From positions 11,061 through 75,060 of the IMG/VR virus record IMGVR_UViG_3300042197_004075: a stretch of DNA of 64,000 nucleotides. One strand, 5' to 3'. Below, in pieces: positions 1 to 64,000 of the stretch; position 1 is the stretch's first letter, and every line of letters begins with the position of its first letter. The DNA comes from a virus. The notes beneath the pieces are model-generated. The model ran no database searches. It had not been told where the DNA came from and saw only the letters and a list, made by a program, of their open reading frames with translations. Made by a program: the position numbers and the translations under genes.

Positions 1-2
1 CC

Positions 3-614
3 AAATGGAACAAAATACTCATCATGTACTTCCACATCATTTCCAGCATCATCTACCATTAACAAAATCATGCCTATGCCATTTTCAGCATATCGTTCAG
101 AAAAAACGGGATACTTTTTGTTCCTGCTAAATTTAAAATTAAATTTAGATTTATCAACATTTAAAGGTGGACTAAAAACAACAAAACGATTAGGTTTTTT
201 ATTTTTGTTTCTTGTAATTTTATCAGCTAAATTTTCAAATCGATTTTTAGTCTGGACAATAGCATTTGGTTTTTGTTTTTGACTATTTTCACTTTGTTCT
301 GCAATTTGAGTTTTTTCTACAACCAATGTATTATTCTCTAACATTTCATCATATGATACTTTTTGGTTTTTAAGGACTAAACCATTTTTTGTAATTTTAA
401 ATGGAATTTTTTTGCGTGTAAATTCAAACACATCAACATCAAAAACATAAATATCTCTTCTAGCCAAATATCCAGTTATGTTGCTCATCAACTTATCCAT
501 CGGATATTCTGTCTCAATTGTACCATATTTTTTCTTTATTTCTTGTGGCTTATCGAGACAAAATGATCCATCATCTTTAACATCATAATATTTAAACACA
601 ACTTCATATGCCAT
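3..614 (-). CDS. hypothetical phage protein, truncated by left window edge
   Basis: Open minus frame from ATG at 614 (MAYEVVFKYYDVKDDG...) to the edge; GGGGA RBS upstream; not in ORF track because it lacks a stop. Confidence 0.75.
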   Translation of the reverse strand, partial: MAYEVVFKYYDVKDDGSFCLDKPQEIKKKYGTIETEYPMDKLMSNITGYLARRDIYVFDVDVFEFTRKKIPFKITKNGLVLKNQKVSYDEMLENNTLVVEKTQIAEQSENSQKQKPNAIVQTKNRFENLADKITRNKNKKPNRFVVFSPPLNVDKSKFNFKFSRNKKYPVFSERYAENGIGMILLMVDDAGNDVEVHDEYFVPF

Positions 615-630
615 GAAAATTTCCCCAATA

Positions 631-1254
631 TTATATTTGAGTGTTATTGAATTCGTTTTTATCTATTTCAAAAATTTCAATATTTGACTTTTGAAACAAA
701 TATCTACTACCAATAGAATAATCAACACTATCTTTATAACAAAACAATTTTGATATTCCGACATTTATTATAACTTTTGTACACTCTATACATGGTAGTG
801 GACAATAAGCAAACATAAACGAGTCATTTAAATTACATTCAGCATTAATAATTGCGTTTACTTCTGCGTGGACACATGTACACAAACTGAGTCTTTCTCC
901 AGATTTACATCCTATTAATTTTCTGGGACATTCCTTTTTATATGCAAAATTTTCAACAAATTCATCAATACAAAAAGTGTCCAAATTCATTTTATTTTGC
1001 AAATACATTTTTTCTTCAGAACTTAACTGTGGCACAAATACATTTTTATAGTGTTCAGGTGTGTTGCAATGCGGGATTCCTCTTGGAGGCCCATTGTAGC
1101 CAATCGACAAAATTTTATTTAAATGTTTGTCTGTAATTACCACGCCAATTTGTCGTGAATAACACGAATCATTTTGTGATGCTATATATTTTGCCATATT
1201 CATATATTTTATTATAAATTTTTTGTTTCTAGCATCTTGTAAAAAGTTTGACAT
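631..1254 (-). CDS. dCMP deaminase
   Basis: IGYNG, HAEVNA and PCIECTK zinc motifs; start moved to ATG 1254 after GGAGG. Confidence 0.93.
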   Translation of the reverse strand: MSNFLQDARNKKFIIKYMNMAKYIASQNDSCYSRQIGVVITDKHLNKILSIGYNGPPRGIPHCNTPEHYKNVFVPQLSSEEKMYLQNKMNLDTFCIDEFVENFAYKKECPRKLIGCKSGERLSLCTCVHAEVNAIINAECNLNDSFMFAYCPLPCIECTKVIINVGISKLFCYKDSVDYSIGSRYLFQKSNIEIFEIDKNEFNNTQI

Positions 1255-1284
1255 AAATTCCTCCTTGTCAAAGTAAATAATAAC

Positions 1285-1920
1285 ATGGAATACAGTTTTA
1301 AACAATTTCTAAAATGTAAAGATTTTTATTTTTCCGAAATCTTTGTTGGAAATCAAGAAAGCAAACGGAAAACAACTGATTTGAGTCCATTGGCAAGACA
1401 ATTTGAAAATTTAACAAAATCAATACTAGGTGACAAAACAGTAAACAAATTATTTTTCAATCCTATCAAACAAATTGATGAAAATTTAATAGGATTTGCA
1501 AAATTATACAAACTTGCAGTTGGGCCTACAAAAACAGCAGCCATGGACACTTTCAGAGATATAAAAACTTATTTGACCACAAATAATAAAGACGAAAAAG
1601 AACAAGCTCTAAAATCCTTTTTGAGTAATGCTGATGAATTAGTAAGACTAGTTATAATAAATCCTATTTTTACCTTGGCTCCTACAGAAATAGCTTTTCA
1701 AGCCTTTGCAGAGACACTTGGTGTTAAACCTACTTTTGTACATAAAATGATTTTCGCATTTATGACAAAAATTCCTTACTATGTTTTCATGTATGTTTTA
1801 CCCATGCTTGATTTGCTTTCAGAAGTTGAAAATTTACAAGTTCAACAAACAGCAAAAAGACTTTCAACCAAAATTAAAAAATCTATGCCTAAAACAGCTT
1901 TGTATAAACCGGCAGCTTAA
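1285..1920 (+). CDS. hypothetical protein with capsid-targeting-like N-terminus
   Basis: 211-aa ORF, MEYSFKQFL; TAAATA 5 nt before ATG. Confidence 0.7.
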   Translation: MEYSFKQFLKCKDFYFSEIFVGNQESKRKTTDLSPLARQFENLTKSILGDKTVNKLFFNPIKQIDENLIGFAKLYKLAVGPTKTAAMDTFRDIKTYLTTNNKDEKEQALKSFLSNADELVRLVIINPIFTLAPTEIAFQAFAETLGVKPTFVHKMIFAFMTKIPYYVFMYVLPMLDLLSEVENLQVQQTAKRLSTKIKKSMPKTALYKPAA

Positions 1921-2564
1921 TGAAAGAATCATATTCACAACTTGGCCAAGATTTGTTTATCGCAAAACATTTTAAATATAAAAGTAAAGGTTTTTTTGTT
2001 GAAATTGGAGTCGGTGATGGGGTTAATTTATCAAATACTTATTTGTTAGAAAAAAATTATAATTGGAATGGTATTTTGTGTGAGCCACATCCAGATGATC
2101 ATAAATCTATAAAAATTAATAGAAATTGTTTTTTAGAACAGGCAGCAGCATATAGCGAATCAAATATGCAAGTAGAATTCAACATGTGCAAAATAAAAGA
2201 GTTAAGCGGAATTAAAACACATATGAAAACTTCACATTCAATTCATGCAAAAGATATTAATAAGGTTATAAATGTTAAAACTATTTCATTAAATGATTTA
2301 CTTAAAAAATATAATGCTCCCACAAAAATTGACTACATAAGTCTTGACACCGAAGGTTCGGAATTTGAAATAATAAAAAGTTTTAATTTTGATAATTACA
2401 AAGTATCTGTATGGTCAATAGAACATAATAGTATGCATCGTTCTGATGGAGAACAATACTTAATGAAATTAAAAAAACATATGAAATCAAAAAATTACTA
2501 TTTTGTTCCAAACCAATTTGATTCCTATTTCATTCATGAAGGCAAAAATAAAATTTATTCGTAA
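1920..2564 (+). CDS. FkbM-family methyltransferase
   Basis: YSQLGQD, FVEIGVGDG, SNT, LDTEGSE motifs. Confidence 0.9.
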   Translation: MKESYSQLGQDLFIAKHFKYKSKGFFVEIGVGDGVNLSNTYLLEKNYNWNGILCEPHPDDHKSIKINRNCFLEQAAAYSESNMQVEFNMCKIKELSGIKTHMKTSHSIHAKDINKVINVKTISLNDLLKKYNAPTKIDYISLDTEGSEFEIIKSFNFDNYKVSVWSIEHNSMHRSDGEQYLMKLKKHMKSKNYYFVPNQFDSYFIHEGKNKIYS

Positions 2565-2992
2565 TTTGAAATTGAACGAATATCTCCATGTAACTTATCC
2601 ATTTCTTTTCGCAACATATGTCCCCTTTGATGTCCATCTTCACGGGCTGAATTGAGGGCTTGAAGATGAGCGTAAAGACGATCCTTAATATATTTTGCAT
2701 TGATTGTCATTTGTTTTAGATTAATGCAATCTGGATCACCCTCTGCATATAATTCTGCTGTTTTATCTGATTTTCCTGCATCTTTTTGGGCTTTGAATTT
2801 ATCAATAAACATTTGCTTATAAGACAATTCGCAAACTGCGTGGTATCGCATGGCATTGGCGTGTGCGCTACCAATGTAGTCAATAATACCGCCAATTTTC
2901 TCAAAAAATGTATTGAGCGTTGAATCAGTAAATGACAAGTCGCTTGTATCAATTTTCCAATCGGTGTCTTGAATCTTGATGTTCTCGATCAT
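2555..2992 (-). CDS. UvsY-like recombination mediator protein
   Basis: 145-aa helical protein from ATG 2992 (GGAG RBS); SDKTAELYAEGD resembles UvsY; follows helicase. Confidence 0.5.
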   Translation of the reverse strand: MIENIKIQDTDWKIDTSDLSFTDSTLNTFFEKIGGIIDYIGSAHANAMRYHAVCELSYKQMFIDKFKAQKDAGKSDKTAELYAEGDPDCINLKQMTINAKYIKDRLYAHLQALNSAREDGHQRGHMLRKEMDKLHGDIRSISNYE

Positions 2993-3002
2993 GTCAAACT
3001 CC

Positions 3003-4538
3003 TTAGTCGATGATATCGTTGTTGGTGCTGGGCTTTTTTCGCCGTGATGATTTAGTTTTGGCCCCTTCATCATGGTTAAGTTGCTCAGGAGTAACCAAAC
3101 CATATTCTTCAGCCTTGCGCTTGGCGTTATTATGCATGACAGCCCGGTATTCATCAACCTTAATTTCGTAAATATTCAAAATATCCTTATCGTACTTAAT
3201 GCAAAAATGAAATTTTGATCTTCCGTTGCGGTGTTTCACGACAAAAATTCTACCTAAATTACAACTAGCTTCTTCCGTAGTTTGATTAATCGACCATAAA
3301 CCATCCAAAGGTTTGTACATGTCATAACTTGTTCCAATATTACCTTCTTCAATAAATTCACTAGATGTGTGTTCACTTGAAGCTCTATTTGCTTGCATAG
3401 CAGTAAACACAATCATTTTCTTTTCACCAGCTAATCCACGCAAATCTCTCATAATTCGATATTTGCTTTCCCATGTTGGAATATTTGGTGTATCTTTCAT
3501 TTCACCGGGATAATCAACAATAAGAACATCTGGCACAAATCCATATACTTCCAATTGATTGACAAATGCTCTAATATCGTGAACATCAATAGATGCTGCC
3601 GGGAAATCTTTTATAACCAATCTATTTTTATCATCATAATTAATATTATTATACTCAATAAATTCCTTAATTTGAGTTTTGTTTTCTTGCAGATTGCCAA
3701 AGGAAAATCCTGAATATTGACTTGTAAATCTTTTTGAGATTGAAACCCAATCCATTTCAACACTAATAAATAAAACCTTATAGCCTTTTCTTATATTTTC
3801 TACTGCTGTTTTTACAAGTGCAAGACTTTTTCCTTTTCCAGCCATTGCAATAAAAGCATAGATTTCTCCACGCCTACATCCACCACCACTTAAAGCTTCA
3901 TCTATGCTTAAAAACCCAGAAGTAAACATTCCTTCTCTTGTTTCTTCTTTTTCCAACTCATTGAAGAAATTTTCTATTTTTTGAAAGTATTCAAATCCAA
4001 CATCAAATGATTTATTAACATTCATGACATTACGAAATCGTTCAAATATTTTATGCCAAATTGCCTCGGAATCTGGGTCTTTTTTCAGGTCTTTTTGCGA
4101 CTCATCCATAGCAATTCGCAAACTTTGCATTTTTGCAAAAGTGACTAATTTTTCAATTAATATTTCTCTAGATGCCATATTTGGCATATGATATGAATAA
4201 ATAGCTTCTAATTCAGATTTATAATATAATTTTACTGCATCAGGTTTATCTTTGTTAATTTCATCAAGGTACTGTTCAATAACAAATTTATCTGGTACTT
4301 CTCCTTTATACTTTTCAACACACTTAATTACAACTTTGCATATATCAATGTGACATTCATTTGTAAAGTACTCTGGTTTAATTAAATTAATACATTGACC
4401 AATAAAATTTTGGTCAGTAAGAATAACTCCTATAATTCTTTTTTGAAATTCTTCATCCCAACGAAACTTTTGCTTAACAATTTGCTTTTGTAATAACGAA
4501 TCAAGTATTTTTTCCTGATCGTCGTTTAAGTCAGCCAC
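3003..4538 (-). CDS. replicative DnaB/gp41-like helicase
   Basis: Walker A AMAGKGKS, SVEM, LIVDY, TAMQANR, KHRNG. Confidence 0.92.
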   Translation of the reverse strand: MADLNDDQEKILDSLLQKQIVKQKFRWDEEFQKRIIGVILTDQNFIGQCINLIKPEYFTNECHIDICKVVIKCVEKYKGEVPDKFVIEQYLDEINKDKPDAVKLYYKSELEAIYSYHMPNMASREILIEKLVTFAKMQSLRIAMDESQKDLKKDPDSEAIWHKIFERFRNVMNVNKSFDVGFEYFQKIENFFNELEKEETREGMFTSGFLSIDEALSGGGCRRGEIYAFIAMAGKGKSLALVKTAVENIRKGYKVLFISVEMDWVSISKRFTSQYSGFSFGNLQENKTQIKEFIEYNNINYDDKNRLVIKDFPAASIDVHDIRAFVNQLEVYGFVPDVLIVDYPGEMKDTPNIPTWESKYRIMRDLRGLAGEKKMIVFTAMQANRASSEHTSSEFIEEGNIGTSYDMYKPLDGLWSINQTTEEASCNLGRIFVVKHRNGRSKFHFCIKYDKDILNIYEIKVDEYRAVMHNNAKRKAEEYGLVTPEQLNHDEGAKTKSSRRKKPSTNNDIID

Positions 4539-4564
4539 TTAGAACTCCTGCCAAAGCTATTCTG

Positions 4565-5119
4565 CTAGTAGAACAGAAAATCGTGTTCTGACAAGGATAC
4601 TTGACCAACCCTAATCTGTTTTTCTTTAGTAATTTTTTTACCTATAAAGCGACTAGCATTCCAAATGATTCTTTTAGCATAAATTTTGAACTTTGTATTG
4701 ATGATTATTGGTGAAGTTTTTGAAGGCATTTCATCTTTTGGGATAAATTTGACGGCTAACATTTCAAGTATTTCTTCTTGTTCTTCACCAAATTTACGCT
4801 TATATGCACCATGCTGTGTTTTTTTACTCCACAAATATTGCAAAGATTTATTTAATTCTGACCAAATATCATTAGATTCAATATACTTGTCTAATTTTTG
4901 AAAAACAGCTTCAATCCATGTTTGACGCTTATAATAGGAACCAGCACGAATAACACTCATAAGTAGTTCTTGCTTAAAATCTTCAATTTCATGTTGATGA
5001 TTGTTTTTACTATTATTTTGCATAAGCTGCCAAGAAACAAAATAACACAATTGACTGAATTCTTCTTCTAGAAGTTCATACTCTTCGGCAGTAATCGAAA
5101 AATTCTTGAAAGTGTTCAT
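4565..5119 (-). CDS. sigma-70 region-2-like protein
   Basis: EDFKQELLMSVIRA and FKIYAKRIIWNA resemble sigma regions 2.2 and 2.3-2.4, separated by an insertion. Confidence 0.45.
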   Translation of the reverse strand: MNTFKNFSITAEEYELLEEEFSQLCYFVSWQLMQNNSKNNHQHEIEDFKQELLMSVIRAGSYYKRQTWIEAVFQKLDKYIESNDIWSELNKSLQYLWSKKTQHGAYKRKFGEEQEEILEMLAVKFIPKDEMPSKTSPIIINTKFKIYAKRIIWNASRFIGKKITKEKQIRVGQVSLSEHDFLFY

Positions 5120-5165
5120 AAAATTTCTCCTTATTTAAGAAATATAATACTATTCAAATTTTGAG

Positions 5166-6533
5166 TCAAGAAGTTTTATTAATTTTGATCAACTGGTTCA
5201 GTTTATTACCCACTTTACCTTCAGCAAAAAGAATAACATCAGGAGCTTGATCAATTTTTTGCTCTAATAAATCCTTAATTTCATAAAACTTCTTTTTAAC
5301 CTGACTTTTCTTTACAGAAAGACAATAGGCATCATGATTTATGTAAAAAACCCTGAAACCTATTTTGTTCTGATTCTCAATTAACCTATTCAAAATTAAT
5401 TGGTTTATTGTTGCTGCTGGTGATTGAACAACAAAATTTTTAGCTTTAAATGATTCATCTGGTTTGAATATTCTAATTCTACCAAAGCAATCATCAACTA
5501 GTCCTGTTTGTGCCGCCTGTTGGTATGCTTTATCCATATACTCAAATGATGCTGAAAAGTTCAAACGAAGTGAAGAAATATAAACCTTTGCTTGTTCTAC
5601 ACTTATGTGGTTTTTTTCTGCTAATGTTGATGCTGAAATTCCGTAAATTACTGGTAAAAAAATTTCTTTTCCTAAAACTCTTGAATTGAAATTATCAATA
5701 TTAAGCACATATTTTGCAATTTGCTCATAAGGATCGGCACATGAATTTATAACTGTGCTTAATTTACCATCTTTAGACAATCCTGCAAGCACACTAGCTT
5801 CCATAGATCTATAATCAAAAACAACAAATGCTTCATCTTCATATGGATTAATTAATATATTTTTCTTTTCATCATCAAGTGTGTTAGGATTATAAGATTT
5901 TGAACCAAATATTTTTGTGTTTAATCTTCCATTATCTTGTCCCTCAACAATGTAATGAGGATAAATTTTTTCTGCGGTTAAATCATTAACAAGAAAAGTA
6001 TTTTCAATTTTTGGTAATGAAACACAAATTAGTTTTTGAAATATAGATTTGTAAATTTCTAAAACATTTGATGTAAGAAAGTCTCTAAAAGTTTCACAAA
6101 TTTGTTTAAAATTTTCAAATTTATTTTCATCTTTGATTCCAATATATTTTTTATACCAAAGAATGTCATAAATTTGTTTATAACTAATTCCAATACTATT
6201 ATTTTTTCTACAGAATAATTGAAATATTTTAGCATCTATAAATACAATTGGTTTATTGTTTTTTTCAAGAACCTTGTTTATAAAATTAATATAAGTGTTT
6301 GTGTTCCTTGAATTTAATCTAAATTCAATTTTTGTACCCTTCATGCCGTAAATTATAATATCAAGTTTAGACTCTTGTAACACATTTATATAAATGTTGT
6401 CTTTTATGATCTCAAAATATAAAAATTGTTCAATTATGCAAGCATTGAAGAATAATTGAAAGAACGGAATTGAATCATTCATGGCAGAATTTAATAGCAA
6501 AAGCTCGCTTATGTCAAATTTTGTAATTGGCAC
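5166..6533 (-). CDS. polA: short family-A DNA polymerase (start uncertain; ATG 6482 is an alternative)
   Basis: NGRL, motif A FDYRSMEA, motif B RVLGKEIFLPVIYG, FGRIR, NFVVQS, motif C NHDA. Confidence 0.88.
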   Translation of the reverse strand: MPITKFDISELLLLNSAMNDSIPFFQLFFNACIIEQFLYFEIIKDNIYINVLQESKLDIIIYGMKGTKIEFRLNSRNTNTYINFINKVLEKNNKPIVFIDAKIFQLFCRKNNSIGISYKQIYDILWYKKYIGIKDENKFENFKQICETFRDFLTSNVLEIYKSIFQKLICVSLPKIENTFLVNDLTAEKIYPHYIVEGQDNGRLNTKIFGSKSYNPNTLDDEKKNILINPYEDEAFVVFDYRSMEASVLAGLSKDGKLSTVINSCADPYEQIAKYVLNIDNFNSRVLGKEIFLPVIYGISASTLAEKNHISVEQAKVYISSLRLNFSASFEYMDKAYQQAAQTGLVDDCFGRIRIFKPDESFKAKNFVVQSPAATINQLILNRLIENQNKIGFRVFYINHDAYCLSVKKSQVKKKFYEIKDLLEQKIDQAPDVILFAEGKVGNKLNQLIKINKTS

Positions 6534-6543
6534 AAGATTTGCT
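6527..6543 (+). promoter_or_regulatory. sigma-54-type (-24/-12) promoter
   Basis: TTGGCAC-AAGAT-TTGCT, GG-N10-GC spacing exact. Confidence 0.6.
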
Positions 6544-6600
6544 TCGTGCGTGTGCGTGTGCGCCCGTGCGTTTGTATTTAATACTTATATTAATAATAGT

Positions 6601-6656
6601 GTGTTTCTAGTCCACTTCGTGGACTAGAAACACGATCTAGCACTTCGTGCTAGATC
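6601..6656. repeat. two adjacent perfect hairpins with 3-nt loops
   Basis: GTGTTTCTAGTCCAC-ttc-GTGGACTAGAAACAC (15-bp stem) and GATCTAGCAC-ttc-GTGCTAGATC (10-bp stem). Confidence 0.95.
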
Positions 6657-6679
6657 AGTTAATGGTTTTTTTATCTAAA

Positions 6680-6769
6680 TTAAACCAATTAAACCAATTA
6701 AACCAATTAAACCAATTAAACCAATTAAACCAATTAAACCAAATAAACCAATTAAACCAAATAAACCAA
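6680..6769 (+). repeat. tandem 9-bp array (WTAAACCAA) x10
   Basis: 8 copies TTAAACCAA and 2 copies ATAAACCAA, no spacers. Confidence 0.95.
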
Positions 6770-6786
6770 ATTAACAAGACGCACGA

Positions 6787-6803
6787 AGCAAATCCTGTGC
6801 CAA
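6787..6803 (-). promoter_or_regulatory. sigma-54-type (-24/-12) promoter
   Basis: Minus strand TTGGCAC-AGGAT-TTGCT; part of a 25-bp inverted repeat with 6527-6551. Confidence 0.6.
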
Positions 6804-7008
6804 AATATAATAAAATTAGAAAAAAATTTGTTTTTTAGTAGCTTTTTTCAAATCTTAATTATTTGCGTTTTAAACGACTTTGTATTAAGATTTGATTGTT
6901 GACACGGATTGGGTGCAAAAGTGGCCTTAAACGCAAAAATTAAGCCCTTAAATTGAAAGATAACTTGGCCCACATGACTTTCAACTTGTGTTTGGAGGAA
7001 CGCACCTT

Positions 7009-7710
7009 ATGATTCCTAAAGTTTATACATCGAACAACGAAGTGATTCTCAAATATTGTAATGATAAAGTGACACTTTTGGCATATGAATTATCATGTTT
7101 TTACATGAATTGTGAAATGTTTTATTTTCCAAAAATTACACACAGCAAATTTAATGTCATGAAACAGCCGCAAAAGCAATTCCTATTTAAACACATTTTA
7201 AAAATGGTAAATACCTTGAAGTCGAAATATTTACCAACTGAATTCATGGGTTATATTAAAGCGCAATTTGAAATTATGAAATTAAATGAAAACCACAATC
7301 CCATGGTTACGCCAAATATGCTTCATGGAAAAAAGGCTGAATATCGATATGCAGTTTGGTTACAAATGCTTGCAGATAAACAAATTAAGGAAAACGAAAA
7401 TACCTCAAAAATTTCTTTGAAGTATCTTGATCACTTAATGAAAATTTCAAAAAACAATATTAAAAATGTATTCGGTGAAAATGTTAAATTTCAAGATTTT
7501 GTCGATCATCAAAAAAAACTTATTTTGATGGTCAAATCAAAACAAATTGCACATGTGTATTGTTTTGCTAGTGTTTGGATAAAAAAACTTGAAAAAAGTG
7601 TTGTTGATGAAATAACAAAATTTAGCGAATCAGAAAATCTTTATAAATGCAATATTGATGATATCAATCAAATATATTTGAAATATTTTGAAAATGAACT
7701 TAATATGTAG
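7009..7710 (+). CDS. hypothetical protein (candidate origin-binding or helicase-loader protein)
   Basis: ORF with GGAGG RBS before ATG 7009; basic, helical; function inferred from position only. Confidence 0.6.
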   Translation: MIPKVYTSNNEVILKYCNDKVTLLAYELSCFYMNCEMFYFPKITHSKFNVMKQPQKQFLFKHILKMVNTLKSKYLPTEFMGYIKAQFEIMKLNENHNPMVTPNMLHGKKAEYRYAVWLQMLADKQIKENENTSKISLKYLDHLMKISKNNIKNVFGENVKFQDFVDHQKKLILMVKSKQIAHVYCFASVWIKKLEKSVVDEITKFSESENLYKCNIDDINQIYLKYFENELNM

Positions 7711-8515
7711 TGAATATTTTTTCAAGAATAGTTACTATTTCTTGTGGTTCTTGATTTGGCGCAAACCACTCATCCCATTCAGGGGTTTGAGGACGATATT
7801 CGTAGCCTTGATTTGATGACGAATGCTCGGCTCCCCAACTATGAATCAATCCAGCTTTGGGATCAAAGCAAACATAAACATTAAATTGATTTACTTTTTT
7901 ATGATCCGGTGCTTCTAAGCCGTAGCCTTTGTAGCTAAAATAAATTAAATAATTGTTAACATCCAATTGAATAACCCCTTGAAAATTCATCACTTGCGGA
8001 TGTTTCAATTTCATGTTTGAGGCTATTTTGATGACAAGATCTTGTAAATCTTGATAAGTAACATCTGGGCTTTCAAGGTCTGTTGAATCAATAAAAGTAA
8101 TAATTTCATTTGCTCTAATAGCAAGCATTTTTTCTACAGCAATGTCTTGTATTGTTAAATGTTCGTAGTCGTTAATAACTGGAATGGCATATCTTGTGAT
8201 CCACTTTGAATCTCCTTGAGCGTCTTTAATCATTCTTTGTATTGTGATTCTGCATGATCCAAGTGGAGAAAATTCAACCCTAAGTGATCCCACTTGGTCT
8301 TTTGGCCCATAAGTGACCATGTTCCCAAAATCTTTAACTGGTATCTTGGTTCCAACATTTCCAAGACTCACAATTTCATCCAAGCAAGTTTCAACTTGTA
8401 GTTGTTCAATTGGATGTTGTTCGTAATTTAATGCGATTGGTGAGGTTTTTTTATTTGGATTTGTAAACCCAAAAAGCTTATCTGGTGAAGTGCCAATCCA
8501 TTCGTAAAATTTCAT
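7700..8515 (-). CDS. hypothetical protein with capsid-targeting-like N-terminus
   Basis: 271 aa, MKFYEWI. Confidence 0.7.
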   Translation of the reverse strand: MKFYEWIGTSPDKLFGFTNPNKKTSPIALNYEQHPIEQLQVETCLDEIVSLGNVGTKIPVKDFGNMVTYGPKDQVGSLRVEFSPLGSCRITIQRMIKDAQGDSKWITRYAIPVINDYEHLTIQDIAVEKMLAIRANEIITFIDSTDLESPDVTYQDLQDLVIKIASNMKLKHPQVMNFQGVIQLDVNNYLIYFSYKGYGLEAPDHKKVNQFNVYVCFDPKAGLIHSWGAEHSSSNQGYEYRPQTPEWDEWFAPNQEPQEIVTILEKIFTTY

Positions 8516-8559
8516 AGGTAGCCTGTTATAGAATAGTTACTTGTATATTATATATTTAT

Positions 8560-8844
8560 ATGCAAACATTTAAACAATACATGGAAGCAAAACATCCTAG
8601 GAATACTTTGGACTCTAAAGAAAAATCATTCGCAGCACAACTTAAATTAGGTAATATAACGCCAGAAGGTATGCAAACCAACAGAATATCTGGAACTGAT
8701 AAAGCTGAATTTATGGCCAACCTAAGAAATTGGAGTGTTTTTCAAAAATTACCTAAAGAAAAACAAGAAACAATTTTGGATACAATCAATGATAAGCCCG
8801 ATGTAACAAGTTTTGCTGATATTTGTGATTTGATTTATGATTAA
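8560..8844 (+). CDS. putative internal head protein
   Basis: MQTFKQYMEA matches T4 IP-type leader; TATATA 5 nt before ATG. Confidence 0.65.
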   Translation: MQTFKQYMEAKHPRNTLDSKEKSFAAQLKLGNITPEGMQTNRISGTDKAEFMANLRNWSVFQKLPKEKQETILDTINDKPDVTSFADICDLIYD

Positions 8845-9363
8845 CTATTTTTTAAAGACTGCTACACCCCTGTGTGCGTAAAATCCATCATAAAGTTTTT
8901 TTTCACCCTCTGTGGATAATATTATTTTCGATTTATACTTTGACATCATTCTTGCTGATTCTTTTCTTGCTGAGTCATGAAGTACAATCGTACCATCATT
9001 AGATATTAAATCAAATGCTAGATCCAAGCAAGCATCTCGATAATTACCATCAACAAGAATAAATTCATATTTTTTATTTTTTGGTCTATTTATGTAGTTA
9101 CTTTCTGTTTTTTCAAGTATTAATGTTACTTTTGATGAAACAACATTTTTAATCAATGCATAGTGACTTGGACAATGTTCTATAGAGTACCAATTTTGTA
9201 CTGACTGATTTTGTATCGGAAAATATAAAGTTGAATTACCTGAACCCCATTCTAAACAATTTGTATATTTATTATCTGTTAATATATCATTGATGATTCT
9301 AATTTCAGAATCAGCCATCATAGGAAGAGAACCAACACAATCTTTTAATTTTTTTACACTCAT
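8845..9363 (-). CDS. class I SAM-dependent methyltransferase
   Basis: LEWGSGNST, SIEH, ILVDG, VLHD. Confidence 0.85.
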   Translation of the reverse strand: MSVKKLKDCVGSLPMMADSEIRIINDILTDNKYTNCLEWGSGNSTLYFPIQNQSVQNWYSIEHCPSHYALIKNVVSSKVTLILEKTESNYINRPKNKKYEFILVDGNYRDACLDLAFDLISNDGTIVLHDSARKESARMMSKYKSKIILSTEGEKKLYDGFYAHRGVAVFKK

Positions 9364-9375
9364 AATATGTATTTA

Positions 9376-10785
9376 TTATTTTATTTCAATACTATGACCT
9401 TCTTTTTCAAGAATTTTGATTCTTTTTTTAGAATGTTTTTTTAGATATGGGTTATTTTCAAATAGAAAGTCAATATAAAGAACTGCGTCTTTGTCATCAG
9501 CTGTCCTGAGACCTCGACCCATGCGCTGAATGATTAAATGATCGGCTTGACCACCAGCAGCATTAATAAGATTGTGGATTTTAACATTGATTCCAGTATT
9601 GAATATTTGTTGAGTGGCTATTGCGATACAACTATGTTTTGAAGTTTGCAACATATCAATTACTTGTTTGCGAGTTTCATTATTATCTTGACCAGTAATC
9701 CAATAAGCATTAGGTATTAAAGTTTTTAGATTGTCTCCATGTGCAATTCTATCAACTAGGATAAGTGTTCTTCCAGTAAGATTAAGACATAAATCGTAAA
9801 CCTTTTTATGGAACAAACTATTTTTGACAATACCATTTTCGATAGCATCTTGATACAATTCGTATTGTAATTCAGGTTCGGAAATCTTATAGAAAATACA
9901 AGATGATTTTGATAACCTTCCTGTTTTTTGCAAATCTGATGTTTTAATAATACCTGTTTCGGTTGTATTGGTTTTGAAAAGTGGGCCAAAATATCCTTTT
10001 ACCAAATATTTGTGTACCTTATCTGATTCTCCATATTTGAATGGTGTTGCGCTTAATCCAATTCGCATACTTGCACTTTTAAGTTGTTTATAGATTTCTT
10101 TTGATTGTGCGCTAACCATTTCATGTACTTCATCAACAATAAGCACCTTGATATTTTTTAATTTGTCACCAAGATGATGTGCGCTTTGAACAGTCGCCAC
10201 AGTAATTGTGTTAGGATTTACTGAATTACCCCATAATGTTCCAGCATTAGAAACCTTCCATCTTAACATTTCTTCATAGTTTTGAATTGCTAAATCTTTT
10301 TTGTTCTGTAGCAATAAAACAGATTGTCCTTCTTTAATAGACTTAATAATACTAGCTAGGATAAAACTTTTACCAGAACCTGTAGGAGCATAAACAATAC
10401 CACGCTTGTATTGTAAAGCTTGATTTACAAGATCAACTTGATAATCAGTTAGTTCAATTTTAGAAGAATAGTCTATAGTTTGTAAATAATTTTTATCTAT
10501 AGTATTGTGTAATAATTCTATAGATACTGAATTGTTAATTATTTGTGGTATTTCGTTAAATTTTTTAATAGCTGTTACGACTTCAGGTAGTATTCCAGTT
10601 AGGAATTTACCTGTTTTATTACTGAAAAAATTAACATAACCATCCCATTTTTTTTGTTTATATAATGGATGAAAGTGGTATCCTTTTTGCCTGAATCTTA
10701 GGTTGGCATACAAATATTCCATTAATTCAGCATTATCAGTTTCTATTTGTGATTGATCGTTATTAATTGTTAATTTTATAGACAT
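9376..10785 (-). CDS. uvsW: UvsW-like SF2 helicase
   Basis: KKWDG, APTGSGKS, DEVH, GLSAT, QRMGRGLR. Confidence 0.9.
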   Translation of the reverse strand: MSIKLTINNDQSQIETDNAELMEYLYANLRFRQKGYHFHPLYKQKKWDGYVNFFSNKTGKFLTGILPEVVTAIKKFNEIPQIINNSVSIELLHNTIDKNYLQTIDYSSKIELTDYQVDLVNQALQYKRGIVYAPTGSGKSFILASIIKSIKEGQSVLLLQNKKDLAIQNYEEMLRWKVSNAGTLWGNSVNPNTITVATVQSAHHLGDKLKNIKVLIVDEVHEMVSAQSKEIYKQLKSASMRIGLSATPFKYGESDKVHKYLVKGYFGPLFKTNTTETGIIKTSDLQKTGRLSKSSCIFYKISEPELQYELYQDAIENGIVKNSLFHKKVYDLCLNLTGRTLILVDRIAHGDNLKTLIPNAYWITGQDNNETRKQVIDMLQTSKHSCIAIATQQIFNTGINVKIHNLINAAGGQADHLIIQRMGRGLRTADDKDAVLYIDFLFENNPYLKKHSKKRIKILEKEGHSIEIK

Positions 10786-11862
10786 TTATTTGTACCATAT
10801 AATTTTTGACTCAGCCCTACTTGCAGCGGTGTAATTCCATCTGTTTTGTTCCCACAACGAACTTGGTTCCTCAAAGACTGCAATTGAATCAAACTGATCA
10901 CCTTGCGCCTTGTGGCATGTGATTGCATAGGCGTAATCCATTATGATTGCTTCATTCCTATAATAATCTAGTAGATCTTGTGGTATTTTTTCGAGATTAA
11001 ATGTCTCTGGTGCGTATGTGAGTTTTTTAGCCAACCATCCATCAAACTGTAAATCTACAGTTGAATGATTACCATCTTTTGAAATATTTTTTATGACACC
11101 TTGTTGTCCATTAAATACACCATGCGTTCTATTATTTTTTAGTACGATGATTTTATCTTCAACAAATGGATGGTCAGGTAATTTTAAATATGAACGAATT
11201 TTATTGTTCAAAAAAATTCTTGTTTTATTGTACGCACAAATTATTTGCTCTACAGAAATTAAGTCAGACAAAATCGCATCTTGTTTTTTCATTATTCTTA
11301 CATCATCGTTGTAAGATTTGAAGTCGAAAGCATTTCTACCTTGGCGTAGATGATCTGCAAAATGTGCAATTATACCCGCATTTCGATGGATAGTTTCCAA
11401 CTTGTAGTCGGGGTTTGACATAATGTTGAATTTGGCATTACCAATAGGAGGAAGTTGACCATGATCGCCAACAAAAATAATCGGCTTTTTGAAAGAACTT
11501 AAATCATTAAATAATTCTTCACTTATCATACTAGATTCATCAATTATAAATCCTCTTGCATTTAAACTTCTTGGTTTTTTCAAATTGTAACTAATTTTGT
11601 CATTTTCATTCACTTCAACATTATAAATTGTGCTGTGTATTGTTTCCGCTTCATATATCTGTTTTCTTCTTAATATGTTTGTAGCTTTTCCCGTAAAGGC
11701 ACACACTTTATAATTTGATAAATTTTTAAGCAATTCTTGTATAATTGTTGTCTTGCCGGTTCCAGCATAACCACCAAGAGATACAATTTTTTTAGTTTTT
11801 ATATCACCTAGAATATTTTTTATAACAGCAACTTGTTCATCTGTATATTCGACGCTTGACAT
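10786..11862 (-). CDS. Dda/RecD-like SF1B helicase
   Basis: GYAGTGKT, TIHS, DESSM, GDHGQLPP, YAITCHKAQG; start at ATG 11862. Confidence 0.9.
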   Translation of the reverse strand: MSSVEYTDEQVAVIKNILGDIKTKKIVSLGGYAGTGKTTIIQELLKNLSNYKVCAFTGKATNILRRKQIYEAETIHSTIYNVEVNENDKISYNLKKPRSLNARGFIIDESSMISEELFNDLSSFKKPIIFVGDHGQLPPIGNAKFNIMSNPDYKLETIHRNAGIIAHFADHLRQGRNAFDFKSYNDDVRIMKKQDAILSDLISVEQIICAYNKTRIFLNNKIRSYLKLPDHPFVEDKIIVLKNNRTHGVFNGQQGVIKNISKDGNHSTVDLQFDGWLAKKLTYAPETFNLEKIPQDLLDYYRNEAIIMDYAYAITCHKAQGDQFDSIAVFEEPSSLWEQNRWNYTAASRAESKIIWYK

Positions 11863-11988
11863 AATTGTTGGTCCCGCTTGAATTTTCTTTATTATAAACG
11901 AAAAATCTGTTAAATAAAGAAAAATAATGTTGTATCTTAGAAATTCTTCTGCGAACAATAAATAATAGGTCTAGATATAGGAGTTGAG

Positions 11989-12171
11989 ATGAAATCAGAC
12001 GAAGAGTTCATTGACAACACATATCAAAAAATCTGTGATACAGATAAAAATCTTGATAAGTTGCAAGAAAGACAGTCTTATCTAGATAATATGCTTGATG
12101 CATTATTAGGTCTGAAAAAAGAAAATATTATTACAAAACAAATTAGTGTTAAAAAACCAGCCCACTTATAA
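11989..12171 (+). CDS. small hypothetical protein
   Basis: 60 aa, AGGAG RBS. Confidence 0.55.
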   Translation: MKSDEEFIDNTYQKICDTDKNLDKLQERQSYLDNMLDALLGLKKENIITKQISVKKPAHL

Positions 12172-12588
12172 TTATATTCTATTTTTAACATTTAAATAGA
12201 ATAAATAACTATCTTTCCCACCGGGTTTTAAGCTTTTTGCATTTTGTCTATAATCAATTACAAGTTTTGTTTTTTCACTTTCATACATCAAAATATCTTT
12301 CAATCGTGATAAAACTGTAGTAATAAATTCTTTTGATCCAGTAATACGAATTCCGTCTTCTTGAATTGTAGTTCCTTTGTGGGTTGCCTCAATTGGTCGT
12401 AATGCTAATGGAATACTTGGAGCTATAGTTTGCCAAAATTTAAGTGTCTCTTTTTTGCTTGCTTTCCATGGCTTTAATTTTCTTGCATAAAAAGAATAAG
12501 GAGTTGGCGCAGAAACAGGAGCAACATCTGCTGTTGTTGATGTCGGAGCAAAATCAACTTCTTCCAAAAATTGGTAAAAACTTTTCAT
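12172..12588 (-). CDS. putative internal head protein
   Basis: MKSFYQFLEE leader. Confidence 0.7.
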   Translation of the reverse strand: MKSFYQFLEEVDFAPTSTTADVAPVSAPTPYSFYARKLKPWKASKKETLKFWQTIAPSIPLALRPIEATHKGTTIQEDGIRITGSKEFITTVLSRLKDILMYESEKTKLVIDYRQNAKSLKPGGKDSYLFYLNVKNRI

Positions 12589-12594
12589 TTGTAA

Positions 12595-12600
12595 TATATA
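12595..12600. promoter_or_regulatory. palindromic TATATA box, putative bidirectional late promoter
   Basis: Exactly 6 nt from both divergent ATGs (12588 and 12607). Confidence 0.55.
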
Positions 12601-12606
12601 TTCAAT

Positions 12607-13011
12607 ATGATATCAATTTATGAATATAGAATTAAAAATAACTTGTTTATGGAAGAGGATGCACCAGCGGGGGGCGCACCAACACCCGCAGCTGGAGGAG
12701 ATGCAGGAGGATTAGGTGGAGGCGCACCACCACCGGCAGCTGGAGGAGATGCAGGAGGACTTGGTGGAGGTTTAGGTGGAGGGTTAGGAGGTGGAGGGCC
12801 AACACCACCGGCACCTGATATGGGTGGTGGTTTAGGAGGTGGATTAGGTGGAGCGGTGGGGGCTGGAGGGGCTGTATCTGATATAACAACAAAACTAGAG
12901 ATATATAATTGGGATTCAATATTACAAGAATATTTCAGAAATAAAGACAAAGAATCTGATGAAAAAAAGGATCGGGATACTATCAAGAGATTATCTTCAC
13001 AGTTTTTTTAA
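12607..13011 (+). CDS. Gly/Pro-rich low-complexity protein
   Basis: GGLGG and PAAGGDAGG repeats; MISIYEY...FMEE leader. Confidence 0.7.
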   Translation: MISIYEYRIKNNLFMEEDAPAGGAPTPAAGGDAGGLGGGAPPPAAGGDAGGLGGGLGGGLGGGGPTPPAPDMGGGLGGGLGGAVGAGGAVSDITTKLEIYNWDSILQEYFRNKDKESDEKKDRDTIKRLSSQFF

Positions 13012-13065
13012 ACTTGATTTTTTGACCTGATCAGTTATATTTTCTTAAGCCAAGAGGGCATTCAT

Positions 13066-14160
13066 GTGACAGTAAGTAGTTTTCTTCTATTTACAGATTT
13101 ACACGCACATCCACATAAAAAATCTGAGCAAAGACTCAATGATTGTTTGGAAACTCTTAAATGGGTGTTTGAAACAGCTAAAAAAAATAATATTAAAAAT
13201 ATATTGTTTGGTGGCGATTTTTTCCACGATAGAAACAAAATTGATCTGCTTACTTGTCATCAAACATTTAGTTTGATGAAAAATTATCTAGATGGAAGCA
13301 TAAATTTATATCTTGTTTTAGGAAATCATGATCTATGGTACTACGAAAAAACATCAGTAAGCGCAGTTACCATGTTTTCTTCTTTGCCAAATGTAACTAT
13401 TATTGATAAACCGCAATCTATGCGTATAGATGGTATCAAATGGCACTTGATACCTTTTACTCATGATCCAACAAATACATTACAAGCACTTGATTCAGAT
13501 ATCGATGATAAGACATTTTTGTTAGGTCATTTGGCTATTGATGGTGCTAGGCTGAATAGTGCTGGAAGTATTTCGGAAGTTGAAATTGAACATGATGGAG
13601 ATATGATTAAAATAAACAAGTCTTTGTTTTCACGATATAAATCTGCATTTTTGGGGCACTATCACGGATATCAGACTTTATCAAAAAATCTTGAATACAT
13701 TGGAAGTCCGCTTCAATTATCATTTGGAGAAGCTAATGAAACAAAACATATTCTGCATCTTAAAATTGAAGATACAGGAGAATATCAAAAAGAATATATT
13801 GAAAATGAATTTAGCCCAAGACATTATTGTGGTACATCCGAGCAACTATTACTTATTCCTAAAAAATTCCTAGAAAAAGCATTTATTACTTTGATTTCAT
13901 CACATGAAAATAAACAAGATATTGCTCAAGAAATAGAAGAGCTTGAAAAATCTGGAATTAAAACAATAAAAGTAAAAAAACAAGTAGAAAAAGACTCTGC
14001 CGAAGATACAAGCACAGTACAAACATCAAAGTCAATTCTTGAGAATACAGAAACCATGGTTGAACAATATGTTAAACATTTAAATCCTACAGCTGATCAT
14101 GAAAAATTAATCAAAATTGGTAAAATTATAGTATCTGCGACAAATCTGGAGGATGAGTAA
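13066..14160 (+). CDS. gp47 / Mre11-SbcD nuclease
   Basis: DLH, GDFFH, GNHD, GHL, GHYH, GSPLQLSFGE. Confidence 0.93.
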   Translation: MTVSSFLLFTDLHAHPHKKSEQRLNDCLETLKWVFETAKKNNIKNILFGGDFFHDRNKIDLLTCHQTFSLMKNYLDGSINLYLVLGNHDLWYYEKTSVSAVTMFSSLPNVTIIDKPQSMRIDGIKWHLIPFTHDPTNTLQALDSDIDDKTFLLGHLAIDGARLNSAGSISEVEIEHDGDMIKINKSLFSRYKSAFLGHYHGYQTLSKNLEYIGSPLQLSFGEANETKHILHLKIEDTGEYQKEYIENEFSPRHYCGTSEQLLLIPKKFLEKAFITLISSHENKQDIAQEIEELEKSGIKTIKVKKQVEKDSAEDTSTVQTSKSILENTETMVEQYVKHLNPTADHEKLIKIGKIIVSATNLEDE

Positions 14161-16169
14161 TGCACAAGATAAAGTTTAAGAAATTAGTTATTCAAAACTT
14201 CTTGTGCTTTGGCAAGGAAGCAACAATAATTGATTTTGACAATTTAAATAAAGTTATTTTAGTTAAGGGTCAAAATCTCGATACAATTTCGGATATTGAT
14301 GATAATACAAGCAGTAATGGATCTGGTAAAAGTTCTATACTTGATGCATTTATTTATGCTTTATTTGGCAAAACAGTCAAAAATCCAAAAAAAATTGGTG
14401 CGAAAGATGTTATTAATAATATTATTGGCAAAAAAATGGTTCTTGAAATTTATTTTGACGATTATAAAATACAACGAACTAGAAAGCCTGATAGTTTAAA
14501 ATTTTGGAAATGTCCTGAAGGTAAGTTTGATGATGCCTCTGAACTTACAAGAGGTGAAATGCGACAAACCCAAGCCCTTATTGAATCAGTTCTAGGTTTT
14601 TCCTATGATACAATGAAATCAATTTGTGTCTTTACAGATAATAATTCAGATAGTTATTTAGAATCATCAGCACAAGAAAGAAGAAATATCATTGAAAATC
14701 TTTTAGGTTTAGAAAAATATAGAAAATTTCACGAAAAAACAAAAGAATTTATTAAAGAAAATAAATCAGATATACAAATAAAAAATAGTGCTAAAGACAG
14801 TATTGTTCTTTTGAACACTTCTAATAAACTTAATTTACAAACTTATCAAGAACAAAAACAAAATTGGAAAACTCAAATACAGAATGATATAGATAAATAT
14901 GAACTTGAAATAAATATGCATAAAAAGCATATTGAGAATATCTATAGCAATAATACAGAACTTCAGAAATATAATGAAGCTCAAAACGAAATTGTAAACA
15001 AGGAAGATTTGCTATCAACACAAAAAACCAAGCTGGAGTTTCACGAAGATTTAGTAAATAAGATTCAAGAAAAGGCTGTTGAAATTGTTAAATCTATTCA
15101 AGATTTAAAAGATGGACTTACACCTATTACAACAGAAATGGCCGTATTAAATAATGATCTGAAAAATATAGATATAATAATCAATAAAATACAAAATTTA
15201 TCTGATGGGGTGCAATGTCAGCATTGTTTCAATAATGTTTCCCATAAAAATTGCTCTACAATTTTATCAGATAAACTTCAAGAAAAAAATGTCATTGATA
15301 AGATTATTATTGATAAAGCACAAATTATTGAACATACTAAACAGTCAATTCAAGAAAAGCTGAACGATCATAAACAAGCTAATGATGTTGCAAAAACAAA
15401 TACATTAATAATCAAAAATATTAAAGATAATATTTTAAAATTTGAAAAAGAGATTGCTGAACTACGCAAAATTCAAAAACCTGAAACAGCTACTATGGTT
15501 GATCTCATCAATAACAAAATTACCTCTCTAAAAATTTCTGTAATTGAGAAACAATCAACACTCAATAAAAAATCTCCATATTGTGATTTGATTGATCAAG
15601 TTACAAAGCAAATTGAAGATGAGAACACTAAAATAAAAACTATTGAATTGGATATATCTGATCTTAAAAATAAAGCTGAGTTATATGATTTTTGGCTTGA
15701 AGCTTTCAGCGAAAAGGGCATAAGAAAATTTATTATTGAACAAATTCTTCCTGTTCTTAATAAGACAATTGAAGAAATGTTGGATATTTTAATTGATGGC
15801 AAATTAACATTAATTTTTGATAGTGAATTTAGTGAAAAAATTAGTAAATTTCCTGAATTGGTTGAAATGCCTTATGACTTATTAAGCAACGGCCAAAAGA
15901 GAAGAATTAATCTTGCGTTGTCTCAAGCTTTCGCATATGTGAGACAACTAAATGTCGGAAATTATCCTAGTGTTATGTTTCTTGACGAAGTTTCAATAAA
16001 TATGGACAGTCAAGGAAATCAGGCTATTTACAATCTCATAAATGATATAAGCAAAGAAAAACAGGTATTTGTGACAACTCATGATAGTGAACTTCAACAG
16101 CTGATTTATGGTGGTAACTGTGACAATATCTTGGTTCAAATGAAAGATGGATTCTCAAAAATAGTATAA
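14160..16169 (+). CDS. gp46 / Rad50-SbcC ATPase
   Basis: NGSGKS, coiled coil with CQHC hook, LSNGQ, LDE, TTH. Confidence 0.93.
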   Translation: MHKIKFKKLVIQNFLCFGKEATIIDFDNLNKVILVKGQNLDTISDIDDNTSSNGSGKSSILDAFIYALFGKTVKNPKKIGAKDVINNIIGKKMVLEIYFDDYKIQRTRKPDSLKFWKCPEGKFDDASELTRGEMRQTQALIESVLGFSYDTMKSICVFTDNNSDSYLESSAQERRNIIENLLGLEKYRKFHEKTKEFIKENKSDIQIKNSAKDSIVLLNTSNKLNLQTYQEQKQNWKTQIQNDIDKYELEINMHKKHIENIYSNNTELQKYNEAQNEIVNKEDLLSTQKTKLEFHEDLVNKIQEKAVEIVKSIQDLKDGLTPITTEMAVLNNDLKNIDIIINKIQNLSDGVQCQHCFNNVSHKNCSTILSDKLQEKNVIDKIIIDKAQIIEHTKQSIQEKLNDHKQANDVAKTNTLIIKNIKDNILKFEKEIAELRKIQKPETATMVDLINNKITSLKISVIEKQSTLNKKSPYCDLIDQVTKQIEDENTKIKTIELDISDLKNKAELYDFWLEAFSEKGIRKFIIEQILPVLNKTIEEMLDILIDGKLTLIFDSEFSEKISKFPELVEMPYDLLSNGQKRRINLALSQAFAYVRQLNVGNYPSVMFLDEVSINMDSQGNQAIYNLINDISKEKQVFVTTHDSELQQLIYGGNCDNILVQMKDGFSKIV

Positions 16170-16212
16170 ATTTGACTATAATTAGGCCTTAAAATCCCGT
16201 TACTATTTTTTC

Positions 16213-16240
16213 TTGATTTTTTCTTAAAGATTGCTACACT
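16213..16240 (+). promoter_or_regulatory. sigma-70-like promoter for RNR
   Basis: TTGATT-N16-TACACT with TG extension. Confidence 0.4.
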
Positions 16241-16287
16241 AATGGATACATAATTTTTCAAGCGTAAAAAAATTAGTTGGGGGAATC

Positions 16288-19200
16288 ATGACACTAAAAG
16301 CTTTAGCTGATTATACATTTATTTCTCGTTATGCAAGATACAATAAAGATCTTAAAAGAAGGGAAAGTTATCACGAAGCAATTGATCGTGTCAAAAATAT
16401 GCATCTTGAAAAATATCCAATGGCTAAAGCAGAAATTGAATTTGCATTTAAACATGTTCATGAAAAATTAGTTTTAGGTTCACAAAGAGCGTTACAATTT
16501 GGTGGGAAACCAATATTAAATAAAATGGCGAGAATTTACAATTGCTCGGCAGGGTATTGTGATCGAGTAAGGTTTTTTCAGGAAGCCACATGGCTTTTGC
16601 TCTGTGGTGTAGGTGTAGGCGTTAGTGTTACAAAAAATCATATTGCAAAGTTGCCTGATTTTCATACAAACCTTGAAAAACCATCTGATTTTGATACTGC
16701 CAAAACATTTGTGATTGAGGACAGCATCGAAGGATGGTCAGACGCATTTGGTGTGCTTTTAGCGTCTTATATGCCACACGATGAATTTAATGCTTATCAT
16801 GGTCGGTATGTAGAATTTGATTACAGTAAAATTAGGCCCAAGGGATCAGCCCTGTCTTATGGGGTTGGCAAGGCACCCGGCCCTGATCCATTAAAAGCAA
16901 GTCTTGAAAAATGCAGACAAGTTTTGAATACTTGTTTGACTAATAATCAAAGAAGACTTAGACCAATTGATGCAATGGATATTCTTCTTCATGCATCAGA
17001 TTGTGTTATATCTGGCGGAATTCGTAGATCTGCTGTCATTGTTTTGTTTTCAAAAGATGACATGGAAATGATGACCGCAAAAACAGGAGATTGGTATTAT
17101 ACTAATCCGCAAAGAGCAAGAAGTAATAATAGTGTGTTGCTTGACAGAAAAACAACAACTTCTGAAGAATATCACCAACTTTTTGCATCAGCAAAGCAAT
17201 TTGGTGAACCCGGAATTGTTTGGACTGATTGTGTTGAAGAACAATTATTTAATCCTTGTGTTACATCAGATACAACAGTAGTTACAAAAAATGGAATTGT
17301 TCAAGTAAAAGAATTAGTTGGACAAAAGTTTGATGCACTTGTTGATGGAAAAATTTATTCATCAACACAAGAAGGTTTTTGGAAAACAGGAACTAAAGAT
17401 GTAATTAAATTAACATTTGCATCAGGAAGAGAATTGAAACTTACATCAAATCATAAGGTAATGACATTAGACGGATGGAAAGAAGCTGGAGAAATTTCGT
17501 TTGAAGATGAAATTGTGATACATGATCATTCAGAAAACAATTCAATTAGTGTAGATAAATTTTCAAAATCTTACGCACAAGGTTATTTACTTGGATCTTT
17601 TATTGGAGATGGCAATACAACTGGTACAAAAGAAAGTGTCCAAGTAAAATGGTGGGGGAAAGATAGGTATAATTATAGAAAAGATGGTTGTGATTTATTG
17701 GAACAAGCAGAATGGCAAAATTGCCATCATAATAAAACAACAATTAATGATTGTAAAAATTCATATTGTTGTATAGAATCAAAAAAATTATTTAATTTTG
17801 CTAAAGAACAAGATTGTATTGTTGATGGTAAAAAATGTTTATCATTAAAAGCTATCCAAGGAAATTGGTCCTATCTAGCGGGAATTGTTACTGGATATTT
17901 TGATGCAGACGGAACAGTATTAGTCAAAAAACAAAAAGGGTCATCAATTAGACTAGCATCCGTTGATTTATCAAATTTAAAACATATACAATTAGTTCTA
18001 GGAGCTTTTGGAATATTTAGTAAAATATACCAAAATCGCAGGGCAGCAGGATTTTATGAATTGCCAGATGGACACGGAGGATCAAAACTCTACCCAGTTG
18101 AAGAAGCACATGAGTTGATTATTAGCAGAAATAGCATTGAAAAATATGCAAAACATATAGGCTTTAGAAACATAGATAAAAGCAATAAATTAAATAAAAT
18201 TTTATCAACAAGAGTTAGAGTGCCATACAGATCAAAATTTATTGATAAAGTTGTTAACAAAGAATTTATTGGAAAACATGATGTTTATGATTGCACTATA
18301 GACTCAATACACGCTTTTGATGCTAATGGCGTTTATGTTCATAATTGCAACGAAATTTCATTAAGAGGATATGACGAATCTGGTGACTCTGGTTTTCAAT
18401 TTTGTAATTTATCAGAAATTAATGGAAGCAAGCTTGTAAGTGCGGAACAGTTTGCTTTAGCTGCAAGAGTTGGAGCAATCGTTGGAACATTGCAAGCTGG
18501 ATATACAGATTTTGGTTACTTGGGCAAAGCAAGCGAAAATATCACAAGAAGAGAAGCACTTCTAGGTGTGTCTATTACGGGAATGATGGACAACCCAGAC
18601 ATTTGTTTCAACGCACAACTTCAGCGTGATATGGCACAATTAGTTATACAGACTAATAAAGAACTTGCTGCAAAAATAGGTATTAATCAAGCTGCAAGAT
18701 GCACAACAGTAAAGCCCGCCGGAAGCACTTCATGTCTGCTTGAGACGGCAAGTGGTATTCATCCTCATCATGCACATAGATATTTTAGACGAGTGCAAGC
18801 CAACAGTATGGAAGCACCAGTTCAATTATATAAAAATTATAATCCTGATGCTGTTGAATTATCTGTATGGTCTGCAAACAAGACTGATGATGTTATAACA
18901 TTTATGTGCGAAGTGCCAAATCATGCCTTGACTAAAGGCGATGTTGGTGCAATTAAACTACTTGAGTTTGTTAAATTAACTCAAGAAAACTGGATAGAGA
19001 GCGGAAAAGTAAAAGAACTTTGTGCGGCACCTTGGTTGTGCCATAATGTAAGCAACACAATTAATGTTGGTCCTGATGAGTGGGACGCTGTAGAAAATTT
19101 TATTTATAAAAATAAAGAATCATTTGCCGGGATATCATTGCTTGGCAACACAGGAGATCTTGATTATAATCAAGCTCCATTTACAAAAGTGCTAGAGTCT

Positions 19201-19641
19201 GACCAAATTCTTGAAAAATATGGTCATGGGTCTTTATTTGCATCTGGATTAATTGTAGATGCGCTTCATGCTTTTGATGACAATCTTTGGCAAGCATGTG
19301 ACGCATTGCTTGGGTATTTTGAAGTCAAGGCACCAATACCTCCAGAAAAACTCTGTGATAAAACTCTAAATGAACTTCAGGATAATTACAGAAAATATAA
19401 TATGAGAAATGATTGGATTAGACGAGCAAAGCAATTTGCTGAGAGATATCTGAAAAATGACACAAAAGAACTTACTTATATGCTTAAAGATGTCAACAAC
19501 ACAAAACAATGGCATGATCTTAAAAGGAGTCATGTTGAAGTAAACTATGAAAATTTGATTGAAGAAGATGATAATACAAAACTTGCTGAAACTATTGCTT
19601 GTTCTGGGCCAAATGGATGTGACCCATTCATGAGGTCTTAA
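16288..19641 (+). CDS. nrdJ: class II (B12-dependent) ribonucleotide reductase, intein-containing
   Basis: YNC, GVGVG, IEDSIEGW, GGIRRSA, RARSNNS, GEPG, NP|CNE, FCNL, KPAGS, C-terminal CSGPNGC. Confidence 0.93.
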   Translation: MTLKALADYTFISRYARYNKDLKRRESYHEAIDRVKNMHLEKYPMAKAEIEFAFKHVHEKLVLGSQRALQFGGKPILNKMARIYNCSAGYCDRVRFFQEATWLLLCGVGVGVSVTKNHIAKLPDFHTNLEKPSDFDTAKTFVIEDSIEGWSDAFGVLLASYMPHDEFNAYHGRYVEFDYSKIRPKGSALSYGVGKAPGPDPLKASLEKCRQVLNTCLTNNQRRLRPIDAMDILLHASDCVISGGIRRSAVIVLFSKDDMEMMTAKTGDWYYTNPQRARSNNSVLLDRKTTTSEEYHQLFASAKQFGEPGIVWTDCVEEQLFNPCVTSDTTVVTKNGIVQVKELVGQKFDALVDGKIYSSTQEGFWKTGTKDVIKLTFASGRELKLTSNHKVMTLDGWKEAGEISFEDEIVIHDHSENNSISVDKFSKSYAQGYLLGSFIGDGNTTGTKESVQVKWWGKDRYNYRKDGCDLLEQAEWQNCHHNKTTINDCKNSYCCIESKKLFNFAKEQDCIVDGKKCLSLKAIQGNWSYLAGIVTGYFDADGTVLVKKQKGSSIRLASVDLSNLKHIQLVLGAFGIFSKIYQNRRAAGFYELPDGHGGSKLYPVEEAHELIISRNSIEKYAKHIGFRNIDKSNKLNKILSTRVRVPYRSKFIDKVVNKEFIGKHDVYDCTIDSIHAFDANGVYVHNCNEISLRGYDESGDSGFQFCNLSEINGSKLVSAEQFALAARVGAIVGTLQAGYTDFGYLGKASENITRREALLGVSITGMMDNPDICFNAQLQRDMAQLVIQTNKELAAKIGINQAARCTTVKPAGSTSCLLETASGIHPHHAHRYFRRVQANSMEAPVQLYKNYNPDAVELSVWSANKTDDVITFMCEVPNHALTKGDVGAIKLLEFVKLTQENWIESGKVKELCAAPWLCHNVSNTINVGPDEWDAVENFIYKNKESFAGISLLGNTGDLDYNQAPFTKVLESDQILEKYGHGSLFASGLIVDALHAFDDNLWQACDALLGYFEVKAPIPPEKLCDKTLNELQDNYRKYNMRNDWIRRAKQFAERYLKNDTKELTYMLKDVNNTKQWHDLKRSHVEVNYENLIEEDDNTKLAETIACSGPNGCDPFMRS
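17257..18345 (+). mobile_element. intein with LAGLIDADG homing endonuclease (363 aa)
   Basis: Starts CVTSDT, block B LTSNHKV, LLGSFIGDG and VTGYFDADG motifs, ends VHN before Cys+1. Confidence 0.93.
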
Positions 19642-19642
19642 C

Positions 19643-20209
19643 ATGAGAGTCAATTTATTTGGTGCGCCGGGAAGTGGAAAAACCACCCTAGCTGCCGAGC
19701 TTTTTGTGCATTTTAAAAAGCAAAATATTAATTGTGAGATTGTTAATGAGCTTGCAAGAGAATGGGCTTATTTGAATAGACCAATTGTTTCTTGCGATCA
19801 AATATTTCTGTTTGCTTCTCAAATGAATCGTGAAGACACCCTGCTTTCACGAAACAAAGCAGACATGATTATTACCGATTCGCCTGTTTACCTAAATGCA
19901 TTTTATGGTATTCTTAAGGATGCAAAATTATTTAAAGGTTTGCAATCATTGTCAAGATATTTTGATTTGAAGTATAAGTGTGTTAATTTATTTTGTAAAT
20001 TAAATGAAAATTTTATCTATTCAGATAAAGGTAGGTATCATAGCAAAGAAGAAAGTAAAAAGCTTGAAACATTAATGTTAGAAGATGTGGAATCATATTA
20101 TAGAACAATTTTAATGGATGTAATTATTTTAGATAATTCAAAAGAAAGATTGGATCAAGCAATCTCAATAATTGAAAGTCAATTTTTTGATCCAATATTT
20201 CCTTCTTAA
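19643..20209 (+). CDS. P-loop kinase (AAA_28 / NadR-like)
   Basis: NLFGAPGSGKTT, ELARE, ITDSP. Confidence 0.8.
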   Translation: MRVNLFGAPGSGKTTLAAELFVHFKKQNINCEIVNELAREWAYLNRPIVSCDQIFLFASQMNREDTLLSRNKADMIITDSPVYLNAFYGILKDAKLFKGLQSLSRYFDLKYKCVNLFCKLNENFIYSDKGRYHSKEESKKLETLMLEDVESYYRTILMDVIILDNSKERLDQAISIIESQFFDPIFPS

Positions 20210-20237
20210 TTTAGAATATAATAACTAAATAAATTGT

Positions 20238-20774
20238 ATGGAAGACTTTAATTTCAAATCATTTTTACTAAATGAAAACAAAGTATACTTGGCACAAGAA
20301 ATTGGTGAAATCTTAAATTCTGTGCAAGAGCTTAATGATGAAGTTGATAAAATTGGTACAAGAAATTTAGTACGATATACACAAGTTATAATTAACAAAG
20401 CTAGAGGAATTTTACAAGGACATTGGGGGGATGAAAATCGTAAGTGGTTAACCAAACTTCAAAAGTGTGCTGTGGCATTGGCAAAAGCTATAGATGAAAA
20501 TGATAATACTGAAGAAGTATTGAAATCAGTTCAAACTGAAGTAGAAAATATGTTGAAAAAGATGGGGGTGCCATTTAATACAATTTCACCATCTAGTCAG
20601 CCAAAACAGCAAGACAATAGCGCAACGACGGCAGCAATACCACAACAAGTTGGTGGCGAGACTCCCGCAGGACAACCGGCACCAACATTGCAGCCTGACT
20701 TAGCGGGACAAGAAGGTATGCCAGCATCACCGACTGGAGCAGTCAATCAAATGCCTGACAATCTAGGTCTATAG
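20238..20774 (+). CDS. putative internal head protein
   Basis: FNFKSFLLNE leader; Pro/Gln-rich tail; TAAATA 6 nt before ATG. Confidence 0.65.
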   Translation: MEDFNFKSFLLNENKVYLAQEIGEILNSVQELNDEVDKIGTRNLVRYTQVIINKARGILQGHWGDENRKWLTKLQKCAVALAKAIDENDNTEEVLKSVQTEVENMLKKMGVPFNTISPSSQPKQQDNSATTAAIPQQVGGETPAGQPAPTLQPDLAGQEGMPASPTGAVNQMPDNLGL

Positions 20775-20777
20775 AAT

Positions 20778-21599
20778 ATGTGCGGACTTGCTGGATTCAT
20801 TGGAAAGTCAAAGCAACCATATGTTTCGTTTGAACTTTTCTCAAATTTATTTGTAAACACACAAGTTCGTGGCGTTGATGCTGCCGGAATATACGCCGTC
20901 GATTCAAAAAACAATATTACATTTTTAAAGGATGGCGTTCCTTCTGAAGTTCTAATTAATTATGATGATTATATTGATCTGCAAAACAAGGATATAAATC
21001 TTTTATTGGGTCATTGCAGACAAACAAGCATTGGAGTTGGAGGATCAGAAGAAAATATTAACAATCACCCATTTGTTTCAGATAATAATAATATAGCCGT
21101 AATTCATAATGGAAGAATTGATCAAGAAGAATATAATAAGCTGGCAAAAGTTTATAATCCAACTGGCAAGTGTGATTCAGAGGTGATTTTAAGACATGTT
21201 GAAAAAAATGTTACCAAAAGTTCTGAAAATAACGCTGATTTAATATTAGAATCATTGACGCATTTTGTAGGACTATGTCCTGCTAGTCAATATGCGATTG
21301 CTTTAGGGGAGGTAAAAGAGCATGACAGAGTATTATACCTTTTGCGTAATGTACACAGGTCTCTTTGGTTCTTCGACTTAACCAAACAGCTAAATCAAAT
21401 ATTTTTTGCATCTACAGACGAAATTCTTTTTACATCACTTCTAAGTGTTTTACCAAAATTAATTAATATTGATGAAATTAAATTATATAAAATTGAACCA
21501 GATTGTATTGTCAAAATTTTGATGAAAGAGAACACTCTTGATATTTTTTCTTATAAGTTAAAATTGCATCAAAAAATTCTTCTTGATTATATGAGGTAA
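20778..21599 (+). CDS. class II (Ntn) glutamine amidotransferase
   Basis: MCGLAG, RGVDAAG, GHCR, NHPF, HNG, DSE. Confidence 0.88.
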   Translation: MCGLAGFIGKSKQPYVSFELFSNLFVNTQVRGVDAAGIYAVDSKNNITFLKDGVPSEVLINYDDYIDLQNKDINLLLGHCRQTSIGVGGSEENINNHPFVSDNNNIAVIHNGRIDQEEYNKLAKVYNPTGKCDSEVILRHVEKNVTKSSENNADLILESLTHFVGLCPASQYAIALGEVKEHDRVLYLLRNVHRSLWFFDLTKQLNQIFFASTDEILFTSLLSVLPKLINIDEIKLYKIEPDCIVKILMKENTLDIFSYKLKLHQKILLDYMR

Positions 21600-21600
21600 C

Positions 21601-22155
21601 ATGGATTTTCATAATTATGAGGTTGATGATTTAGGTCCGATTAAGAAACCATCAAAAAAAAGAAATGGTTGCTCAAAAGGTAAACGATTTGAGAGAGAAA
21701 TAGTAAAAAAATTAATAAATCGATTTGGTGTAGGCTTCAGCAGAAGTGTTGGAAGCGGTAATAGATGGGGACAAGTAGCAAATTTACCAGAACATGCAAA
21801 ACAGACCCTTACAGGCGACATCTGTTGCCCAGAGGGATTCCTGTGGGTATTTGAATGTAAAGGTGGATACTCTGATATAGATTTACATTCATTTTTCAAT
21901 GGAAATAAAAGATTTGATGAATTTTTACAGCAAGCTGAAGATGATGGCAATAGACTTGATAAAAAACCAGTTGTTATATGGAAAAAAGATAGAAAAGAAA
22001 TTGTAGCAGCATTTAAACAAGATGATTTGTTTGTTGAGTTTAAATATTGTTTTAATTACAGAAATTGGGTTATCGTTTCATTAAACGATTTTTTATCTTT
22101 AGATGATCGATGTTTTATTCAAAATCCTCAAGTTGGTAGGAATGAGATTTTTTAG
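21601..22155 (+). CDS. Holliday junction resolvase (Hjc-like PD-(D/E)xK)
   Basis: SKGKRFERE, GD, FECK. Confidence 0.8.
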   Translation: MDFHNYEVDDLGPIKKPSKKRNGCSKGKRFEREIVKKLINRFGVGFSRSVGSGNRWGQVANLPEHAKQTLTGDICCPEGFLWVFECKGGYSDIDLHSFFNGNKRFDEFLQQAEDDGNRLDKKPVVIWKKDRKEIVAAFKQDDLFVEFKYCFNYRNWVIVSLNDFLSLDDRCFIQNPQVGRNEIF

Positions 22156-23455
22156 GGATTAAATTTTTATATTCTGTGGACAAAAACCAATGCCATCTAT
22201 TCGGAAATTGAGGATTTACATGTGTTCCGTAACCATCAGTAATAACAAATACAGCAGCAGGATATTTGTTACCCTGATTAACTATAGATTTAATATGATC
22301 TTCAATAATACTAAATGATGTTCCACCTCCACCATAAACTTGTTGACCTTTAATATCTGTTTCAACAACTCTTGTGTCAAAACAGAACAATCTGATGTTG
22401 AACTTTTTTGGATCAAGCGTTAGAGCAGCAGCAAAAAACCTATCTTTCAGATGAATACAACTACCTGAAGTGTCCATAAAAAAGAAAACATCAATTTTAT
22501 CCTTCTTCATGCGAATATCTTCAACGATCTCGTCTGATGGAATAAACAATTCTGTTTCTATGCACGAAAATCTGCGTGGTAAACGAATCCATTGTTCAAT
22601 TTCAAATTCGTCATGTCTTAAAGCAATCTTTTCCCACTTTTTAATGACTGTTTCCCACTTTTGTTTTTTAATAATTATGTTTGGTTTCACAACTAGAAAA
22701 GGTACGCACCCAAGAGCAGTACCTGCTTTGAACGACTTTGAAATTTGATTTTGAAGTTTGTCTTTCAAAACTTGAATATCTTCATCACTTAAACTTTCAA
22801 TAACATCCTTGATCAAATCTGGATTGTCGAGGTCATCAGACCATTTATCGTGATTATCCACAGTACTTGGTAAACCATCATCAGATTTGGAACCAGAATC
22901 AGAATCAGACTTTTCGTCTGAATTACCTTGATCTTTATCTTGACCTTTGCCTTGACCCTGACCTTTATCTTTGTTTTTGGCTTTATCCTGTTCTTTTAGT
23001 AATTGAACATAATAAAATTCTGAACTTTCATCAGTAGGGTAAGGTCTGCCATAAAGTTGTTTGCCCTTAAAAACAGTATCAACCCAACAATACTTTTCCC
23101 AATCTTGAATTTCTGTTTTAATAAAACCAAAACTTTCACATAGCAAATGATTAATAACAATGTCTTGAGCAACATTTGCTATTCGCTTTTGATCACAATC
23201 TTTAAATCTTGAACCATGATTTAAAACGACATGCAAACATTCGTGACAAATAACAAACAATTTTTTGTATTCATCACATTCATTCCAAAAATTTTCATTG
23301 AATAAAAAGTTGATGCATTTACCTTCCTTGTTGAACACAACGGCAGCAGTATCCACGGAATCAGTAAATACAGGTTTTCCGAGTTGCCAAAATTTGTAAA
23401 ATAAGGCATGATGTTGCTCAAGTTTGTCACCAATACTTTTCCAATAGTCTATCAT
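22115..23455 (-). CDS. DUF2201-type metallopeptidase-vWA protein
   Basis: HECLH, NVAQDIVIN, MIDAS DTSGS, GGGT, ITDG. Confidence 0.85.
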   Translation of the reverse strand: MIDYWKSIGDKLEQHHALFYKFWQLGKPVFTDSVDTAAVVFNKEGKCINFLFNENFWNECDEYKKLFVICHECLHVVLNHGSRFKDCDQKRIANVAQDIVINHLLCESFGFIKTEIQDWEKYCWVDTVFKGKQLYGRPYPTDESSEFYYVQLLKEQDKAKNKDKGQGQGKGQDKDQGNSDEKSDSDSGSKSDDGLPSTVDNHDKWSDDLDNPDLIKDVIESLSDEDIQVLKDKLQNQISKSFKAGTALGCVPFLVVKPNIIIKKQKWETVIKKWEKIALRHDEFEIEQWIRLPRRFSCIETELFIPSDEIVEDIRMKKDKIDVFFFMDTSGSCIHLKDRFFAAALTLDPKKFNIRLFCFDTRVVETDIKGQQVYGGGGTSFSIIEDHIKSIVNQGNKYPAAVFVITDGYGTHVNPQFPNRWHWFLSTEYKNLIPKKSHSYQLEDFE

Positions 23456-23457
23456 AA

Positions 23458-24891
23458 TTACCTCATAGTAAATGATGCGTTTGGACGCAGAGTACCATCA
23501 GTAAATCTTTCAAGGCCAACCTTTGCAATTTTAGCATTAAAAACATTATCATTGGTGTATTTCCCAACTGCATCAACTTGAAGCTGATTGATAAGTTCAT
23601 TATAAACCCGTAAGAAATTTCCACAACAAGTTTCTTTAAGTTTTGCAGTAAAAGTCTTGTTAACAAAATAATGAATGAAAGCAAGAGTTTGTTCAGCGTT
23701 TACAAATAAGTTTCCAGATTTAATAGCATCGAATTCCTTTTGGTTATCCGAATTGTTCAGAGAAATTTTACAATGTTGTGTCCAATCACAAACTGTTTTG
23801 GAATCAACATCAGAAAGTTTAGATCGAGCTATTGATTCGTACATGGAACCAATTTCACGAACCAAATTTTTATCAGCACTTGCCGAAATAATATTTCCCA
23901 GCATTTCGTCATATTTTTTTGTTACATCTGGTTTAAGGTCTTCAACAGAACGACTCATTTTAATATGGTCGAAAATAGTTTCTTTAATAAGTTTGCCATC
24001 TGTTTCACTCATAAGTAGAGAAATCTTCTCGTTGCTGATTAGGGGCAAATAGAACTCACATAGTTTTTTGTTAGCTTTTATATACTTTTTAGCTTGTTCA
24101 TAATTGTTTTCAGCAGTAATGAATGTTTTGGCTTTTCTCAAGTTGCCTGTATTCATAAGTTCATGCAAAGTTTTTTCCACAGGTCCATTAATAAGCAAGG
24201 ACTTAAGTTTAGAAATGTTGCTGTTACGAGGAATCACATCTTCAAGATCACCACCAATAATGTGATTATTAATTGCATAGTCTAACCGACGAGGAGATAT
24301 ATGATCTTTAAACTCAACAGGGAGATCATTCCACCATTCAACAGCAGCTAAACCAATATCATCACCATATTTGGTCTTAAAGTATTGAACATCGCACTCA
24401 TAAGGAATTGGCAAAAAGATTTCAAACCTATCTCGTTGGGGTGGATCGAGTTTCTCAACATCATATACTTCTTCTTCAGTATAAGGATTAATTGCTGCCC
24501 AAACGACTTTTAGATTGGGAAACTTTTTGCCATTAATTGACTTAAACTGAATCAATTCTAGAACAGCATTTCTGATCTTCTTGGGCGCACGATTGAACTC
24601 ATCAAAGAAAATAGCTTGTACTTTGGAACTGTCGCTCAATGCCCTAGGTCGGACAAAATCAAGCACCCTGTTTCCCGATGGGTCCAAAGTTTCTTTTGGG
24701 ACTCCGATGAGATCCGTCCAAGGATCAAGCGTAGCAGCAGAAAAATAGAGATACGACTCACCCAAAACTAAGCCAGCAGATTCAAATACCTGTTTAATCA
24801 TGGCAGTCTTGCCAACGCCATGCTTTCCCTCTAGCAAGACATTGAGATTGTTATCGAGATAAAATTTTAGCTTGTTGATTTTACTAGACAC
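23458..24891 (-). CDS. MoxR-like AAA+ ATPase
   Basis: GKHGVGKT, DLIGVP, FFDEFNR, AAIN, RDRF, SPRR. Confidence 0.85.
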   Translation of the reverse strand: MSSKINKLKFYLDNNLNVLLEGKHGVGKTAMIKQVFESAGLVLGESYLYFSAATLDPWTDLIGVPKETLDPSGNRVLDFVRPRALSDSSKVQAIFFDEFNRAPKKIRNAVLELIQFKSINGKKFPNLKVVWAAINPYTEEEVYDVEKLDPPQRDRFEIFLPIPYECDVQYFKTKYGDDIGLAAVEWWNDLPVEFKDHISPRRLDYAINNHIIGGDLEDVIPRNSNISKLKSLLINGPVEKTLHELMNTGNLRKAKTFITAENNYEQAKKYIKANKKLCEFYLPLISNEKISLLMSETDGKLIKETIFDHIKMSRSVEDLKPDVTKKYDEMLGNIISASADKNLVREIGSMYESIARSKLSDVDSKTVCDWTQHCKISLNNSDNQKEFDAIKSGNLFVNAEQTLAFIHYFVNKTFTAKLKETCCGNFLRVYNELINQLQVDAVGKYTNDNVFNAKIAKVGLERFTDGTLRPNASFTMR

Positions 24892-24957
24892 GACTCATAC
24901 TCCTATTGGCAATTGGTTTTTGCCACTAGTATAAGGCATAGTCGGTAAAGTTCTAGT

Positions 24958-25692
24958 TTATTTGTAAATCTGTAAAGACATTCTGTCGCTTATGAATGTG
25001 TTATCACCTATTTCTAATGTGAACCACACATCATAGATACCTTCATTCAAATCTGTCGTATCAAGTAAATAATAAGCAAAGTTCTTTTCTCTATAGCTAG
25101 TTGCAGCAGCATCAACAACAGTTCGCAAATCTTCTTCAGCTGGCAAACAATCGCCACATTTTTGAACTATGCTTATTTTAACATCAGAGGAAATAATAAG
25201 GTTTTCGTAATATCTTTGCAAATCTGTTCCTCTTGGAACATTTGGAGTTATTTGACAAATTATATATTGTTTGCTACCTTTTCTGAACTTATTAGGTCTA
25301 AAAATAAAAGAAAAATCGTAAACAACAGGAATTGGTGTTGTGTACCAAAGATCAGGGTATAAGGTAAAACTGTTTACTATTTCACTTGAACCTTCTTCAT
25401 TTGTAAAAGATATAGTCCAAACATCAATATAATTGCCAGTTATATATATTGGATAGCTTGTAGGCAAGTCAATGTAGTATTTTCCTGTGTCATCCTGATT
25501 GACTGATGAAATAGTTGTAATTAAAGTTCTTGCATTTGGATCATTTACTGAAACACCATCATTAATACGATAGATTTCTACTTTTTCAATTGAGTCTACA
25601 TTTGAAAAGTTGTTCTGATTATATACAAATAGTCTAAGGGCGACAGTATTTCCAACTGTAGGATTTTGATATCTTTCTCTTGTAGTTGTCAT
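24958..25692 (-). CDS. putative virion structural protein
   Basis: Beta-rich, two Ig-like repeats (GxYxDVW); in tail/baseplate region. Confidence 0.55.
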   Translation of the reverse strand: MTTTRERYQNPTVGNTVALRLFVYNQNNFSNVDSIEKVEIYRINDGVSVNDPNARTLITTISSVNQDDTGKYYIDLPTSYPIYITGNYIDVWTISFTNEEGSSEIVNSFTLYPDLWYTTPIPVVYDFSFIFRPNKFRKGSKQYIICQITPNVPRGTDLQRYYENLIISSDVKISIVQKCGDCLPAEEDLRTVVDAAATSYREKNFAYYLLDTTDLNEGIYDVWFTLEIGDNTFISDRMSLQIYK

Positions 25693-25694
25693 GT

Positions 25695-25889
25695 TTATCT
25701 CCTAGACCTTGCTTGGGATTTTGCTTTACGAGCTTCTTTATCGTGTTCTTCTTTTTCTCGTTTCTTTTGTTCCACAAACTTGTCTATAAGATATCTACGC
25801 TCTGTGATTTCAAGTCTCATAGCTGAAAATTTATCCATATGCATATGGTATATGAAAAAGAAAATCTCATCCATGAGATTTCTCCACAA
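25695..25889 (-). CDS. C-terminal (T / gp51-like) part of frameshifted tail-assembly chaperone
   Basis: EIFFFIYH...RRYLI pattern; frame open back to slippery site at 25931-25940. Confidence 0.7.
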   Translation of the reverse strand: MWRNLMDEIFFFIYHMHMDKFSAMRLEITERRYLIDKFVEQKKREKEEHDKEARKAKSQARSRR

Positions 25890-25891
25890 TA

Positions 25892-26929
25892 CTAGACTTG
25901 GGTTTTCGCTCCCTTCTTGCTCCGGGGGAAGAAAAAATTTGCTTCAAGAGGTAGATCGATTTCAAATTCTTCATTGTTATAAGGACTTACAATTGTAACT
26001 TTGGTGTCAACACCAAAAGGAGGATCATTAACAAGATTTCTAAGATAACTTACATCTTGAATAGGTAGATTTTTAAGAACAACTTTAATTTCTTCCTTTT
26101 CAACTATGCTTTCAATATTGTTGATTAGTTGTGCTGTTCTAAATAAAAGTGTATCATCAGCAGCAGTATCACCAAAGGCTTTCAATCGCCTTTCACGATA
26201 ATCTTGCAATTCTGTTTCATCTCGACCCTTGGACAATCGATAAGTAAATTTCAAACCACTTTTGGGTAGAACACCAGTCAAATCATTGCTGTTGAAAGAG
26301 TCTGGGCAACGCTGAACGGGTATAGTATCAAGGTCAATTACAGTTTGGAAAGGACGATCAGTTTCAGGACACTTTACCTGAACTTCGTAGTCTGAACCAT
26401 ATGAAATGCCACGAAGATAAATCAAAAGAAAAGTTCTATCAGCGGTCAAAAGATTTTCAGGTTTAATAGATTCCTTAATACATTTTGAAAAAATCATGTT
26501 CATAGCAATGCCCTTTTTGACGAAACGAGGTGTTGCTAGAATCTGTTCTTCTTCACCAGTCATAGCACGAATGTGAATCTTCCCATCAACAGGCCCATCT
26601 GTACCATCATAAAATCGACCTCGGCTTGGTAAAACAACTTCTTCAAAATTTGAACTTTGATTTTTTAGATTTTGAAGCAGAATTGTTAGTTCTGTGTTTT
26701 GTTGAAATCCAGCAGGAGCAAATCCTGCAACAGGTTGTTGAGGTTGAGGACTTGACGAGTCTAAACCCATGGCAGCACGGAATTGTGGAGGAATATTTCC
26801 TGTGATTTTTACAGGACTTTCAGGTTGCTGCCCGCCCATTTGCTGCCGAAGTGGATGATGCTCTGGCAAATCAACATGATCATTGTTTTGTGTATTGGGA
26901 CGCTGTGGACGATAGATTTCATCTGACAT
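25892..26929 (-). CDS. T4 gp26-like baseplate hub / tail-assembly chaperone
   Basis: LPSRG, IRAMTGEEE, DRTFLLIYLRGISYG, ANFFFP. Confidence 0.8.
   Translation of the reverse strand: MSDEIYRPQRPNTQNNDHVDLPEHHPLRQQMGGQQPESPVKITGNIPPQFRAAMGLDSSSPQPQQPVAGFAPAGFQQNTELTILLQNLKNQSSNFEEVVLPSRGRFYDGTDGPVDGKIHIRAMTGEEEQILATPRFVKKGIAMNMIFSKCIKESIKPENLLTADRTFLLIYLRGISYGSDYEVQVKCPETDRPFQTVIDLDTIPVQRCPDSFNSNDLTGVLPKSGLKFTYRLSKGRDETELQDYRERRLKAFGDTAADDTLLFRTAQLINNIESIVEKEEIKVVLKNLPIQDVSYLRNLVNDPPFGVDTKVTIVSPYNNEEFEIDLPLEANFFFPRSKKGAKTQV
25931..25940 (-). other. programmed -1 frameshift slippery site
   Basis: Minus strand A AAU UUU UUC; -1 frame is stop-free into the downstream ORF. Confidence 0.75.
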
Positions 26930-27025
26930 GTTTTTTCCTCTTTACTTTTAATGTGTCATTTGACACTAGTTTATAAATTAATACAGTAAAAATAAATTTT
27001 TCTTACATTAAACTAAGATATTTGT

Positions 27026-27406
27026 ATGATTACAATTGGAATTCATAACATCGAAAATATTATTTTTGATAATAAAACTATAAGAGATTCTTTACCTAGA
27101 CATAAACAATATTTTGATTCTTGGCAATTGAGTAAATCAATTCCTTTTATGAGGGCACTTGGCACAAGATCAATTTTACAGTTTATTGATCAAATCTCTG
27201 ATGATGACAAAAAAATTATTTCTGACATCTTGAAAACAGAAGTATATTTTCTTGAAATTGATTTATCAAAAATTTTGAGTTATTCGGGAACAACAGAAAA
27301 TATAGAATTTGAACTGCCCCTACACAAAAATATAAACGAAATAGCTATTACAAGAAGTAGAGATAAAATTGGTGTCACTTTACACGCAGGAGAGAGTCAT
27401 GAATGA
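27026..27406 (+). CDS. hypothetical protein
   Basis: 126-aa ORF heading an overlapping operon. Confidence 0.6.
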   Translation: MITIGIHNIENIIFDNKTIRDSLPRHKQYFDSWQLSKSIPFMRALGTRSILQFIDQISDDDKKIISDILKTEVYFLEIDLSKILSYSGTTENIEFELPLHKNINEIAITRSRDKIGVTLHAGESHE

Positions 27407-27719
27407 ATTTGTGCTAATTATGTGGATTTTTGGTTGCATTGGCATGACACATATTATTGTAGAAAGCGATATTTCCAAAAAAATCAAAGATTTTATTGAA
27501 CCATATACGCCCACTTTTCTTTTTAAAGCGTTGGGCTGTTATCAATGTACAGGATTCTGGTCAGGAGTGTTTATAACAACTGCATATCTAATTATGCAAG
27601 ATAATATAAACGAATTTTGGTTTCTTATTTTTGTTGGTGGTTGTGCAAGTAGTTTTTTAAGTACATTTGCAGCAATTCTGCTTACATATTTAGAGGCAAA
27701 TTCAATGGTGAAAGAATGA
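27399..27719 (+). CDS. small membrane protein (DUF1360-like)
   Basis: Three hydrophobic segments, LGCYQCTGFW; GGAG RBS. Confidence 0.6.
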   Translation: MNEFVLIMWIFGCIGMTHIIVESDISKKIKDFIEPYTPTFLFKALGCYQCTGFWSGVFITTAYLIMQDNINEFWFLIFVGGCASSFLSTFAAILLTYLEANSMVKE

Positions 27720-27937
27720 ATAAATTAAATTTATATTGTGACTTTTGTAATAGAAAGTATCATTCTGTTGATGAGAAAAACTTTATTCAACAAATAAAGT
27801 CACAAGTACAAAAAAGTTTTAAAATTGCAATTGATCAGGAACAGATAAAACAAGAAGCATTTATTGCACAGAAACCAACATATAAGTGTCCTAGATGTGG
27901 ATATCTTATGAGGAACATTGTCAAAAATGAAAAATAA
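27716..27937 (+). CDS. zinc-ribbon protein
   Basis: CDFC ... CPRCG. Confidence 0.6.
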   Translation: MNKLNLYCDFCNRKYHSVDEKNFIQQIKSQVQKSFKIAIDQEQIKQEAFIAQKPTYKCPRCGYLMRNIVKNEK

Positions 27938-28313
27938 ATCATACATAAGTCTTTTTGATGTAAAACAAGCTCTAAGAGATTCTAAGTTCAGAGAATCCTT
28001 ACCAGAGTCTTTAATGCCAGAAGTTCAAAGATTTCTTAACAACCCAAGCTGTACTTGTAATTATTCAATTTATGTAAAGATAATGAAAGATGCCAAAGAT
28101 CAACTTATTCAATTCTATCCAGAAAAACAATACATGTCTCCTGATGAAGAAAAGGAAAAACTTGCCAAAAATAATTTTACAGTAATAAATTGTTCAATTG
28201 GAGAGCTAGAATCTCGGCTTAAATTACTTAAACCGGGAAGAAAACAAATAGCAATTGCAAGATTTGAAGATCAAGCAACTGTAATTGTTAATGAACTTGA
28301 TCAAATTTTTTAA
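27918..28313 (+). CDS. hypothetical protein
   Basis: 131 aa, NPSCTC. Confidence 0.6.
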   Translation: MSKMKNKSYISLFDVKQALRDSKFRESLPESLMPEVQRFLNNPSCTCNYSIYVKIMKDAKDQLIQFYPEKQYMSPDEEKEKLAKNNFTVINCSIGELESRLKLLKPGRKQIAIARFEDQATVIVNELDQIF

Positions 28314-29043
28314 TCAAATATAAAATATTATTTCTCATTTCATTTAATATGGTTTTATGATATTTGGGACACATTGGGTACAAATCATATATGTTCCGCT
28401 TACTTACTAATTTTGAAGCAATATCTAGAAACGAGAGTGCTTTATAATGATTATTTTGCTCGTAGAAATAGCTTGCAGTAAGAACAGATAGTTCAATAAA
28501 TTGTGGATAGGTTTTTAGCAAAGTATTTAGCCATTCTTGTGATTCCTTCAAATTTGTATTCTTTTTGAGCCAATCTTTTAATATTTGAAAATATACATAC
28601 AATAAATCCTCAGACATTTTTTTACCAAAAAGAAATTTTGTAAAAACTGCTATTCTGTCATGCGTATCACTTTCTTTAATCCAATTTTGATCAAATGGGA
28701 AAATGTTAAATTCATTACTTTTTAGAATTAATTTATTCACTTTATGATTATTTGTATTAAAAACTCTCGGTGATTTTACAAAAAAGTCATTTACAGCGAG
28801 ACATACATGTGAACAATTAAGATCATCCGGCAAGTCAGATACTATCTTTTCATCACTTAAAATGAGTAAAAATGGTTCTTTACCAAATTCGCTTATTATT
28901 TGTTGTAATTTGTTTTTATTTGAAGAAATAAGTTTTATGCAGTCTTTTCTATTACCATCACTAAAATACTTTATTTTTCCATTACAATCTATTCTTAATA
29001 GTTGTTGAGAGTCTTGTTTTTGATAGATTGCTAAATTTATCAT
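28288..29043 (-). CDS. hypothetical protein, TPR-like C-terminus
   Basis: 251-aa ORF. Confidence 0.55.
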   Translation of the reverse strand: MINLAIYQKQDSQQLLRIDCNGKIKYFSDGNRKDCIKLISSNKNKLQQIISEFGKEPFLLILSDEKIVSDLPDDLNCSHVCLAVNDFFVKSPRVFNTNNHKVNKLILKSNEFNIFPFDQNWIKESDTHDRIAVFTKFLFGKKMSEDLLYVYFQILKDWLKKNTNLKESQEWLNTLLKTYPQFIELSVLTASYFYEQNNHYKALSFLDIASKLVSKRNIYDLYPMCPKYHKTILNEMRNNILYLIKKFDQVH

Positions 29044-29076
29044 TTTGTTTTTATTTACTAACTTATACTAGAAAGG

Positions 29077-29592
29077 TTGAACAAAAGTATGGATTATGTA
29101 AATAATAAACAACTAGAAAATAATATTTTATTATTTCAAAAGTATTTAAAAAACAAAAAAAAGTTTGAATACATGAAAGCTGACTATGAAAACCATAAAC
29201 AGTTATTAGGTAATAAAATATTTTTACCATTTGATGATACTCGGTACGAAGAAAATAACAAAAAATTAAAGGAAGTTAAAGATTATCTGGCTAGTGAGTT
29301 TTTTATTCTGGCACAAAATATAGTCAGGTTTACAAATTATCAATCTGTAGATGTAGATGATGCAATTCAAGAAGGTGTTTACATTTGTTTGAGCAGGGTG
29401 GAACGATTTGATCCCAGTAGAGGCAGCAAAGCTTTTAATTTTCTTACAACATGCCTTATTCACCACTTGCGGCAGATTTATAGAAGTAATAAAAATTTTA
29501 TAGAATTAAAGCGTAAATACTGTGATTTTATAGTTCAAAAGCATGGTAGAGAACTACCAGCAAAACGAAATGAAAGATTAGGTAAAAAATAA
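29077..29592 (+). CDS. gp55-like late-transcription sigma factor
   Basis: YVNNKQL, DDAIQEG, RFDPSRGSKAFNFLT. Confidence 0.85.
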   Translation: MNKSMDYVNNKQLENNILLFQKYLKNKKKFEYMKADYENHKQLLGNKIFLPFDDTRYEENNKKLKEVKDYLASEFFILAQNIVRFTNYQSVDVDDAIQEGVYICLSRVERFDPSRGSKAFNFLTTCLIHHLRQIYRSNKNFIELKRKYCDFIVQKHGRELPAKRNERLGKK

Positions 29593-29599
29593 TTATTTT

Positions 29600-29628
29600 T
29601 TGACGCACTTGATTTTTGTAGATATATT
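29600..29628 (+). promoter_or_regulatory. sigma-70-like promoter
   Basis: TTGACG-N17-TATATT. Confidence 0.45.
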
Positions 29629-29669
29629 TCCTTTTGATTCTTTTGAAGAATTTTAAATTGGGAGTTTAT

Positions 29670-29906
29670 ATGAAAAACAAATTTCTCGATGGTATTGAAA
29701 ACGCTGAACTCATGGCGTTGCTCGAAAATAGTAGTGTTCGTGAAAAAATTAACACAATTCTTTTAAATGAAAGTATTGTTTACACTAAGAAGGGTAGACT
29801 TAACAAATCTGGAGCATGTCGTGTACTCAACATGAAGCCAAAAGAGCTTGACGATTTCATTATTGAGTGTCGGGATATTATAAAAGCAAGTCAATTTGAA
29901 GATTAA
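29670..29906 (+). CDS. small HTH-like protein
   Basis: GGGAG RBS; LNKSGACRVLNMKPKEL helix-turn-helix pattern. Confidence 0.55.
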   Translation: MKNKFLDGIENAELMALLENSSVREKINTILLNESIVYTKKGRLNKSGACRVLNMKPKELDDFIIECRDIIKASQFED

Positions 29907-30538
29907 TTGATACAATTATACCATTCTGCTCGATCATATCTAAGAGTAAGATTGATACGCATGACATCTGCGGATGTCATGTCGTGTTCACCAAATTCAA
30001 CTTCTTGTGGCCAAGCATTATAAAAATACCATTGTTCAAGAAAATTACCACCACCATCTAGTGATGTTACTGTAACATCACGCTTGAATTTACTAGCAGG
30101 ATCAGCCTGATTTGCAAATTCTAACCCACCATAATATTTTCCTGTTGCAAAATTTCTATTATTATTTGTCATCCCGTAGACGAAACTTATCCACTCAACA
30201 ACGGGACTCGCTTTATGCATAGTATCATATAAAGTTACTTTAATTGGCTTCCAATCGGGTCTACCGGGATAATAAATTGTTTCTGTTAAATGTGTTACTT
30301 CAGTCTCTTTGAAACTAAATGATGGCCTACTTGCTTTTTCCCAAATTAAAATTGATAAACCATCACGCAAACTTGTAATATTTGCATTTGTAATTCGTAC
30401 GGCTGGTTTATCTTCAGTACCTGTGCCCGAAACATTTCCGGTTGTGACACCCCAAATGTTTAAAATAAATCGGCAAGCTCTCTTGAACAAAAGTTGAGAG
30501 GCAAAACCAATTCCCATATTTCCTCTAGCATTTGGCAT
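29903..30538 (-). CDS. tail tube protein gp19-like (copy 2)
   Basis: ASRP, YYPGRPDW, W-x-F-x-NAWP, LRYD. Confidence 0.85.
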   Translation of the reverse strand: MPNARGNMGIGFASQLLFKRACRFILNIWGVTTGNVSGTGTEDKPAVRITNANITSLRDGLSILIWEKASRPSFSFKETEVTHLTETIYYPGRPDWKPIKVTLYDTMHKASPVVEWISFVYGMTNNNRNFATGKYYGGLEFANQADPASKFKRDVTVTSLDGGGNFLEQWYFYNAWPQEVEFGEHDMTSADVMRINLTLRYDRAEWYNCIN

Positions 30539-30555
30539 TTTTGTTTATCCTAATG

Positions 30556-30594
30556 AAAAAACTCCACTTCTATATAGAACAGAAGTGGAGTTTT
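30556..30594. terminator. intrinsic terminator between tube genes
   Basis: AAAACTCCACTTCT / AGAAGTGGAGTTTT stem with T-runs on both strands. Confidence 0.75.
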
Positions 30595-30611
30595 GTGTTT
30601 TAAATTTAACT

Positions 30612-31241
30612 TTAGTAAGTACCAGCACGACCACCGGGACATGCAGGCACGGGCAGAGTGCCGGGAGGCACAGGAATACAGTAGTTTGTGTACTTGGCGA
30701 AGCTATAACGCATATTCAATTCAATTGTACATTCTTCGGAGCTTGAGTAATCAAGATCACCGAAGTTAATTGAAACTGGCCAGCAGTTAATCAAACGCCA
30801 CTCTTCAAGAGCATAACCACCACCATCAAGAAGTGTGAGAATGCCGTTGCCAGCGTATCCATCTCCAGCAGCATTTTTAGCAACATTCTTTTGTGTTGCT
30901 GAGATAAACTCACCATTTCCATCAGAGAAGTTATAAACCTTGTTTACCCAAACAAGAAGGTTGTTTACAGCAGCATCAGTAGAAGCGATATCGTAATAAG
31001 TTACTGACAACTGTTGGAATGTTGCCTTACCGGGAATCCATGTCTTGCCATTAAGGAAGTTAATTTCAGTTTCCTCAACCTCAAGTTGTGGACGATTAGC
31101 AACTTTCACATATTGGCCACCTACGCCTAGTTGTGGATTGCCACCAATATTATCAACACGGAATGTCCATCTATACTTCCGTTTGAAGGTTGCACTACCG
31201 AGTGGGCCGATGCCCATATTATTTACTGTCGAAATTGCCAT
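30612..31241 (-). CDS. tail tube protein gp19-like (copy 1)
   Basis: FKRKYRW, ANRP, WIPGK, NCWP, FGDLDY. Confidence 0.88.
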   Translation of the reverse strand: MAISTVNNMGIGPLGSATFKRKYRWTFRVDNIGGNPQLGVGGQYVKVANRPQLEVEETEINFLNGKTWIPGKATFQQLSVTYYDIASTDAAVNNLLVWVNKVYNFSDGNGEFISATQKNVAKNAAGDGYAGNGILTLLDGGGYALEEWRLINCWPVSINFGDLDYSSSEECTIELNMRYSFAKYTNYCIPVPPGTLPVPACPGGRAGTY

Positions 31242-31274
31242 GTTTTTCCTCCAATTTGTATTTTAATTAATTCA

Positions 31275-33614
31275 TTATCCAAGGCTAGTGCCAGTTCTAT
31301 TTAGTGAAAATTCAATAAAGATGAATTCTACTGCCCTTGTTGGAACAACACCAATTCTGGCTCGGAGTTCGTTCCTATCAATAACATCGGGTGGGTTAAG
31401 TTCCTCGTCGCACTTAATAACGAAATCAGTAAGACCTTGACCCTGTTGCACCTCTGAAAGAATTGATGTGCAAGCTGAAACGAATGTGCTGCGAAGAGCC
31501 TCGGTGTTTGGTTCAAACAGTAGTGCCCTTGCAACATTCTTGATTGATTTTTCAATAAAGAACATCATTCTACGAACATTGACTCTATCAAGAGCAGTAG
31601 GTGCCCTTTGAAGAGTTTTCTGGCCCCAGATAACAAATCCTGCGATGTCAGGATAAGAAATAATTGGGTTAATTGCATTTTGGTTGCCGTACATCTGATC
31701 TCGTTCAGCCAAAGTTGGACGAGTATACACATTTGCAACACCTTGAGTTACACCACGGGTCAAACCGGCTGGAGCGAACCATACGGCAGACAAATTGTCG
31801 CTGTAACAGATAGTTGCTAGTACAGTACCGCTTGGTGGAACCCAGACAGGAATGTTATTGTATGTGTCTGTGATCTGCAACCAAGGCCAATAAAGAGCGG
31901 CAAAGTCACTATCAAAGCGATCTGAATTGAGCGGATGCACACCATTTTGCCAATCAATAATATCCCTTACAGTTAGTCCGAAAGGAGGATCAACAATCGC
32001 CAAGCAATCCTGTCGATATGTTTCAGCAACACTAACCAAAGCACGAATAACTGCGGTGCTTGATCGACCGGGAGCGGCGATAAGGTCAATGTCAATCTGT
32101 TCTGGTTCGGATAGATTATAAAGACCTGTTCCAGCAACAGGATTGCCAATCACTAAATCATCCTGATCATCAGGATCGACAGGTAAACCATCAACGCCAC
32201 CACTCAATGACAAGCCAGTCGCAGCGGTGTTTGCAGGAGGAGCAGATGTTGCTGTGTTGTCAACAATCCTAATGAAATTAGAGTTTGCATTTACATATGT
32301 TGGTGCATAGAAAGTTGAGTCCTGATTCTTAGTCAAATTGCCCCATGATTCAACAGATGCCCCGTTATTAAATACTTTCACAGTAAATGAGCCGTTTGTG
32401 GTATCATTTTGGAAAATAACTTGGGTGTGGTTGCCTTCAAGACCCGGAGAATCTGCATAAACAGTAAGGCTCACTAGACTTGAACTATTTGCAGAACCTG
32501 TAATAATACCACCCGTGTCAGTAGATCCTCCACCGGATGTCTCAGTTGGAGAAGTACCAGCTTTTTGGGTGTTTGCAAGACCAAGCACCACATCTAGAGT
32601 GCTATCAGCCTTCACAAGAAGCTTGCTATCTCTACCAAAAGCGATAGTCTCAAGTTGCACATAATCACCAACTGCAACTGCTAGGAAGCCACCCGGAAGA
32701 CTACTAATTTGATTATTAATTTCTGCTACAACTTGAGCAGTTGTATAGGTGCCGCCAGCAAGAGCATCAAGATTAACTACTTGCACGACATCATCAATAT
32801 TAACATTACCTGTTCCACTAACAACAACTTGAAGTGCTGTTTCCATAGTGGTCATGCTAACACCTGAGAAGTTCCAAGTACCAGCAGAGGTGTAGATATC
32901 GTCAGGATAACGATCAGCGGTGCCGAGAAGTTCGGCAACTGTCATGGATGTACCCATTCCAACAATGCTGGATGCTCCACCATAGATTGAGTCTTGGATC
33001 GAAACTAGCTCGATTGAAGCTGATGATCCGAAGGCCCAAGTACTGCGAAGTCCTAAAGTATTGCTGCTTGTTGCGTAGAATTCAATACCATCGATAAGTG
33101 CAGTAAGTTGATCATTAAGTTCTGTTACCAAAGCTGTTAAAGTATAGGTTGCAGCAGCCACTACAAGTGTTTTACTGGCTAGTACACCATTTAGTTTCCA
33201 TGCAAAATATGAATCTACAGCAAATGTATATGGGCCAGTAGCTGAACCAATAATGTCAACTAATCCACCGGCAGCAGGGACTTGGACAGATGCTGTGGTA
33301 GCTTGTGATCCGCTTGTTGGATCAACATCAGCTACACGAACAATTACCACATCGTTTGAAACCTGAAGTGCCTGTTGAGCAGCGTAAATAAGATAAGGGT
33401 CACCTTGATCAGGGTGTGGATTACCAAACTTGGTGGCAAGGTCGGTGAGACTTGTCACACTAGTTGGTGTATTGATTGGCCCTTTAGATGCAAAACCAAC
33501 AAGACCAATTCTGTGAAAAGTAGTTGTTGGTGAAAGAAGGGTCAAATCAACTTCAGAGATACGAACTGAAGGACTTATTGTGTTGCTTGGTGGGAAACCT
33601 GTTAGGATAGCCAT
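31275..33614 (-). CDS. tail sheath protein gp18
   Basis: SPSVRISEVD, KGPIN, WFAPAG, WGQKTL, DRVNVRR, FEPN, EFI. Confidence 0.95.
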   Translation of the reverse strand: MAILTGFPPSNTISPSVRISEVDLTLLSPTTTFHRIGLVGFASKGPINTPTSVTSLTDLATKFGNPHPDQGDPYLIYAAQQALQVSNDVVIVRVADVDPTSGSQATTASVQVPAAGGLVDIIGSATGPYTFAVDSYFAWKLNGVLASKTLVVAAATYTLTALVTELNDQLTALIDGIEFYATSSNTLGLRSTWAFGSSASIELVSIQDSIYGGASSIVGMGTSMTVAELLGTADRYPDDIYTSAGTWNFSGVSMTTMETALQVVVSGTGNVNIDDVVQVVNLDALAGGTYTTAQVVAEINNQISSLPGGFLAVAVGDYVQLETIAFGRDSKLLVKADSTLDVVLGLANTQKAGTSPTETSGGGSTDTGGIITGSANSSSLVSLTVYADSPGLEGNHTQVIFQNDTTNGSFTVKVFNNGASVESWGNLTKNQDSTFYAPTYVNANSNFIRIVDNTATSAPPANTAATGLSLSGGVDGLPVDPDDQDDLVIGNPVAGTGLYNLSEPEQIDIDLIAAPGRSSTAVIRALVSVAETYRQDCLAIVDPPFGLTVRDIIDWQNGVHPLNSDRFDSDFAALYWPWLQITDTYNNIPVWVPPSGTVLATICYSDNLSAVWFAPAGLTRGVTQGVANVYTRPTLAERDQMYGNQNAINPIISYPDIAGFVIWGQKTLQRAPTALDRVNVRRMMFFIEKSIKNVARALLFEPNTEALRSTFVSACTSILSEVQQGQGLTDFVIKCDEELNPPDVIDRNELRARIGVVPTRAVEFIFIEFSLNRTGTSLG

Positions 33615-33615
33615 C

Positions 33616-33837
33616 TTACTTTTCTCCTTCTAAAATATTAGATATTCTTCTAGTGGTAATTAATCCATCTTTTTCTGCTCTATCTATATATTCAGTATGT
33701 CTTTCATCTTCAAGAAAAAATACATTTTTTCCTTTGCCCAAGGCTGGTATGTTGAGAACTGTGAATTGCCTAGTTCTTTTTTTACTCTTGATAATGAGTT
33801 GAACTGGAAATTTTTTCAAGTTCGTAATTTTAATCAT
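33616..33837 (-). CDS. small hypothetical protein in tail operon
   Basis: 73 aa between gp15 and sheath. Confidence 0.6.
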   Translation of the reverse strand: MIKITNLKKFPVQLIIKSKKRTRQFTVLNIPALGKGKNVFFLEDERHTEYIDRAEKDGLITTRRISNILEGEK

Positions 33838-33838
33838 C

Positions 33839-34831
33839 TTAACCGCCTGACTCTTTTATTCTACCTATTACACTTGTTACTGAATCAAATTCAACAGCAT
33901 CAACAATATCACCTTTAAAGACCTTTATTAACGAATCATAACGCTTAATAGGCATTGGCACATATGTTTCTGCTGTTAAACCAAACTGAAACTTGATTAC
34001 TCGCAACGCTTGATCACCGGGTTCTGTTTCAAGGTTGTTGGCAATCGAGTCCAATTTGACAATAACATCTTGTAAAACTCCTCTAACTTTTATGTATGCA
34101 ACAAGACTAAATTTTGTGACTATCTGTTCTAAAATTTGATTCATGTCTTCAAGTTGCATGGTCCAAGCATATAATGTATACTCTATATTTAATGGAATGC
34201 CTCTTGACACACCAAAAACAGTTGATTTATTGTCTGGCAAGTTTCTATCAAATTTTGAAGATCCTGTGTAGGCATTTAAATATCTTAATGCTTGATGATA
34301 AGTATATCGATTTGCATCAAAAGAGTAACCAGTAGAACTTATTGCTAACATAGGAAGTTTAATTCTATCAACAACAATAGTTTCATCTTTGCGAACATTT
34401 TGCTGTAATATTGCAGCTACTGCTCTTTCTTGTGTTCCCCAAATTACAGGAACCTTTATGGCTTTACCATCTTCATCGATTACAACAATGTCTCGAAACA
34501 AATCCATAACACCTTCATCAGTTCCTCGCACAGCTTTGCTGTACCGATAAACTGTATTATCATCTATTTTGCCATCTACATCGTTTACAATTTTACCAGC
34601 TTGCATTGGATCAGCATTATTTGCTGCACCATTGCCGGTGTTTTGTACTAAATTGTCATTTAACCAATCTTCGACTCCATTGTTTCCAATGTTGTTTTGA
34701 TTATCAGGTTTTTCATTACAAACAAAACCCGGTGGACCATCTGTGTTGTTTGATCTTCCTAAAGGTGAAAGATCTGGACAAGTTTGTAGATTGTCTTTAT
34801 ATGAATTTGGATTCGGCCCGATTGGTAACAT
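33839..34831 (-). CDS. gp15-like tail terminator / sheath stabiliser
   Basis: KVPVIWG, LPMLAI, DMNQILEQI. Confidence 0.8.
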   Translation of the reverse strand: MLPIGPNPNSYKDNLQTCPDLSPLGRSNNTDGPPGFVCNEKPDNQNNIGNNGVEDWLNDNLVQNTGNGAANNADPMQAGKIVNDVDGKIDDNTVYRYSKAVRGTDEGVMDLFRDIVVIDEDGKAIKVPVIWGTQERAVAAILQQNVRKDETIVVDRIKLPMLAISSTGYSFDANRYTYHQALRYLNAYTGSSKFDRNLPDNKSTVFGVSRGIPLNIEYTLYAWTMQLEDMNQILEQIVTKFSLVAYIKVRGVLQDVIVKLDSIANNLETEPGDQALRVIKFQFGLTAETYVPMPIKRYDSLIKVFKGDIVDAVEFDSVTSVIGRIKESGG

Positions 34832-34877
34832 AAAATTATGTAGTTTTAAATATTATTATTTTTCCTATATTAATTTT

Positions 34878-35723
34878 ATGAGCAGCAGATATGGCAGTAA
34901 GTTTCATATTGAATATAGAACATACGGCAAGTCATTGCCTCCAAAAAGATGTGCTATTCATATTCCCGGTTGGGCAGGAGATGCCACAGATCACACAAAT
35001 GGAAGCGTTGCAAAACCATTACATTGTATACCATTTGTTGAAGGTAGTACTTATGGTCTGGAATTGATATATGCATTTGATACAACAACTTATGTCACCA
35101 AGAAAAATGGTGAAATCATTTTTGAGGGCGAGTGGGAAAAAGAAAATTTAATGGGCGTAAAATATGATTCGATACCTCCATTCGGAGCTTTTGCAGCTGA
35201 TCATTATGGTATGACATCATGTTTAGATATTAAAATTCCAAAAGATCATGTTCTGAGACTTGAACCACATCCAAGTTTTTATACAGATCCAACTTATTCA
35301 ACACCTTGGGTGGTGCCCGGTCACATTCAAGCAGAGTGGTGGTCTAGTATATTTTTTGTTGTTTTTAAAGCTCCCCCAGAAGGACACACTCATGTATTTC
35401 AAAAGAACACTCCATATGCACAAGTATTAATTTTGCCAAGAAAAGTTAATTATGATATTGAAAAAATGTCAGAAACTGCCGAGAAGGAACGATCAGAAAG
35501 GAATAACCTTATTTTTAACAATAGGAAAAAATATTCAAAAAATATCTGGAAAGATTCAAACGGAAAAGAATTTGACGATAAATATAAACAAATAAAAAAT
35601 ATATTTGAAAAACATGGAATAGAAGCAGTCGATAAGTTTTTATCTAAATTCAAAAATCCACAAGAAGTAAAAAAAATTAAAAGAAAACTTAAATTATTTG
35701 GTGTAAAAAATAAAAAAAAATAA
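34878..35723 (+). CDS. DUF6065-like protein
   Basis: HCIPFVEGSTYG, PGHIQAEWW, TPYAQ; start moved to ATG 34878. Confidence 0.5.
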   Translation: MSSRYGSKFHIEYRTYGKSLPPKRCAIHIPGWAGDATDHTNGSVAKPLHCIPFVEGSTYGLELIYAFDTTTYVTKKNGEIIFEGEWEKENLMGVKYDSIPPFGAFAADHYGMTSCLDIKIPKDHVLRLEPHPSFYTDPTYSTPWVVPGHIQAEWWSSIFFVVFKAPPEGHTHVFQKNTPYAQVLILPRKVNYDIEKMSETAEKERSERNNLIFNNRKKYSKNIWKDSNGKEFDDKYKQIKNIFEKHGIEAVDKFLSKFKNPQEVKKIKRKLKLFGVKNKKK

Positions 35724-35766
35724 GTCTTGATTGCTCAAAACTTATTTTTATAATTTATAAATTGAA

Positions 35767-36432
35767 TTACATTTGGAAATTCATAGCTGGTGCTTGTGCT
35801 TGTGCATTTCCAGCGGCAGGAGCTTGTTGACCTCCTGCTGGAGGTGCGGCTCCACCAGATTCCCCGCCCATGTTCATATCAAGATCCATACCGGAATCTG
35901 CGCCTTGAGCCTGATCACCACCCGCAGCGTCACCTTCGGGTTTATTGCCTTCCTCACCTTCGCTATCGGCCTCTTCTTCATCTTCATCCTCCACGGAATC
36001 AGCAAGTTCACCAATCTTATTTACTGCTTGTTTAAGTCTTGAAACAGTATCTGAATCTAGTGTATTATTGTTATCTTGTGCTGCTGAAAGAACTTGATCT
36101 AAAAGTCCTTTGATCTCGCCTAGAGATTCTTTTGTTTCATTCTTGCCAACTGAGCCAACTGATTTAGAAAGTTGTGAATCGCCTGTATCTCCCATATCGC
36201 TCATAGTTCCTTGCTGATCAGCAGGAACTTGGCCAGAAACTCCCTTCATCCCACCAGCAGAAGCCCCTGAATTATCTCCACCAAAATCAACACCGCCACC
36301 AGCAGCATCTCCACCCATGCCGCCTCCCATATTCCCACCCATGGAGCCACCCATGTCACCACCAGCGGCAGCATCTTGCTCAAAAAGTTTTTTAGCTTGA
36401 ATTATTTGATACATTTCATAAAAAGTTTTCAT
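35767..36432 (-). CDS. Gly/Met/acidic low-complexity putative internal head protein
   Basis: MKTFYEM...LFE leader; GAGGAG RBS; TAAATA upstream. Confidence 0.65.
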   Translation of the reverse strand: MKTFYEMYQIIQAKKLFEQDAAAGGDMGGSMGGNMGGGMGGDAAGGGVDFGGDNSGASAGGMKGVSGQVPADQQGTMSDMGDTGDSQLSKSVGSVGKNETKESLGEIKGLLDQVLSAAQDNNNTLDSDTVSRLKQAVNKIGELADSVEDEDEEEADSEGEEGNKPEGDAAGGDQAQGADSGMDLDMNMGGESGGAAPPAGGQQAPAAGNAQAQAPAMNFQM

Positions 36433-36463
36433 AATTTCTCCTCGTATGCTTATTTAGCAAAGA

Positions 36464-37000
36464 TTAAATAATTTTGTAATCAGCATTTTTCTTTTCACCA
36501 ACAGAAGAACCTGATACATCGTCTTCTTGGAACCTCTGACAAATAAGTTGCAATCTCAAAGCATTATACTTTTTAAACTCACCTAATTTTCTTTCAATAA
36601 TTACCCAATCCTCATTGAGAAAAGGCGTTCTTACCCTACTGCCAATTTTTGGCGCATAGCCCAAGTCTCGCAATACGGCCTTGTAATTTAGGTCAAAAGT
36701 CATTTCATCTGGGCTATCTAATCCAAATGCAGTTTGCATATTTTGACTTGGAATTGGTTCGTACACGCACCATAATTGGACAGGATTTTTACTGTAAATT
36801 TTTGCTCTTGTCTCAACATAAAGTGGATCAATATTATTTACATCAACAAACAACTCATAGTAAAACAAGGGACTGCCACCAAGTCTTATAGACTCTTCAT
36901 CCCATTTATTAAACAAATCTCGATCTGGTGATGAATCATCGAACTGTTGAAGCGACCCAACAGCAGAGTATGGTTTTCCATCAGATCGATAGATTGTCAT
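36464..37000 (-). CDS. gp14-like neck (head closure) protein
   Basis: ESIRLGG, DPLYVE, FGL; start at ATG 37000 with AAGGAG. Confidence 0.75.
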   Translation of the reverse strand: MTIYRSDGKPYSAVGSLQQFDDSSPDRDLFNKWDEESIRLGGSPLFYYELFVDVNNIDPLYVETRAKIYSKNPVQLWCVYEPIPSQNMQTAFGLDSPDEMTFDLNYKAVLRDLGYAPKIGSRVRTPFLNEDWVIIERKLGEFKKYNALRLQLICQRFQEDDVSGSSVGEKKNADYKII

Positions 37001-37011
37001 AAACTCCTTTG

Positions 37012-37416
37012 TTATGCACAACTATTGAGCGAAATTGTTGATGTAATTAGAATTTGACCACCACTTGCTGGTAGCTGGAAAGGAGCAGCGGTAAAGCGTT
37101 CCAACCAAAGCAAGTTGCTTGAAGTATCAGTCACATAGTAACCATATACTGTAGCACTTGTGGAGAAAGTGAAAGTAATTTCAGGATAGGAAGCAGTCGC
37201 CACACCACTACTTGTCGCCACTGTCCAAGTGGCAGATGTTAATGTAACAGCAGCATAACCGCTAGCAGCGACTTCTGTGACGCTAGCAGTTGTAGCATTA
37301 GCATCAGGTGTGTAGTTATTTGAAAATAGACGGAGAACTGTATTAGGTGGGGCGATTACATTAAGCATATAACTAAGCAGCTTAACTTCACCCACATTTG
37401 GAACAACTAAAGCCAT
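37012..37416 (-). CDS. virion structural protein
   Basis: Ala/Thr-rich beta protein, LRLF...P...E...GYA pattern. Confidence 0.6.
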   Translation of the reverse strand: MALVVPNVGEVKLLSYMLNVIAPPNTVLRLFSNNYTPDANATTASVTEVAASGYAAVTLTSATWTVATSSGVATASYPEITFTFSTSATVYGYYVTDTSSNLLWLERFTAAPFQLPASGGQILITSTISLNSCA

Positions 37417-37460
37417 TTTACTCTCCTAAATTAAGGTTGATATTATATATTAATGTAGTC

Positions 37461-38096
37461 ATGACTATTTACAAAAAAGATGGTTCTATTTATAAATTTT
37501 CAGAACCAAATAAAATTATGATTCAACAAAACTTATGGGATAATTATATAACCCATAATTTGAATTACCTTTCTCAATATATATTAATGGCAGAGGAAAA
37601 ATCTTTTTATTCAAATGTACTAGATTTAACAACAAAAATAAAAAAGCTATCTGAAATTAAAACAAATGTTGATATATCTAATCAACAACAGTTAATTGAA
37701 ATTGCCAAAGAAGTTGAGCAAAATCAACAATTAGAACAGATTACAGAGATAAAACCAATTGTTCAATCAACACAAGATACTAGATTAAAGTTACAAAAAA
37801 CAATTGCACATTGTTTAATTGCTAAAATAAAAGAAAAAACTGATGATTTATATGGAGATATTAACAGAAAGATTGAATACTCAGATTCATTTACTGTAGA
37901 AATTATAATTGTTGAAACACAAGATCTTAAAATTAAAATTTTTACAACTTATGAAAATTTTTCCATGGACACAATTTTGTATCCTAAAGACACGGAAAAG
38001 AGATGGTGGCAAATTGTTAATATCATACCTAATCCTAAAGGATTCTTTTTGGAGTGTATTCCATCAAAACTACAACCTAGTTTTTCTATGAAATAA
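37461..38096 (+). CDS. hypothetical protein, possible divergent gp14 paralog
   Basis: MTIYKKDGSIY vs MTIYRSDGKPY; DDLYGD vs DPLYVE. Confidence 0.55.
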   Translation: MTIYKKDGSIYKFSEPNKIMIQQNLWDNYITHNLNYLSQYILMAEEKSFYSNVLDLTTKIKKLSEIKTNVDISNQQQLIEIAKEVEQNQQLEQITEIKPIVQSTQDTRLKLQKTIAHCLIAKIKEKTDDLYGDINRKIEYSDSFTVEIIIVETQDLKIKIFTTYENFSMDTILYPKDTEKRWWQIVNIIPNPKGFFLECIPSKLQPSFSMK

Positions 38097-40716
38097 GTCT
38101 TTGCAATGCATTTTTTATTTGCGGAAATGAACTCATTTTTTTCAATTTTAATATATTGGTAATTTTTTTTCTTATAGATTCATTTATCGTAAAAACTTGT
38201 GTGTGTAGATTATTCATAACATCATATTTTTCAGACAAATTTGATTGAAGTGCAGCATTTCCGACTCTAAAATCACTTATGGACTGTAGCAATGATTCTA
38301 GTATTTGATTGTTGTTTTCAATAGTTTTTACTAAACTTTGAATTGCTCTATTGTAGACTGTACTTTCTGGATTAGCAAACTTAATTAACAATTGCATATC
38401 TTCCAAAGAAATAGCAGGTTTCATTCCATTTCTGATTTGTTGTAACAAAAGATATGCTTGTTTGTAATCAATTCTTGTGGATGCTACTGTACAATTTGCA
38501 TCTGCGTCAGGGGTGCCCAGACGAACTATTTCGGTTTCAACAGCAGAATCTAAGTCTTTGCCACTTCTCGTCACACCATTTATAAATGATGAGGCGCATA
38601 ATTCAGCTGATGTACGAGCATCTGGCCCTGAAAATTTAGGAGTATAGGCGACCACTAAACGACTAAACAGTTGTAGTCTGTTTGGATTGACACCATCAGC
38701 ATCAGCAATTCTATTTCTGTATTCAGCCCTGTTGGCAACATCGTGCAACCTACCCTGATCAGCTTCCTCACCTTCAGTTGCTGGTTCAATAAACATAGCA
38801 CCACTATAAAACCTGTTTATTATGTGTTTTATTCTATTGCAGTCATAAAAAACAGGTAATCTTCTTTGCTTAAATGTCCCACAACCAAAATCAAGTTGTA
38901 TCATTCTCGTAAATAAATCATTAAGAATTTTTTTGACTTCATTTACAGGATCGCTTTTAACACGAATGTAATTATCAGTTAGAAGTTCTGCACAATGATC
39001 GTGCAAACGCTTGTAGTCTATTTCGTTCATACATTTATGCCATTCAGACCATTCAAATGTAAATTCGGCTCCATGAGCTTTTTCTGTTTTTGTTGTCTTA
39101 AGTTTTTTCTCAAGATAATTAACAACCAACCTAGACATTGAATAATTGCCGTCTTCAGTTAAAACTGGTTGAAGAACTCCATCACCACTTGTTTCAAAAT
39201 TATATTTTTTATAATCTAATATTGATCGTATATTTTGGATTTTTGACAAGAAACCTGATTCTGTTGCAATAACACCAGATCGTTGAGGAGAATCTTGATT
39301 TGGAATTAAACCACCGCTGATAATTCTTAAATTCTTTTTCAAACTTGGGTCTTCTTTAAAACTATCCGGTGTTATCCACATAAATGGTCTATATTTACCT
39401 TTTTGTCCTTGTGGTAAATGCAAATCTTCATACCTGTGCAAATTACCTGTAGCATATTCTGAATCTTGTAAATCTGGTCTGTCGTGAATTGGATACAACA
39501 TCCTTCCACGCTGTAAATCGGGGATTTCAATTATTTCTGGTTCACCATAAGAATCTCTGCGATTTTTTTTCCTCATCACTTTAACTTGTTTCATTTTGAT
39601 GCGAGGAGGCAATTTTTCATCTGAATTGGTCTCGGCACTATAACGAGGGAATCTGTTGTGTGGATCAACAAATGTGTTGTTTCTTCTCGCTATTCGCAAC
39701 TCTGATTTACTTAAAACTATACTCAAATATTTATTTCTACTTCTGTCTCTTAGGTATGTTTGAAGTTCTGTTAATCCTTTAAGCCTTGTAGCAGGAACTG
39801 AAATTTCAAGAATTCTATCTTTTATATATTGAATAATGCCAATTGCGCCTTTGACTGATCGAGCCAGTTCCTCAATATTTTCATCTCTTATCAAAGAAAT
39901 CATTCTGTTGTACAATTCTCTGTTTGCAGAATACCATGTAATTAAATTTCTTGCAGAAGAAAGATTTCTAAAAAAATTAAAATAGGTTTGCCACCAATGT
40001 TTTTCATAAAGTTCATTTACTTCTGTGCCATCAATATTGATAAAATCTTTTTTTTCACTTTCTTTTGGTGCGACTGGTGGTAAATGATGCAAATCAGCCC
40101 CAGTAAATTCTATCCATCGTCTTAAAGCTTTTCGGATTGTATCTCTGCTTGGGAACTGAAAACCTCTTGAGCTAAATTTTGATTTTGTTTGTTCATTTGT
40201 TATGTTATGAATTCTTACATTGGTTAAATCATATCCTTGTGGATTCATGGGACTTACTTCAAGTGATTTAACTAGTTCTTCAATATATGAATTTGCTTTT
40301 ATAAACGCTTCGCTAGTTTTCCTTTCTGTTCTCCCATGTGAATAATTTAAAGCACGAACTGTAAAATCTATATCTCGATTTCGGACATTAATGTGATAGA
40401 ATCTTTCTTCAGCCAAATTTATAGCTTGTAGTAAAGCTCTTTTCTTTTTAATTTGCAAATCTAAATCAACGCTCTCAAGATTTTTGAGAATTTCATGATA
40501 TTTGGCTTGTACAAATTCATTATAGCCAGCTTTTTCTCGTTCAATTTCCCTATTTCGTAAACTACTATAAAGAACAGTATTGTATCTGAGCCACAATGCA
40601 TCTACCCAATATTCTGCTGGGAATTGTTCAAGAAATGTTATATCGCCACTTGAAACAGTAAACAGGAAAGGTTTTCTATTTACTGCACCAACTATGTACT
40701 CGTTAAATAAACGCAT
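38086..40716 (-). CDS. large hypothetical protein (876 aa)
   Basis: Long ORF, MRLFNEY leader; no motif recognised. Confidence 0.75.
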   Translation of the reverse strand: MRLFNEYIVGAVNRKPFLFTVSSGDITFLEQFPAEYWVDALWLRYNTVLYSSLRNREIEREKAGYNEFVQAKYHEILKNLESVDLDLQIKKKRALLQAINLAEERFYHINVRNRDIDFTVRALNYSHGRTERKTSEAFIKANSYIEELVKSLEVSPMNPQGYDLTNVRIHNITNEQTKSKFSSRGFQFPSRDTIRKALRRWIEFTGADLHHLPPVAPKESEKKDFINIDGTEVNELYEKHWWQTYFNFFRNLSSARNLITWYSANRELYNRMISLIRDENIEELARSVKGAIGIIQYIKDRILEISVPATRLKGLTELQTYLRDRSRNKYLSIVLSKSELRIARRNNTFVDPHNRFPRYSAETNSDEKLPPRIKMKQVKVMRKKNRRDSYGEPEIIEIPDLQRGRMLYPIHDRPDLQDSEYATGNLHRYEDLHLPQGQKGKYRPFMWITPDSFKEDPSLKKNLRIISGGLIPNQDSPQRSGVIATESGFLSKIQNIRSILDYKKYNFETSGDGVLQPVLTEDGNYSMSRLVVNYLEKKLKTTKTEKAHGAEFTFEWSEWHKCMNEIDYKRLHDHCAELLTDNYIRVKSDPVNEVKKILNDLFTRMIQLDFGCGTFKQRRLPVFYDCNRIKHIINRFYSGAMFIEPATEGEEADQGRLHDVANRAEYRNRIADADGVNPNRLQLFSRLVVAYTPKFSGPDARTSAELCASSFINGVTRSGKDLDSAVETEIVRLGTPDADANCTVASTRIDYKQAYLLLQQIRNGMKPAISLEDMQLLIKFANPESTVYNRAIQSLVKTIENNNQILESLLQSISDFRVGNAALQSNLSEKYDVMNNLHTQVFTINESIRKKITNILKLKKMSSFPQIKNALQRLIS

Positions 40717-40796
40717 TGAAATACCTCATTCGGTGTCAAATTACGGCACCATTAGAATTATTTATAATTTTCACAACAAATTTGATAAATATCTTT

Positions 40797-41675
40797 ATGA
40801 CAACTTGTACAAATGGCACTTTATATTTTCCTAGACCATCTAGTGCGACAAATTGTGGCACTAATTATAATTTGGGCGTGTCTGATCCGTTAGATATTGG
40901 TTCTCTTTCACCGAGACCTAATCGTGGAAAAATTAAATCTCAATTAAGAGATTATATCCTTTTAATGTTAGGGGCACCTGTAGTTACAGTTGAATTAGAT
41001 GATCAACAACTTGATGCTGCCGTTGACCTATCATTACAGATATATGAAGAATACGCTCCTAGGGAATTTTTTAAATATTATGTATTTCCTACAATACCGG
41101 GTAAGAGTGTTTATACACTTCCACCAGATATTGGTTATGTGAGACATGTATACTATAAAGAAATGGCAACTTTTAGTTTCTCTTCCTCAGACTTAGGTGG
41201 TGCAATACCAATTGAATATTTTTATCCCGGTGGCGCATATGCTTCAATTACTGGTGGTTTAATCGATAGTGTTACTCCGATTTGGGGCCGTGTTGGAGAA
41301 TGGAGTCTTTACAAAGGTTACGAGCGCACCTATGCTCGATCAGCAAGTAATCTGGGTGGATGGGAATGGGTTGGAGGCTATCAAAACATAAAATTGTATC
41401 CAATACCTAGATCGGTACAGGGAGTCATTGTACATTATGTGCAGAAAAATAACGACTGGCCAAGAGTTAATCAAGCTATGCAAGAAGGCGCACTATGTTT
41501 TGCAAAAATTATGCTTGGCAGAATAAGAGGCAAATTTACGACACTTCCCGGCGCACAAGGTGGTGTGCAGTTGGATGGTAAAGACCTATTGACTGAAGGT
41601 ATGCAAGAGAAAAAAGATTGGGAAGAAAGATTAATTACAAGATACGGCGACACATTGCCAATCACATTTGGATAA
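40797..41675 (+). CDS. gp13-like neck (head-tail adaptor) protein
   Basis: LGAPVVTVELDDQQ, LGRIRGKF, LPG...GVQLDG; start at ATG 40797. Confidence 0.88.
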   Translation: MTTCTNGTLYFPRPSSATNCGTNYNLGVSDPLDIGSLSPRPNRGKIKSQLRDYILLMLGAPVVTVELDDQQLDAAVDLSLQIYEEYAPREFFKYYVFPTIPGKSVYTLPPDIGYVRHVYYKEMATFSFSSSDLGGAIPIEYFYPGGAYASITGGLIDSVTPIWGRVGEWSLYKGYERTYARSASNLGGWEWVGGYQNIKLYPIPRSVQGVIVHYVQKNNDWPRVNQAMQEGALCFAKIMLGRIRGKFTTLPGAQGGVQLDGKDLLTEGMQEKKDWEERLITRYGDTLPITFG

Positions 41676-41685
41676 TAGGAAAAAT

Positions 41686-42150
41686 ATGTTAAGTTGGAAA
41701 AATTATAAATCTATTGTTTCAGAAGCAGTACAAAATGTACGCTATTCTGTTGAAATTAATTATGATACTTCACAAATAGACGCAGTAAGTGGATTTACAA
41801 AAATTTGTTTGGGATACATAAGTGCCGCACTTAAGAAGATGGATTTTCATACAAAAATTATTCTTACACAAAAACCATTTAGAGTTATAGTCGCATCAAG
41901 AAATTGGGATGATGGTGAGTGGGTTGGCATGATAAGTTATAATGATGAACTAGATTGCTTTGTTGTTTCAAGAGGATACTACAATAAAATGAACAAGACT
42001 GTAAGGGTTGAAAAAACTGTACAAATGCCTCTTGAATATAGTGCAAAAGACATTTCTAAGTATGTTTTCCAAATGATGAAAGATTTAAAAGGTGTAAAAG
42101 ATAAGCACTCTCCTGAACACAGGAAAGTGCATCTCAGGAAAAATTCTTAA
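41686..42150 (+). CDS. hypothetical protein
   Basis: MLSWKNY...VSE leader; AGGA RBS. Confidence 0.6.
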   Translation: MLSWKNYKSIVSEAVQNVRYSVEINYDTSQIDAVSGFTKICLGYISAALKKMDFHTKIILTQKPFRVIVASRNWDDGEWVGMISYNDELDCFVVSRGYYNKMNKTVRVEKTVQMPLEYSAKDISKYVFQMMKDLKGVKDKHSPEHRKVHLRKNS

Positions 42151-42152
42151 AT

Positions 42153-42527
42153 TTACTCTGAAATAATTGTAATGCCGTCAGACGGACCTTCGTTGAGTAG
42201 AATTTCTCCTTCTTCATTGTTGGTTGCATCCGAAAGAACTTCCTTCTTTGTTTTGCAAACAACATTCTCAACTTTACCATGATATGTAACTGTGGCTGGT
42301 TGTTCAGTAATTAGTTTTTCTTCCATTTTTACCTCTTTTGGTTTCAAAGGCCCAATATATCTAATCATTCCAGTCTTAACATACTCAAGAAAACTAGAAT
42401 CAGCAACAAATTGTTTTTTTGAATTAATTAAATTAAATCCTTGAAAACTTGGTTTTGGTAATTGCAAATCATACTTGTGATGATTTTCAAAAATATGTAA
42501 TTCGACATTGTTTGGATTTTTAATCAT
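42153..42527 (-). CDS. hypothetical protein
   Basis: 124 aa; LITE and LLNE gp21-type sites. Confidence 0.6.
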   Translation of the reverse strand: MIKNPNNVELHIFENHHKYDLQLPKPSFQGFNLINSKKQFVADSSFLEYVKTGMIRYIGPLKPKEVKMEEKLITEQPATVTYHGKVENVVCKTKKEVLSDATNNEEGEILLNEGPSDGITIISE

Positions 42528-42576
42528 TTTTCACCTACTAATATAATAGTATTATAATCAATTTTTTGGTGCATAT

Positions 42577-42921
42577 ATGAAAAAATTAATTGAATGGCAT
42601 GAAATTTATCCACAAGGCACACAGGAAGGGGATGAAGAAGCTGCTGTATTTATTGCTCTTACTAGAAACAAAAAGTGGCGTAATTGGCGTAGTGTCACAG
42701 CAATATCAAAAGAAACAAAACTAAAACCAGAAATTATTGAAAGAATTATTTATAAATACTTCAAAATTGGATTAATAATTCAAAATCCAAAGAATGCAGA
42801 ATTTTGGGGCTATATTTATTGTAATCCTGAAGACGCTCCAGAAAAAGATATTTCAGTAGTTGATTACGAGAAATACAAAATAATAACAAAACGAAGTCTT
42901 AATAAACTCACTAATTCGTAG
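42577..42921 (+). CDS. winged-HTH-like protein
   Basis: WRSVTAISKETKLKPEIIERII...GLI. Confidence 0.55.
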   Translation: MKKLIEWHEIYPQGTQEGDEEAAVFIALTRNKKWRNWRSVTAISKETKLKPEIIERIIYKYFKIGLIIQNPKNAEFWGYIYCNPEDAPEKDISVVDYEKYKIITKRSLNKLTNS

Positions 42922-42935
42922 CAATAGTAAAATAA

Positions 42936-42969
42936 ATATAGAGCATCAGTTTGTGCTGATGCTCTATAT
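42936..42969. terminator. hairpin terminator between convergent genes
   Basis: 14-bp perfect stem ATATAGAGCATCAG / CTGATGCTCTATAT. Confidence 0.7.
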
Positions 42970-42993
42970 GTTTTCAATAAAAAACCTAAATAA

Positions 42994-43209
42994 TTAGTTG
43001 GCTTCTGAAGGTCCGCCCTTTGCTACTTTAGTTGCCTGAAGTTTAAATGGCGCATCAGCAGCAATAGGTGTAAAATAGTTATTTGGATACTGCGCTCTTA
43101 CATAAGCGTCAGGATAAGCATATGGAGCAAGACCACCTCTTTTTGCGTTCTCGCTCACAGTTGGAACGGACAAATTATTATCAGCAGCCCAATCGGAAAA
43201 TGTTTTCAT
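42994..43209 (-). CDS. small putative internal head protein
   Basis: MKTFSDW leader; GAGGAG RBS; TAAATA upstream. Confidence 0.65.
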   Translation of the reverse strand: MKTFSDWAADNNLSVPTVSENAKRGGLAPYAYPDAYVRAQYPNNYFTPIAADAPFKLQATKVAKGGPSEAN

Positions 43210-43267
43210 AATAAATCTCCTCAACAGTATGTATTTAGGAAGATAAGTTTTTTTACTTATTTATTGC

Positions 43268-43840
43268 ATGAGTAAAATTTTTTTAAAATATCACCCCGCT
43301 GAAATAATTGAGAAAGAACCATCTTTAATTTTTGAAGAATATCGTGGATGTAGCTCATGTAACACATTTATGATGCCTGAATTTTTTCCAACATCTGACT
43401 CAAAAGTTTGTATATTTTGTCATCGCAGAATAAAAAATAATAAAAACTTTACTTTATTTACATTCAAAAATATTTTTTTATTTCTTTCCAAATTTGGTTT
43501 TGACTCTAAAGTTTTAACTAAAATAGAATCAAAACAAATTAAAATTCTTATGAAAGAAGATTGTTTTGATTATGTTGATCAAAATATGATTTGGTATGTT
43601 AACAAAGATGAATTAACAAATGCCAGCAAAAGTTTAATTGATAGTGTGTATGAAAATTTTGTTAAACTTGAAATAATTGATTCAAAAGTATGGAATATGC
43701 ATATGGAAAATTTGAAGGGTAAATTATTTTCACAGCACAAGAATATTGAAAAACTAATTATGCCAAAATTTCTTGCTTCAAATCCGTATTTTGATAGCAG
43801 AGCATCAAAATTTTTGAATAGGAATCACATTTTTTCTTGA
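43268..43840 (+). CDS. zinc-finger hypothetical protein
   Basis: CSSC...CIFC. Confidence 0.55.
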   Translation: MSKIFLKYHPAEIIEKEPSLIFEEYRGCSSCNTFMMPEFFPTSDSKVCIFCHRRIKNNKNFTLFTFKNIFLFLSKFGFDSKVLTKIESKQIKILMKEDCFDYVDQNMIWYVNKDELTNASKSLIDSVYENFVKLEIIDSKVWNMHMENLKGKLFSQHKNIEKLIMPKFLASNPYFDSRASKFLNRNHIFS

Positions 43841-43904
43841 TTTTGTTATTTTATCAACTAAATTAATCCTGAGCTTTTTTTGCTCAACCCTTTTGGAGAA
43901 TTAT

Positions 43905-44285
43905 ATGACAACTGAAAAGACTGCATCGAAGAAGCGAACGATTAACAATAACAGGCCAAGTGCCAAGATTCTAGCGAACGCTATTCGCTTTAAGGTCACC
44001 ACTAAGCTGAAGAACAACAGCGAAGTGTATGAAGCAACCGCTAACATCCCCGGTTTTCAACCAACGAAGGTTGTTCGCACAGATGGTTCGACTGTCTTTA
44101 CTACTCGCAGCAGCCTCACGAAGGCTTGCCGAGATCGTGCAGCACAATATAAGCGAACACCAGTTTTTGATTACGGAACAATTTCAACAACCACCAAGGC
44201 AAAAATTGTGCAACGAGTAAGCGGAAAGGTTCCCGCTGCAACTGCTGGTGCCTGTCCTGTTACTGGCGCAGTTGCACGATCATAA
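43905..44285 (+). CDS. basic, probably highly expressed hypothetical protein
   Basis: GGAG RBS, K/R/T-rich, codon usage like capsid genes, own terminator. Confidence 0.65.
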   Translation: MTTEKTASKKRTINNNRPSAKILANAIRFKVTTKLKNNSEVYEATANIPGFQPTKVVRTDGSTVFTTRSSLTKACRDRAAQYKRTPVFDYGTISTTTKAKIVQRVSGKVPAATAGACPVTGAVARS

Positions 44286-45734
44286 ATCTAAATCTTTGAT
44301 AGCAAACCCAATCGTTTCCCTAAACGATTGGGTTCTTTCTTTTCTATAAATTTTGACATTTTTGTACCAATCTGTCGTTGCGCCAAATTTACCCCAACGC
44401 CAGTCTGGTTTATCTGAACAAAATAAAATTACTGGAGTCCCAACTCCCCCAGCAATATGAACGGGCAAACTATCAACAGACATGATCAAATCCATTTCTG
44501 ACATTAATTTTGCTGTTGCACTTATATCTGTTAGTTTATCAGCCAAGTCTATTATGTTATACTTTTCAAAATCTTTACTGAAATCTACTGGCTCTTTTTG
44601 ATGCGGATATTTTCTAGCTCGTCTATCTTTTTGAAATGAATAGATTTCATGTTTTTCAAAATCAAGTTGATCAGCAAAATCTGTGAAAAATGTACTTCTT
44701 TGATAGTCCATAGGAGCGGCAGGATTTCCCGCCCAAATTAATCCAATTTTTTTCTTTTTATTTTTTGGATAATTATAGTCACAAATTTTGTAAGCATCAG
44801 GAATAGTTTCAATTCCTAGATGAAAAGGCAAACTTAAAAGTGATATTCCAAGTTTTGTGTCGGAATTAATTTGTGGTTTCCATCTAATTTTGTCTGTCAT
44901 TATTGAAATAAAGTTTTCAGGAGCGAAGAAATATGAATTCTTATAAATGCTTTGAAATTTTTCAAGAAAGCGCAAGTACATCAGGTTATCGCCAGCACCT
45001 TGCTCACAGAATACTACAAATTTCAAATCTTCTGACAAATTGTCTGGCTTTAACAAATTATTTACGATCATAAATTTTATTAAATTATCATAACAGTAAT
45101 ATCTTTCTTCATAATAAGTCCATGCTTCCTTATACTTTTTTTGGAAAGCTAAACAATGGAATAAATCTACGCTAATTTCTTTGTCGCAACTTGGAATAGC
45201 AACAGCAGTTTTAAAGCATTTTTCAGCATCTTGATACTTACTCATTTCTGCAAGACAGCAACCTTTGTTTGCGTGATGAAACCATTCGCCTGATTTCATT
45301 TGAAGTGCGTTATCAATAAATTCAAGTGCTTCATTATATCGATTTAATCTAGATAGTGTCAAAGCATGATTTGATCTAAATACTGCCTTGTCAGGGTTCA
45401 TCTCAATAGCTTTTAAGGAATAAACCAAAGATTCTTCCATTCTATTATTGTTGTTTAAAAATAAAGCGTAATTATTGAAGTCATCTGGATTGTTATAATT
45501 TCTGCAAAGCTCAAGGTATAGTTTTTCAGCCTCTTCTAGCTTATTCAATTTTGTTTTTACCAAAGATAGAAGTTGATAAAAACAATGTCGATCAGATACT
45601 TTTATAGTCTGCTCAAGAAGTTGTTCAGAAGTTTTATAATCTCTGGCTTTAAGATAATAGGTTACTGTTTGAAACGCTTTGTCGAGAAGTTCATCAAGAT
45701 CAATAGTTTCACAATTTTTGTCATTATTGTTCAT
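44280..45734 (-). CDS. TPR + GT9-like glycosyltransferase
   Basis: N-terminal TPRs, EQGAGD, SLP, GLIWAGNP, SVDSLPVH, DWRW. Confidence 0.85.
   Translation of the reverse strand: MNNNDKNCETIDLDELLDKAFQTVTYYLKARDYKTSEQLLEQTIKVSDRHCFYQLLSLVKTKLNKLEEAEKLYLELCRNYNNPDDFNNYALFLNNNNRMEESLVYSLKAIEMNPDKAVFRSNHALTLSRLNRYNEALEFIDNALQMKSGEWFHHANKGCCLAEMSKYQDAEKCFKTAVAIPSCDKEISVDLFHCLAFQKKYKEAWTYYEERYYCYDNLIKFMIVNNLLKPDNLSEDLKFVVFCEQGAGDNLMYLRFLEKFQSIYKNSYFFAPENFISIMTDKIRWKPQINSDTKLGISLLSLPFHLGIETIPDAYKICDYNYPKNKKKKIGLIWAGNPAAPMDYQRSTFFTDFADQLDFEKHEIYSFQKDRRARKYPHQKEPVDFSKDFEKYNIIDLADKLTDISATAKLMSEMDLIMSVDSLPVHIAGGVGTPVILFCSDKPDWRWGKFGATTDWYKNVKIYRKERTQSFRETIGFAIKDLDL
44305..44345 (+). terminator. intrinsic terminator
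   Basis: AACCCAATCGTTT / AAACGATTGGGTT stem followed by T-rich run. Confidence 0.7.
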
Positions 45735-45777
45735 GTTTTTTGCTCCACTATCATAAATAGAGTAGGGGGCAAAATAT

Positions 45778-46083
45778 ATGGGTTGTGGATGCAGAAAAAA
45801 TAAAGGTGCTTTACCCGCAAGAAATGTCAACTTAAACCCTATTAGAAATGTTGTTTCTGGTGGGAGAAATATAGTTGCTCCTCAACCACAACAGGCCAAT
45901 ATTGTACCGCAAAACAATCCTTCTAAATCAAATCAACCACAGGCAAAACCGGGTGCTGATCCCAAAGTTGCCAATATGAATCTCAATGTCCAAAAAAATC
46001 CACAAACTACTGGTATGACAAAAGAAAGGCTCGAAATAGAAAAAAGAAGAAGAGAAGCTATTAGGCGAGCTTTAGGAAAATAG
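45778..46083 (+). CDS. small MGCGC-type basic protein
   Basis: MGCGCRKN start; TAAATA upstream. Confidence 0.55.
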   Translation: MGCGCRKNKGALPARNVNLNPIRNVVSGGRNIVAPQPQQANIVPQNNPSKSNQPQAKPGADPKVANMNLNVQKNPQTTGMTKERLEIEKRRREAIRRALGK

Positions 46084-46125
46084 TTGTTGTTGGATAAATA
46101 ATTTATTCAAGATTGGAGACATAAA

Positions 46126-47208
46126 ATGATTAATTATGATAAATGGAAACTTCTTAATGAAAACTTCATGATTTCACAACCAATTGGTGGAATCAAATCT
46201 AATAATGGTTTCCTCGCATATAACAAGTTACACGAAGATGAAGAAATTGAGGAAGAAGAAGTCGAAGAAGAAGACATGGATGATGAAGGCGAAGAAGACA
46301 TGGAAGACATGGATGACGAAGGCGACGAAGACATGGAAGACATGGATGACGAAGGCGACGAAGACATGGAAGACATGGATGACGAAGGCGACGAAGACAT
46401 GGATGACGAAGATATGGATGACATGGATGACGAAGATATGGATGACATGGATGACGAAGGCGGCGAAGACATCGATGACATGGATGACGAAGATGAACAC
46501 CTAATGGGTCGTGTTCGTAGCATTCACCATCCTGATGCTCATAAGCATAAGCATCCTAAGCATCGTGAGCATATGCATGATCGTCCACATCATAAAATGG
46601 ATGTTGATGAAATTGATTTTGCTAATGCTGCTTCTGAAAAATATAGTAAGATGTATGCTAGCTGCGAATCAATGGATTACAAGCTTCCTCCTATGAATGA
46701 GTGGCTTGCTAGCGTTAATGGCCAAATGTTTCCAGAACAACTTCAGGAATACATCGGTAAGAAAGATGTGTCCATTAATGAGGCTCAAGAAGAAAAATTG
46801 ACAGGCAAAATGACACAACTAAATCAAAAAATTGATCAACTTGCAGAAAAACAGTCAATAACTAGAGTTGAGTTCATGTCTGCTATAAGACATTTCATTC
46901 AGGCTCTTGAGCCAAAAGTTTCAGGTGGATTGCCATCAATGGCTAAGAGAAGACTTGATCAATTCCTTGAAGAAGTTGCTAAAGTAGTAGAAGACGGCGA
47001 TTCCAAAAAAGAAGAACCTTCAGAAATGAAGCACATGAAAAAGGGCAAGGATAAATGTGGTTATTCCATGCGTATGATGGGTATGAATAAGGGTAAAGTT
47101 CACCCCAAGCACATGAAAATGTCAAAGAAAAAAATGGGCAAAGGTTGCATGGATGCCAAGATGAAAGGTCATATGAAATCCCACATGAAAAAAGGCTGGA
47201 AGGGTTGA
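46126..47208 (+). CDS. acidic-repeat / His- and Met-Lys-rich putative head protein
   Basis: MINYDKWKLLNE leader; EDMDDEGD repeats. Confidence 0.7.
   Translation: MINYDKWKLLNENFMISQPIGGIKSNNGFLAYNKLHEDEEIEEEEVEEEDMDDEGEEDMEDMDDEGDEDMEDMDDEGDEDMEDMDDEGDEDMDDEDMDDMDDEDMDDMDDEGGEDIDDMDDEDEHLMGRVRSIHHPDAHKHKHPKHREHMHDRPHHKMDVDEIDFANAASEKYSKMYASCESMDYKLPPMNEWLASVNGQMFPEQLQEYIGKKDVSINEAQEEKLTGKMTQLNQKIDQLAEKQSITRVEFMSAIRHFIQALEPKVSGGLPSMAKRRLDQFLEEVAKVVEDGDSKKEEPSEMKHMKKGKDKCGYSMRMMGMNKGKVHPKHMKMSKKKMGKGCMDAKMKGHMKSHMKKGWKG
46270..46497 (+). repeat. coding tandem repeats (33-bp EDMEDMDDEGD units and variants)
   Basis: GAAGACATGGAAGACATGGATGACGAAGGCGAC repeated. Confidence 0.9.
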
Positions 47209-47229
47209 GGAGCCAGCTAAATTAGCCGA

Positions 47230-47268
47230 ATAAAAGCCATAGTAGTTTACTATGGCTTTTATTTTTTT
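47230..47268. terminator. intrinsic terminator
   Basis: ATAAAAGCCATAGTA / TACTATGGCTTTTAT stem + T run. Confidence 0.8.
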
Positions 47269-48149
47269 ATCTGAAAGTTAATTTCTTCAACAATATCATT
47301 TGGCATAAAATTAGAAATGAAATTAAACAAAACTTCAGCAGATTTATAATCGCACTCGTTAATTGTTTTTGTTACAAAGTTGAGATCATATCCAAAACAT
47401 TCATATGCTTGACTTGGATCGGAATCATACAAATCACGAATATTAAATGTCCAAAATTTCTGCCACATGTCATTATTCATAAATTCAAATACAAATTCAC
47501 AAATTCTATATATCAATCCACAATATTCAGGTTTTCTTGTCCACCAAGATGATAACACTCTGTATTCAATTCCATATGGTTTAATTCTAAAAGACCCAGC
47601 TTTGCCGAAAAATTTTCGTCTATCTTTTTGTGTCTGATCCTTTTCAACCAATAGACTTGAAATGCCTAAAAATAAATCAAGCATATAAACAAAAAGTGGA
47701 TATTTTGTTTTGTCAGAAATTGAATCGGTGCTTGTACCGCTCAAATGCAAATGACCACCGCTTGTTCTCATGCAAGTGTTTTTAAGAGCATCTTGAATAA
47801 AATAATTTGGTTGCATGTTGTACGCATTGTACTCTATATCACAAGCTACAACTTGTGACTTTGAATCGCTCATGAATTCAGGATTAAAATAAGTTGAAGC
47901 ACTTGTATCAAGAAAGTGTGGCCGAATATTTGATTCAGCAAAATTAATACCACTTTCAATATTTTCTATAAATTCTCGTATTGATTTACAAGGTGGAATA
48001 TTGAACTCTAACAAAACATTATCAAAGTATAGTTTTATGTCCTGATTTGAAATTGGATTATTTTTATCATGATCAATAACTGTATAGGCTGGAATAACAT
48101 CGCCTAAAGAATTTCTTACAAAAAATTCAACATCAGAACCGATGATCAT
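47259..48149 (-). CDS. phiEco32-type COOH-NH2 ligase
   Basis: IGSDVEFF, DNVLLEFN, RTSGGHLH, FGKAGSFRIKPYGIEYRVLS. Confidence 0.85.
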   Translation of the reverse strand: MIIGSDVEFFVRNSLGDVIPAYTVIDHDKNNPISNQDIKLYFDNVLLEFNIPPCKSIREFIENIESGINFAESNIRPHFLDTSASTYFNPEFMSDSKSQVVACDIEYNAYNMQPNYFIQDALKNTCMRTSGGHLHLSGTSTDSISDKTKYPLFVYMLDLFLGISSLLVEKDQTQKDRRKFFGKAGSFRIKPYGIEYRVLSSWWTRKPEYCGLIYRICEFVFEFMNNDMWQKFWTFNIRDLYDSDPSQAYECFGYDLNFVTKTINECDYKSAEVLFNFISNFMPNDIVEEINFQIKK

Positions 48150-48217
48150 GATATTATCTCCCGGTTTCTAAATAATATAGAACAGAAAATTGTTTTTAGA
48201 CAGTAAATTATATTACT

Positions 48218-49024
48218 ATGATTCAATCAACAGATTTAGCTTTTGTGTTTAGCGGTGGATCAAGCAATTTCAAACCTAATCTTTCATTAGGTGGTGACCC
48301 ATCCAGCGTCGAAATCGGAAATATTGGAAATAATCTATTCAATTCATTAAGTGATGCCCAATTACAGGATGGTATTGTTGATTATAGATGTTTGTACATT
48401 TTTAACCAAAGTGAATTTGATACATTTTATTTACCAAAAATGTTTATTATCAACAACAGCGAATGTTTTTGTCAAATAGGAGCTACAGTTGCAAACGAAT
48501 TGCAAAAGATAACAATTTCTGGCAATCCAACAAGTGGAACATTTACACTTATTTTTGACATTCACACATTATTAATTAATTTTTCAACAGATGTTTCTGT
48601 GTTACAATCAAATATACAAACTGCATTTGATGGTATTGGATATACTGGAGTGGTGGTAACAGTAACCGGGAAAGATTGTGCATATTTTATTGATGTAAGT
48701 TTTGAAGGTGTTGATGGGTTTAAGTACCAACCACTTATAGAATTATCAGCAAATAATTTGACTCCAGAACCAATAATATTTATAAATAGAGAAGTGGCTG
48801 GATCACCAATTAATACCATATCAGTAACAACTTCCAACACGACTACACCACCAGAGGGTATTCAATTTATAACATATACTGATGGAAACCCTTTGATATT
48901 AACAAGCCTTAAACCATTAGAGGGAGTTCCTATATGGCTTCAGAGAATAATACCAGCTGGGCAAAAAGATGCTGTAAATCAGCAATTTACTTTTGTTATA
49001 AGAGGAAAAGGTTGTGCTTCATAG
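48218..49024 (+). CDS. virion structural protein
   Basis: SLGG, NLF, DYRCLYIFN, IWLQR; beta-rich. Confidence 0.6.
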   Translation: MIQSTDLAFVFSGGSSNFKPNLSLGGDPSSVEIGNIGNNLFNSLSDAQLQDGIVDYRCLYIFNQSEFDTFYLPKMFIINNSECFCQIGATVANELQKITISGNPTSGTFTLIFDIHTLLINFSTDVSVLQSNIQTAFDGIGYTGVVVTVTGKDCAYFIDVSFEGVDGFKYQPLIELSANNLTPEPIIFINREVAGSPINTISVTTSNTTTPPEGIQFITYTDGNPLILTSLKPLEGVPIWLQRIIPAGQKDAVNQQFTFVIRGKGCAS

Positions 49025-49500
49025 GCCTAGCTCTAATTGCGGTTTTTTATATTATATTACCCAAAAATCAAAATTGTAATTTTGAAGATTTCTATTGTTT
49101 ATCTTCAGATGATTCAGCAAACGAAGATAGATTGGTCAGAATATTTGATAAGAAGCAAATTCCTCTTAAAACAACAGAAGTAGACAAAGATGTAAAAGAA
49201 GATTTTCTTAATCTATTTTATTTGAATAGGTTCGGGAAAAACGAGGTTACAATAAATGGAAATAAAGTAAAAGTTTCTGATCTTGATGAACATGTAAGAG
49301 ATTATATTTGGTTATTAAAGGCAAAGAAATTTAAGCAAAAGTTGTATCAAAATTTTCAAAAAAATGGAATTTATGATTATATTAAACATTTGCCTTATAA
49401 TAAATTCGTTGATTCAATTGCTGATTGTAAAATAAATTCACTTTTTTCATCTGAACTTTATGCAATTGACAAAGAACTATTGAGTAAAATAAATGAATAG
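48934..49500 (+). CDS. hypothetical membrane-anchored protein
   Basis: Single hydrophobic segment near N-terminus; start uncertain. Confidence 0.5.
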   Translation: MASENNTSWAKRCCKSAIYFCYKRKRLCFIGLALIAVFYIILPKNQNCNFEDFYCLSSDDSANEDRLVRIFDKKQIPLKTTEVDKDVKEDFLNLFYLNRFGKNEVTINGNKVKVSDLDEHVRDYIWLLKAKKFKQKLYQNFQKNGIYDYIKHLPYNKFVDSIADCKINSLFSSELYAIDKELLSKINE

Positions 49501-49759
49501 AAAAAAATGTCCAAATTGCAATGCTGATTTTGCATTTTTGATGCAAAAAAGTAGATTAGGTTGTGCTTTTTGTTATACTACATTTAGTGATGAAATTATT
49601 TGGCATTTGCGTAAGTTACAAAAAGGCAAAACAGAACATAAAGGCAAGATGCCACAAAAATATGATGATCCTGTGGAAGTATTTTTCAAAAAATGTGTTG
49701 AAAATTCATTTCTAGGCGATCATGATAAAAAAGTAATATTGAAAGAATGTGGTTTGTAA
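49493..49759 (+). CDS. McsA-like zinc-finger fragment
   Basis: CPNC...RLGCAFCYTTF...LRKLQ...HKGKMP. Confidence 0.75.
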   Translation: MNRKKCPNCNADFAFLMQKSRLGCAFCYTTFSDEIIWHLRKLQKGKTEHKGKMPQKYDDPVEVFFKKCVENSFLGDHDKKVILKECGL

Positions 49760-49816
49760 GAAGATTAATTGTTGGAAAATAGTACTATATACATTTAGTC
49801 TTTAATATATAATACT

Positions 49817-50419
49817 ATGGGCACAAATACTTATACAGAGCTAAATTGCGGTTCCGGCGGCTCCATTATGGACGAGTTCGGAATTGACTATGGAGATGTT
49901 ACCCCATTACCAGATGCTTGCGCCCCTGTGGCACCGGGCACAACTGTATTGCGTCGAAGAGCAAAAGTTGTTATAAGTGGTGCAAATTTAAGCGAAGTTA
50001 CCACAGTTAGCGACAGTAATTTAAACGGCAATGAATATGGTTTATCAATTAAATCAATAGAACGGGCTTATACAACACCAATTAATGACTTTGATCAAGC
50101 AACTTCAGTAAGTCCAGACGATGGGTCGGATACATTCACATCCGTGTCTTCATACACAGTACCTTCTGCTAAAACATTTGTATTCCAAGGTGCTGTGGTC
50201 GGAGGTGATATTGGTGCAAAATTTAGAATCCAAAAAAATTCTACAACTTTATTTGTTGTAAGAACAACAAATGCGAATACAACCAATAGTCTTATGTTTA
50301 AAACACCACCATTTGAAGCAACAGCAACCGATGTAATTACAATTGAAGTAATTTATTATAATGACAATTCCAGCATTTTAGCAGATTTTGAAGCAACAAT
50401 TATGGGGTATATTTTTTAA
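49817..50419 (+). CDS. putative virion structural protein
   Basis: Thr/Ser-rich beta protein with YTVP motif; TATATA 5 nt before ATG. Confidence 0.55.
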   Translation: MGTNTYTELNCGSGGSIMDEFGIDYGDVTPLPDACAPVAPGTTVLRRRAKVVISGANLSEVTTVSDSNLNGNEYGLSIKSIERAYTTPINDFDQATSVSPDDGSDTFTSVSSYTVPSAKTFVFQGAVVGGDIGAKFRIQKNSTTLFVVRTTNANTTNSLMFKTPPFEATATDVITIEVIYYNDNSSILADFEATIMGYIF

Positions 50420-50437
50420 TTTATAATAAGTTATATT

Positions 50438-50932
50438 ATGACAACAGAAGAATTTGCTATGTGGTTCGATAAAATTGAAGCTGTACAAGTAGTAAAGCTT
50501 GAACCAGACAGAGTTTTTTTCTCTTTAGGTAGCGAAAATTTAATTAAAAAAATAACAAAAACATGTGATGAGTCAGATAATTTTCTTTCTATTCATTATG
50601 ACAAGGATGGGATTGTATTTTGCATTCATAATCACAAATTGCAAATGTTTGTAGATATATGGGAAAATAGAACTACTATTACAAAATATGGAACACCGGA
50701 TTTGTCTCTTGTGACAACAAAACAGATGATGAATGAATTGAAAAAAAGGCAAAATATTTCATTTGTTTTTATTATGACTGACAATGTAAATTCTAATAAT
50801 ATTATCCTTGAAGCATCTGGTAATCCAACATATTTATGTGGTCTATTGGCAAGAGGTCAGCACTTAGCAAATAAGTTTGCAGAAAAAGATTTAAGATATC
50901 AGACCGATGACGAAGATACATCTGAAACTTGA
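50438..50932 (+). CDS. hypothetical protein
   Basis: 164-aa ORF. Confidence 0.6.
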   Translation: MTTEEFAMWFDKIEAVQVVKLEPDRVFFSLGSENLIKKITKTCDESDNFLSIHYDKDGIVFCIHNHKLQMFVDIWENRTTITKYGTPDLSLVTTKQMMNELKKRQNISFVFIMTDNVNSNNIILEASGNPTYLCGLLARGQHLANKFAEKDLRYQTDDEDTSET

Positions 50933-51252
50933 TTTTCATTTATAAATTCATCAAGTTCATCTTTTATAATTAGTTGTCTTATTTTTTCAATTGCAAGTTC
51001 TTGTTCTTCAATAGTAAAATCCTTGTTTTGCATAGCGGGATAAACTTGATTTTTAAGAAATTTTTTATATAAAAATCCTTTTTTTCGTGCGCTATTTTTT
51101 ATAAGTGCTTTACTCATCTTGCAATTTTTATACATAAATAAAAATAGCTCAAGGGATATACTTACAATTGTTAAAATTAAAATCGATGACATTTTGTCAT
51201 CTTGATCAAACTCTTTATACAACTTGGCTTTAAGTTTGTTTTCATCGTACAT
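50899..51252 (-). CDS. hypothetical protein with hydrophobic segment
   Basis: AAGGAG RBS before ATG 51252. Confidence 0.55.
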   Translation of the reverse strand: MYDENKLKAKLYKEFDQDDKMSSILILTIVSISLELFLFMYKNCKMSKALIKNSARKKGFLYKKFLKNQVYPAMQNKDFTIEEQELAIEKIRQLIIKDELDEFINENQVSDVSSSSV

Positions 51253-51288
51253 AAAAATTTCTCCTTTGGTTTTCACTATTTTAGTGTT

Positions 51289-52509
51289 ATGAACCAAAAC
51301 CTTTTTACAACTTTGCTTGCTTTTGCAACCATATCTATTAGCGCATGGGCAATTTTCAAGTATGTTATTTTACTTGAAATCCGTATCGAACCAGCAATTT
51401 TCAAAAAAATCTATGAGGCAAGTAATCATAGCTGGAAACTTGTTTTTGCAGAAGAAGTAAAAATTGAAAACAGAATTCCTGTGGAATATTCGTCAATATT
51501 AAAATTTAACAAATATCCATATTTTTATTTAACCCATTCTGAAAGACTATTGAATGCTGGCTGGCATGGCAAAGATCATATTAGCAAAATCATTTGTTTT
51601 CGTTGGAATTATACTGGTATCGCCAAATTTATCAGAGATCTGGTTTCAAACAAATTACAAATATCTTGTGAAGTGCCAGTTTATGTGATCACACCAAACT
51701 TTGTTGATAGTATTGGAAAAATTAAAACATCAACTTTACAACCTATTCAACCTAAACCTTTTTGGAAAGATCTTGAAGATCATGTTACTGAGACACTTGA
51801 TAAACCAAATACAAAATTTGGTTTTATTCTTTATGGGTCACCGGGAAATGGAAAAACAAGTTTTATCAAATATTTGGCCGATAAGCACAAGCTGCCGATT
51901 TACTACATAACATTTTCACCAGAATATGATAATTTTTCAATTATGATGTTATTCGCACAAATACCTCCGAGAAGCATGATTATTTTAGAAGATTTTGATA
52001 GTTACTTTGATAAAAGAACATGCATTATGCAAAATAATTTTGCTGGTTCAACAACAGGAGCAAGATTTACATTTGACACGATTCTAAATAGTTTGGATGG
52101 TGTCTATACATCTTTTGATAGAAATATATTTATATTAACTGCAAATAATATAGAAAAAATTGATGACGCACTCAAGTTTAGACCATCACGATTCAAGATT
52201 GTAAGAGAATTTAAGAATCCAACACAAGAAACGATACAAAACTTTTTACAACCTTCGTGGGCAAAAAACGCTCCAGATGTCAATTATGACCAATTAATCC
52301 GCTTGACCGAATTTCAAAATCAAAAGGTTAAATTTACCAAAGCACTTTATATGTTGTCTTTGCCTCTTCCAAAAAAAGTATACGAGATTGCAGAAAGAAT
52401 CCATGAAAATAAAGTTAAATCACATATAAATAGTAATGATTTAGAAAATTTCCTACAAGCATGTAGCGAGTATGATAATATTATAGAATGGGAAAAAAAT
52501 GAGGCGTAA
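51289..52509 (+). CDS. membrane-anchored BCS1-like AAA+ ATPase
   Basis: N-terminal TM, GFILYGSPGNGKTS, ILEDFD, LNSLDG, ALKFRPSRF. Confidence 0.8.
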   Translation: MNQNLFTTLLAFATISISAWAIFKYVILLEIRIEPAIFKKIYEASNHSWKLVFAEEVKIENRIPVEYSSILKFNKYPYFYLTHSERLLNAGWHGKDHISKIICFRWNYTGIAKFIRDLVSNKLQISCEVPVYVITPNFVDSIGKIKTSTLQPIQPKPFWKDLEDHVTETLDKPNTKFGFILYGSPGNGKTSFIKYLADKHKLPIYYITFSPEYDNFSIMMLFAQIPPRSMIILEDFDSYFDKRTCIMQNNFAGSTTGARFTFDTILNSLDGVYTSFDRNIFILTANNIEKIDDALKFRPSRFKIVREFKNPTQETIQNFLQPSWAKNAPDVNYDQLIRLTEFQNQKVKFTKALYMLSLPLPKKVYEIAERIHENKVKSHINSNDLENFLQACSEYDNIIEWEKNEA

Positions 52510-53260
52510 TATATCTGAAATATTTCTTGAAAATTATAATTATGCATTATCAACTTCTATAAATAATTCAAGTTGGCAAGAAAAAATAACACAATATCCT
52601 GAAATACTATCAGATTATTTAGAAACAACAAAAACAATTGATATAGTTGGTGATAATTTAGATGTTCAAAATTTAATTGAATATAAAAACAAAAATAAAC
52701 TTAAATTTATTTCTCCAAAAGTACTTTACTTGAACAACAATAAAAAAGAAATAGCAAAAAAATTGATCAACAATGTATTTCAAAAGACATCTTATTTTGC
52801 ACATATAATAAAAAATCTTTTAGATGAATTTGGAGATAACAAAAGAAAATTTGCAAATTATAAAATAATACCATATCCAGAAGAACCGGCAGATACATAT
52901 TTCCCCATTAAAAAATTCAAAATTAATTCGGATATCGGCACTTTTATTGGCGAACTCATCAAAAATGGTATGCTTGTCAAAAATTGCCCCGATGATGATT
53001 TGAGAGATTACTTTGTTAATCGCTGTCTTAATAAGACAATAAAAACTGGATATATTGATGACATCCCAAATTTTGAGCAATTGAAACGAAAACTTGTTTT
53101 TGTAAAATTTCTTCCATTACCAAATATAACAAACTTGTCTATAAATCCAAAAAAATATAAAGTAAGATATATTGGTAATCAGACTGTAAGAAATGAAAAT
53201 GATGAATACTCAATTTCAAATGAACCAATCAATGTTATTTACATGGAAAAATTATTATGA
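52499..53260 (+). CDS. hypothetical protein
   Basis: 253-aa ORF. Confidence 0.6.
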   Translation: MRRNISEIFLENYNYALSTSINNSSWQEKITQYPEILSDYLETTKTIDIVGDNLDVQNLIEYKNKNKLKFISPKVLYLNNNKKEIAKKLINNVFQKTSYFAHIIKNLLDEFGDNKRKFANYKIIPYPEEPADTYFPIKKFKINSDIGTFIGELIKNGMLVKNCPDDDLRDYFVNRCLNKTIKTGYIDDIPNFEQLKRKLVFVKFLPLPNITNLSINPKKYKVRYIGNQTVRNENDEYSISNEPINVIYMEKLL

Positions 53261-53553
53261 AACATGATTTACAAGAATTAACCGAAAAAATGATTAATCT
53301 TTTTGGACAAATACCAAATAATTTTGCACTTGAAAATGCAAAGTTACATTTTAAAAGAGCAATAAATGAAATACAAAATGTTCAAGTTAAAAGAACAAGA
53401 AGAACAGTTCAGCAATCAAATAATAATTATCAAACATTGTCTTATGATGTAGCTAAACAAGCATTAGACAAAATTGATGAATTAATTGAAATTGAACAAA
53501 AAAGCTTGGGTAATAAAAATCAACCAAACCAAAACAAGTTAATGTTTGAATAA
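53257..53553 (+). CDS. hypothetical protein
   Basis: 98-aa ORF, overlapping start. Confidence 0.6.
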   Translation: MKHDLQELTEKMINLFGQIPNNFALENAKLHFKRAINEIQNVQVKRTRRTVQQSNNNYQTLSYDVAKQALDKIDELIEIEQKSLGNKNQPNQNKLMFE

Positions 53554-54084
53554 AATTTTATTTTTAAACTGTTCTTTGATAATATTATAATAAATTTTGT
53601 CTTTTTCACATTTTTCATATCCCATTAATTTTGTATTATATTCTTTTGATTCAATTATAGGTGAATTAAGTTGAAGTTTGTTTTCAATATATTTTAAAAG
53701 ATTTGGATAATTTTTATCATTATGAAAATATATTACAAAATCATTGCTCTTATGCATCATCTCGTAAATTCTTCTTAATCTATAACTTAAATACATATTA
53801 TCATTTAATAAATTTACTTCATCTAAATAATAAATTATGAAATATGTTTTTAATACATCTATTGATGAAATTTCATAATTTTCAAGCGATGTATCAAAGT
53901 ACCAAGAACCACCCAAAAGATATTTGTGCTTGGTTTTAGTATTTTCTACATCGAGACAATTAAAATAGATTTTTTTACCAACAAGAGGTTCTTGTACCTT
54001 TTGAATCTTTTCATGGTTGCTAAGGCTTTTTTCTAGCTTTCCGTAGGACGAACCATGATAGCTTACTAGAAAAAAGTAATCCAT
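53539..54084 (-). CDS. degenerate sulfotransferase-like protein
   Basis: FFLVSYHGSS...LSNHEKI resembles sulfotransferase N-terminus. Confidence 0.35.
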   Translation of the reverse strand: MDYFFLVSYHGSSYGKLEKSLSNHEKIQKVQEPLVGKKIYFNCLDVENTKTKHKYLLGGSWYFDTSLENYEISSIDVLKTYFIIYYLDEVNLLNDNMYLSYRLRRIYEMMHKSNDFVIYFHNDKNYPNLLKYIENKLQLNSPIIESKEYNTKLMGYEKCEKDKIYYNIIKEQFKNKILFKH

Positions 54085-54122
54085 GATATTATGTAGTAAT
54101 ATCTGGATTTTTTAACACATAT

Positions 54123-54923
54123 ATGATGAAGTCAGGACCATTCATAATTGCAACTCTTCTTGTTAAAAACGAAGAAGATATTCTTGAACACACTTTGAAA
54201 CATCATATTGAAGATGAGGGAATTGATTTTATAATTGCAACAGACAATGGAAGCAAGGACAAAACTAAAAAAATATTACAAAAATACAAAGAAGTTAAAA
54301 TTATAATCGATGAATTTGGAGATAATCATAACCAATCAGCTTGGGTTACTCGTATGGCAAATTTGGCTGCTAAATATGATCCAAAATGGATTGTTCATTT
54401 CGATGCAGATGAATTTTGGTGCAATCTTTTTAATCTTTACCAATATGATAAAAAAACTTTACTTATAAAAGTTTATAAATTTTACAATCATCTTGTTAAT
54501 TCACATCAATTTGATTTTGAATCAACAAAGTTTTATACAACACAAAATAATTTAAAATATATTGGCATAGCTGAAACACCAGCAAAAGTCATTCATAGAA
54601 ATATTTCTGATATTTGTATTGAAAATGGAAATCATAATATTATACATAGTGGTAATATTGTACCAACTGATTCAGAAGAAATTTGTGTTCATCACTACCC
54701 AATTAGATCATATTCTCAGTTTGAAAGAAAAGTAAAAGATGGAGCAGAGTCTCTATTGAAACTTAATCTTGTCGGTGTTGGGCAACATTGGATTGATTGG
54801 TATGAACTTTATAAAAATAAGTTACTGCACTATGAGTTTAATAATATTGTCAAAAATTCAGAACTATTTGTTGATAAAAATAACTGTCCTTGTTGGTTTC
54901 CTACGCACCTCATCAAAAATTAG
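54123..54923 (+). CDS. glycosyltransferase family 2
   Basis: VKNEEDIL, DNGSKD, FDADEF, GNH, HYPIRS. Confidence 0.88.
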   Translation: MMKSGPFIIATLLVKNEEDILEHTLKHHIEDEGIDFIIATDNGSKDKTKKILQKYKEVKIIIDEFGDNHNQSAWVTRMANLAAKYDPKWIVHFDADEFWCNLFNLYQYDKKTLLIKVYKFYNHLVNSHQFDFESTKFYTTQNNLKYIGIAETPAKVIHRNISDICIENGNHNIIHSGNIVPTDSEEICVHHYPIRSYSQFERKVKDGAESLLKLNLVGVGQHWIDWYELYKNKLLHYEFNNIVKNSELFVDKNNCPCWFPTHLIKN

Positions 54924-54972
54924 TTTTGCCTGAATAGATACTAAATTAGTAAAGAAAACTTAGAGATTTATT

Positions 54973-57501
54973 ATGCCTACGCCTTTGTGGTCAGATATTT
55001 TCAAAACTTTCACTTACGCATTTAGCGATGATCCCCTTAATCGTAAGCTCGCACCGAAGGACTTGGTCGGTGCTGGTATTGTTAGTCCTGATTCGATTCC
55101 AAGCATTTCACCCGATGGCAGTTATTGGAATGGATCAGATAATAGACTTGTTAGACTTCGTGAAACACAAGATTTTATCGACCTTTCAACTGTAAGTAAT
55201 AGAATTTCAAGATATAAAGAATATGAAAGATTGAGAGCAGTTCCTGAAATCGAAACATGTTTGACAATTTTTGCAGATGAAGCATGTGTTGCAGGAAACA
55301 CAAAAGTCGCCACACCATTTGGTCTAAAAACAATTAAAGAACTTGCAGATAATCACGCAGAAGACAAGTTTCTTGTGTATTGTTATGATTTTCAAAATAA
55401 AGATTTTACCCTTGGATGGGGTCATCATCCTCGCAAAACAAAAACAGCTGAAACAATTAAAATCATTTTTGACAATGGATCAATAATCGAATGTACCCCT
55501 GATCACAAACTTCTTATGGCCAATGGAGAATGGGTACAAGCAGAGAATGTCAAAGTGGCTGACGAATTTATGGCGTTTTATCGTGAAAAACCATATACAA
55601 AACTTAATAATCTACTTCACAACCAACATCCAAGAATCTATACAAATTCATATGGATGGATCAACGAAAGACATTTTGTTGACTATTGGAGAACAAATAA
55701 ATTTGATGAAAAAACATCTAAAGTATATGAATATACTAGACTTATACAAGATGGCCATGATATGGATTCTATGACAGCATTGTTCAAAGAAACTTGGATT
55801 ACGATTAAAGCACGACTTAAAAAAGCAGGATTTAATTACAAAGAATTAAAACATTTTGCAAAAGCAAAAAGCAAAATTAGAAAAGTTATTGGAAAATTCA
55901 AAGATAAAGAACAAGATGTGTATGATTTAACAGTCGAAGATCATCATAACTTTGCAACAGATTCAATTATTGTTCATAATTGCCAAAAAGATGAGCATGG
56001 AAATGTATTAAAAATTTCTTGCAAAAATGACGATGTGAGAAAAGAAGTTGAATTTTTGCTTTTGTCTAGACAAATGCTAAATCTTAATAAAAGACTTTGG
56101 CCCGATTTTAAAAGTCTTCTACTTTATGGCGATCTATTTTATGAGCTTATTACAAATCTTGATAACCCAGCAGATGGAATTCTGAAGATTCAACGACTAC
56201 CTCCTGAATCAATATATAGAATCGAAACTACCAAAGGAAAAGTAATTGAATTCCAACAATCAAAAGAGGGACCAGATTATCAAAGTCTTGTTCGTGCGCC
56301 CGTTACACAAGCAACAGACCAAGAAATACAAATGGCCACGGCAATTCGTTTTGCTACTGAACAAGTTGTTCATATCCGAATAAATGAGGATAGGAAACAA
56401 TTTTATCCTTATGGAAGTTCAATTATTGAACCAGCAAGAGGGCCAGCATATCAACTTAGACTCATGGAAGATTCAATGTTGACTTATCGCTTGGCCCGTG
56501 CCCCAGAAAGACGAGTATTTTATATTGATGTCGGTCAACTCCCCGGCTTCAAAGCAGAAGCATTCATAGAACGAATGAAAGATCAATTCCGTAAGAGAAA
56601 AATTTCACTTAATAGAGGAAACCAAGGTGGCGCATCATCAATTGATGAAAGATACCAGCCACCAGCAGTTGAAGAAGATTTCTGGATTCCAACTAGACCA
56701 AATAGCAATACGAAAATTGAAACACTACCCGGTGCCCAAAATCTTGGTGAAATCGATGATGCAATTTATTTCCGATTGAAACTTTTAACAGCTTTGAATT
56801 TTCCTAAAAATTATCTTAATGTTGATGATCCGGCACAAACCAAAATTACCCTAAGTTCTCAAGATGTAAAATTTGCCAGAACTGTTGAGCGTTATCAATC
56901 TTGCATGGAAGATGGTATTTTTGAAATTACACAAAGACACTTACACATGCGTGGTTTTCCTGAAGAAACTTATGAAGATTTGCAAATTAGCATGACACCT
57001 CCAAGCGAATGGAGAGAATTAAGTAGGGCTGAAATTACAAACAACAGAATTCAAAATGTCACAAGTTTAAAATCAGCGCAATTGATATCTGATTTTGATC
57101 TTCTTACCATGTGGATGAGATTCACAGAAGAAGACGCAAAGGGTATTATAGGGAGAATGAAAATACAAAAACTTGAGGATGCTAGATTACAAGTGTTGCA
57201 ACAAAATCCACAATTGTTGGGAGTTGGGGTTCCAGACGCAAAAGAAAAAGAGGTTGGGACTACACCAGAAGGTCCAAACCAACAAGTCTCTCCAGATCAA
57301 CAAGGACAAGAAGTCGGTGCAACTCCCGAAATGCCACCAACAACTCCAGAAAGTGGCTCCTCACCAACTCCCGGTGAGACAGCACCACAGGCCACACCGC
57401 TTCCAGAACCATCACAGGAAGATATCGATAAATACGATCTTTCAATACTTGATTACGCATCAGAAGAAGATAATGAAGCACAAGACTATAGTTCAGAGTA
57501 A
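54973..57501 (+). CDS. portal protein gp20, intein-containing
   Basis: PYGSS, QLRLMED, YRLARAPERRVFYIDVGQLP, EDFWIP, IETLPG. Confidence 0.95.
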   Translation: MPTPLWSDIFKTFTYAFSDDPLNRKLAPKDLVGAGIVSPDSIPSISPDGSYWNGSDNRLVRLRETQDFIDLSTVSNRISRYKEYERLRAVPEIETCLTIFADEACVAGNTKVATPFGLKTIKELADNHAEDKFLVYCYDFQNKDFTLGWGHHPRKTKTAETIKIIFDNGSIIECTPDHKLLMANGEWVQAENVKVADEFMAFYREKPYTKLNNLLHNQHPRIYTNSYGWINERHFVDYWRTNKFDEKTSKVYEYTRLIQDGHDMDSMTALFKETWITIKARLKKAGFNYKELKHFAKAKSKIRKVIGKFKDKEQDVYDLTVEDHHNFATDSIIVHNCQKDEHGNVLKISCKNDDVRKEVEFLLLSRQMLNLNKRLWPDFKSLLLYGDLFYELITNLDNPADGILKIQRLPPESIYRIETTKGKVIEFQQSKEGPDYQSLVRAPVTQATDQEIQMATAIRFATEQVVHIRINEDRKQFYPYGSSIIEPARGPAYQLRLMEDSMLTYRLARAPERRVFYIDVGQLPGFKAEAFIERMKDQFRKRKISLNRGNQGGASSIDERYQPPAVEEDFWIPTRPNSNTKIETLPGAQNLGEIDDAIYFRLKLLTALNFPKNYLNVDDPAQTKITLSSQDVKFARTVERYQSCMEDGIFEITQRHLHMRGFPEETYEDLQISMTPPSEWRELSRAEITNNRIQNVTSLKSAQLISDFDLLTMWMRFTEEDAKGIIGRMKIQKLEDARLQVLQQNPQLLGVGVPDAKEKEVGTTPEGPNQQVSPDQQGQEVGATPEMPPTTPESGSSPTPGETAPQATPLPEPSQEDIDKYDLSILDYASEEDNEAQDYSSE
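55285..55980 (+). mobile_element. intein (232 aa) without intact endonuclease
   Basis: Starts CVAGNT, CTPDHK, VYDLTV...HNF, ends VHN before Cys+1. Confidence 0.92.
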
Positions 57502-57502
57502 A

Positions 57503-57850
57503 TCATGAATCGTCTTGTTCATTAGGATTTAAATCTGGTTGCCTTGATGCAGAACCACTTAGATTTCCCAAACCTCTGTCAGAAAACATATTTGGGTTTG
57601 TAACATCGACTGTGGTTTCAAGCTGGCGAATTTTCTGCTGCAACCCATCATCCTTAATTGATTTGAAAAATTCAAAAAATTTGTTTCTGAATTCATTATT
57701 TGCAAATTTATTATTAAGAATTAAATAGTCAAAAATTTCTTGTAAAGATTTTCTTGTATTCTCAATATCAGGCGCAGAAGGCACGGACTGAAGACCTATA
57801 TCTTCATTCATCTCAAATCGTCTGCTAATAAAATCTTGAAAACTTTGCAT
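57503..57850 (-). CDS. putative internal head protein
   Basis: MQSFQDF...MNE leader. Confidence 0.65.
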   Translation of the reverse strand: MQSFQDFISRRFEMNEDIGLQSVPSAPDIENTRKSLQEIFDYLILNNKFANNEFRNKFFEFFKSIKDDGLQQKIRQLETTVDVTNPNMFSDRGLGNLSGSASRQPDLNPNEQDDS

Positions 57851-57959
57851 TTTTTCACCATGTTTTTGTTTAGTACTGCATAGATATTAGTTGAGCGAAA
57901 AAAAATTATATATTTTTTTCAAATGGTACAAATATTTGTGTCCTAATTAGGAGTGAAAA

Positions 57960-59723
57960 ATGAAGCGCAAACTCATTAATTATGATGTCTTTAAGGCGAT
58001 TGAAAATAATTCAATTCGTCAAGCAGAAAAGGAATTGACTGAAAATGTCGATTCAATTGCAAAAGCCATTGGTCGTGAAAACATCGATCTCTATACAATC
58101 AACGAGAACGATGCCACCTTCACTACCGACTCTGGCACCCTTATTCATGCAACTTATCTTGTCAATGACGATAGCTTAATTCTTGAAAACATCGAGGAAC
58201 TCGTTGTTGATCAGGAATCACAGCTTAACGAAGGCAAGAAATTTCTCGATGAGATGGTTGATAAAATCCTTGAAGATCGTAACGATCTTGCAAGTGATGC
58301 ATTTTCAAACTATTTTTCTCTCCCCCTCATCAGGTCAAACCTTCAGGAAGGTGTCATCAACGAAGCAAAGAAAGGCAAGAAGATGCCAGCTTGGTTGTTG
58401 GAACGCTTCAAAGGCAAAAAACACAAGAAACATAAAAAAATGAGCAAAAGAGAAGAAAAACTTGGCAAACACAAGAACAAAAGGAACAAGCACATTGGCT
58501 CCAAGATTCCCGCCAAGAAACTTGTTGAGTGGAATAACCTTGCAAAAAATATCCTTGAATTCGTTGATTTCAAGGAAAACGGATTTGTCAATAATTTCAG
58601 CGTAGCCCGTGACGCAAGCGGAAATGTAACATCAATCAAAATTCCTCGTTCAAGACTTCAGAATGAAGCCAAGATTCTTGGATTCAAGTGGAAGACACTA
58701 AACACCGAAGTCATGGATCAAAGGGATCTTTCAAAGTGCCTTGGAAAGAATGAACTTTGGGGCAAAGCTTGCGCCGACATGAAGAAATTTAATGCAATGT
58801 CCGATGGTGCAAAACTTGAAGAAACCATCGAAAATGTCGTTGCGGCATGGCCTCACATTATCTATCTCACCGAATCGGAACTCGCCAATCTTATCAAGGA
58901 CACCCTTGTAAGTGAAGGCATTCGCAATTTCGATGACGAAGTGTGCCAATTCATTGCAGAAGGTGTACTTCGTACAGCTTTTGATAATTACAAGGACAAA
59001 GTCAATGGTATTTATAAGCTAGCTAATGTGTTTGAGAGCGGTGATTATGATCACTTCAAACTAGTTTCAGAAGCACTTTATGACAAACTTGATGAAGTTC
59101 GTCACGCTGAAGAAACTGCTCTTTCAGATCTTTACAAAGCTGTTAACGAAGTGGCAAGCGTTGCTGAAAGACATGGTGATAGCACCACCAAGCATGAAAT
59201 TGGCACTATTCTTGCAGGAATTGAAAACGCAATTCGCACAAATGCTGATAGCGTTGCAGTTATGGAAGAAGCAGCACTTCTTCTCAAGGGAACCGCTGAA
59301 ACCAATCTACCAATGTCAGGTACTTGGAATGTCAGCGATAAAGTTGAAGATACCATTACTGGCGAAGTCCCTGTTCTTAGCAAATATGCAAAAGAAGATG
59401 GATTCCCCGGAAAATATGCCTCAACTAAGGCTCCATTTGTTAGCGATGGAAAAAACTATCGCAAACAAGGTGTTGATGACCTAAAGAGCGGTTATCTCAC
59501 CATGAATGACAAAGATGTTTATCCAAATGTGAGCAACCCTTATGTTCCAAAAGCTGGCGATTTTAAGATTCATGGCGAAAAAACCATCGATGGAGATAGC
59601 GATCAACTAGCACACGATGGTGGTAACGACACATGGCCATCCTTGAAAAATCCCTACATTCCTTCAAACGGCATGGCGATGTCTGACAGCTTGAAGCTTT
59701 TGAAATCTAGCGAAAGGAGCTAA
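57960..59723 (+). CDS. prohead core protein
   Basis: Between portal and gp21; multiple LxE/INE sites; AGGAG RBS. Confidence 0.6.
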   Translation: MKRKLINYDVFKAIENNSIRQAEKELTENVDSIAKAIGRENIDLYTINENDATFTTDSGTLIHATYLVNDDSLILENIEELVVDQESQLNEGKKFLDEMVDKILEDRNDLASDAFSNYFSLPLIRSNLQEGVINEAKKGKKMPAWLLERFKGKKHKKHKKMSKREEKLGKHKNKRNKHIGSKIPAKKLVEWNNLAKNILEFVDFKENGFVNNFSVARDASGNVTSIKIPRSRLQNEAKILGFKWKTLNTEVMDQRDLSKCLGKNELWGKACADMKKFNAMSDGAKLEETIENVVAAWPHIIYLTESELANLIKDTLVSEGIRNFDDEVCQFIAEGVLRTAFDNYKDKVNGIYKLANVFESGDYDHFKLVSEALYDKLDEVRHAEETALSDLYKAVNEVASVAERHGDSTTKHEIGTILAGIENAIRTNADSVAVMEEAALLLKGTAETNLPMSGTWNVSDKVEDTITGEVPVLSKYAKEDGFPGKYASTKAPFVSDGKNYRKQGVDDLKSGYLTMNDKDVYPNVSNPYVPKAGDFKIHGEKTIDGDSDQLAHDGGNDTWPSLKNPYIPSNGMAMSDSLKLLKSSERS

Positions 59724-59724
59724 A

Positions 59725-60396
59725 GTGTCAAACAATATGCTTCTTGTTGACTGTTGCATGAACGGAGGCGTTGCCCTTTGCTTGAATGAGTCCTCAAATA
59801 GAGGACTCACCAAATTCAGAGGAAAATTCCAAGAGTCAAACAAACAAAACAAAAATGGTCGCATTTATACACACGATGCACTTGATCGCAATCTGAATAT
59901 GTTATCAGAAGTTATCAAGGCCCGTGGACTCGTAGGTGAACTTGATCACCCCACGGATAGCATTATTCACTTTGAAAAAGCATCCCATGTGGTCACAAAA
60001 CTATGGTGGGAAGGTTCTGTTATGATGGGCGAAGGCGAAATCCTTAACACCCCTCATGGTAAAATTCTTAAAGCTCTTATCAATGACGGAGTTAGAGTAG
60101 GTATCTCATCCCGTGGCGTTGGTAGTGGCAAGGTTGATTCAAATGGTGTTCTCGTCATCAGCGAATCATACAAATTAATCACATTTGATGCCGTTGCTGA
60201 TCCTTCAACTTTCCAAGCATTTCAACAGAAAGTTACCAAGGAAAGTAATCAAAACACCGAAAATTATCATAATTTCAACAATTTTTCTGAGAGAAATGCA
60301 AGCTACGGCATAAATAGAGTAAACAAAGAAGCTCTTATTGCTTGCTTGCATGGGATTGTTCAAGAGAAAACCAATAACATTTTAGGGAGATTTTAA
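59725..60396 (+). CDS. prohead protease gp21
   Basis: NKNGRIY, GELDHP, TPHG, GISSRGVGS, FDAVADPS. Confidence 0.95.
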   Translation: MSNNMLLVDCCMNGGVALCLNESSNRGLTKFRGKFQESNKQNKNGRIYTHDALDRNLNMLSEVIKARGLVGELDHPTDSIIHFEKASHVVTKLWWEGSVMMGEGEILNTPHGKILKALINDGVRVGISSRGVGSGKVDSNGVLVISESYKLITFDAVADPSTFQAFQQKVTKESNQNTENYHNFNNFSERNASYGINRVNKEALIACLHGIVQEKTNNILGRF

Positions 60397-60398
60397 CA

Positions 60399-61289
60399 AT
60401 GGACAAAATTATTAATTCTTTGAAGAAGATTCTTCCAGATGATCAGGTTTCTGATGTCGCTTCAGCAGTATCCGAAATGCTAAGTGAAGCCCGTCAGCAA
60501 ATGGAATCTGAATATAATAAGAATCTTGAAGAGGCCTATGCATCTCTTTCAGCAGAAGTTGCTGAAACCGAGAAAACAGCTTATCAAGGCTACAACGAAG
60601 CCTATGCTATTATTTCTGATCTTCAATCTCGTCTTGAAACCCAAAAACAAGAGTTTGAAAAGACCCTTGAAGAAGGTTATGAAGAAGCATACCAAATGTT
60701 GTTGGCAGAAAGAAGTTCAAAGAACAATGTCGAATCTGATCTTTATGAAGAATATGATCAGAAACTAGCCGACATGAAGAACTATATCGTCGATAAAGTC
60801 GATGAATTCCTCCAAATTAAGGGCACAGAAATTTACGAACAAGCCAAGAGAGATCTTCTTAGCGATCCTCGTATGGTCGAACACAAGGTTGCTTTGGACA
60901 AGATTGTTTCCATCGCAAGCGACTACCTCACCGAAGACGAGGCTTTCTTTGCCACATCATCCAAACTCGATGAAGCCAAGAAGTCCGTTGACGAACTCCG
61001 TGGCCAATTGAGGATCATGGAAGCCCGCAACATTCGTCTTAGCACCGAAAATACCAAGCTAAACGAAAGCGTTCGCAGAGCTTCAAACATGATCAACGAA
61101 AATCGTCAGATCATGGCCGAATCCAAAAGGGCCAAGGTCATCAACGAACAGAAAGAGCGAAGTGTTAAAGCAAGAAGTGCAAGCGGGAAGGGACAGTTGG
61201 TCACCGAAAATGTTCAGGTTATTGCTGAATATGCAAATGGTGGCGATAACGATTTGCTTGTTCTTTCAGGCGTTCATAAAGCTAAGTAA
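60399..61289 (+). CDS. prohead scaffold gp22-like
   Basis: Acidic coiled coil between gp21 and gp23. Confidence 0.8.
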   Translation: MDKIINSLKKILPDDQVSDVASAVSEMLSEARQQMESEYNKNLEEAYASLSAEVAETEKTAYQGYNEAYAIISDLQSRLETQKQEFEKTLEEGYEEAYQMLLAERSSKNNVESDLYEEYDQKLADMKNYIVDKVDEFLQIKGTEIYEQAKRDLLSDPRMVEHKVALDKIVSIASDYLTEDEAFFATSSKLDEAKKSVDELRGQLRIMEARNIRLSTENTKLNESVRRASNMINENRQIMAESKRAKVINEQKERSVKARSASGKGQLVTENVQVIAEYANGGDNDLLVLSGVHKAK

Positions 61290-61308
61290 CTAAAGAAAGG
61301 TAACTAAA

Positions 61309-62745
61309 ATGAGTCTTAATAGTGCATATCTTAATCAGGCTAAAGAACTTGAGAATCGTTGGGCAAAAACTGGCCTCCTCAAGGGCATTGATGACACTCA
61401 TGCCCGTGCAGCAACCGCTGTTCTTCTTGAGAACCAGAGATTGATCAACGAAGTCTCAACTGACACCGCCGATGTGGCCCAATTCAAGAGGATTTCAATT
61501 CCTCTTGTTCGTCGTATTTACCCACAGTTGATCGCTAATAAAATTGTTAGCGTTCAGCCACTACTTGGCCCCACCGGCCTTGTCTATTATCTCCGCTTCC
61601 GTTACTCCTCAAACAAGGGTAGCATTCGTGGAGCGTCAAACAACGGAGGTTTCCCAACCGACGATGTGAACTCACTCCAGCAGCTTGCTGATGGTACTGC
61701 CAACCTTGATGTTTACTACTCATCACAGTTTGTGCAGAACGAAACCACCAGTACTGATGGTGGCGATGATACTACCAGTACCTTCAGCCCATTGGAACAC
61801 ACCCCAATCCTCGCTGGAACAATTACTGGTACTGTCTATGACGGAACCACCGCTATCCAGACATTCGTTGTCTCAACAAGCGGTACTTTCACCTTCACAG
61901 ATATTGGATCTCCTTCACCAAAGGCAACCGCTGGTAGCATTGACCTCACTACAGGTGAGTTTACTCTTACTTGGAACTCCGCCCCCGGCGATAACTATTG
62001 CGTCCTAAGCTACGAGTATAATTTAGAATGCAATCAGGATCTCCCAGAAATCAATCTTGTCATCGAATCTGAAGAGATCGCTGCCAAGACCCGTAAGCTC
62101 AAGGCTGTTTGGTCATACGAAGCACAACAAGATCTTCGTAGCCAGCACAACCTCGACGCTGAAGCCGAGTTGACCGCTGTGCTTGCACAGGAAATCAACC
62201 TCGAAATCGACCGAGAAGTTCTTGGCGATCTTCGTAACAATGCTGGTACTGTTGCTGCATGGGATTTCTCAACTGCAATCGGCCAGACCATCAAGGAAAA
62301 GTATGAAGCCCTTTATGTGAAGATTATTGAAGTCTCCAATGTGATCCACAGGAAGACCCTCCGTGGTGGCGCAAACTTCATTGTGACCTCACCCGAAGTC
62401 GCTTCAATCTTTGAGACAGCAACCGCCGGTTTCGCTCCTGCTCCTTCTGAAACCTTCACCTCCTCCTTGGGTGTGCAGTATGTTGGAACAGTTGCAAACC
62501 GATATAGGCTCTACAAAGATCCACTATTCCCAACCTCGCAGCTTCTCATGGGCTACAAAGGAGATAGCTACATGGATAGCGGATACTTCTTCTGTCCTTA
62601 TGTGCCTCTAACTCAGACCCCAGTTGTCCTTGATCCAGAGTCCTTCTGCCCAAGGCGTGGTCTACTTACTCGGTACGGAAAAAAGTTGCTTCGTGAGGGA
62701 GCTAAATTTTACGCCAGACTCAGCATTGCAAACTTTAGAGTATGA
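61309..62745 (+). CDS. major capsid protein gp23
   Basis: LLENQ, IPLVRR, VQP, KTRKLKA, EAQQDL, EIDRE, FFCPYVPL, TRYG. Confidence 0.97.
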   Translation: MSLNSAYLNQAKELENRWAKTGLLKGIDDTHARAATAVLLENQRLINEVSTDTADVAQFKRISIPLVRRIYPQLIANKIVSVQPLLGPTGLVYYLRFRYSSNKGSIRGASNNGGFPTDDVNSLQQLADGTANLDVYYSSQFVQNETTSTDGGDDTTSTFSPLEHTPILAGTITGTVYDGTTAIQTFVVSTSGTFTFTDIGSPSPKATAGSIDLTTGEFTLTWNSAPGDNYCVLSYEYNLECNQDLPEINLVIESEEIAAKTRKLKAVWSYEAQQDLRSQHNLDAEAELTAVLAQEINLEIDREVLGDLRNNAGTVAAWDFSTAIGQTIKEKYEALYVKIIEVSNVIHRKTLRGGANFIVTSPEVASIFETATAGFAPAPSETFTSSLGVQYVGTVANRYRLYKDPLFPTSQLLMGYKGDSYMDSGYFFCPYVPLTQTPVVLDPESFCPRRGLLTRYGKKLLREGAKFYARLSIANFRV

Positions 62746-62770
62746 TTATTGCAAAATAGCTAACTCTACT

Positions 62771-62802
62771 GAAACCGCTTGGAAACAAGCGGTTTCTTTT
62801 TT
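62771..62802 (+). terminator. intrinsic terminator after gp23
   Basis: GAAACCGCTTG-GAAA-CAAGCGGTTTC followed by T run. Confidence 0.9.
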
Positions 62803-62967
62803 GTCTTTTTAGAGTTAGCCGTTTGCAAACAAACATATTGAATTAGAAATTTTCAAACTTGCATATAATTATGTTTGAAAATAATTTTTGTTTGAATATA
62901 ATAATAATGTGCCATAAGGATGGCATGAGTTTCATGTGATTTTGTTTGAACAATCGTTGAGGTTAAC

Positions 62968-63999
62968 ATGCAAAAAATAACAACAGAATATGTTAAAAAT
63001 CAATTTGCCAATCGTGGTTGGCAAATGCTTGATGCTTATTATGTTAATTCACAACATAAAATTAATTGTATTTGTGATAAAGGACATGAAACAACAATTA
63101 CATGGAACAATTTCCAAAGAAAACAAGGTTGTAGATATTGTGCTAGAAATATTAAGTTTACAATTGAAGAAGCAAAAAAAATATTTGCAGATAACAATTT
63201 GATTTTAACAGCCAAGGAATATAAAACAAACAATACACCTATGAGTTTTATTTGTTCATGCGGAACCAAAGATAAAATATCGTTAACATCTGTCAAAAAT
63301 GGTGCAAAATGTTTTGAATGCACAAAAAGAAAAATTGCACAAAGTAATAGAATGTCTGATGAAGAGTTATCAAATCGTTGTGATGATAAAAAATTCAAAT
63401 TTATAAGATCTTTTGTTAGCAAAGACAATGGTAGAACATATATTGAATATGTATGCCATTGTGGCAATCAGGCAAAAACTGGAATATATAATTTTAACAA
63501 AATAGTTAATTGTAAATTGTGTGGAATTAAAAAGAAAAGTGGTTCTAATTGTTATAAATGGAATCATGACAGAGGCGAGGTGCGAAATAGAAAAATAATT
63601 CGTAAACGGATAAGTAATATAATTGCTAGGTGTTTATTTAAATCTAATACTGAAAAGACTTCAAGCACAATAAAATTGTTGAAATATCATCCCAATCAAC
63701 TTAAAGAAAAAATAATGTTGCAAGTTGCAGAAAAAGGACTTGAGAATAAAGAATGGCATGTAGATCATATATTTCCTGTTCAGGCTTTCATTGATCATCA
63801 AATTTACGATTTAAGTTTAATAAATCATTTAGATAATCTTCAAGTATTATCTAAAGATGAAAATCTTGTAAAATATGATAAATATGATGAAGAAAAATTC
63901 TTAGCATGGTTGGCAGAAAAAACAAAAAATGAAACAATTGGTGATTTTTTACAATCTAATTCTGTAGAGTTTAAATTAACAAATTGTTTTGAAACCAAA
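62968..63999 (+). CDS. zinc-ribbon HNH endonuclease, truncated by right edge
   Basis: GAGG RBS, MQKITTEYV..., repeated CxxGH/CxxC modules, WHVDHIFP...NLQVL...N. Confidence 0.8.
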   Translation, partial: MQKITTEYVKNQFANRGWQMLDAYYVNSQHKINCICDKGHETTITWNNFQRKQGCRYCARNIKFTIEEAKKIFADNNLILTAKEYKTNNTPMSFICSCGTKDKISLTSVKNGAKCFECTKRKIAQSNRMSDEELSNRCDDKKFKFIRSFVSKDNGRTYIEYVCHCGNQAKTGIYNFNKIVNCKLCGIKKKSGSNCYKWNHDRGEVRNRKIIRKRISNIIARCLFKSNTEKTSSTIKLLKYHPNQLKEKIMLQVAEKGLENKEWHVDHIFPVQAFIDHQIYDLSLINHLDNLQVLSKDENLVKYDKYDEEKFLAWLAEKTKNETIGDFLQSNSVEFKLTNCFETK

Positions 64000-64000
64000 C

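Follow-up and report, generated by a model that had tools for sequence, protein, structure and literature searches.

Several phage and plasmid origins are activated or primed by transcription, among them lambda ori (pR), T4 oriF and oriG, the primary origin of T7 and ColE1 (RNA II with Pol I). We know of no sigma-54-gated replication origin described to date. Convergent promoters may also form switches, as do the face-to-face pR and pL of coliphage 186, and divergent genes can have 5' leaders that overlap. The promoters recognised by sigma-54 reportedly share the extended consensus YTGGCACGr-N3-TTGCW (Barrios et al. 1999). Reports of phages that use host sigma-54 are few, and the case cited is Pseudomonas phage YuA with its host-sigma-54-dependent promoters (Ceyssens et al. 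2008; PMC5053324; bioRxiv 10.1101/2023.10.13.562163). A further class of signals consists of ultra-stable DNA mini-hairpins, which follow a simple rule: the loop begins with G and ends with A, its middle base is free, and it is closed by a C:G pair with tandem G.A pairs. Such GNA mini-hairpins have been reported at the priming sites of G4, St-1 and alpha3, at RSF1010 ssiA (CCGAAGG) and at the N4 hairpin promoters used by the virion RNAP (Kimoto & Hirao 2026, PMC13037366).

The cassette described here is a new combination of these known parts. It lies in the window, by which we mean the whole 64,000-nt stretch formed by bases 11061-75060 of the 75,060-bp IMG/VR virus contig IMGVR_UViG_3300042197_004075; all positions below are those of the window. 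The contig has a G+C content of ~31% and a CheckV completeness of 15%, and the public sequencing runs containing it are freshwater metagenomes. Profile searches (Pfam and PHROG) of the ORFs scanned identified a T4-like replication and recombination set, comprising a gp32-like SSB, a RecA-type recombinase with an intein, UvsW-like, Dda/RecD-like and DnaB-like helicases and Mre11/Rad50-like proteins, along with a ribonucleotide reductase with an intein. The polymerase is a short family-A enzyme, replacing the family-B enzyme. A blastn search of positions 5000-9000 against cultured and deposited phages gave no match. The nearest deposited record, the 595-kb uncultured phage LR756511.1 (polA 26% and helicase 34% identical by tblastn), contains no cassette, and its motif count equals that of the control. 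Rfam searches, permissive for the region and at the gathering threshold for the whole 75 kb and the relatives, returned nothing relevant, and a tRNA search found none. Shine-Dalgarno use is frequent in the phage genes, which argues only against a Bacteroidota-like host. The features of the locus are collected in Table 1.

Table 1. Cassette and flanking features, in window coordinates.
Feature	Position	Strand	Basis or remark
polA, short family-A DNA polymerase, 438 aa	5166..6482	-	Pfam DNA_pol_A, E 1e-25
sigma-70-type polA promoter, TTGACA-18-TAAATT or N17-TTAAAT	6488..6517	-	promoter scan 10/12
Left arm P_L, putative sigma-54 -24/-12 element, core 6528-6542	6527..6551	+	predicted start near 6554
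GTGCGT-type G-rich tract at start of predicted P_L transcript	6546..6571	+	GTGCGT x2.8 at 6546-6562
AT-rich spacer with quasi-palindrome AATACTTATATT	6572..6600		sequence inspection
Hairpin 1, 15-bp perfect stem, minus-strand loop GAA, C:G closure	6601..6633	-	fold and relatives
Hairpin 2, 10-bp perfect stem, C-GAA-G apex on minus strand	6634..6656	-	fold and relatives
Tandem array AATTAAACC x10.7, AT-rich repeat filler, lineage-specific	6678..6774		repeat search
Right arm P_R, putative sigma-54 -24/-12 element, core 6788-6802	6779..6803	-	predicted start near 6775-6777
Candidate own promoter of 233-aa gene, TTGCGT-N17-TAAGAT	6863..6891	+	read by eye from sequence
Right-hand gene, 233 aa, function not assigned	7009..7710	+	synteny; start ATG 7009 by alignment

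The first-pass annotation had reported a 25-bp inverted repeat whose arms each carry TTGGCAC-N5-TTGCT facing inward. The repeat is real, with 24 of 25 positions (96%) complementary between arms 227 nt apart, and the motif is exact and inward-facing in both. Within TGGCAC-N5-TTGC, the GG and GC doublets stand exactly 10 bp apart in either arm. This exact sequence occurs three times in the 64-kb window against 0.09 occurrences expected from shuffles, none of 100 shuffles reaching three. Two of the matches are the cassette arms and the third, at 59201, lies inside a 587-aa ORF.

Homology to polA gave 4 IMG/VR and 8 metagenome loci (33-72% identity), and motif scans added more. At least 12 related contigs from freshwater phages, with polA 33-72% identical, carry the sigma-54 motif at the cassette, and the gene order is constant in the relatives: polA, the cassette, then a gene of ~235 aa. 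TGGCAY-N5-TTGC was found upstream of polA in all nine loci that had been fetched by polA alone and that include upstream DNA. Conservation of both arms beside polA had been proposed as a check; eight of these nine loci have a convergent pair (the 15-nt cores spanning 205-241 bp end to end), but one relative, L012, has lost the far arm. Loci whose polA is only 23-24% identical are without the motif. The annotation had also asked whether the GG and GC positions are kept in relatives. They are: 21 distinct arms give the consensus T-TGGCA-Y-(G/a)-r-NN-T-TTGC, in which T-TGGCA, TTTG and GG are invariant, the C of GC is kept in 20, TGGCA is always followed by Y and then by G in 17, and the spacer is free. 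The left arm (the polA-side promoter) is present in 12 of 12 lineages examined; the right arm is exact in 10 of the 12, reads TTGT at -12 in L015 and is decayed in L012. The extra TTCGTGCGT that completes the 25-bp repeat of the window is lineage-specific, and in distant relatives the arms differ in their middle, only the sigma-54 core being common to both. Moreover, across ten records (~627 kb) the motif is confined to the cassette and always points inward, save for the intragenic match at 59201 on the contig of the window; a reversed-pattern control gave 0-1 matches.

With the consensus conserved and the motif so nearly confined to the cassette, the reading of the arms as sigma-54 promoter elements is supported, and we regard it as probable on comparative sequence grounds that they are real ones. 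They resemble RpoN and YuA promoters in having an exact -24 GG and -12 GC and the extended consensus YTGGCACGr-N3-TTGC. As with YuA, the phage DNA examined here contains no recognised gene for sigma-54 or for an activator, a profile search finding no Sigma54_DBD domain on the contig. Unlike those of YuA, the putative sites number only two per >100-kb record and do not stand just upstream of genes but on either side of a hairpin core free of genes, facing one another; they have no recognisable upstream activator site.

On the polA side, alignment of M1 in four relatives places the start codon at ATG 6482 (-) and not at GTG 6533, and the right-hand gene starts on the opposite strand at ATG 7009; the cassette therefore lies between divergent genes. 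The -10 of the polA promoter is ~6 nt ahead of the ATG, its -35 (AGTCAAA on the plus strand) is invariant in 5 relatives, and the whole promoter stands back to back with the left arm. The candidate promoter of the 233-aa gene overlaps a 20-nt inverted repeat (6862-6881 / 6918-6937) and is weak, since its score falls below the threshold of the promoter scan; its form, TTGCnT-N16/17-TAnAAT, recurs in L004, L006 and L011. Thus both flanking genes seem, as judged from sequence and alignment, to have outward promoters of their own. Each sigma-54 motif is also aimed, in the sense direction, at the gene past the opposite arm (polA or the 233-aa gene), a point absent from the first-pass annotation. 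The 233-aa gene has no Pfam or PHROG match and no PDB fold match, and its AlphaFold model has a mean pLDDT of 61.

Between the arms, the first-pass annotation had listed an alternating (TGTGCG)-type tract (GTGCGT in Table 1), an AT-rich stretch, two perfect hairpins and a roughly tenfold array of 9 bp, all of which were found. It had also given the minus-strand reading of the array as (TTGGTTTAA)n, which is correct, and had seen no credible gene. We agree on the last point because the three ORFs present are of only 40-63 aa, and two of them cross the array, which relatives lack. The array and the tract are lineage-specific, however, and cannot be counted as core parts of the cassette. The array is absent in the relatives examined, L004 having a different duplication of ~40 bp in its place. 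The close relatives L004, L012 and L013 share the tract. Of the distant group only L015 has it, there placed behind the opposite promoter. TAC-TTA-GTA palindromes like that of the AT-rich spacer occur in relatives.

The hairpins are conserved in a manner that distinguishes the two strands. Both hairpins of the window have a TTC loop on the plus strand and a DNA fold z of about -10 to -11. Fifteen distinct hairpins from the window and its relatives each have a perfect stem, 9-16 bp long, that is closed without exception by C:G beneath a T-N-C loop, and 12 of 13 stem positions show 2-4 base-pair types, i.e. compensatory replacement. Read on the minus strand, the loop is GAA in 14 of the 15 hairpins and GCA in L012; hairpin 2 of L015 has GTA. 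In the distant group the second hairpin is ~22 bp long and its apex reads GA-GCGAAGC-GA with tandem G.A pairs (GCGTAGC in L015). Only when read on the minus strand do the G-N-A loops and the tandem GA/AG pairs obey the rule for DNA mini-hairpins. The plus-strand version, with T.C mismatches and a TNC loop, has no such stability, and the minus strand is therefore the one expected to fold. L012 has lost P_R and kept both hairpins. Since P_R is the only visible source of minus-sense RNA, such RNA is not expected there, and persistence of the hairpins favours a role at the level of DNA. An intrinsic, bidirectional terminator was considered and rejected: a T7 run follows hairpin 2 (after 11 nt) only in the window, the relatives have no U-tracts, and the cassette hairpins are unlike the ordinary terminators of this phage.

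The cassette loops thus share with the GNA signals of G4, St-1, alpha3, RSF1010 ssiA and N4 (Kimoto & Hirao 2026, PMC13037366) a C:G-closed G-N-A triloop on one strand. In both, the middle loop base varies, as the rule permits, and GCGAAGC itself, with tandem G.A pairs, is found in the distant group. Unlike those signals, the loops here cap long perfect stems of 10-24 bp in a double-stranded phage genome, and no primase or N4-like polymerase was recognised in the ORFs scanned.

The apex of hairpin 2 in the distant group also has a distribution of its own. Its 19 nt, CTCTTCGCTNCGCTCAGAG, occur in 39 viral contigs, 11 of which are cassettes of this clade. In 10 of these 11, a sigma-54 core lies ~100 bp away on one side or on both; the L010 contig stops short of its far arm. 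The other 28 contigs are unrelated (45-69% G+C), and in at least 13 of them the apex falls within an ORF of ~200-490 aa, whose linker it encodes in part, translated in frame as SSLRSE. Replication-initiator-type families (DUF1376, DnaT domain, HTH_36) are matched by seven of these apex-linker ORFs, and in L056 the gene after the apex ORF is a DnaC/IstB-like loader. L035 has the order iterons, purine-rich tract, 19-nt motif, the same order being present in an annotated lambda ori, in gene O. The motif is also dispersed in many bacterial MAGs, mostly intergenic and often with an inverted partner, and for this reason we regard it as a general stable-hairpin module and not as an origin marker. Full-text literature searches for the motif and its variants found nothing relevant; this widely dispersed hairpin appears to be undescribed.

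What the cassette does is best considered from its place in the replication module. Most probably it is a site where replication starts, or a point of control, that can be switched. The reading that we rank highest makes it a cis-acting element of that module, an origin or origin-like opening site, gated by host sigma-54 RNAP; we give this somewhat less than an even chance. The more specific proposal of a bidirectional origin fired by host sigma-54 RNAP, in which the GNA minus-strand hairpins are the landmark for priming or helicase loading, is tentative. The steps that we infer are sigma-54 binding, transcription, hairpin extrusion and replication initiation. E-sigma54 would dock on both arms as closed complexes, and a host enhancer-binding ATPase would trigger inward firing, in every case from the promoter on the polA side and in most cases from the far one as well. 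Inward transcription could then open the core of ~230 bp, assisted by negative supercoiling behind the two outward, sigma-70-type flanking promoters. The perfect palindromes would extrude, the minus-strand form being capped by C-GNA-G triloops (the canonical GCGAAGC in the distant group). The capped hairpins might thereby provide an SSB-resistant landmark at which a DnaB-like helicase, a primase and the short PolA start synthesis.

An origin is plausible given the location in the replication module, the single occurrence per record, the GNA type of the hairpins, the outward promoters on the flanks and a nearby skew minimum. The 19-nt apex in initiator-like genes of unrelated phages, with its lambda-like setting in L035, also speaks for an origin, although its dispersal in bacterial MAGs means that it is not specific to origins. 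The position of the cassette is fixed, between polA with the helicases and the conserved right-hand gene. A skew switch had been suggested as a check on an origin here; a cumulative GC-skew minimum does lie 0-7 kb from the cassette in four contigs, but these are syntenic and hence not independent, and the skew change tracks gene orientation. Like the transcription-activated origins, the cassette has promoters directed into an AT-rich, non-coding core of repeats and palindromes beside replication genes that include a family-A polymerase. Unlike them, its promoters are of sigma-54 type and convergent, and its unwinding element is not outstanding. The AT-rich tracts after both promoters are only within the top 1.4-4% of least stable windows, and the cassette does not stand out by its helix stability. 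There is also no clade-wide G-rich tract for an R-loop: positive G-C skew behind both promoters is limited to the window, L004 and L013, the sequence behind P_L is neutral in the distant group, and G-rich initial transcripts would be absent in half of the clade. An R-loop primer and iterons are therefore not general features, as the G-rich tract is missing in the distant group and the 9-bp array is not conserved. Profile and fold searches recognised no replication initiator in the available contigs. Moreover, convergent transcription should over-wind the core, with positive and not negative supercoils between the promoters, which counts against opening. T4-like phages often have several origins and in addition use recombination, which also weighs against this reading.

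The strongest competitor, which we think possible but rank lower, is that the arms are face-to-face secondary promoters, P_R serving the polA-helicase operon and P_L the 233-aa gene, with overlapping leaders of ~230 nt. The complementary 5' leaders and shared hairpins would then give host-state-dependent expression with mutual interference or antisense control, the hairpins acting in RNA as stabilisers or RNase III sites. Such an arrangement resembles pR and pL of coliphage 186 in placing two convergent promoters a few hundred bp apart between divergent genes, and it accounts for several observations. Each promoter reads toward the gene past the other arm, in the sense orientation, with synteny in every relative; the stretch from promoter to gene has no intrinsic terminator in most lineages; and strictly Watson-Crick stems are expected if sense and antisense RNAs both fold. 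There is also the precedent of YuA, which shows that a phage can use host sigma-54 promoters for its genes. Unlike the case in 186, however, both promoters here are of sigma-54 type, the genes seem to have proximal promoters and the overlap contains conserved hairpins of DNA type. Indeed polA already has a good, conserved sigma-70-type promoter and the other gene a candidate one, and leaders of 300-450 nt running across another promoter would be unusual. The strand-specific signature of GNA loops with tandem GA points to one folded strand under DNA rules, and in L012 the hairpins persist without P_R; both argue against paired leaders.

It is also conceivable, though improbable, that the arms are docking sites without productive transcription, whether as E-sigma54 roadblocks or insulators round the hairpin core or for capture of sigma-54. 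Closed complexes of sigma-54 are stable and silent without an activator, and the arms stand back to back with the outward sigma-70-type promoters. Searches of the relatives and the contig of the window, covering 15-23% of each genome, recognised no real activator protein with Sigma54_activat and no conserved upstream activator site near the arms. Weak Sigma54_activat matches in relatives proved to be only the P-loop region of a MoxR-like ATPase (~480 aa), whose homologue on the contig of the window has no GAFTGA. However, because only 15-23% of each genome is in hand, an activator may be encoded elsewhere, host activators that work from solution exist, and two sites per genome would make a poor sponge. 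Least likely is that the arms are not sigma-54 sites at all and instead bind a phage protein or recombine, as in an invertible segment, a miniature transposon or a looping regulator. A 25-bp inverted repeat round ~230 bp does resemble invertons and MITEs, and the match between the two arms within a lineage extends past the sigma-54 core. Yet relative to polA the interior is oriented alike in every lineage, and the public Logan contigs, which break inside the 9-bp array, show no inversion or other strand-changing joint; together with the divergent arm centres of the distant relatives, this led us to reject an inverton. A MITE was rejected as there is a single pair of arms per record and no target-site duplication, the flanks being TGTAA and AATAT; nor is a recombinase found nearby. 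Moreover, an unrelated protein is unlikely to demand exactly YTGGCACGr-N3-TTGC, the core that alone is common to the distant arms. We therefore rank the sigma-54-gated, origin-like element above overlapping leaders, these above silent docking, and recombination or phage-protein sites last.

The evidence for sigma-54 sites is comparative, drawn from a clade of large freshwater phages and not from one motif match. As the cassette is small (~280 bp) and its key bases are defined, it is directly testable in vitro. Its GNA hairpins are a natural example, in double-stranded phages, of a motif known mainly from single-stranded replicons, and they connect the cassette to the widely dispersed 19-nt hairpin. 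If the sites fire, replication initiation or the expression of replication genes would be tied to the signal-controlled, enhancer-dependent polymerase of the host, which would be a new way of coupling lytic development to the physiology of the host. If the cassette is indeed an origin, a host enhancer-binding ATPase, and hence a host signalling pathway, would time the copying of phage DNA.

The 19-nt hairpin CTCTTCGCTNCGCTCAGAG, which forms the apex of hairpin 2 in the cassettes of the window's distant relatives, is also encoded by the linker of replication-initiator-like genes in unrelated high-GC phages (viral contigs L026-L061). These genes match the DUF1376, DnaT-domain and HTH_36 families, and the hairpin is read in frame as the peptide SSLRSE. 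Its opposite strand reads CTCT-GA-GCGNAGC-GA-AGAG. In L035 the hairpin follows 4-5 iterons and then a purine-rich tract, the place at which the lambda origin carries a palindrome. Moreover, L029 holds a second, synonymous copy with the loop GTA, in which a G:C pair is replaced by A:T, a compensatory change that preserves the hairpin. A Pistol ribozyme (Rfam RF02679, 51.8 bits) was identified at 1210-1274 (+) of the unrelated high-GC viral contig L032, ~530 nt from its copy of the hairpin.

In contigs of metagenome-assembled genomes (MAGs; L063-L142, bacterial and one archaeal), the same 19 nt constitute a dispersed repeat with several copies per MAG; the groups that carry it include Chloroflexota, Acidobacteriota, Desulfobacterota, Planctomycetota and Firmicutes. 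The consensus here extends to GA-CTCTTCGCTNCGCTCAGAG-TGACA, and an inverted counterpart frequently lies 15-25 nt upstream of it. The majority of copies (71/88) lie outside long ORFs, most frequently between convergent genes. No Rfam family matched this dispersed hairpin and we found no paper on it in the literature.

Positions of features in the window and in compared loci
Feature	Position	Strand	Remark
Sigma-70-type promoter of polA	window 6488-6517	-	ATG at 6482
20-nt inverted repeat	window 6862-6881 / 6918-6937		arms TTTGCGTTTTAAAC / GTTTAAGGCCAC-like
Ribonucleotide reductase large subunit	window 16288-19641	+	intein with LAGLIDADG endonuclease domain
MoxR-like AAA+ ATPase, ~480 aa	window 23458-24891	-	homologues in related phages G001, G006, G007, G009
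Third exact TGGCAC-N5-TTGC in window	window 59201-59215	+	within 587-aa ORF
RecA-type recombinase	L024:7083-9365	-	intein with LAGLIDADG endonuclease domain
19-nt hairpin in initiator-like genes (examples)	L035:3843-4123, L056:6037-6939, L029:921-1748		

The third sigma-54-type match in the window is probably due to chance. The MoxR-like ATPase was considered as an enhancer-binding protein and rejected: Sigma54_activat matches to it and its four homologues are weak and confined to the P-loop, and the window's own copy contains no GAFTGA motif and is therefore not an enhancer-binding protein.

Because the -10 element of the polA sigma-70-type promoter ends ~6 nt upstream of the ATG, polA mRNA initiated there would be nearly leaderless. 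On the other side of the cassette, the 20-nt inverted repeat encloses the candidate promoter and leader start of the 233-aa gene. Downstream of it, an ACCC-containing box and a small hairpin (window about 6940-6990) are kept in five relatives, the box reading TAGACCC in three of the five. These elements may represent an operator or leader structure upstream of the 233-aa gene.
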